Below are positions 1 to 32,000 of a stretch of DNA of 32,000 nt, piece after piece (position 1 is the stretch's first letter; the number at the start of each line of letters is the position of its first letter). The position numbers and the translations under genes are program-made. The stretch covers positions 990,001 through 1,022,000 of the forward strand of contig NZ_CP074694.1 in assembly GCF_018398935.1 (NCBI RefSeq), read 5' to 3'. The stretch comes from Telmatocola sphagniphila (lineage in GTDB: Bacteria > Planctomycetota > Planctomycetia > Gemmatales > Gemmataceae). The notes below the pieces were generated by a model. That model saw only the letters and a program-made list of their open reading frames with translations. It was not told where the DNA came from and made no database searches.

Positions 1-56
1 AGGGGGGAGCCGACATCAAAGCCAGCCCCGAGGATTTTGATACTTCAACAGGCAAA

Positions 57-248
57 TCACGTGGTGGTGGTTGCTGGGCCGATGTTGGTCGAGATCGTGC
101 TGAAGGTGCTGTTAGCGTTCTTGCCGATCGTGGTAACTGCGGCAATGCAGACCACGATGATGAGGGCCAACATGACCGCGTATTCAACTGCGGTCGGGCC
201 ATCTTCACGCTTCAGGAAGGTGACCAATTTCTTGCTCAGGTTGCGCAT
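57..248 (-). CDS. flp: Flp/Fap family type IVb pilin (63 aa prepilin)
   Basis: Short ORF with a basic leader. It carries the G/PTAVEYAVML motif (Flp prepilin cleavage site plus the conserved EY) followed by a hydrophobic helix, LALIIVVCIAAV. GGAG lies about 13 nt upstream of the ATG. Confidence 0.85.
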   Translation of the reverse strand: MRNLSKKLVTFLKREDGPTAVEYAVMLALIIVVCIAAVTTIGKNANSTFSTISTNIGPATTTT

Positions 249-450
249 CGTACAGACTCCGTAAAAAAGTTAAATCTGGTTTCCAGTGATGATCTCGTTT
301 CTTCGCTCTTTCTGTCCCGAAACGTTTCATCGTTACAACATGTTCTTAGGTCACACTCTGCGTGCATGCAAACGCCGGTACCGGCAAAATTCCCGATTTT
401 TTCGGAACCATCCTTCCAGCACACATCTTTCGCGCCTTAAGGGAAATCCG

Positions 451-466
451 TATTCGTATATGAATA
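451..466. repeat. Imperfect 16-bp palindrome TATTCGTA|TATGAATA in the flp-ilvD divergent spacer; possible operator
   Basis: Read directly: 7 of 8 symmetric pairs are Watson-Crick and 1 is G.T. It lies in an AT-rich patch about 45-50 nt upstream of the ilvD start. Its function is unknown. Confidence 0.3.
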
Positions 467-509
467 TATTTGTCTGGAATAGCCGGAACAACGCGTAAAA
501 CCCGTAAAG

Positions 510-2198
510 GTGAACATGGAAGCCAAAAATAATCGTCACAGCCTGACCACAACCGAAGGATCGAGCCGCGCGCCGAACCGGGCCATGCTTCGAGCCGTCG
601 GTTTTCAGGATTCGGACTTCAAAAAGCCGATTGTTGGGGTCGCTTCGCTCTTCAGCGAAATCACTCCGTGCAATGCCCACCTCGATCGTCTCGCTCGCAA
701 GGCCTGCGACGGCATTTACGCCGCCGGAGGCGTCCCTCAGATCTTTGGAGCTCCCACCGCCTCGGATGGCATCATGATGGGGCATCAGGGAATGCGTTAT
801 TCGCTGGTTTCCCGGGAGGTCATCGCCGACAGCCTCGAATTGGTCTCCGGCGGAATGAATCACGATGGGTTGTTGGCTCTGGGCGGTTGCGATAAGAACA
901 TGCCAGGCTGCCTGATGGCCATGGCTCGTCTGAACATCCCCAGCATTTTCGTCTACGGCGGGAGCATCCTGCCCGGCGTAGGACCCGAAGGGGAAGACGT
1001 CGATATCGTGTCCATTTTCGAAGCAGTCGGTAAATATCAAGCCAAGAAGATTGACGATAAAACGCTGCACAAAATCGAGTGCGAGTCCTGCCCGGGTTCG
1101 GGAGCCTGCGGCGGCATGTACACCGCGAATACCATGAGTTCCGCCATCGAAGCGATGGGGATGAGCTTACCCAACGATGCCAGCTATCCCGCTGTGACGG
1201 CCGCCAAGGACCGGGAAACCTTCCAGGCGGGCGCGGCCCTGGTCAATCTCATCGAGAAAAACATCAAGCCTCGCGATATCATCACGCGGAAATCCCTGGA
1301 AAACGCCTATACTTTCGTCCTCGCGCTAGGGGGTTCCACCAACGCCGTATTGCATCTGATGGCCATAGCTCGGGAAGCTCAGGTCGAATGGACTCTAGCG
1401 GATTTCGACCGGCTGGGTGCCAAAGTTCCTCACCTGGGCGATTTGAAGCCCGGCGGCAAGCACGTCATGTTCGATCTTCACCGAGCCGGTGGAACCGCGC
1501 AAGTGTTGAAAGCCCTTCTCGAAGCCGGTTTGTTGCACGGAGATTGCATCACCTGCACCGGCCAGACCCTGGCGGAAAATTTGAAAAACATCCCGAGCAT
1601 TTATGCCAAAAGCCAGAAGGTGATTCTTCCGCTCGATAAGCCGATGCACGCCAGCGGGCATATCGTAATTCTGCATGGAAATCTGGCCGAGGAAGGCGCC
1701 GTGGCCAAGATCGCCGGTTTGAAAAAAATCAGTATTACCGGCCCGGCAAAAGTTTTCGACGGCGAGGAAGCCTGCTTCGAAGCGATCCAAGCCCGCAAGA
1801 TCGTGCCGGGCGATGTGGTCGTCATCCGAGGGGAAGGCCCCGTGGGCGGCCCCGGTATGAGAGAAATGCTCTCCATCACCGGCGCATTGATGGGGCAGGG
1901 TTTGGGCGATAGCGTCGGACTGATCACCGATGGTCGATTTTCCGGCGGCACGCATGGCCTGGTAGTAGGACACGTTGCCCCCGAAGCCTGGACCGGGGGA
2001 AATATCGCGTTGGTAAAAGACGGGGATTCAATTACAATCGATGCCGAGGCCAAAAAACTGCATCTGCAGATCAGCGATGCCGAACTGGCTTCCCGGAGAA
2101 GCGCCTGGCAAAAGCCTCCACTGCGCGTGGAGCGAGGAGTCCTGGCTAAATTTGCCAGAACCGTTCACTCTGCATCCGAAGGTGCGATTACTGGATAA
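510..2198 (+). CDS. ilvD: Dihydroxy-acid dehydratase
   Basis: The 562-aa ORF matches the IlvD/Edd family along its full length: [70 protein letters not shown]. The track start at 510 is GTG; the ATG at 516, preceded by AAGGTG, is an equally plausible start. Confidence 0.95.
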
Positions 2199-2246
2199 GG
2201 CGATTCGCCGGTTTCAACTGCGAGTGTCAACCAAGAAGGATTCTCT

Positions 2247-4967
2247 ATGCGACTCGGTTTCCTCCTTTTTGCCTTTCTTCTCGCGCTGTCACCCACTGGG
2301 GTACGCGCGGATGAAAAATCGGAAAATGCAGCTCTGTTGAAAACGGTCAGTACCGTTTTCGACGGAATTCAGCATGATACTCTCCCGAACGGCTTGCGGA
2401 TCTACCTGAAGCCCATCCCCAACGCGACGACGGTAACCACCATGGTCGGTTACAAAGTGGGTTCCGCGGATGAGGAGTTGGATCAGACCGGTCTATCACA
2501 CTATCTGGAACACCTGATGTTCAAAGGCACGGATAAGATCATGCCCGGCGACATCGATCGTTTGACTCAACGTAACGGCGGTCACAACAACGCCTACACT
2601 ACAGAGGACATGACGATCTATCACTTCGATTTCGCTGCGGATCGCTGGATGCAGGCCCTGGAAATCGAAGCCGACCGTATGAGACATTTGAAAATCGACG
2701 CCCAACATGAATTTGAGCAGGAAAAAGGCGCGGTCATATCGGAGTTGGATGGTAACGAGGATGACCCTTGGGAGCTGGAAAATAAAGCCCTCTTGCCATT
2801 GCTATTCGGAAAGCAGACTCCCTACGGACATCCGGTGATCGGCGAAAAAACTCACGTCCGGGCGGCCGCGGCGGAGATCATCAAACAGCATTACGATCGC
2901 TGGTATCATCCCAACAACGCCGTTCTGGTGGTCGCCGGGGGATTCGATGCAAAAGCTGCTCTGGCCAGGATAAAAGAACTCTTTGGACCCATCCCGGCCG
3001 CCAAACTTCCTGAGCGAAAACCGGTACCCAAGGAAGTGGATCGCACCAGGATATTAAAGTCGAAGTTTCAGTCGAAGTTCGATACCCCCCGACTGCTCGT
3101 GGGCTTTAATACCTGCACGATCGGTGAGCCGGACGATCCCGCCCTCGATGTCATTCAGCATGCCTTGACCGATGGACGGATGTCTCGGCTTTATAAGCAA
3201 CTGGTCGAAGGCGAAGAGGTGGCCACCACCGTGGTTTCGAACAATAATACCGGACGATATCCCGGCTGGTTTGAGATCAGAATCGAACTGGCGGATGTCG
3301 AAGGCATTCCCAAAGCGGAGAAAACTCTTCAGGGCGTCCTGAAGCAGATCAGCAAAGACGGGCTGAGCCAGACGGAATTTGCCCGCGCCAAACGATCATT
3401 CATCGCTTCCTATGTTTTCAACCTGGAAGATGTGCACAACCTGGCGGATTTGATAACTCGTTCCGTGCTCGATAAAGATCTGGATTATTTGAAATCTTCC
3501 CTGCCGAGGCTGATGGCCATCTCGAATTCGGACATAAAGCGGGCGGCCCGAAAGTACTTCGTCGATCGCAAACCAGTCATCATCGAATCCATGCCCAAAG
3601 CAACGGAGAAAAAGAAAGTCGGGGCGACCGCCTCCGAAAACGTGGTTTCCGTGCTCGGCCGACAGCAGGCCGCGGTGAAGGGTTCGCCGATTTATGATTT
3701 CAGTAAGGCCCGCCACGAAACCTTACCCAACGGTCTGCGGGTGGTACTGCTCGAGAATCACCAACTGCCCATCGCTTTTCTGAATGCTTACGTCCAGAAT
3801 GTGACTATGTACGAACCGCCTCAACTGTTCGGCATCGCGCATCTGACCGGGAATATGCTCGATGAGGGGACCAAGAAGCATACGGGCCAACAGATCGCGG
3901 AGATCATCGAAAGCCGGGCCGCCAAAATGTCTTTTAGCCCCAACGGCGGCGTGATGAAACTCCTGTCTTACGATCTGAAAGCCGGCATCGATATCTTCTT
4001 CGAATGTCTGACAACACCGGCATTTCCAGCTAACGAACTCGAAAGCCAGCGAGAGGCGTTACGGACGCAGATTCAGGAAGAAGAACGAAAAGCCAATGAA
4101 CGGGCACGCATCGAATTTTACGCTCGAGCCTACGGCGAACACCCCTACGGGCGGGCCGGCATGGGCAATCTGGAAGTGATTGCCAAACTGAAGGCCGAAG
4201 ATCTTAGAAAGTATCACCAGCAGGTTTTTGTCCCGAATAACACAATTGTGGCCGTCGTGGGGGATTTCAATTCCGATGAAGTTCTGAAATGGCTGACCGC
4301 GGCGACCGCTCACTGGACCAGGACCAAGCTTCCCGAGTTGCCAAAGATCGTTGTGGAGAAACCCAAGGAAGGGCAAGAGAAAATTCTCATCGACAACGAG
4401 GCTTCTCAACTGCACGTGTACATCGGCCATGTCGGTGTGGCCCGAACCAATCCCGATTTTTTCAAGCTGATGGTGTTCGATAATATTCTCGGTACAGGGC
4501 CAGGATTTACCGACCGACTTTCGGCCAATTTGCGCGATCGTCAGGGGTTGGCCTACACGGTGAATGCGACCATCACGGCCACCGCCTCGGATGAACCGGG
4601 TCTTTTCATAGGATATATTGGCACTTTTAACGATAAATTCGCTCAGGTGAAGGCCGGTTTCCTCAAGGAGATCAATCAACTTCGCGAAGAAAATCCCAGT
4701 GCTGTAGAGGTGGAAAACGCTAAAAGGTTTCTGATTGGCAGTCTGCCTTTTACGTTCTCATCGAATCAAAAACTCGCCGAAAGTCTGCTGATGATGGAGC
4801 GGTACGGCTTCAAAAACGATTATTTTGAGAAATTTGTCCGGGAAGTTGAGTCGGTTACACCCGCTCAAGTCACAGAAATGGCCCGCAAGTACATTGACCC
4901 TGCTAAACTTATAATAGTGGCGGCGGGGGCAATTGATCGTAATGGTCAACCTTTGAAGAAAGACTGA
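2247..4967 (+). CDS. Secreted M16 (pitrilysin/insulinase) family zinc peptidase with two tandem M16 units
   Basis: N-terminal signal peptide (MRLGFLLFAFLLALSPTGVRA). The first half has the inverted zinc motif HYLEH, followed by a downstream E. The second half (from about ETLPNGLRVVLLENH) repeats the fold without the HxxEH motif. Confidence 0.9.
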   Translation: MRLGFLLFAFLLALSPTGVRADEKSENAALLKTVSTVFDGIQHDTLPNGLRIYLKPIPNATTVTTMVGYKVGSADEELDQTGLSHYLEHLMFKGTDKIMPGDIDRLTQRNGGHNNAYTTEDMTIYHFDFAADRWMQALEIEADRMRHLKIDAQHEFEQEKGAVISELDGNEDDPWELENKALLPLLFGKQTPYGHPVIGEKTHVRAAAAEIIKQHYDRWYHPNNAVLVVAGGFDAKAALARIKELFGPIPAAKLPERKPVPKEVDRTRILKSKFQSKFDTPRLLVGFNTCTIGEPDDPALDVIQHALTDGRMSRLYKQLVEGEEVATTVVSNNNTGRYPGWFEIRIELADVEGIPKAEKTLQGVLKQISKDGLSQTEFARAKRSFIASYVFNLEDVHNLADLITRSVLDKDLDYLKSSLPRLMAISNSDIKRAARKYFVDRKPVIIESMPKATEKKKVGATASENVVSVLGRQQAAVKGSPIYDFSKARHETLPNGLRVVLLENHQLPIAFLNAYVQNVTMYEPPQLFGIAHLTGNMLDEGTKKHTGQQIAEIIESRAAKMSFSPNGGVMKLLSYDLKAGIDIFFECLTTPAFPANELESQREALRTQIQEEERKANERARIEFYARAYGEHPYGRAGMGNLEVIAKLKAEDLRKYHQQVFVPNNTIVAVVGDFNSDEVLKWLTAATAHWTRTKLPELPKIVVEKPKEGQEKILIDNEASQLHVYIGHVGVARTNPDFFKLMVFDNILGTGPGFTDRLSANLRDRQGLAYTVNATITATASDEPGLFIGYIGTFNDKFAQVKAGFLKEINQLREENPSAVEVENAKRFLIGSLPFTFSSNQKLAESLLMMERYGFKNDYFEKFVREVESVTPAQVTEMARKYIDPAKLIIVAAGAIDRNGQPLKKD

Positions 4968-4979
4968 GATTCAGAAGAC

Positions 4980-5747
4980 ATGGCCGACGATATTGATCCA
5001 ATTCTGAAATCCTGGGAATTCAATCCGGATTCTTTGCAAACGCGCGTGGTGAAAGTATCTCCCGAGCGCGAAGTGCTGCAGATACGCCTCGATCTGGGCA
5101 TCATGCAAATGGAAATGACCGGACGTCCGGACGGACGCAAGCCCGAAGGATTTCCCACCTACTTCGACTACCTCAAGCATCTGGTAACGCAGGCCAACAA
5201 GGAGGGCCGCGAATTCGAGTTGAACGAGACGCACTGCCGTGAAGCCGATCGCGAATTCGTTCAATTTTACCATCGTCGTATCTGTTATCTCGCTTTGAGC
5301 AACTACGAAGGTGCGATTGCCGATGCCAATCACACTCTCGAATTTATGGATCTCGTCCGGGACCACGCTCCCAACGAGGAGGTCAAGGAAGCTCACGAAC
5401 GCTATCGGCCGTTCGTGCTGTTTCATAAAACTCAGGCTTTGGCGGCGCTCCATTCCGAAGGGGGAAACCCGGAAAAAGGAATCGACCACATCCGCAACGG
5501 GTTGGAAATTCTTCACAAATTCTTCGAAGATCAAAATTTGCTGGAGCAGGAGGAGCGAGATCCTTTTGTGAAACAGTTGCGGGCCATGGATCAGCAACTG
5601 CGGGCAAAATTCAATATTGAAGCCACTCTTTCCGAACAGCTTCAGGCCGCGATTCAGCGAGAAGATTATGAAGCGGCGGCCCGGCTGCGGGATGAACTTC
5701 GGAATCGTCAAATGCACGTGCGAACGGATGACGGCGTCGTTTCGTAG
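4980..5747 (+). CDS. UvrB/UvrC (UVR) motif-containing protein
   Basis: The 255-aa ORF has a C-terminal EQLQAAIQREDYEAAARLRDELRNRQ, a classic UVR motif. It starts 13 nt after the M16 stop. The rest of the protein is helical with no motif I recognise. Confidence 0.6.
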   Translation: MADDIDPILKSWEFNPDSLQTRVVKVSPEREVLQIRLDLGIMQMEMTGRPDGRKPEGFPTYFDYLKHLVTQANKEGREFELNETHCREADREFVQFYHRRICYLALSNYEGAIADANHTLEFMDLVRDHAPNEEVKEAHERYRPFVLFHKTQALAALHSEGGNPEKGIDHIRNGLEILHKFFEDQNLLEQEERDPFVKQLRAMDQQLRAKFNIEATLSEQLQAAIQREDYEAAARLRDELRNRQMHVRTDDGVVS

Positions 5748-5778
5748 TTAATGCGAGAGACTTCTCAGGAAAATAATT

Positions 5779-7212
5779 ATGAAATCGCTGACTCAGATAG
5801 TGCTGCCCATCGTGATCCTCGCCGGGCTCGTCTTCGGAATAACCTTTCTCACGAACTACACCAGTACGGAATCAGAAGTCGAGAGCGATAAGAAGAACAG
5901 TCAAAAACTGGCAAAAGCCCCACCGCTCAAATTTTTTACTTTGAGAGCCGACGCCAAAGCGGATGCCCCCTACACCAAATTCTGGCAATCGACCGTAGAG
6001 ATTGGTTCGCACGGGAATTTCGATTTCTGGTGTCAAAATCGGCATCCGGAACCGATCGTAGCCACCGTGCCCACCGTGAGTTGCACCCAGTGCGTGGTCG
6101 CCGAGCTGGGTGTGGTTGACCCGAAAGCCTGGTTGGATTTTCAAATGAATCAGTCGATGACCGGTTTCATGGGCATCGGTGGATTAGTCTGGAACTTGAT
6201 CGGTACGGAGGCGCTGCGAGCGGGCATAACCTGGAGCCCGTTAAATAAGGAAGGGAAGATCACCACCGCTACGATCCCGCCCATGAAAGACGGCGTTTAC
6301 CAGCAAGCGATTGTGCGAATCAGCTGGTTGGGGAAAGGGGATCCGAAGTCTCAGCTGGTAACGGCGGATCTGAATGCTCAACTTCCCAACATGACGGCAA
6401 TACCGACTCGACTCGAAGCGAGCGTCGATGTCGTACCGAGCTTCGCGATCATGGTGGTAGGCAGTCCGGAAAATGATATTCGATTGGGTGAAATGACCGA
6501 AGGTACTACGATTTCCAGGGATCTGATCGTCTTTTCAGCCACCCGGCCAGACGTCGATGTCACCATAAAGGTGTCCGGGAATCATCAAACCGAAAACTTC
6601 GTCTGGACGCCGCTGGAACGACTTCCCGCCAGCGAAAACGAAACTCTGGGGCAATCCTTCACAAAGTTGATCGGTAAGCCCTTGCACATCAAGTGCGCTT
6701 ATAAAACCAAATTCACGGTTTACGAATCCAAGGAAGTGATGAAAGATGGGAAGCTGGTGAAATCCCAATTAGACCTTGGTCCGCTCGAACGCCGTCTGAC
6801 TTTTAACCAGGGTACAGAGGCTCTCTCCCTTCCTATTCACGGTCTGGTTCGCGGCGATATTACCATCATCGGCGGACCGAAGGATATCGACAAAATCGAT
6901 ATGGGTACTTCTTTCCCATCGAATCAGGCTCGCCTCCGCGAAGTCACGGTCATGAGTAACCTTCCAAATCTCGAATTGGAACTGCTGACCGATCTGACCG
7001 TGCCGCCGTTCCTGGATGTGAATCTCACTCCGCTGCCGCCTAAAGATGGCAAGCCGCAATGGTCGCTGAAGGTTCTTATCCCAGCGAACAAGCTGTATGG
7101 TGCATTACCTGGAAATAGCTCGATCATTCTGCAAAGCAAAGATGCGAGCCGTCGTCGCATCCGGATTCCTATTACTGGGCAGACGTTCGATAGCGGTTCC
7201 AGCAAGTTCTAA
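5779..7212 (+). CDS. Membrane-anchored hypothetical protein, DUF1573/PapD-like beta-sandwich repeats suspected
   Basis: AGGAAA RBS and ATG. There is an N-terminal TM helix (IVLPIVILAGLVFGITFL). The segment FDFWCQNRHPEPIVATVPTVSCTQCVVAEL resembles the DUF1573 pattern (N.G..PL.I....SC.C). The family assignment is tentative. Confidence 0.55.
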   Translation: MKSLTQIVLPIVILAGLVFGITFLTNYTSTESEVESDKKNSQKLAKAPPLKFFTLRADAKADAPYTKFWQSTVEIGSHGNFDFWCQNRHPEPIVATVPTVSCTQCVVAELGVVDPKAWLDFQMNQSMTGFMGIGGLVWNLIGTEALRAGITWSPLNKEGKITTATIPPMKDGVYQQAIVRISWLGKGDPKSQLVTADLNAQLPNMTAIPTRLEASVDVVPSFAIMVVGSPENDIRLGEMTEGTTISRDLIVFSATRPDVDVTIKVSGNHQTENFVWTPLERLPASENETLGQSFTKLIGKPLHIKCAYKTKFTVYESKEVMKDGKLVKSQLDLGPLERRLTFNQGTEALSLPIHGLVRGDITIIGGPKDIDKIDMGTSFPSNQARLREVTVMSNLPNLELELLTDLTVPPFLDVNLTPLPPKDGKPQWSLKVLIPANKLYGALPGNSSIILQSKDASRRRIRIPITGQTFDSGSSKF

Positions 7213-7260
7213 ATCCATCAGTCATTCCCTCGCCCACCCTATCAATTCTTCTTCCGAGGC

Positions 7261-8604
7261 ATGGCCGTGGTTTTTGAAACCGAAGGGCTTTCGCTGCTTC
7301 AAGAGGCCCTCGAAGCGATGGGCCAGGGATTCCAGACTCTTCCGGAAGTCGGGAATGCACTAGACTCCGATGGCGTCCGTTCCATCCTTCTTTCCGTAGC
7401 CGGCCGGATGCAGGAAAATTATCCCTACTTCCATCCGCTTTATGTGGGGCAGATGCTGAAGCCGCCGCACCCCGTCGCTAGGCTGGCCTATGCCCTGGCT
7501 ATGTTCATCAATCCTAATAATCATGCTCTGGATGGCGGCCGAGCCAGTTCGGAGATGGAAAAAGAGGCGGTAGCTCAAATCGCCGCGATGTTCGGATGGT
7601 CCAGTTCTCTGGGGCATTTGACCAGTGGCGGCACCATGGCGAATTTCGAAGCCCTCTGGATCGCTCGCGAATTGGCTCCCGGAAAAGCGGTCGCGGCCTC
7701 CGCACAGGCGCACTACACCCACTCGCGACTCTCCGCGGTACTGGGGGTGCCCTTTCGCAAAATTGCCTCGGACGAACGAGGTCGGATGGATATTGGCGAT
7801 CTCCGCGAACAGCTGCAAACAGGTGAGATCGGCACCGTGGTGGCCACTTTGGGGACCACGGCCGCAGGAACGATCGACCCGTTACCGGAAATTCTGGAAC
7901 TGCGCAACGAATTTCCGTTCCGTCTCCACGTGGATTCCGCTTACGGGGGTTACTTTACTCTCGCGAGCAACCTGGGTTCCCACGCTCGGGCCGCCTACGA
8001 TGCGATAGCCAACGTCGATTCGATTGTAATCGATCCGCATAAGCACGGCCTGCAACCTTACGGCTGCGGTTGCGTGCTGTTTCGAGAGGCGAGTGTCGGC
8101 AGGTTCTACAAACACGACTCCCCGTACACATACTTCACCTCTGAGGAGTTGCACCTTGGAGAAATCTCCCTGGAGTGTTCCCGGGCCGGTGCCTCGGCTG
8201 TCGCGCTCTGGGCGACGATGAAGTTGCTCCCTCTGGATCGAAATGGTTCCTTTGCCCGGAGCCTCGAAAAATGCCGGGAGGGAGCTTTGCAGCTTCACGA
8301 TCAACTGCAAGCCGGTAAGCGGTTTGTGCCGTTATTCCAACCGGAACTCGACATTTTAGTCTGGGGTGTCCGAGCGCATACGGCCAGTGAGTCTTCCCGA
8401 CTAGCACGAGAAGTTTTTACCGAGGCCGAAAAATCCCAACTCTATCTGGCCCTGGCGACTTTTCCCCGAAAGATGGTTGAACCGGCGGGAGTCGTGTCGA
8501 ATTGGGATCGCGAGGATCTGGTTTGCTTGCGGGCCTGCGTCATGAAACCCGAACATCTGGACTGGATGCCTGAAATATTGAAGCGACTGGAAGCCTCTCT
8601 TTAA
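7261..8604 (+). CDS. Pyridoxal-phosphate-dependent (group II) amino-acid decarboxylase family protein
   Basis: Motifs: SGGTMANFEAL, HVDSAYGG and the PLP-lysine motif DPHKHGLQPYGCGCVLF. These are typical of fold-type I group II decarboxylases. The substrate is not inferable. Confidence 0.8.
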   Translation: MAVVFETEGLSLLQEALEAMGQGFQTLPEVGNALDSDGVRSILLSVAGRMQENYPYFHPLYVGQMLKPPHPVARLAYALAMFINPNNHALDGGRASSEMEKEAVAQIAAMFGWSSSLGHLTSGGTMANFEALWIARELAPGKAVAASAQAHYTHSRLSAVLGVPFRKIASDERGRMDIGDLREQLQTGEIGTVVATLGTTAAGTIDPLPEILELRNEFPFRLHVDSAYGGYFTLASNLGSHARAAYDAIANVDSIVIDPHKHGLQPYGCGCVLFREASVGRFYKHDSPYTYFTSEELHLGEISLECSRAGASAVALWATMKLLPLDRNGSFARSLEKCREGALQLHDQLQAGKRFVPLFQPELDILVWGVRAHTASESSRLAREVFTEAEKSQLYLALATFPRKMVEPAGVVSNWDREDLVCLRACVMKPEHLDWMPEILKRLEASL

Positions 8605-8617
8605 TTGAGATCGATCG

Positions 8618-8911
8618 ATGCACTATCTGCTCTTCTACGACGTGGTGGAGAATTACACCGAAGCTCGAATTCCTTTTCGCACTCTCCATCTGGAACATGC
8701 TCGAGCGGCAGTAGCCCGCGGCGAACTGCTTCTCGGAGGGGCCTTGGCCGAACCGGCGGATGGAGCGGTGTTGTTGTTCCAGACCGAAAATCCTCAGCTG
8801 CTGGAGGATTTTGCAAAATCCGATCCGTACGTGATCAATAAAGTTGTGACGGGTTGGCGGATCCGAAAATGGATGACGGTGGTGGGCGAAAATGCGGCTG
8901 TCCAACCTTGA
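8618..8911 (+). CDS. YciI family protein
   Basis: The 97-aa ORF has the YciI-like pattern: MHYLLFYD..., H.EH......G.LLLGGAL, and DPYV...V..W.IRKW at the C-terminus. It starts 13 nt after the decarboxylase stop. Confidence 0.75.
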   Translation: MHYLLFYDVVENYTEARIPFRTLHLEHARAAVARGELLLGGALAEPADGAVLLFQTENPQLLEDFAKSDPYVINKVVTGWRIRKWMTVVGENAAVQP

Positions 8912-8915
8912 TCGC

Positions 8916-8941
8916 GCCGCCGAAACCATTTGCCCGGCGGC
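8916..8941. terminator. Hairpin between convergent genes (GCCGCCG-N12-CGGCGGC)
   Basis: Perfect 7-bp GC stem read directly. There is no clear U-tract on either strand, so a terminator role is uncertain. Confidence 0.3.
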
Positions 8942-8949
8942 TGAAAGAT

Positions 8950-9846
8950 TTACTTGTTCTGATCGACCGAGAATCGAGTCTTGATCACCGGAATTTCCGC
9001 CTTCGGTTCCGTTTTCCGATTCACAAAGACCTTCTGGGTTTCTTCGACCTTCGGCTTCTCGGCCGAGGGGGTCGTAGTCTGGGAGCCATGCTTGGGAACT
9101 AATGGCTGGTAGAGTCCGGGAGTCGGTTCCAGGGAACCGGTGTACTCGGGATCTTTGATGATCACATCACAACGCTGGCTGCCCGCGAGCAATTTGTAAG
9201 CTCGAGGAGGGTTGGGGGTGTCCCGATTGAAACTCTTCTCGATCACGGGGCGATCGAATTGAGTCAGGTAGGACTTGTCGACGCAAGTGTTGCATCCTTT
9301 GTCCTTCTTGAAAGGATCGCAAGCTTGTTTCTCGGCGGCGGTTCGATGCCCCTTAATGTTCACATAGGGAGTCAGCACGCCGTTAGCCGGGCAGGGGGTG
9401 TGGACTCGGGCGAGGCCAAAGAGCGAAAAATGTGCATGGGGTTGTAATCCGCCTTGCTTGCACTCTTCACAGTGAGCGGGCACTGGGGCTGCTGCAGCTG
9501 CTGCCGCAACCTGGACCGGTTCGACGTACTGAACGGCGACCACTGGGCTCTTTTGGGTCTCTGTTCGGCAGGCTTCAGCCAGCCAGGGCACCACAGCGGG
9601 ATATTTTGAGGGATTCGCCAGGCGGCAGCAGTCCATCGGAATTACGCGCAAGCGGCTAAGGACCCCCTCGTAGCAGCTAGTGCCTGGTTTAGCAGTTTCG
9701 GCTGCCGGAGCAGAGTCGGAGAAATTCGGCGGCGGAATTTCGATCGGTCGCGCGAGCGGTTCGTCGGCATTCGAATTCATGCAAATGCTGCAAAGGCTCG
9801 AGACGATCAATAACCAGCAGTTGACGCGCATCGGCATCCCTTTCAT
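8950..9846 (-). CDS. Secreted cysteine-rich hypothetical protein
   Basis: The ORF is open to 9960, but the ATG at 9846 begins a signal-peptide-like MKGMPMRVNCWLLIVSSLCSICMNSNA. The mature part has about 11 Cys (CC, CEEC, CNTC pairs), an Ala7 run and a Lys/Pro-rich tail. I recognise no family. Confidence 0.55.
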   Translation of the reverse strand: MKGMPMRVNCWLLIVSSLCSICMNSNADEPLARPIEIPPPNFSDSAPAAETAKPGTSCYEGVLSRLRVIPMDCCRLANPSKYPAVVPWLAEACRTETQKSPVVAVQYVEPVQVAAAAAAAPVPAHCEECKQGGLQPHAHFSLFGLARVHTPCPANGVLTPYVNIKGHRTAAEKQACDPFKKDKGCNTCVDKSYLTQFDRPVIEKSFNRDTPNPPRAYKLLAGSQRCDVIIKDPEYTGSLEPTPGLYQPLVPKHGSQTTTPSAEKPKVEETQKVFVNRKTEPKAEIPVIKTRFSVDQNK

Positions 9847-10016
9847 CCTAGTCTTCCATCCTCTTATTCGTCCTCGAAAGGTCGCCAGCGCAAGTCCGGT
9901 ATCCTTGGCGGGCTCAGTTCTTGCATTATGAACCCCCGAACTTCGGAATAGATGGAACAACAGGCAGACTTTACCCGTCTTAACATCGTAGAATGGATGC
10001 TATAAGGAGGCTGGTT

Positions 10017-10421
10017 ATGACCGCTGTGAAAACGATTTTGCTGGTGGACGATGATCGTGAGATGGTGGAGGGCATGCGGACCGTTCTGGAAAAACAAGGC
10101 TACCGGGTCTTGCATGCGCACGATGGTAACACGGGTCGACAGCTCATTTACAATCAAATGCCCGATCTGGTGATACTGGATATGATGATGCCGCGAATGG
10201 GGGGATACCCGGTTCTCGAACATTTTCGGGATAAAAAAGACGCTCCCCCGTTCATTATGATCACCGCCAACGAAGGCAGCCGTCATAAAGCGTATGCGGA
10301 GTTTCTGGGAGTGGTCGATTACATAAGAAAGCCGTTCGCAATGGAACGGCTATTGGAAACTGTGCAAAAGGTGATGTCGAATCCCGCCCCGGAACAGACT
10401 ACGGAAGATCCCGCCGAATAA
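10017..10421 (+). CDS. Single-domain response regulator (CheY-like receiver)
   Basis: ILLVDDD, DLVILDMMMPRMGG (phospho-acceptor Asp), ITAN and IRKPF (conserved Lys). The start is moved to 10017 because TAAGGAGG lies 7 nt upstream of that ATG; the track ORF opens at 9993. Confidence 0.9.
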   Translation: MTAVKTILLVDDDREMVEGMRTVLEKQGYRVLHAHDGNTGRQLIYNQMPDLVILDMMMPRMGGYPVLEHFRDKKDAPPFIMITANEGSRHKAYAEFLGVVDYIRKPFAMERLLETVQKVMSNPAPEQTTEDPAE

Positions 10422-10446
10422 GTTTATCCGAAGGACCCGGGCTCCC

Positions 10447-10827
10447 TTACTGGGCTCCGGTCAAAGGATCTTTGGGCAATTTCACTTCGCTGATCGGTTT
10501 AGCCGGTCGGCTCGTCTCTTTATCTTCCGGCTTGAACGGCATTTGTTTGCCCGGGTTTTCGTAAATCCCCGCTGGCGGAATCGTGCCGTTGCTCGGGGGA
10601 TTCAGCATCGGGCCACTATTGTAAATCGGACCCGAGTAGATGGGGGCGGAACCGTAAGAAACGGGAATCGCCTCTTTTTCGCCGCACATGCAGTTCCGCA
10701 TGCGTGAGAAGAATCCAGGTGAGTTGCTCGTGCTATTCGAAGAGCAATTACTCGAATTGGTGCTGCAGCATCCGGTTGCGAGAAAAGCCAGGCCCAGAGC
10801 TATGAAGCAAATCTTGATGTTCCGCAT
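10447..10827 (-). CDS. Small cysteine-rich lipoprotein (hypothetical)
   Basis: The internal ATG at 10827 gives MRNIKICFIALGLAFLATGC, a signal peptide plus the lipobox LATG|C. This is followed by a C/S/N-rich segment (CCSTNSSNCSS...NCMCGEKE) and a Pro/Gly-rich tail. The upstream ORF extension would run toward the terminator of the neighbouring operon. Confidence 0.55.
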   Translation of the reverse strand: MRNIKICFIALGLAFLATGCCSTNSSNCSSNSTSNSPGFFSRMRNCMCGEKEAIPVSYGSAPIYSGPIYNSGPMLNPPSNGTIPPAGIYENPGKQMPFKPEDKETSRPAKPISEVKLPKDPLTGAQ

Positions 10828-10961
10828 TTCGATTCTTCCCGTGAGGAAACCCGGATCGTCTTTTCCGTGTATCCGATTGGAGGAAATCACTGGCTCAGCA
10901 TTCGAGCCCGTTTCTCTCAAGATTCTGCGCTCCCCGGCAGACAACGCAAGTACTTGCTTGC

Positions 10962-10997
10962 AAAAAATACAAGCCCGCGAGGGTTAGTCGCGGGCTT
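10962..10997 (-). terminator. Rho-independent terminator of the kinase-aminotransferase-S41 gene string
   Basis: Minus strand reads AAGCCCGCGA-CTAACCC-TCGCGGGCTT-GTATTTTTTG. This is a perfect 10-bp GC-rich stem, a 7-nt loop and a U6 tract, about 95 nt after the S41 stop. Confidence 0.7.
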
Positions 10998-11090
10998 AGA
11001 GAGATTGTGATAACTTGTCGGGTAGAATCGATTATTTCATAAAGTTCGATCCGCCCGTCTACTAAGTAAACGGGTCAGATCTGCCATCGA

Positions 11091-13682
11091 CTAGGATTTG
11101 ATCTGGGCTCGAAGATACTGGAGAGCCATATCAAGTTGACGATCCTTAAAAGGCTTGACGGGTTCCTTGGCTTTCAAGTCCCGGCGCGGAATTACCGACC
11201 AGTCATTGACCAGACGTTCCCGCAAATCGTTCGTTTCCTGAGGCGTCAGTTTGAGCTCGTACTGGGATTCGGGACGAACGCCCCAATCTTCTTCCGGCGT
11301 ACCCTTGGTAGTGGCCTTATTCAGATTCTTACCGTTGGGTCGCCAGAAGGTGGCAATGGTAATCTTGAACTCTCCGCCAGTCGGTGCGAAGGGGACGATC
11401 GTCTGCACGCTGCCTTTACCGTAGCTGCGTTCTCCCATAATTACCGCTCGGGTGTGGTCCTGCAGGAATGCGGAGAGAATTTCGCTGGCACTGGCACTCT
11501 CGCCGTTAATCAGACAGGCGATCGGGAAGCGCGTGTAGGTCGATTTTCGATTAGCAGTTCGCGTCGCCACTTTGGTTTCCCCGCGGCCGACCCGAGGACG
11601 AATCGAAACCACCACCCCGTCATCCACAAAGAGTTCGCTCATGTGGTGAACGACATCCAGATACCCTCCGGGGTTGAACCGTAAATCGAGGATCAGTCCG
11701 GCCACTTTATCGGCTTCCAGCTTCTGAAGGACTTTCTCCATATCGGTAGCCGATTTGCGGGAAAACTGGCTCAGGTAGATGTAAGCGATCTTGGTGGCAG
11801 GATCGATGTAGTAATCCCAGGTATCGTCGTCTTTGCGCTTGTAGCCCATCACGCTTTCGACTTCCACCATGCCGCGGGTAATCTCATAAACGATCGGGTC
11901 TTTTTCGCCTTCGCGTTCGATCGTCACCGAAACATTCGTGCCGGCTTTCCCGGTGATCAGTTTCACGGCATCAATCGTATCCATCCCCTTGGTGGAGGTA
12001 GTTTCCGGAGTGGCCAGAGGTTTGCCGTTGCGGTCGACGGTTCGATAGATCGAGGTGATCAGGTCGCCGGTCCGCAAACCCGCTTTGTAAGCCGGGCTCC
12101 CCTTGATCGGGGTCACAACTCTCAGAGCGTCTTTAGCGAGGTCGGCACGAATGACAACACCGATACCCGAGAAGGAGCCTTGAGTCTGCTTGTCGACTTC
12201 AGCGACTTTATCCTTGTCGTAATAGGTGGTGTAGTTGTCGCCGAGTTTAGCCGTGATCATCTGGAAAGTGATGTCCGCATCCTTGTAATCTTCCAGGTCT
12301 TCCCGCTTGCCCAACACCACTCGGGCATCGGCCAGCAGATCGGTCTTTTCACTGCGGCGCATCTGGCCGAGCGTCAGCAATTTGGCGGTGATATCCTTCG
12401 GGAGTTTGACTTCGGCACGCTGGAACAATCCTTTGACGCCGTTGGCGATGAGTTCATCTTCCTTGGTGTCTTTGATGAAAATGCTGCGGACTTCCGCAAT
12501 CCCGGCGAGGACCGTTTCTGCATACCGAACCGCGTCTTTACGGGGCAGCACCATCTCTTCGAGGATCTTTGCCCGGTCTTTGACGATCTCTTCGGGGGAC
12601 TTCTTCCCTTCGACCAGGGCCACATAATCCTTACGGAGTTCCTGCAAAGCCTTCAGCTTGGGCATGCGACTGATGTACTTGCGAGCTTCCTCGCCGATAT
12701 CTTTGTCGATTTTCTTGTCGGCTTCGAGTTTGTCCAAAGCCTTGAGGTGTTCTTCGACTTTCGGGAAGACCACGGGATTGTGAGACATCACGAAGTGCGT
12801 TTCCAGGCCCGCGAAAACTATGGGGAATTGCAGTTTGTCCCGATTATCCTTACCCAGCTTCTGAGCCAGTATCGGCGTTTCCTTTTCAATATACTTGGTG
12901 AACTCATCGAGAGTAATTACACCATCCGCTTCATAGCCATCCTTATCGGCCGCGCCTTTCAGGGCGTCGATCGCTACTTTCGTGAACAAGCCCTTATTAT
13001 CCAGAATCAGAGGATCGTTCATCGTACGGCCGGAGAATACCATAACGCGACCGTCCACCGCCGTGTCTTCATCGGAGTCTTTGCCCTTGGTTCCCAGGAA
13101 GACATCCTGAAATTCCTTCAATTGCGGATTCAGAACCGCTTCATCGCCAGCTTCGAATCCTTTAAAGTTCACATCGAAGAAGGTGCAAAGCTGAGATTTC
13201 AGTCCCTTCAGACTCGTTTCGAAGTCGGAGCCTTTCAGAGCATTGTTCGCACGATCCTTGAAGTTACTGTCGGCCACGAAAATGCAACCCTGAGTCCCTA
13301 CAGCACCTCCCTGGCCAACGATGATCAGATAGACCAGTTCATCGGCCGTTACCTTGGAATTGATATCTTTGAGAGTGCTGAGAATATTCTCTTTGGTTCC
13401 CACTTTGCCCTTGCGTGCTTCATCGGCTGCACTGGTAAACAGGAAGACGTGATCGGCCGGAACCGTACCGATCTTGGGATCGGTGAACAAGTCGTAGTAA
13501 GCTTTGGCGTCGACTTCCGCGCTGGGGCGGCTCTTCAATTGTTTATCGCCAAACTGGCCAACCCCGACGATCACCACGTAACTCTTGGGTATGGTCGATT
13601 TCCAGTCGGCAGCGCTTAGCGGGTTAATCAACCCAAATAAGAGAACTGCCAGACCGAGGCAGGAACGCATCAATCGGCTCAT
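11091..13682 (-). CDS. Secreted S41 (C-terminal processing / tail-specific) peptidase with PDZ domain and an N-terminal caspase-like domain lacking the catalytic dyad
   Basis: Start placed at 13682: AAAGGAA RBS and signal peptide MSRLMRSCLGLAVLLFGLINPLSA. The PDZ domain shows GIGVVI...VVTPIKGSPAYKAGLRTGDLITSI. The S41 core shows LDLRFNPGGYLD, NGESASASEI and GERSYGKGSVQ. The N-terminal roughly 150 aa follow the C14/caspase pattern; see findings. Confidence 0.9.
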   Translation of the reverse strand: MSRLMRSCLGLAVLLFGLINPLSAADWKSTIPKSYVVIVGVGQFGDKQLKSRPSAEVDAKAYYDLFTDPKIGTVPADHVFLFTSAADEARKGKVGTKENILSTLKDINSKVTADELVYLIIVGQGGAVGTQGCIFVADSNFKDRANNALKGSDFETSLKGLKSQLCTFFDVNFKGFEAGDEAVLNPQLKEFQDVFLGTKGKDSDEDTAVDGRVMVFSGRTMNDPLILDNKGLFTKVAIDALKGAADKDGYEADGVITLDEFTKYIEKETPILAQKLGKDNRDKLQFPIVFAGLETHFVMSHNPVVFPKVEEHLKALDKLEADKKIDKDIGEEARKYISRMPKLKALQELRKDYVALVEGKKSPEEIVKDRAKILEEMVLPRKDAVRYAETVLAGIAEVRSIFIKDTKEDELIANGVKGLFQRAEVKLPKDITAKLLTLGQMRRSEKTDLLADARVVLGKREDLEDYKDADITFQMITAKLGDNYTTYYDKDKVAEVDKQTQGSFSGIGVVIRADLAKDALRVVTPIKGSPAYKAGLRTGDLITSIYRTVDRNGKPLATPETTSTKGMDTIDAVKLITGKAGTNVSVTIEREGEKDPIVYEITRGMVEVESVMGYKRKDDDTWDYYIDPATKIAYIYLSQFSRKSATDMEKVLQKLEADKVAGLILDLRFNPGGYLDVVHHMSELFVDDGVVVSIRPRVGRGETKVATRTANRKSTYTRFPIACLINGESASASEILSAFLQDHTRAVIMGERSYGKGSVQTIVPFAPTGGEFKITIATFWRPNGKNLNKATTKGTPEEDWGVRPESQYELKLTPQETNDLRERLVNDWSVIPRRDLKAKEPVKPFKDRQLDMALQYLRAQIKS

Positions 13683-13770
13683 CGATATTCCTTTCGTTGC
13701 AATTATCACGTTCGTTCCGATACCAGAGCGTACGGAAGTATTTAAGTTCGCTAATCTACACAAGATTCCC

Positions 13771-14880
13771 TTATCGGGAAAGACGATTCAGAATTTCAAT
13801 TCCCCGGTAAAGAGTTTCCTCTTTGGTGGCATAGCTGATTCTAAAATGCGTATCTCGCTGACTGAAGACGCTTCCGGGGATTATCAGCACTTGTTCCTGT
13901 ATGGCTTTCTGAACAAATTCGAGGGCAGTACCAAAAGGGCATTTGGGGAAAACGTAAAAGGCTCCTGAAGGCGGACAAATTTCGTAGCGATCTTTCAATC
14001 CGTTTACAATTATATCCCTCTTGCGAGCATAGGCTTTCACCATTTCGGCCGGATTCCAATCCATCGCGGCTAAAGCACCCTGTTGAGCCATGCTCGGGGC
14101 ACACACATAGGTGAATTGCTGCAATTTCGCCATTTCCTGAATGATAGCCTTCGGACCGTGCGCAAATCCCATACGCCACCCGGTCATACCGTAGCTCTTA
14201 CCAAAGCCATCTACCACCAGGACGTTGGGATCGTACTCCGCCGCCGAAGGACATACCCCTTCATAGTGAAAATGCCTGTAAATCTCGTCACTAATAAGAA
14301 GAATGTTCCGCTCTTTAGCTAACAGGGCCAATTGTTTTACGATCTCGCGTTGCAGCACCACGCCGGTCGGATTTGCCGGTGAGGAGAACAATATCACCTT
14401 GGTTCGAGGGGTGATGGCGGCTTCCACTTTGGCGACATCGATCTGAAAATCGGGATAGGTGTCGATAAAAACCGATTTACCTTCCGCCAGGGTGACCATG
14501 TGGGGGTAGGCCACAAAATAGGGGTCGAAGAGGATGACTTCGTCTCCCGGGTCGACGGTTGCCAGAATCGCCAGCTGCAAAGCCCCGGAAACGCCGCTGG
14601 TGATTAACACTTCGCGTTCCTGTCCCGGCAGACGGGTAGCTACTTCTTCCGAAATTTTCGAGCGCAGTTCGGGAATTCCCTGGGTGACCGTATAAGTGTT
14701 GCCGCCGCGGCGGATTGCGGCGATGGCCGCTTCCTTGGCGACTTCCGGGACGTCGAAATCGGGTTGTCCGATGCTGAAATCGACGGGATTTTTAAGCGAT
14801 TTGCCGAGTTCGAATACTTTTCGAATTCCAGAAACAGCGATGCGACCATTGCGGGCGGAAATAATTTTCGAGAAATCCAT
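13771..14880 (-). CDS. Class I/II pyridoxal-phosphate-dependent aminotransferase (aspartate aminotransferase-like)
   Basis: The 369-aa ORF carries SGVSGALQ, PANPTG, SDEIY and the PLP-lysine context GFGKSYGMTGWRMGF. It starts 6 nt after the kinase stop. Confidence 0.9.
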   Translation of the reverse strand: MDFSKIISARNGRIAVSGIRKVFELGKSLKNPVDFSIGQPDFDVPEVAKEAAIAAIRRGGNTYTVTQGIPELRSKISEEVATRLPGQEREVLITSGVSGALQLAILATVDPGDEVILFDPYFVAYPHMVTLAEGKSVFIDTYPDFQIDVAKVEAAITPRTKVILFSSPANPTGVVLQREIVKQLALLAKERNILLISDEIYRHFHYEGVCPSAAEYDPNVLVVDGFGKSYGMTGWRMGFAHGPKAIIQEMAKLQQFTYVCAPSMAQQGALAAMDWNPAEMVKAYARKRDIIVNGLKDRYEICPPSGAFYVFPKCPFGTALEFVQKAIQEQVLIIPGSVFSQRDTHFRISYATKEETLYRGIEILNRLSR

Positions 14881-14886
14881 AACTCT

Positions 14887-15732
14887 CTACGTCTCCTCTT
14901 CCGGCTCACCCACCAGTTCCTGCACATCCTGGAGCCTGGCGGTGATTTCGGACATTCTCTCCGGGCGTTCGTTAGGGTCGTATTTCATGCATTGATCGAT
15001 GAGTTGTCCCAATTCGGCAGGAACAGTCGGGGCGACCTTGCAGACCTCCTCGTAGAGGCTCTTGAAAGAGGATTTTCCAACTACGGCGCTGCTGAGCCCG
15101 CCGAAAACGCTCGGCGGCAGCTTCCAGGTAGTTAGACGGTACATCGTGGCGCCGAAGTTGTAAATATCGGATCGCTCGTTGACCACTTTCGCGCGGGCGG
15201 TTTCCGGAGCCATGTATTCCGGCGTGCCTTGAACCCGTTCTTTGGGCTCCCCCTTGATCCAGGCCAGACCAAAATCGAGGATTTTAATGGCGCCTGCCTT
15301 GGTCATCATGATGTTATTCGGCTTCAAATCCGCGTGGAAAACGCCCCGACGGTGCATGTGTGCGAGACCGGCCGAGATTTGCAGGAACTTATCCACCAGT
15401 TTGGACATCGCCATGGCCGGAAGCTGGTCCAGCGTCTTGCCGTTGACGTATTCGATCAGCACATGAACTTTTTTGACCCGGAAGCGCCAATCTTTTTCCT
15501 GTTCCAGACAAAGCAATTTAATCAAATTCGGATGATCCAGCATGCTGGCTACCCGCATTTCGTGCTGGACCTGTTCCAGAAATTTCTGATCGTCTTTCCC
15601 GTCGATTTCCACGATTTTCAGAGCGTACTCGCGTGCATCTTCCATCCGGCGTATCAGCTGAATCGTACTGTGCGCTCCCTGACCGAGTTCTCTGACGACG
15701 GTGTATTTGCCAATCCGACTGATAGAAGCCAC
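14887..15732 (-). CDS. Stand-alone Ser/Thr protein kinase (Hanks type, non-RD)
   Basis: Gly loop LGQGAHST, YALKIV lysine, catalytic loop HADLKPNN (Ala in place of the Arg of HRD), DFGLA and GTPEYMAPE. It is 281 aa, a kinase domain only. The start codon is GTG, preceded by AGGGG. Confidence 0.9.
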   Translation of the reverse strand: MASISRIGKYTVVRELGQGAHSTIQLIRRMEDAREYALKIVEIDGKDDQKFLEQVQHEMRVASMLDHPNLIKLLCLEQEKDWRFRVKKVHVLIEYVNGKTLDQLPAMAMSKLVDKFLQISAGLAHMHRRGVFHADLKPNNIMMTKAGAIKILDFGLAWIKGEPKERVQGTPEYMAPETARAKVVNERSDIYNFGATMYRLTTWKLPPSVFGGLSSAVVGKSSFKSLYEEVCKVAPTVPAELGQLIDQCMKYDPNERPERMSEITARLQDVQELVGEPEEET

Positions 15733-15826
15733 CGTTTGCCCCTGATAAAAACGAAAACCGAAACTATAAATATCCTCATAGCATAATCAAAATAAACTGT
15801 AAGTCATTGAGAATCCAAGGGTCTTT

Positions 15827-18817
15827 ATGTCAAGTCTGACGGTCGAGGAAGAGAGAATCCGCCGCTATGGCCGGGAGATATTTGCCCGGATGGATCGTCG
15901 AAATATCGTTCCGTTTTCGCCGGCCTGGTTCGACGATGTTCTGATGAATACCACGATGCAGGCGGAGAAACTGAAAGTTCAGTTGTTCCGGTTCATCGAT
16001 ACTCTACCGCTGCTCAAAGACTCCAAAACAGTCGCCGACCATCTGAAGGAATATCTGGGTACCACCGAAAGTGGTCTTCCCGGTATCGCCCGCCATTTTC
16101 TTAATCGACTGCCAGGGGAAGGCTGGGCCGGAACGCTCCTGGCCAAAACGGCCAAGAATAATGCCGAGCACATGGCCCGGAAGTTTATCGCCGGCTCGAA
16201 CGTTCAGGAAGCCATCTCCGCAATCAAGCAACTCCGCAATCGCAAATATGGCTTCACCATCGATCTGCTCGGCGAGGCCACCATCACGGAAGCGGAAGCG
16301 GACGGCGTTCAGAAACAATACTTCGACCTGGTGGAAGGTTTGCCAGGGGTCATCAATAATCTTCCCGAGATTCCCTGCGTCGACCGCAATCACCTCGGGC
16401 CTATTCCCCGGGTGAATATCTCCGTCAAGCTTTCCTCGCTGTTCAGTCAGTTCGATCCCATCGATCCCGTCGGCACGACTCGTTCAGTGCTGAAGCGTTT
16501 GCGTCCGATCATGTCGAAAGCAATGTCGCGCGGGGAGTTCATCAATTTCGATATGGAGCAGTACTCCTTCAAGGATACCACACTGCATATCTTCAAAACC
16601 GTCCTCGAGGAGCCCGAGTTCCGCAACTGGCCGCACGTGGGAATCGCCATTCAGGCCTATCTGAAGGACACCGAAAAAGATCTGCAAGAATTGCTGGAAT
16701 GGACCAGAAAACGGGGCACCCCGATCGCCGTTCGCCTGGTGAAAGGGGCCTACTGGGATTACGAAACCGTGATAGCCGCGCAACAGGACTGGCCGGTGCC
16801 GGTCTGGACCGAGAAGTGGCAGAGCGATGCGTGCTTCGAACGCTGCGGCCGGTTTCTGCTCCAGAACTATAACTGGATTGCTCCGGCATTCGGCTCGCAC
16901 AATGTCCGCAGTATTTCCACCATGCTGGCCGTGGCCGAGGAACTCGGGGTTCCCAAGGGAGCCTACGAATTCCAGATGCTCTATGGCATGGCGGACGAAT
17001 TCAAAGATGCCATGGTAGAACTCGGACAGCGAATCCGCATCTATACGCCCTATGGCCAACTGCTACCCGGCATGGCCTACCTGGTTCGAAGATTGCTCGA
17101 AAATACTTCCAACGATTCATTCCTGCGGGCTAGCTTCCGCGAAAATACCACTGAGGATAAACTGCTGATGAATCCGGTACATAAAGCGCAAGCCAATACC
17201 ACCAACGGCACGACCGCAGCTCCGTCTCACTCGGAAAAACCGGGCAAATTCAAGAACGAGCCACTCGCTGAGTATCACCGGGAGTTCAATCGCGACGCAA
17301 TGAGCCATGCATTGGCGGAAGTGGCAAAACAGCTCGATCGCGATTACGTGCCTTTCATCGGGGGGCAAGCGGTCGCTGCCGAAAAATGGCAGGACGCGAC
17401 CAATCCTTCGCAGAGCTCACAAAAACTCGGTCGCTGGGCGGCCTCCACTCCCAAGCAGGCCGAAGAAGCCATCGCCTCGGCCAAGAAAAATTATCCGGCT
17501 TGGCGCGATACCCCCGCCGCAAAGCGCGCGGAATATCTGCGGAAGATCGCTGATGTCATGCGGAAACGCCGCTGGGAACTTTCGGCCTGGGCCGTTTATG
17601 AAACGGCTAAACCCTGGCGGGAAGCCGATGCGGACATTGCGGAAGCCATCGACTTCTGCGATTACTACGCCGAGCTGTTTCTGAAAATGGTGAAACCCAA
17701 GCGCATGGATGTTCCGGGGGAAGAGAACAGCTACTTCTACGAACCGCGGGGAGTGGCCGTGGTGATTGCGCCCTGGAATTTTCCACTGGCGATCATGTGC
17801 GGCATGACGGTGGCCGCTCTAGTCACCGGAAACACCGTAATTATCAAGCCGGCCGAGCAATCGACCATTATCGGCGCCAAGTTTGCCGAAGTCCTGAAGG
17901 AAGCCGAACTGCCCCCCGTTTGGTCCTTTTTACCCGGTATTGGCGAGGAAATCGGGCCGACACTGGTACAGTCGCCCGATGTCGATCTGATCGTCTTCAC
18001 CGGATCTCAGCAAGTCGGCCTCTGGATTAACGAAAATGCCGCGAAGACTCCTCCGGTTCAGCACCACGTCAAACGAGTGATAGCCGAATTGGGTGGCAAA
18101 AATGCGGCGATTGTCGATGCGGACGCCGATTTGGACGAAGCCGTGAAAGGGGTTCTTGACTCGGCCTTCGGTTACTCGGGGCAAAAGTGCTCGGCCTGTT
18201 CGCGGGCGATTGTTCATGAATCCATTCACGATCAATTTCTGCATCGCCTGATCGAGGCGGCCAAGAGTCTGACCATTTCTCCCGCGAGCGATCCGGGATG
18301 TTCGATGGGTCCCGTGATTGACGCCGATGCCAAGAAACGCATCCTGGCAATGATCGCCAAGGGAAAATCCCAGTCCCTACTGGTATATGCGGCCGACCTG
18401 GGGGCACTCGCCGATCAGGGACATTACGTTGGCCCCCACATCTTTGCCGACGTCCATGAAACGGATGTCATTGCCCAAGAAGAGATTTTCGGCCCGGTGC
18501 TGGCCGTGATGAAAGCGAAGAATCTCGATCACGCTCTGCAGATTGCCAATGGAACCCGCTACGCTCTCACGGGGGGGATCTTCTCACGCAGTCCCAGCAC
18601 GCTGGAAAGGGTGAAAAAGGAGTTTCGCGTTGGCAATCTTTACGTGAATCGAAAGATCACCGGCGCGTTGGTCGAACGCCAGCCGTTTGGCGGCTTCAAA
18701 CTGTCGGGCATTGGCAGCAAGGCTGGCGGGCCCGATTACCTGTTGCAGTTCGTCATTCCGCGGGTCATCACGGAAAACACCATGCGACGAGGGTTTGCCC
18801 CGACGCTCGAAAGTTAG
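15827..18817 (+). CDS. putA: Bifunctional proline dehydrogenase / L-glutamate gamma-semialdehyde (P5C) dehydrogenase
   Basis: 996 aa. The N-terminal half has the PRODH TIM-barrel pattern (VRLVKGAYWDYE, YGMADE, YLVRRLLENTSNDSF). The C-terminal half is an aldehyde dehydrogenase (VIAPWNFPLAI, ELGGKNA, GQKCSACSR, EEIFGPV). No ribbon-helix-helix DNA-binding N-terminus is seen. Confidence 0.95.
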   Translation: MSSLTVEEERIRRYGREIFARMDRRNIVPFSPAWFDDVLMNTTMQAEKLKVQLFRFIDTLPLLKDSKTVADHLKEYLGTTESGLPGIARHFLNRLPGEGWAGTLLAKTAKNNAEHMARKFIAGSNVQEAISAIKQLRNRKYGFTIDLLGEATITEAEADGVQKQYFDLVEGLPGVINNLPEIPCVDRNHLGPIPRVNISVKLSSLFSQFDPIDPVGTTRSVLKRLRPIMSKAMSRGEFINFDMEQYSFKDTTLHIFKTVLEEPEFRNWPHVGIAIQAYLKDTEKDLQELLEWTRKRGTPIAVRLVKGAYWDYETVIAAQQDWPVPVWTEKWQSDACFERCGRFLLQNYNWIAPAFGSHNVRSISTMLAVAEELGVPKGAYEFQMLYGMADEFKDAMVELGQRIRIYTPYGQLLPGMAYLVRRLLENTSNDSFLRASFRENTTEDKLLMNPVHKAQANTTNGTTAAPSHSEKPGKFKNEPLAEYHREFNRDAMSHALAEVAKQLDRDYVPFIGGQAVAAEKWQDATNPSQSSQKLGRWAASTPKQAEEAIASAKKNYPAWRDTPAAKRAEYLRKIADVMRKRRWELSAWAVYETAKPWREADADIAEAIDFCDYYAELFLKMVKPKRMDVPGEENSYFYEPRGVAVVIAPWNFPLAIMCGMTVAALVTGNTVIIKPAEQSTIIGAKFAEVLKEAELPPVWSFLPGIGEEIGPTLVQSPDVDLIVFTGSQQVGLWINENAAKTPPVQHHVKRVIAELGGKNAAIVDADADLDEAVKGVLDSAFGYSGQKCSACSRAIVHESIHDQFLHRLIEAAKSLTISPASDPGCSMGPVIDADAKKRILAMIAKGKSQSLLVYAADLGALADQGHYVGPHIFADVHETDVIAQEEIFGPVLAVMKAKNLDHALQIANGTRYALTGGIFSRSPSTLERVKKEFRVGNLYVNRKITGALVERQPFGGFKLSGIGSKAGGPDYLLQFVIPRVITENTMRRGFAPTLES

Positions 18818-19719
18818 CCGAAAAACTGCGACAGATAGTTTCGACTCTGTCGCAACGCCCTCTTACGATCTTCCAAGGTTTTCTCGTAAGCCCGGTCTTC
18901 CACCTCGATGCAGACCGGGCCATGATAGCCCGCATCTGTTAAGGCACTGAAGAAAGGCCCCCATTGCACATCGCCGAGGCCGGGCAGTTTGGGCAGGTGC
19001 CAGTGCAAACCGCTGATACCCTGTTCGTACAGCAAATCCTGATCGATTCGTTCATCCTTGGCGTGAACGTGAAAGATTTTATCTTTAAATTCCCTAATCG
19101 CCCGTGCGGCGTCGATCCCTTGCCAGATCAGATGCGAGGGATCGATATTCAGTCCCAAACCTTCCGGAAACATACGGAACATTTCACGCCAAAGATGAGG
19201 GCTGACCGGAAGGTTCTTCCCACCTGGCCATTCGTCGTTTGAAAAGAGCATCGGGCAGTGTTCGATCGCGATCCGAACTCCGGTTTTATGGGCCAATTCC
19301 ATAATCGGTGACCATACCTCTTTCATCAGTAGAAGATTCTCTTCGATGTTCCGGGTATGATCGCGGCCAATGAAGGTATTGACTGTTTTGAGACCGAGAG
19401 AGGGAGAAACCTGGATGACCTTTTTGAGATGTTCGACAATGGTTTCGCGTACCTGAGGATTGGGATCGAGCGGATTGGGATAGTATCCTAAAGCTGATAT
19501 CGCAACCCCATATTTTTGTGTAACTTGCAGAATCGACTGGGCCTTGGCATGGGACCAGTCGGTCACATCAATATGAGTGACACCGGCGTAGCGTCGATCC
19601 GATTTGCCGGGAGGCCAGCACATGACTTCGATGCAGTCGAATCGCTCCCCGGCTGCAAATTGCAGGATTTCCTCGAGACCCAAGGTAGGCAAAATCGCCG
19701 TTACGAATCCTAGTTGCAT
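18814..19719 (-). CDS. Sugar phosphate isomerase/epimerase family protein (xylose isomerase-like TIM barrel)
   Basis: The 301-aa ORF shows the typical pattern: FD.IE, IA.EH.P, D..H and H.KD. Its stop codon overlaps the putA stop on the opposite strand. Confidence 0.8.
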   Translation of the reverse strand: MQLGFVTAILPTLGLEEILQFAAGERFDCIEVMCWPPGKSDRRYAGVTHIDVTDWSHAKAQSILQVTQKYGVAISALGYYPNPLDPNPQVRETIVEHLKKVIQVSPSLGLKTVNTFIGRDHTRNIEENLLLMKEVWSPIMELAHKTGVRIAIEHCPMLFSNDEWPGGKNLPVSPHLWREMFRMFPEGLGLNIDPSHLIWQGIDAARAIREFKDKIFHVHAKDERIDQDLLYEQGISGLHWHLPKLPGLGDVQWGPFFSALTDAGYHGPVCIEVEDRAYEKTLEDRKRALRQSRNYLSQFFG

Positions 19720-19914
19720 AAGGTATTTCTCAGGTTAATCCGGAAGCTTGCCTAGCTTACCCACAGCCCAAATCTCTCATAATCAACTCATTCCAAAAAT
19801 GTATATTAACTGTAACGGATAAATCGTCGATAAGGATAGAATGAAAGCAGGCATTTTACCGCGGATGAGGTAAACTGCACTTCGCTGGAATCTCGAATCG
19901 CGAGGACCTTCAAA

Positions 19915-20670
19915 ATGACACGGCTTTTCCTTGCTCTGGCAATGCTCGTTGTAATTAGCGTCTCCAATGTTTCCGCTCAAGGTGGCGGCGGTGGAGGTGG
20001 GGGAGGCGGCAGCGGTGGGGGTGGAGGTGGTGGAAGCAGCGGCGGCGGAGGCGGAAGTAGCAGCAGCGGATCCAGCAGTTCGACCACTCTGAACATGCCC
20101 ACACTGCAAAGTGCGACCGCGGGTTTGAATTCCATCGGAACGCAAAGTTCCACGAGTAGCTCGACCAATATTTTGAGTTCCACTAATCAGTTCACACAAT
20201 TCTACGATAGCCCTCTTTATCCCGGACGGCCGAACAGTTCAGACACGAGCATCACAACGGGTTCGGGTGGGTTCGGAACTCAAACTTACGGTTCCGCCAC
20301 TACCTCGACGGGCGGAGGGGGGCGCGGCGGATCGAGTGGTAGTTCGAGTACTTCGCGAACCACGATTAAAAGTGGAAATAGCTATACGGGCGGGAGCTTG
20401 AATAATGTGGCGACCCAGGTCTCGTACGTGGCCGTGCTGAAGTTCTCTACACCGCCAGTTCCCGAAAGCCAGAAGCTGGCCACTTTGCGACAGAGTATTG
20501 TAAACAATCCGCAGATTACGAATTCCAAGGACATCTCGGTTACGATCGAGAATGGGGTTGTCGTTCTTCGGGGCCGAGCCGCCGATGACGATGAACGCCG
20601 GCTGGTTGAAAACGTTTTGCGTTTGGAACCGGGTGTCAACCAGGTAAAAAATGAACTCGTTGCCAAATAG
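19915..20670 (+). CDS. Secreted BON domain protein with Gly/Ser low-complexity region
   Basis: GAGGA RBS and signal peptide MTRLFLALAMLVVISVSNVSA. A 34-residue Gly/Ser tract follows. The C-terminal BON pattern is ISVTIENGVVVLRGRAADDDERRLVENVLRLEPGVNQVKNEL. Confidence 0.8.
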   Translation: MTRLFLALAMLVVISVSNVSAQGGGGGGGGGGSGGGGGGGSSGGGGGSSSSGSSSSTTLNMPTLQSATAGLNSIGTQSSTSSSTNILSSTNQFTQFYDSPLYPGRPNSSDTSITTGSGGFGTQTYGSATTSTGGGGRGGSSGSSSTSRTTIKSGNSYTGGSLNNVATQVSYVAVLKFSTPPVPESQKLATLRQSIVNNPQITNSKDISVTIENGVVVLRGRAADDDERRLVENVLRLEPGVNQVKNELVAK

Positions 20671-20699
20671 TCGTTAAATCGCTTTCCAAGTGGTCTTTG

Positions 20700-20730
20700 A
20701 CCGGAGCCGAGTGGCTCCGGTTTCATTTCC
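20700..20730 (+). terminator. Rho-independent terminator after the BON gene
   Basis: ACCGGAGCC-GAGT-GGCTCCGGT is a perfect 9-bp stem with a tetraloop, followed by TTCATTTCC. It lies 30 nt after the stop at 20670. Confidence 0.65.
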
Positions 20731-20788
20731 CCCCCGAATATCGCTATCCGCTTTACTTGCAAAACCTGCGATTGCTAAAATCAGCGAT

Positions 20789-22096
20789 ATGATCTCCGAC
20801 CTAGAAGATACCATTGTCGCGCAAGCGAGTGTGCCCGGGGCGGCCGTGCGCGGCATCGTCCGACTCTCGGGGCCCAAGGCCTTCGAGATTGTCAACCAGC
20901 TGTTTCACAATCCGGATCCTTCGCAAAAATTTCAGTCCGGCTCTTTGCGGATTCAAGGATTGGAGAGCCCGCTACCGGCCTTGGTACTTCGCTCGAATCA
21001 GCCGAACACTTATACCGGTCAGGACCTGGTGGAGATTCATCTCATCGGCTGCCCGCCGGTCGTGGATGCCTTACTGGCGGAAATTCTGAATCGGGGTGCC
21101 CGTTCGGCGAATCCGGGCGAATTCACTTTACGAGGATTCTTGAACGGCAAACGAGATCTGACTCAATCGGAAGCGGTTCTGGCCGTTATCGAAGCCCGGG
21201 ATTCCGTGCAATTAAAGCAGGCCTTAAATCAGATGGCGGGCGGCGTCTCCACACCTTTGGTTCAAATGCGGGAAGATCTTCTGAATCTCCTGGCCGATGT
21301 CGAAGCAGGTCTCGATTTCAGCGAAGAGGATATCGAATTTATTGATCGCAAGGATCTTTTACTGAGGCTGGGGAAAGCCCTGGCTCAGTTGACGAATCTG
21401 CGCCGGCAACTGGAAGATCGAGCTGTGGAAGGTCGGATGTTCCGGGTCGCTTTGGTGGGTAAACCGAATGCCGGAAAAAGCAGCTTGTTTAACGCTTTGG
21501 CGGGCGATCAGGCAGCCATCGTCAGCCCGGTGGCCGGGACTACACGAGATTATGTAACGCGATCGATTCAGCTTTCAGGTCAGAAAATTGAATTGATCGA
21601 CACCGCTGGCTGGATGAGAACGCACACGGAAATCGACGAACAGGCCCAACACCTGGGGAGAGAACGGACCGGCGAAGCGGAATTGATTCTGGAGTGTATC
21701 GAATCCACCCGTTATGCCGGCGAGACATCTGAGGTTTCCAGCCGTCACATTCGCATCCTGACCAAGTGCGATTTGCATCCTGGACCGGAGGGCTGGATTC
21801 GCACCAGCAGTGAAACTTTCTTTGGGCTCGCGGAATTGCAGGCACGAATCGTTCGTCAGGCGACCGACTTTTTTCATCCAGCCCTCGCGTCGAGTCTGTC
21901 GCGTTGTCGACATCACGTGGATCGCTCGATCCTCCACCTTCGCAATGCGCACAATTCGGTTCTATTCGAGGATCCCGCGGAGATCTTGGCCGCCGAAGTG
22001 CGTCTGGCGCTCGATCAGTTGGGTGAGATGACCGGGGCGATTTACACCGAGGATTTGCTGGGCCGAATTTTCAGTAGATTCTGTGTGGGGAAATAG
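20789..22096 (+). CDS. mnmE: tRNA modification GTPase MnmE (TrmE)
   Basis: DTIVAQASVPG..VRGIVRLSGP N-terminus. G-domain motifs GKPNAGKSSLFNAL, TTRD, DTAG and TKCD. The family-typical C-terminal FCVGK is present. The track ORF opens at 20690, but that extension overlaps the upstream terminator, so the ATG at 20789 (MISDLEDTIVA) is preferred. Confidence 0.92.
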   Translation: MISDLEDTIVAQASVPGAAVRGIVRLSGPKAFEIVNQLFHNPDPSQKFQSGSLRIQGLESPLPALVLRSNQPNTYTGQDLVEIHLIGCPPVVDALLAEILNRGARSANPGEFTLRGFLNGKRDLTQSEAVLAVIEARDSVQLKQALNQMAGGVSTPLVQMREDLLNLLADVEAGLDFSEEDIEFIDRKDLLLRLGKALAQLTNLRRQLEDRAVEGRMFRVALVGKPNAGKSSLFNALAGDQAAIVSPVAGTTRDYVTRSIQLSGQKIELIDTAGWMRTHTEIDEQAQHLGRERTGEAELILECIESTRYAGETSEVSSRHIRILTKCDLHPGPEGWIRTSSETFFGLAELQARIVRQATDFFHPALASSLSRCRHHVDRSILHLRNAHNSVLFEDPAEILAAEVRLALDQLGEMTGAIYTEDLLGRIFSRFCVGK

Positions 22097-22104
22097 ATGG
22101 GCGC

Positions 22105-22163
22105 AAAAAAAACACCCGGCTGATTGACCACCTCTCCCATAGTCAATCAACCGAGTGCTTTTT
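22105..22163. terminator. Bidirectional intrinsic terminator hairpin (H1): A8 - 16-bp stem - 13-nt loop - CTTTTT
   Basis: The 5' arm at 22113-22128 (CACCCGGCTGATTGAC) pairs with the 3' arm at 22142-22157 (GTCAATCAACCGAGTG). The stem is flanked by A8 (22105-22112) and T5 (22159-22163). On the plus strand it sits 17 nt after the mnmE stop. On the minus strand it is followed by U8. Confidence 0.65.
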
Positions 22164-22224
22164 AGTCGGATATTCTGTCAATGGTCTGACAGGATTTTCA
22201 GGTTTCCCTGAATTATTTTGATTA

Positions 22225-22271
22225 ACGCCCGACTGTTGTACCACCTCTCCCATGGCCATTCAGTCGGGCGT
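22225..22271 (-). other. Hairpin H2, a homolog of H1 with the same 14-nt loop motif
   Basis: ACGCCCGACTG (22225-22235) pairs perfectly with CAGTCGGGCGT (22261-22271). The 25-nt loop contains ACCACCTCTCCCAT (22240-22253), identical to 22127-22140 in H1. Confidence 0.6.
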
Positions 22272-22296
22272 CTATGGCTCTCGCCGAAAAACTATA

Positions 22297-22313
22297 TTGC
22301 AGGAGCTGTGCCA
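22297..22313 (-). promoter_or_regulatory. Putative sigma54 (RpoN) -24/-12 promoter
   Basis: Minus strand reads TGGCACAGCTCCTGCAA, against the consensus TGGCACG-N4-TTGCW. The GG and GC dinucleotides have the exact canonical spacing and TGGCAC matches 6/6. The mismatches are A for G after TGGCAC and C for the first T of TTGC. The predicted start is near 22287, directly upstream of H2. Confidence 0.45.
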
Positions 22314-22738
22314 ATCGTATTTCAAGACCAATTTTTTGGGACTTCAGACATCCTAAATCGCGAAATACCAAGGATTTTAGTGCGAATTTAGATCTCCCAT
22401 TTTTCCCAGATGTAAAATATTCATTTGCCGAACGATGCACAATCTGCTGGCAAGGCGAACGATTTCTGCCTAAAAAATGCGCAAATCAAAGTGGATCATA
22501 ACTCAAAACATACGGAAATTCTGAGGTGGCTCAGATTATCCAGAATTTATTTTCTGACATTTCCATTTTGGATGGTTTATCTCGAAAAATTGCTGCTTTT
22601 TCTAGCAGACATTTTGTTACCCTTAAGAGTAACCCAAATTCTGATACGGCTCTCCCTGAAACATCGCACCCGAAAGACTCGATTAGCCGAATAGAATACT
22701 AATTCAGGAGCTTAACCCAAAACACGGATGTATTAGGA

Positions 22739-23680
22739 ATGGCCACTGATATGCGACTCAAAGAAGGTCTGCCGGAAATCACCGAAAGCCTGTTGGCGAC
22801 GTACACCGAGTGCAGCCGCATCAACCATCTTGGGCATCAGTCGTTGCCCAGCCGGGAAGCGGTCCAGTCCATCATGGACGATCTTTACGAAGTCATTTAT
22901 CCCGGCTTCGGCAAGCGCCAGAACTTGCACATTGGCAATGTCGAATACTACGTGGGCAGTCTGATCGATGCCCTCCACGATAAGCTGACCATTCAAATCG
23001 CCCGAGCCCTCCGCCACGAACTGGCGGCGGAGTCCCCCAACGTCGATTTTGAACAACTGGCTCAAAAAAGAGCGATCGAATTCCTGAAAAAACTTCCGGA
23101 AGTGCGAACGACACTCGATTTGGATGTCGCCGCCGCGTATCGGGGCGACCCGGCTGCGCATAGCCATCACGAAATTATCTTCTGCTACCCGGGACTGGAA
23201 GCGATTACCGTTTATCGCCTAGCCCACGAACTGCTGCAACTCGGTGTGCCCTATATCCCCCGGATGATGACCGAAGTAGCCCACTCCAAGACAGGGATTG
23301 ATATTCATCCCGGCGCTTCCATCGGGCCCGGTTTCTTCATCGATCACGGTACGGGTGTCGTCATTGGAGAAACTTGCGAGATCGGGACTAATGTCAAGCT
23401 TTATCAGGGTGTGACTCTCGGAGCTTTAAGCTTCCAGACCGACGCCGATGGAGAACTGGTCCGTGGGACCAAACGCCATCCGACGCTGAAGGATGATGTC
23501 GTGGTCTATGCCAACGCCACCATCCTGGGAGGCACCACTATCATTGGCGAAAGATCGGTTGTAGGCTCGAACGTCTGGTTAACTCACAGCGTCGCGGCCG
23601 ATACCGTCGTCGTGCTCGAGAAACCTTCCCTTCGCTTGAAGGGGGCCGCCACCCGCGAAGGCATTATGTATCACATTTGA
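22739..23680 (+). CDS. cysE: Serine O-acetyltransferase (long form)
   Basis: The C-terminal left-handed beta-helix hexapeptide region reads [40 protein letters not shown]...[21 protein letters not shown]. It is preceded by the SAT N-terminal helical domain ([27 protein letters not shown]). The ATG at 22751 is an alternative start. Confidence 0.88.
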
Positions 23681-23698
23681 CAGACAGGATTTCTCCCC

Positions 23699-25012
23699 AT
23701 GAAGCGAATTCGCATTGGCAATGGCTGCGGCTTCTGGGGAGATAGTGTCGATGCGCCGATCAATCTGGTACGCGACGGCCATCTCGATTATCTCACGCTC
23801 GAATATCTCGCCGAATTAACCATGTCGATTCTCGCACTGCAAAAGCAGCGCGACCCCAATGCCGGATTCGCCAGCGATTTCATCGAAGTTCTGAGTCGGC
23901 TGACACCGTTATTGATTCAGCAACCGCGTTTGAAAATCGTTACCAATGCCGGTGGGATGAACCCCATGGCCTGCGCTCTCCAGGCCAAAGCGGTACTGGA
24001 TAAAGCCGGTATTCGACGACGAATATTCCTTGTGAGCGGCGATGATATCTTTTCGAAGCTGGAGGAAATACTCAAAGATCCTTCCGAATTAAAGAATCTC
24101 GATACCGGCCATTCGCTGGAAACGATACGCAGTAAAGTCGTGAGTGCGAACACCTATCTGGGAGCGCAGCCGATAGCCCGGGCGCTCGAGAGCGGTGCGG
24201 ATATTGTGATCACCGGTCGGGTGGCCGATGCTTCGTTGACGGTTGGACCTGCGATTGCCGAGTTCGGCTGGGCCATGAACGATTTCGACCGGCTATCGGC
24301 AGCCACGGTGGCCGGGCACTTGATTGAGTGCGGAGCTCAAGCCACCGGAGGTATTTGGACTCACTGGCAGGAAGCCGAACCTCTGGATACGATCGGTTAT
24401 CCCATAGCGGAAATCGACGAATCGGGTGTCTTCCAAATCAGTAAACCGCCCCACACCGGCGGCGCAATCAATCTGGAGACAATCAGCGAACAACTGCTGT
24501 ATGAAGTCGGCGATCCCGCCGCCTACCTGACACCGGATGTGGTTTCGGACTTCACTTCGGTCCTATTAAAACAATTGTCGCGAGATGTCGTTCAAGTGTC
24601 GGATGCTCGGGGAAAACCGGCCACTCCCTTTTACAAAGTGTCGATTGCCTTCCGCGATGGTTTCAGCAGTGGCGGAACGCTGGTGATTCCTGGTGCCCGA
24701 GCGGCGAAGAGAGCGGGCGAAATCTTACTTGCTCGGCTACGGCATGCCGGTTTCTCCTACCAGCGAAGTTACGTTGAAGTGCTCCCGGGGCCAACGGAGA
24801 ATTCAGAAGCCTATCTTCGAGTTTCGGTTCACGATCCCAACAAAGCGGCCGTCGAGCGTTTCACCCGGGAATTTGCCCCTCTAGTCACATCGGGTCCGCA
24901 AGGTGTTTCCGGTTATACGACAGGGCGGGCCGCCGTCCGGGAAGTCTTCGCCTACTGGCCGGCCTTGATCCGTAAGGAACTGGTCGAGCCGAAAGTGGAG
25001 GAACTGCAATGA
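23699..25012 (+). CDS. AtuA-like acyclic terpene utilisation family protein (DUF1446)
   Basis: The N-terminus IRIGNGCGFWGDSVDAPINLV....LDYLTLEYLAELTMSIL and the later HLIECGAQATGG are characteristic of DUF1446. Confidence 0.8.
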   Translation: MKRIRIGNGCGFWGDSVDAPINLVRDGHLDYLTLEYLAELTMSILALQKQRDPNAGFASDFIEVLSRLTPLLIQQPRLKIVTNAGGMNPMACALQAKAVLDKAGIRRRIFLVSGDDIFSKLEEILKDPSELKNLDTGHSLETIRSKVVSANTYLGAQPIARALESGADIVITGRVADASLTVGPAIAEFGWAMNDFDRLSAATVAGHLIECGAQATGGIWTHWQEAEPLDTIGYPIAEIDESGVFQISKPPHTGGAINLETISEQLLYEVGDPAAYLTPDVVSDFTSVLLKQLSRDVVQVSDARGKPATPFYKVSIAFRDGFSSGGTLVIPGARAAKRAGEILLARLRHAGFSYQRSYVEVLPGPTENSEAYLRVSVHDPNKAAVERFTREFAPLVTSGPQGVSGYTTGRAAVREVFAYWPALIRKELVEPKVEELQ

Positions 25013-25386
25013 CTCCAGCGAACAAAATCCAGGGGATGCTCTCGGATATTGCACATGGCCGATCGGGCGATAAAGGGAATCACGCGAACATCGCCGTTAT
25101 CGCGTACAATCCTCAAGGGTATGAGTGGTTGAAGGCGAACCTGACTGTGGAGGTGGTCTGTCAATATTTCCGGGAACGGAAAATCCACCGGGCGGAAAGA
25201 TATGAGGCACCGAATCTTCTGGGCTTGAACTTCATGCTTTATGACGTTCTTGAGGGTGGGGCCTCCCGCTCTCTTCTGATCGATACGCAAGGAAAGTCGC
25301 TGGCCTATCACTTGCTCCAGATGCCGATTGAAATTCCTGATGAGGCCCTGAAGCTTCGCAATCCCCAAGAGAAAATCCCCTCATGA
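25009..25386 (+). CDS. DUF4387-like small protein (corresponds to the C-terminal part of full-length AtuA)
   Basis: The 125-aa ORF has the RSGDKGNHANIAVIA motif. Its start overlaps the DUF1446 stop (ATGA) and its stop overlaps the next start (ATGA). Confidence 0.7.
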   Translation: MTPANKIQGMLSDIAHGRSGDKGNHANIAVIAYNPQGYEWLKANLTVEVVCQYFRERKIHRAERYEAPNLLGLNFMLYDVLEGGASRSLLIDTQGKSLAYHLLQMPIEIPDEALKLRNPQEKIPS

Positions 25387-26159
25387 CATCTCTAGTTGAA
25401 TCGACTCGAGAGGGAGCGGCCGCTATCCTTCGCATCAATCGTCCCGACAAGCGGAATGCCTTGTCGCGGGATTCGATTGCCGCTCTGCATCGGGAATTTG
25501 TGAGAGTTCGCGACGATGCTTGTGTACGCGTGGTGGTCCTTACTGGGAACGGCTCCGCATTTTGTGCCGGCATGGATCTCGACGAATTGCAGAAAAGCCT
25601 CACGGCCGACGCGGAAACCGTTTGGTCTGATGCCAACGAGTTAGCGAATTTGTTCGACCTGATCTACACTCTGCCCAAGCCGACGATTGCCGCGGTGAAT
25701 GGAGCCGCAGTTGCGGGGGGGGCCGGTCTCATGACGGTGTGCGACTTGGCGATCAGCGTACCGACGGCAAAGTTTGGCTACCCCGAAGTGCGTCGCGGTC
25801 TGGTGGCGGCCCTCGTCTTGCCGCATCTTTTACGTCACATCGGCGAACGTTCGGCCCGGCATCTGTTGCTAGCCGGGGAACTTATCGATGCTGCCGAGGC
25901 GGTTCGAATTGGTCTGATCAATAGAGTCGTACCCTCAGAACAATTCTGGCCGGAGATCCGAACTTTGATTCAGTCTCTGGTGGCCGGCGGCCCGCTGGCT
26001 CTGGCGGAAACCAAACGCTTATTGCGGGAGATGTCTCAGCAATCGCTTTCGATTGCGGACTTGGCCAAGGCCAGCGCGACTCCCCGACTGGGTGCCGAAT
26101 GCCATGAGGGCTTGAAAGCGTTTTTTGATAAACGGACCGCACCCTGGATGGACTCCTAA
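25383..26159 (+). CDS. Enoyl-CoA hydratase/isomerase (crotonase) family protein
   Basis: ILRINRPDKRNAL, VVVLTGNGSAFCAGMDL, AAVNGAAVAGGAGLMTVCDLAI and FGYPEVRRGL. Confidence 0.9.
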   Translation: MTSLVESTREGAAAILRINRPDKRNALSRDSIAALHREFVRVRDDACVRVVVLTGNGSAFCAGMDLDELQKSLTADAETVWSDANELANLFDLIYTLPKPTIAAVNGAAVAGGAGLMTVCDLAISVPTAKFGYPEVRRGLVAALVLPHLLRHIGERSARHLLLAGELIDAAEAVRIGLINRVVPSEQFWPEIRTLIQSLVAGGPLALAETKRLLREMSQQSLSIADLAKASATPRLGAECHEGLKAFFDKRTAPWMDS

Positions 26160-26162
26160 GCG

Positions 26163-26765
26163 ATGAGTTCCGCGGATCCCTCCCTGGATATGTTTTTTTG
26201 GCAGCCGCCGGTTCTGGAAACCCCAAGGCTTTTACTTCGCCCATTCCAATCTGGTGACGTCGACGCCTACTACCGAATCTGTTCCAACCCCAGGATGACT
26301 CAGTTCACCCTCTGGGATACCCACACTTCCCGGGAAGATACGCGCCTGTTCGTCGAGCAATACGCCCCCTCGCGGCTGCCGGAAAAAGTTCCCGAACCGC
26401 TCGCCATCACGCTCCGCTCCACCGGGGAACTCGTCGGTTCGATCGGGTGTTTCTGGTCTGCTCAATCGAACGAAGTGATGGAACTGGGCTATAATGTGGC
26501 CGAAGCGTTTTGGGGGCAGGGGATCGCGGTCGAAGCTTCCCGCAAGTTACTCGATTACGTGTTCGAAAACTACGAAGTGGAAAGAATTCAGGCACGCATC
26601 TTCGCCGGGAACTCGGCGAGCGGTCGCGTCGCCGTCAAGGTTGGAATGACTTACGAAGGAACTCTCCGCAGTCTGTTGCGACATCGGGGACGCTATACCG
26701 ATGTCGAGTACTATTCCATCTTGCGGCTCGAATGGCTGCAGTGGCCCGGAATCGAAAGCGATTAG
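26163..26765 (+). CDS. GNAT family N-acetyltransferase (RimJ/RimL-like)
   Basis: TPRLLLRPFQSGDVDAYY N-terminal pattern and the acetyl-CoA motif region WGQGIAVEASRKLLDYVF. It is 200 aa. Confidence 0.85.
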   Translation: MSSADPSLDMFFWQPPVLETPRLLLRPFQSGDVDAYYRICSNPRMTQFTLWDTHTSREDTRLFVEQYAPSRLPEKVPEPLAITLRSTGELVGSIGCFWSAQSNEVMELGYNVAEAFWGQGIAVEASRKLLDYVFENYEVERIQARIFAGNSASGRVAVKVGMTYEGTLRSLLRHRGRYTDVEYYSILRLEWLQWPGIESD

Positions 26766-26766
26766 C

Positions 26767-29115
26767 CTAGGGTTTGGCGTTAGCCAACTCTTCAAAGGTC
26801 TGATTGCCAATTCCGTAATGTTTCCAGTCCTTGTAATCGAAGTGCCACCATTCGTCTTCGTAGACGGTGAATCCCTCCGATTCCATCGCTTTTCTCAAGA
26901 GATCTCGATACCAGCGCTGACGGCTGGTTCCCCCGATGTAGTTTGGATAGGCCCGATCGGAAAACTCGTCGTACCCACTGACTGCGTCGATGTACTTGCC
27001 GGTTTTCAGATCGTACAAGCCAAGGTCCACCGCACAACCCCGGTTGTGCCGGCTGCCTTTGGAAGGATCGGCCACGAAATTGTGGAACTTCTCCGGCACG
27101 GCGTCCCAGAAAATTTTGGTGACGTACCAGGGACGATAGGGATCGAAAATCATCAGACCCAGATTTTGCGATTTCAATTTCGCCTGAACTCGAACTAAAG
27201 CTTCCGCCGCCGGCTTTTGCATGTAGCCTTTGGCCTCCTTGGGGTAAACGGCTGTATCCAGAAAGTTGTTTTTGGTGGCATAACGCAGGTCGAATTTGAA
27301 CAGCGGATCGAGCTTGGCGAGTTCGACCAGTTCGCTCGGACGCTTCTCTTCGATGGATTCCTTGGGAGGTTCGGATTTCTTGGCGAGCGGTTCCAATTCC
27401 TTTACCGGGCGAGTGACTTGTACCTTAAATGTTTTCCCATCCTCACCATCGAGTTTCCGTCGACTCAGACGGACGTTACCGATGAAACAGGAGATCGCTT
27501 TTCCCAACGGATTGCGCAGGAAAATCAATTTTTCCCCGGCCAGAGTGCAATTATCGGGGAAGAGATAAGCATCGTTGGAATCTTTGATCAAAGGGACTAG
27601 TTCGAACCAATCCAGATTACACCAGAGATTCCCATCCTTTTCAAAAACGTGGACGATGTTCGTATCAGGGCCATATTCACCGATTAATTCGCGAAATTCC
27701 TGGGGTGGTTCGGGCGGCGGCCTGTCTGAAGCCGGTCGTCGCTCCAAAAAGAGTGGCCCCGATTGGACACCATTTCCAATCCTTTCCACCCGGCGAAAGC
27801 GACCGTTGAAAGAGAGTCCGTCGTCCGACACGTACTCGTTGGGCCGGTCCGACAATTTGTACTCCTGCCAGAAGCCGCCGAAATTCGGAAAGAGCATCAG
27901 CCGACCTTCCCGCTCTGTAATCTCGACCGAAGTATCGCGGTTGGCATATTTTCCTTCCAGCCTGCGAATTTCTTCCACGGGGACCTGTTTGAACCTCTCG
28001 AAGGTCAGTCCCGGCAGGTTTTTTTTGCGACCGATGTAATCCCGCAGCGCCTCATCGGCCACATGGTTGACCCAATTGGCGATCGCATCTTTTGAAGTCA
28101 GGACAATAACTCCCACTTTTTCGCCCGGCATCACACTCAAGTTCGACGTGAAGCCGGGGACTCGGCCGGGGTGGCCGATGAGCTTTTTGCCTTCGAGATC
28201 AGAAACGAAAAATCCAAGTCCCATGCCGCCGGGAAAATCGGGCGGCAGATATTGCGGTGCGATCATGCTTTCGAAAGTGGCCGGTTTAAGCAAGCCTTCG
28301 CCCTTGCGATTCAAGGAACTAATGAGCTTGGCCAGGTCGTCGGAGGTGGTGATTAAGCCACTGGCGGAGGTGTTGGAAATCTCAGTTTTCGGGCTGGGAA
28401 ATTCCTTGCCGAAATAGGTCCACATTTTGCCTTCGGCTAGCGTTTCCACCGGGCTTTTGGCGGCTGAAAAGCTGGAGTGAGTCATTCCGAGCTTGTCAAA
28501 AATTCGCGATTTGACGACTTCCGCATAAGGCTTCTTATCGAACTTCTCCAACAAATAGCCGAGTGTGGCATAGCCGGCATTGGAATGTTTCACCACGATA
28601 TCCGGTTCGTAAACCAGCGGCAACGCCTCCAGGCTCTGAACGATTTTTTTCAGGCCGGGATTGGTCGGATCGTAAATATTTCCTTCCGGCGGTTCCCGCA
28701 GCAGGCCGGAACGATGGGCCAGCAGAGCGCGGAGCGAAATCGGCTTCTTGTAGATGTTCGCCGGGGAGAATTCCGGAACTAGGCGTACGACATTATCGTC
28801 GAGGCCGAGCGCTTTCTCTTCGACCAGTTGCATCACGCAAATCGCCGTCAAAAGCTTGGTAATTCCGCCCGCGCGGAACCCAGTGAGAGGGGTGACCGGT
28901 TTCGTGCCCAGGTAATCCTGATGACCCAGGTCGAGACTGAAGACGACCTTCTGGTCATCGACGATTCGGAGGCTGATCGCCGGAATTTTCTTATCCCGCA
29001 GTTCCTCCTTGAGATAAGCGGTGAGGCCATCTGAGGGGGTAGGGGAATTTTGCCAGGCGAAGGAAGGAAAAGCGACTGCGAGCCACGCACCTAGTGCAAT
29101 CCACATGCGATTCAT
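26767..29115 (-). CDS. Secreted fusion protein: beta-lactamase-fold (serine hydrolase-like) domain + two DUF3471-like domains + VanX-type D-alanyl-D-alanine dipeptidase (M15D)
   Basis: Signal peptide MNRMWIALGAWLAVAFPSFA. The N-domain follows the PF00144 pattern (FRAGGITKLLTAICVMQLVEEKALGLDD, HSNAGYATLGYLLE, GHPGRVPGF). The C-terminal domain has the VanX motifs FDPYRPW, GSRHNRGCAVDL and DEWWHFDY. Confidence 0.85.
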   Translation of the reverse strand: MNRMWIALGAWLAVAFPSFAWQNSPTPSDGLTAYLKEELRDKKIPAISLRIVDDQKVVFSLDLGHQDYLGTKPVTPLTGFRAGGITKLLTAICVMQLVEEKALGLDDNVVRLVPEFSPANIYKKPISLRALLAHRSGLLREPPEGNIYDPTNPGLKKIVQSLEALPLVYEPDIVVKHSNAGYATLGYLLEKFDKKPYAEVVKSRIFDKLGMTHSSFSAAKSPVETLAEGKMWTYFGKEFPSPKTEISNTSASGLITTSDDLAKLISSLNRKGEGLLKPATFESMIAPQYLPPDFPGGMGLGFFVSDLEGKKLIGHPGRVPGFTSNLSVMPGEKVGVIVLTSKDAIANWVNHVADEALRDYIGRKKNLPGLTFERFKQVPVEEIRRLEGKYANRDTSVEITEREGRLMLFPNFGGFWQEYKLSDRPNEYVSDDGLSFNGRFRRVERIGNGVQSGPLFLERRPASDRPPPEPPQEFRELIGEYGPDTNIVHVFEKDGNLWCNLDWFELVPLIKDSNDAYLFPDNCTLAGEKLIFLRNPLGKAISCFIGNVRLSRRKLDGEDGKTFKVQVTRPVKELEPLAKKSEPPKESIEEKRPSELVELAKLDPLFKFDLRYATKNNFLDTAVYPKEAKGYMQKPAAEALVRVQAKLKSQNLGLMIFDPYRPWYVTKIFWDAVPEKFHNFVADPSKGSRHNRGCAVDLGLYDLKTGKYIDAVSGYDEFSDRAYPNYIGGTSRQRWYRDLLRKAMESEGFTVYEDEWWHFDYKDWKHYGIGNQTFEELANAKP

Positions 29116-29350
29116 TGCTATTCTTCCGGAATCATTTAAGGTAGGCTTTATACTCTGATGATTTTAGCTGTTTCCGTCGAGAGTGAGGACTCGATCGCGG
29201 GGTTTATGCAAAAAATACGATCCGAGGAAAAATTCCTCCGGAGTGGGAATCCCTCATTCTTGTCGCGTTTTTCATATAAACCTCACGAATTCATCGCCGC
29301 TTTCCTATACTTTATTCCACTTAAGAACGAAAATCCTGGAGCGATTTACG

Positions 29351-30589
29351 ATGATGACCTCTATCGGAAAAATGGTCGGGGCACTCGCTTGCGTCGGCCT
29401 GCTCGTGGCAGTTGCGCTGTATCAGGCTCCGAGCCAAGATGTAAGCAAGCAGGAAAAGAAACAGGAAGCCCCCAAGGATGTGAAAAAGGACGCTCCGGTT
29501 GATGACGGAAAGTTGGCGTTTGTCATCAAGCCCTATTTGCAATTCCCCACCCGGGACAGCATCACGATCATGTGGGAGACCAATAAGCCAGCCAAGGGCA
29601 AAATTGAGTACAGCGAAAAAACTCCACTGACCGAAAAAGCGGAAGTCTCCGAGGCCAAGGATCTTCATGAGATCACGCTGAAAAATTTAAAGCCTTCCAC
29701 CCCCTACGTTTACAAAGTCTCCGTTCTGACGGACGAGGGAGAGAAACTCGAAACCAAATATCTGAACTTCATGACCGCCGTCGGCCCCGATGAAGCCTAT
29801 TCGTTTGGTATCATCGGCGACACTCAGGCTAATGCCAAGGTAACGGGGCAGATCGCCGCTCATCTCTTCGAGCGACGACCGCATTTCGTGGTGCATTGCG
29901 GCGACGTGGTGGACGATGGCCGAAGCAAGCGCATGTGGGTTCACGAACTGTTTGGCCCCTGTTCGGAACTTTTCTCCTACGCCGCGGTTTTTCCCACGAT
30001 CGGTAACCACGAACGCAATCATGCGAATTACTACAAGTATTTCAGCCTTCCCAAGCCCAAGTACTACTACCAATACAGCTACGGCAATGCGGATTTCTTC
30101 GTCATCGATAGCAACAAGTCTTTGAAGCCGGGCACGGAACAATACATGTGGCTGGAAAAGGCACTCTCCGAATCCAAAGCCAAATGGAAATTTGCTTATC
30201 ACCATCATCCCGGCTGGTCGAGCGATGCCGATGATTACGGTAAGAGCTGGGAAGGCAAATCGGTCTGGGGCGATATGAACGCTCGCAATCTGGTGACTTT
30301 GTACGAAAAATACAATCTCGACATCGCTTTCAATGGCCACATCCACCTGTACGAACGGACTTGGCCGTTACGAGGCAATAAGGTCGATCGAGCCACCGGA
30401 GTTCACTACATCACCTCGGGCGGTGGCGGCGGCAGCCTGGAAGTTGTCGCCAATCTGCCCAGCTGGTTCAAGAGCCAGTGCCGGACCGATTTTCACTACT
30501 GCTATGTGGTGATTCATCAGGGACGCTTGGAATTCAAAGTCTACGATGTGAAGGGCAATCTGTTCGATTCGTTCGAACTGAATAAGTAA
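29351..30589 (+). CDS. Membrane-anchored/secreted metallophosphoesterase (purple acid phosphatase-like)
   Basis: Start moved to the ATG at 29351 (MMTSIGKMVGALACVGLLVAVALY, a signal/anchor). The N-terminal part is a PAP-type beta-sandwich (ITIMWET...YVYKV). Calcineurin-like motifs are GDTQ, GDVVDDG, GNHE, HHHP and GHIHLYER. Confidence 0.85.
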   Translation: MMTSIGKMVGALACVGLLVAVALYQAPSQDVSKQEKKQEAPKDVKKDAPVDDGKLAFVIKPYLQFPTRDSITIMWETNKPAKGKIEYSEKTPLTEKAEVSEAKDLHEITLKNLKPSTPYVYKVSVLTDEGEKLETKYLNFMTAVGPDEAYSFGIIGDTQANAKVTGQIAAHLFERRPHFVVHCGDVVDDGRSKRMWVHELFGPCSELFSYAAVFPTIGNHERNHANYYKYFSLPKPKYYYQYSYGNADFFVIDSNKSLKPGTEQYMWLEKALSESKAKWKFAYHHHPGWSSDADDYGKSWEGKSVWGDMNARNLVTLYEKYNLDIAFNGHIHLYERTWPLRGNKVDRATGVHYITSGGGGGSLEVVANLPSWFKSQCRTDFHYCYVVIHQGRLEFKVYDVKGNLFDSFELNK

Positions 30590-30604
30590 TTCGCTCTCTG
30601 GAAA

Positions 30605-30628
30605 GTTCGGAGTAAAGCCACTCCGAAC
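30605..30628. terminator. Hairpin between convergent genes (GTTCGGAGT-AAAGCC-ACTCCGAAC)
   Basis: Perfect 9-bp stem read directly. Only short, weak T-tracts flank it, so termination activity is uncertain. Confidence 0.4.
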
Positions 30629-30646
30629 TCTCAGTTCAAGTCCCTT

Positions 30647-31999
30647 TTATGCAATCAATTCGTTGACCACATTCCCATAGAGATCGGTGAAGCGGAAATC
30701 CCGACCGGCATAACGGTAGGTGAACTTCTCGTGGTCGAATCCCAGCAGTTTCAGCAAGGTTGCGTGCAGGTCATGCACGTGCACTTTCTTCTCCGCGGCG
30801 GCAAAACCGAATTCATCGGTCGCTCCATGAACGTATCCGCCTTTGACGCCGCCACCCGCCAGCCACATGGTGAACCCGTGATGATTGTGATCCCGGCCAT
30901 TGATCTTACCGGCGTTCGAACCCGGCGTAGGTAACTCGACAACGGGCGTTCGGCCAAATTCACCACCCCAGATGATCAGCGTTTCTTCGAATAAACCCAA
31001 GCGCTTGAGATCGGTGATCAATGCCGCAATGGCCTTATCCACATCCGTCGCCAATCGCTTGTGCTGGATTTCGAGGTCGTCGTGCGAGTCCCAGGGCTGA
31101 TCGCGGCCCTGCCAGACTTGAACCATGCGGACGCCGCGCTCGATCAATCGCTTGGCCATCAAGATTGTCCGAGCCACCGGACTATTGCCGTAGGCTTCGC
31201 GATTCTTCTCCGGCTCCCTGCTGATATCGAAGGCATCGGTCGCATCCTTTTGCATGCGAAAGGCCAGTTCGAAGGATTGAATTCGAGCTTCCAACTGCGG
31301 ATCGTTCGGACGGTTTTTCTGATGCTCGCGGTTGAATTCGAGCAAGAGATCGAGCTGTTTCCGTTGCGTTTGATTTCCGACATATTTATTGCGAACGTAC
31401 TGAACCAGCTTTTCTACATCGGTATGCTGGCTGTCGATATAAGTGCCCTGGTACACCCCGGGTAAGAAACCGGCCTGCCAGTTTTGGGATTCCTGAATCG
31501 GATAGCCGCCCGGGCACATGGCGATGAAGCCGGGCAGATTCTGATTTTCCGAGCCCAAACCGTAGGTCATCCAGGAACCGAAGCTCGGCCGGACCTGACG
31601 TGCTTCGCCGCAATTCATCAGCATCAGGGAAGGTTCGTGATTCGGAACATCGGCATGCATCGAGCGAATGACGCAGATATCATCGATATGCTGGGCGGTG
31701 TGCTCGAAAATTTCGCTGACTTCGATGCCGCTCTTGCCATATTTTTTGAACTTGAAAGGACTGCCGAAGGCCGCGCCGGTCTTCCGTTCGGTACGCAGAT
31801 TGGCCATCGGCAACGCTTTACCGTGATACTTCGTCAGTAACGGCTTCGGATCGAAGGTGTCCACATGGGATGGACCGCCGTTCATAAACAGATGAATTAC
31901 GCGCTTGGCCTTGGCTGGAAATTGCGGTTTTTTGACCGTCAGCGGATTCAGTTGATCGTTCGCCTTGATCTCGGAGGTCAGGAGCCCGGTTTCATTCAT
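30647..31999 (-). CDS. DUF1501 domain protein (sulfatase-fold, Planctomycete-typical); 5' end probably outside the window
   Basis: PAKAKRVIHLFMNGGPSHVDTFDPKP, SMHADVPNHEPS, GGEFGRTP and RDHNHHGFTMWLAGGG match DUF1501. The usual N-terminal Tat-type signal is absent. The frame is still open at the window edge, so the ATG at 31999 may be internal. Confidence 0.88.
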   Translation of the reverse strand: MNETGLLTSEIKANDQLNPLTVKKPQFPAKAKRVIHLFMNGGPSHVDTFDPKPLLTKYHGKALPMANLRTERKTGAAFGSPFKFKKYGKSGIEVSEIFEHTAQHIDDICVIRSMHADVPNHEPSLMLMNCGEARQVRPSFGSWMTYGLGSENQNLPGFIAMCPGGYPIQESQNWQAGFLPGVYQGTYIDSQHTDVEKLVQYVRNKYVGNQTQRKQLDLLLEFNREHQKNRPNDPQLEARIQSFELAFRMQKDATDAFDISREPEKNREAYGNSPVARTILMAKRLIERGVRMVQVWQGRDQPWDSHDDLEIQHKRLATDVDKAIAALITDLKRLGLFEETLIIWGGEFGRTPVVELPTPGSNAGKINGRDHNHHGFTMWLAGGGVKGGYVHGATDEFGFAAAEKKVHVHDLHATLLKLLGFDHEKFTYRYAGRDFRFTDLYGNVVNELIA

Positions 32000-32000
32000 C

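Follow-up and report, generated by a model that had tools for sequence, protein, structure and literature searches.

A putative sigma-54-driven small RNA gene of an undescribed family next to cysE in Telmatocola sphagniphila and related Gemmataceae

The planctomycete Telmatocola sphagniphila (Gemmataceae) most likely harbours a genuine small RNA gene of about 182 nt, which is preceded by a sigma-54-type promoter and belongs to an undescribed RNA family found in one to four copies next to the cysE gene in related planctomycetes. The gene occupies the minus strand at positions 22313-22105 of a 32,000-nt stretch of contig NZ_CP074694.1 (the window), where it comprises a TGGCAC-N5-CTGCA box and five hairpins, the last of which is followed by U8. 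An earlier note, based on the sequence alone, had described a sigma-54 promoter, four hairpins and a U8 tract at this site, and each of these elements is indeed present where the note placed it. Its interpretation as a sigma-54-driven, structured small RNA on the minus strand is supported as well, on stronger evidence than was available when it was proposed.

The promoter-like box, TGGCACAGCTCCTGCA, lies at 22313-22298 on the minus strand and shows one mismatch to TGGCAC-N5-TTGCW, the -12 element being CTGCA rather than TTGCA, while the GG and GC doublets are spaced exactly as in the consensus. It is one of three hits with one mismatch or fewer in the 32-kb window, and of those three only this one keeps both doublets. 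The predicted transcription start is 22287 (plus or minus 2 nt), the 12th base after the C of the -12 GC, which is the usual geometry of sigma-54 promoters, and the RNA would begin UCGGCGAGAGCC. There are no expression data for any member of the family, and therefore the start, the end and sigma-54 dependence are predictions. The predicted transcript (22288-22104) folds at -86.4 kcal/mol (z = -10.9), with 0 of 200 shuffles as stable. For 22100-22300 the minus strand yields -90.9 kcal/mol (z = -9.5) and the plus strand -66.5 kcal/mol (z = -5.2), i.e., the plus strand is 24 kcal/mol weaker.

At the predicted 5' end a 3-bp mini-hairpin, GGC-GAGA-GCC (GGCGAGAGCC, 22285-22276), is capped by a GNRA tetraloop. 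This element was missed in the earlier note, yet it turns out to be the most conserved part of the family after the apical loop. It is followed by a long hairpin at 22272-22224 (the note's H2), the tip of which is CCAU-GGGAGAG-GUGG with the loop at 22251-22245, and which scores 66.6 bits (E = 1e-14) with R1, the covariance model of the family built here. Two 6-bp hairpins come next, UUCAGG-GAAA-CCUGAA at 22212-22197 and CUGUCA-GACCAU-UGACAG at 22192-22175. Both are specific to Telmatocola, a point on which the earlier account needs correction. The former is possibly the diverged counterpart of a second GGCGAAAGCC mini-hairpin at 3408-3399 of the related locus L167, an inference from comparison, whereas the latter has no counterpart in the other loci aligned. 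The second long hairpin (22163-22107, loop GGGAGAG at 22138-22132) forms the stem of the intrinsic terminator, is followed by the U8 tract at 22112-22105, the predicted 3' end, and was also flagged on the minus strand by a terminator scan. It scores 36 bits (E = 9e-7) with R1. Also overlooked was that the two long hairpins are paralogues, which are 79% identical over 39 nt and share an identical 14-mer, ATGGGAGAGGTGGT, at their tips. The note had argued for the minus strand from two wobble pairs in the terminal stem. This claim holds and is understated, since the model-aligned pairs of the terminal hairpin contain five G·U pairs and no A·C on the minus strand.

Conservation in related genomes had been put forward at the outset as the test of this interpretation, and the test is passed. 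Homologous loci were found independently of the RNA sequence, through CysE homologues, and the units were then recognised by sequence upstream of cysE, always on the strand opposite to it, in six other source loci: L167, L168, L169, L170 (Zavarzinella formosa, 2 copies), L171 (Tuwongella immobilis, 4 copies) and L173/L174, which carry the same sequence. Model R1 finds 14 modules at 36-88 bits, and one of these, L173/L174, was not used to build the model and still scores 49 bits (E = 2e-11). Outside the cysE-linked loci R1 gives no hit at E <= 1 among 41 sources searched, and none at E <= 0.01 in 472 kb of metagenome contigs that each contain the loop 11-mer twice. The family was sampled only next to cysE, in seven source loci, and its copy number elsewhere in these genomes was not assessed. 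One Gemmataceae-like genome (L172) has no copy near cysE, the cysE contig of the closest relative (MAG GCA_043744995.1) ends 94 bp upstream of the gene and thus could not be checked, and locus L164 is uninformative, as it stems from the same strain and is identical over 801 nt. Comparable U-runs follow the last hairpin in L167, L168_B, Zfor_a, Timm_a-c and L174.

The conserved neighbour is cysE, rather than mnmE. A scan of genome contigs with MnmE gave relatives of 53% identity or less, and the contigs of the two closest MnmE proteins (67% and 60%) have other genes downstream, and none of these contigs holds the RNA. A metagenome scan with the two-loop pattern GGGAGAGGTGG-N87-117-GGGAGAGGTGG returned at least 120 loci, all of those examined being purine-rich tandem repeats, 5' ends of tRNA genes or REP-like palindromes, and none matched by nhmmer or by the model, although true homologues beyond these are not excluded. 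Viral contigs contained no match to the 18-mer. Within the window, a possible third, decayed copy at 22585-22661 is not supported (5.5 bits, E = 0.2).

The promoter box is kept at a fixed distance from the transcribed unit. In 11 of 12 promoter-led units it lies 12-13 nt before the mini-hairpin, and in the 153 kb scanned the same relaxed pattern matches 14 times, 11 of them at the small RNA units and 3 elsewhere, where about 2 matches are expected by chance. GG and GC are invariant columns in the alignment of 11 homologues. The supplementary tables of PMC12316311 list RpoN with all three domains for T. sphagniphila SP2 (KIH39_11425) and T. immobilis (GMBLW1_31100), and a further table gives 14 and 18 next to these organisms, apparently activator counts. 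Neither rpoN nor an activator gene is encoded in the window. Upstream of the promoters no 9-mer (one mismatch allowed) is shared by 7 or more of the 12 regions, and an inverted repeat at 22350-22388 of the window is not conserved, which leaves the presence of an upstream activator binding site, expected about 70-150 bp away, undecided.

The structure is supported by compensatory changes. In the R1 alignment 92.7% of cells are paired, compared to about 40% when the partners are slid, 12 of 23 pairs carry changes on both sides, and 0 of 500 shuffles reach the observed covariation score. This alignment was fitted by the model, which favours the structure, but an independent MAFFT/RNAalifold run gave 10 of 20 covarying pairs. 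The apical loop GGGAGAG is invariant, and the 11-nt stretch GGGAGAGGUGG, i.e., the loop and the adjoining GUGG, is invariant in 12 of the 14 aligned modules. The mini-hairpin sequence GGCGARAGCC is kept in 12 of 13 aligned units, its loop being GAGA or GAAA only on this strand. Across the family G·U pairs outnumber A·C mismatches 39 to 6, and GNRA loops and U-tails occur on the minus strand only, which fixes the strand. An Rfam match on the plus strand had been named in advance as a finding that would overturn the proposal. However, no Rfam family explains the region on either strand, with no hit at gathering score in the window or in five homologous loci and no relevant hit at E <= 10 or E <= 5. 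There is no conserved ORF, and the unit is not the leader of a downstream gene, since the downstream neighbour differs in every genome and in the window no same-strand gene lies downstream, as mnmE converges on the unit.

Taken together, sequence comparison shows a unit composed of a sigma-54 -24/-12 box, a spacer of 12-13 nt, a 5' GNRA mini-hairpin (GGC-GARA-GCC), a short linker and a long hairpin with covarying stems and a nearly invariant tip, the last hairpin plus a U-run being an intrinsic terminator. It likewise shows that relatives carry one to four such units in tandem, upstream of cysE and divergent from it, whereas Telmatocola and contig L167 have one promoter driving a two-hairpin “dimer”. 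The RNAs predicted from each Tuwongella and Zavarzinella copy would be 75-80 nt long. What the RNA does, in contrast, is inferred. In this view, transcription needs RpoN and an enhancer-binding activator, such that the RNA would be made only on a signal, starting near 22287 and ending in the U8, with the mini-hairpin protecting the 5' end. The RNA would act in trans through the exposed purine-rich loop and the adjoining GUGG, most likely by base pairing with pyrimidine-rich CCACCUCUCC-type sequences in another RNA, and two loops in one transcript (Telmatocola) or several gene copies (Tuwongella) would raise the dose of that loop. We consider a real minus-strand small RNA gene of this family very likely and sigma-54 dependence likely, while action by loop base pairing rather than protein capture is about as likely as not.

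In favour of pairing, four relatives encode an exact CCACCUCUCC complement, unpaired and just before a covarying terminator, in a putative RNA on the other strand at the same locus. Yet, no target was identified. The partner RNA is absent from the window, and apart from the locus itself nothing in the window matches the complement of the loop better than chance. Moreover, the duplex energy between the loop region and cysE (-60 to +30) is at background in 6 of 7 genomes, and only T. immobilis stands out, at the 1% tail.

Among the alternatives, a different mechanism for the same RNA survives best but appears unlikely: a protein-capturing decoy of the CsrB/RsmZ kind, where each long hairpin presents a GGA to bind and hold a CsrA-like translational repressor. 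GGA lies in every apical loop, the Telmatocola RNA has three hairpins with GGA at or in the loop, and multiple copies or hairpins would raise the binding capacity. PMC12316311 reports CsrA genes in Planctomycetia and cites sigma-54 promoters upstream of csrA in Pirellula, but the presence of CsrA in the genomes studied here was not examined, nor was binding. However, most family members carry a single GGA hairpin per transcript, while known decoys carry several sites and a CsrA dimer needs two. The loop context is U-G-GGA-G-A (UGGGAGAG) rather than A-N-GGA-N, the invariance of 11 nt in 12 of 14 modules exceeds what a GGA-binding protein would demand, and no Rfam CsrB/Rsm model matches.

It is even less likely that the functional product is a plus-strand (cysE-strand) RNA, the pyrimidine-rich CCACCUCUCCC loops of which would pair with ribosome-binding sites, with the minus-strand features as by-products. 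The plus strand does fold better than shuffles, pyrimidine-rich loops are the usual seed of base-pairing small RNAs, and in four relatives a plus-strand RNA of 180-188 nt with a CTTGAC -35-like box and its own covarying terminator is predicted over the distal copy, at about 2048-2229 of L170 in Z. formosa and about 1038-1219 of L171 in T. immobilis. Yet, the wobble ratio, GNRA loops, U-tails and sigma-54 box favour the minus strand, and R1 scores plus-strand matches at 19 bits or less. In the window the plus strand runs straight out of the mnmE stop codon and lacks a CTTGAC box and a terminator of the relatives' type, and copies near cysE in the relatives lack the plus-strand promoter.

A two-way terminator for mnmE combined with a duplicated, REP-like palindromic repeat and a chance promoter match is disfavoured and very improbable. 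The terminal hairpin is flanked by A5 and U8, starts 11 nt after the mnmE stop and on the plus strand still forms 14 bp followed by U5, and thus could also terminate mnmE, and palindromes containing GGGAGAGG are common in unrelated genomes. However, these palindromes do not match the model, the unit is conserved where mnmE is not the neighbour, box and mini-hairpin keep their spacing, and the loop is invariant while the stems covary. Furthermore, there are no other copies in the window or among the 41 sources searched, although the whole genome was not scanned. Finally, a very small protein starting within ATGGGAGAGGTGGT (MGEVV...) can be rejected, because the frames opened by an ATG in many copies (38 aa in the window, 9 aa, MGEVVQRFG or MGEVVRRFG, in several relatives) vary from 0, 6, 9, 22, 38 and 62 to 72 aa without a conserved end, L174 has ACG instead of ATG, the ATG sits inside a stem with no ribosome-binding site upstream, and downstream substitutions are matched by changes in the opposite arm of the stem rather than by codon position.

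The closest known counterparts are the Qrr1-5 small RNAs of Vibrio (RF00378), which likewise combine an activator-requiring sigma-54 promoter, several near-identical gene copies per genome (1-5 for Qrr, 1-4 here), a short RNA ending in an intrinsic terminator and an invariant stretch presumed to contact targets. There is no sequence or structure similarity, and neither the Rfam model nor the conserved 32-nt region of Qrr is matched. The phylum differs, the invariant element is a purine-rich hairpin loop instead of a largely single-stranded pyrimidine-containing seed, and the copies are clustered in tandem next to cysE rather than dispersed; neither the activator nor any Hfq dependence is known for the family described here. 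CsrB and RsmX/Y/Z share GGA displayed in hairpin loops, repetition of the hairpin within a transcript or as gene copies, and an intrinsic terminator, but beyond the differences given above they are not sigma-54 dependent. Other sigma-54-dependent small RNAs (CrcZ/CrcY, GlmY, Pxr of Myxococcus, NrsZ), compared here by Rfam scans only, are also stand-alone non-coding genes behind a -24/-12 promoter, the expression of which is therefore all-or-none and tied to one activator and one signal. They are unrelated in sequence and fold, none has a 5' GNRA mini-hairpin followed by a single long hairpin with a GGGAGAG loop, and none is described from Planctomycetota. The arrangement in the four relatives, where a second RNA carries two sites complementary to the small RNA loop, corresponds to the layout expected if one RNA titrates the other, as in sRNA-sponge pairs such as GcvB-SroC or AgvB/AsxR. 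Here, the partner would be encoded antisense to one of the small RNA copies with its own promoter, and no interaction has been shown.

A more speculative and rather doubtful possibility is that Gemmataceae carry a two-RNA switch at the cysE locus. A set of sigma-54-driven “sibling” RNAs would display the purine-rich GGGAGAGGUGG, which contains the ribosome-binding-site core GAGGUG, and an RNA of about 182 nt from an ordinary promoter, antisense to one sibling, would carry two CCACCUCUCC motifs that resemble the 3' end of 16S rRNA. One RNA would be the regulator, acting on ribosome-binding sites or their masking sequences, and the other its signal-controlled sponge, while in Telmatocola only the sigma-54 RNA is seen, as a two-loop fusion. 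This would be the first regulatory RNA circuit described in Planctomycetota, with sponge and regulator encoded on opposite strands of the same DNA.

Planctomycetes have large genomes, a complex cell biology and many sigma-54 activators, yet we know of almost no regulatory RNAs described for them, and literature searches found none for Gemmataceae. The family described here provides a concrete entry point: a compact, easily assayed RNA with a predicted on/off promoter, an obvious functional element in the invariant loop and natural variation in copy number from 1 to 4. The covariance model was specific on all the DNA that could be tested and could be run over all Planctomycetota genomes to annotate the family. 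The layout of the Vibrio Qrr RNAs, multi-copy sigma-54 small RNAs, appears to have arisen separately in a distant phylum, and if the opposite-strand partner RNA is real, the locus would be a rare natural case of a small RNA and its sponge encoded antisense to each other.

The conserved unit lies in the 642-bp spacer between mnmE (20690-22096) and cysE (22739-23680) of Telmatocola sphagniphila, a species placed by the NCBI taxonomy in Planctomycetota, Gemmatales, Gemmataceae. Both genes are located on the plus strand and are confirmed by Pfam, and the encoded MnmE protein is 100% identical to that of T. sphagniphila. The longest mnmE frame comprises 468 aa with a GTG start, yet the database protein has 435 aa and a gene call in a Logan assembly 461 aa; the true start is uncertain. 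The spacer is AT-rich, with a GC content of 37-45% compared to about 55% in the flanking genes, and a Logan assembly of the same strain is identical over its whole length.

Read on the minus strand, the spacer contains TGGCACAGCTCCTGCA at 22313-22298, which has one mismatch to TGGCAC-N5-TTGCW and the correct GG-to-GC spacing. The predicted transcript 22288-22104 folds into five hairpins at -86.4 kcal/mol (z = -10.9). For the interval 22100-22300 the minus strand yields -90.9 kcal/mol (z = -9.5) and the plus strand -66.5 kcal/mol (z = -5.2), and the last hairpin together with U8 is reported as a minus-strand terminator. All elements that the earlier note had listed, i.e., the promoter-like box, the ordered hairpins and the terminal stem followed by U8, are real. 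Two features had been missed. A 3-bp, GAGA-capped mini-hairpin, GGCGAGAGCC, is positioned at 22285-22276, right at the predicted 5' end. Moreover, the first long hairpin (termed H2 in the note) and the terminal hairpin are paralogues, which are 79% identical over 39 nt and share an identical 14-mer, ATGGGAGAGGTGGT, at the tip, while differences in one arm of the stem are matched in the other arm.

Three approaches to identify relatives failed. A comparison with Rfam 15, which the earlier note had put forward as a check, gave no match at gathering score in the window and nothing meaningful at E <= 10. The spacers downstream of mnmE in related genomes, likewise proposed for comparison, were not informative: the best relatives in a protein search of genome contigs are 53% identical or less, and the two contigs with the closest MnmE proteins carry other genes downstream. 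Finally, a metagenome scan with a two-loop pattern returned, among the matches examined, unrelated purine repeats, 5' ends of tRNA genes and REP-like palindromes. Palindromes of the type CCTCTCCC-N3-5-GGGAGAGG are frequent between genes in unrelated high-GC genomes (locus L004 at 2258-2395 and many of the loci L044-L163), and tRNA genes starting with GGAGAGGTGGCCGAG also match the loop 11-mer, but neither is related to the present family.

In contrast to MnmE, CysE is far better conserved (76-86% identity), and contigs carrying CysE homologues harbour unusually long non-coding stretches upstream of the gene. These stretches span 440-1210 bp in three JGI contigs, 1120 bp in Zavarzinella formosa, 2230 bp in Tuwongella immobilis and 700 bp in a Gemmataceae MAG. 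Searches with nhmmer and blastn revealed the Telmatocola hairpin in these regions, including an exact 22-mer, and always on the strand opposite cysE, as in the window. In the closest relative, MAG GCA_043744995.1 (L165, 1-94), the cysE contig ends 94 bp upstream of the gene, exactly where the sRNA region would start; an assembly break at repeated sRNA copies is possible but unproven. The gene order cysE-atuA-enoyl-CoA hydratase-acetyltransferase of this MAG matches the window.

In total, 14 hairpin modules were found in seven source loci. The Telmatocola window and the locus L167 each contain two modules fused in one transcript or unit, respectively, L168 contains two separate units, L169 one module, L170 (Z. 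formosa) two, L171 (T. immobilis) four, and L173/L174, which carry the same sequence, one. The non-coding stretches of 2.2 kb in T. immobilis (L171, 770-3000) and 1.1 kb in Z. formosa (L170, 1880-3000) hold tandem arrays of four and two sRNA genes, spaced about 420-600 bp apart. Each promoter-led unit comprises TTGGC(A/G/C)C-N5-(T/C/A)(T/C)GC(A/T/G) followed by 12-13 nt, the mini-hairpin GGCGA(G/A)AGCC, a linker of 1-6 nt, a long hairpin of the form (G)UCACCCG...CUGGCCAU-GGGAGAG-GUGGUACAG...CGGGUGA(C), and a U-run.

A covariance model built from 12 units (R1) scores all modules at 36-88 bits and detects the L173/L174 copy, which was not part of its seed, at 49 bits (E = 2e-11). Among the 41 sources searched, the model gives no hit at E <= 1 outside the cysE-linked loci, and it gives no hit at E <= 0.01 in 472 kb of metagenome contigs that each contain the loop 11-mer twice. 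Sampling was confined to cysE neighbourhoods, and neither the distribution of the family nor its genome-wide copy number is established. Rfam has no match for the homologous loci either. One 6.5-Mb genome (L172, 1-4445) has no copy near cysE; here, mnmE lies 3 kb upstream of cysE with three genes in between, and a loose mnmE-cysE linkage may thus be ancestral, with the sRNA lost or moved. Within the window, TACGGCTCTCCCTGAAA at 22645-22661 resembles the antisense of the mini-hairpin region (14 of 17 positions) and is followed on the minus strand by small hairpins with a terminator-like site at 22608-22593. This region (22585-22661) might be a decayed extra copy, but the model scores it at only 5.5 bits (E = 0.2).

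The earlier note had asked whether the structure is supported by covariation among related genomes. On the model-fitted alignment 92.7% of cells form standard pairs, compared to 32-41% when partners are slid by 1-3 columns. Twelve of 23 pairs carry changes on both sides, and none of 500 shuffles reaches the covariation score. The counts derive from 14 related sequences, and the fitted alignment leans towards the structure, yet an independent, plain MAFFT alignment folded with RNAalifold produced the same helices, with 10 of 20 covarying pairs. The mini-hairpin and the tip of the long hairpin barely vary and hence say nothing about structure, but rather point to sequence-specific recognition. 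The strand is set by three features: G·U pairs number 39 against six A·C cells, which would be G·U on the other strand; the loop of the mini-hairpin is GAGA or GAAA (GNRA) on this strand only; and strong U-runs follow the hairpin on this strand in most copies.

Conservation of the promoter-like element in relatives had also been named as a criterion, and it was observed. A relaxed -24/-12 pattern occurs 14 times in the 153 kb scanned, where about two matches are expected by chance, and 11 of these hits lie 12-13 nt upstream of a mini-hairpin. The twelfth unit, L168_A (in L168), has CGGCGC. GG and GC are invariant columns of the alignment. With the usual sigma-54 geometry the predicted start falls at about 22287, and thus the RNA would begin with the mini-hairpin; there are no expression data. 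The supplementary tables of PMC12316311 list an RpoN with all three domains for T. sphagniphila (KIH39_11425) and T. immobilis (GMBLW1_31100), and a further table gives counts of 14 and 18 next to these organisms, which apparently refer to enhancer-binding proteins. The window itself encodes neither rpoN nor an activator, and no shared activator site was found upstream of the promoters. An inverted repeat in the window at 22350-22388, CTAAATTCGC / GCGATTTAG, located 40-75 nt upstream of the sigma-54 box, could be an activator site, but nothing similar is shared by the relatives. In the T. immobilis and Z. formosa arrays, a purine-rich, GAAAAGAA-like tract lies about 75-95 nt upstream of each promoter.

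Taken together, the earlier interpretation of the region as a sigma-54-driven, structured small RNA gene on the minus strand is supported. The comparison of sequences shows the anatomy of the gene, its conservation, its structure and its strand, whereas we infer that transcription from the sigma-54 promoter depends on an activator, that the 5' stem stabilizes the RNA, and that the RNA acts in trans through the exposed GGGAGAG loop and the adjoining GUGG. The 11-mer GGGAGAGGUGG is invariant in 12 of the 14 modules while the rest of the stem drifts, and only two T. immobilis copies differ within it. This pattern fits base pairing with a CCACCUCUCC-like sequence better than recognition of a bare GGA by a CsrA-type protein; most units also contain only one GGA hairpin, in a UGGGAGAG context.

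Other explanations fare less well. The terminal hairpin is flanked by A5 and U8 and may double as a terminator of mnmE, but this function cannot explain the conserved promoter, mini-hairpin and loop in genomes where mnmE is located elsewhere. In the DNA examined the unit is not a dispersed repeat. Nor is it a leader, since the downstream same-strand gene differs in every genome (secA, an esterase, a TIR protein, a GFO/IDH oxidoreductase), and in the window mnmE converges on the unit. A coding function is ruled out, as frames through the conserved ATG have lengths of 0, 6, 9, 22, 38, 62 and 72 aa and one copy has ACG instead; an 80-aa gene called by JGI over the two-hairpin sRNA of L167 on the cysE strand (3318-3560) is probably spurious, since no reading frame is conserved across the family.

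As a candidate target, cysE was tested and rejected, since duplex energies with the cysE start region are at background in six of seven genomes. Only in T. immobilis does CUCCCAUGGCCA (L171, 2990-3003), which spans the cysE start codon, provide a 12-nt complement of GGCCAUGGGAG of the sRNA (top 1% of background), and the other six genomes show nothing comparable. Why the genes stay next to cysE is unexplained. A conserved TTGACC-N17-TAnnAT promoter-like site 40-70 nt before cysE in Zavarzinella (L170, 2934-2962) and Tuwongella (L171, 2932-2960) suggests that cysE has its own promoter and a short leader, separate from the sRNA array.

A putative second RNA was noticed in four relatives at the copy farthest from cysE, namely in Z. 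formosa (L170, 2048-2229), L168 (3308-3495), L169 (3614-3793) and T. immobilis (L171, 1038-1219), in each case on the plus (cysE) strand and antisense to the sigma-54 unit. In order, this strand carries a CTTGAC -35-like box 39-46 nt before the hairpin, with a -10-like hexamer 17-18 nt after the box (flagged by a promoter scan in T. immobilis), the antisense of the whole sigma-54 unit, an unpaired CCACCUCUCC(C), and a hairpin with a U-run. The latter hairpin, which forms the RNA's own covarying terminator, has 14 pairs, six of which carry changes on both sides among three sequences, and a U·G pair is invariant on that strand. The predicted RNA is 180-188 nt long in all four loci and contains two CCACCUCUCC-type motifs, one in a loop and one unpaired. 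In T. immobilis the unpaired motif is AUCUCUCUCC, which matches the variant loop (GGGAGAGAU) of the copy it overlaps. This arrangement looks like a partner RNA with two sites complementary to the loop of the sigma-54 RNA. The partner is not present in the Telmatocola window. It supports the idea that the loop works by pairing, but no interaction has been shown.

The closest analogue in design is the Qrr family of Vibrio, with a sigma-54 promoter, several sibling copies and a shared invariant element. Membership in this family is excluded, because the Rfam model does not match and the sequence, fold and phylum all differ. CsrB/Rsm decoys share hairpins with GGA in the loop, but most members of the present family lack the multiple sites that define such decoys. 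The possible partner RNA is reminiscent of sRNA-sponge pairs. Our literature searches revealed no described sRNAs in this phylum, and we consider the unit a new RNA family within the class of sigma-54-dependent sibling sRNAs. Dosage seems to matter for this family: relatives multiply the gene, up to four tandem copies, while Telmatocola and L167 instead duplicated the hairpin within one transcript. In L167 the second module keeps its own GGCGAAAGCC mini-hairpin, and the GAAA hairpin of Telmatocola may be its diverged counterpart.
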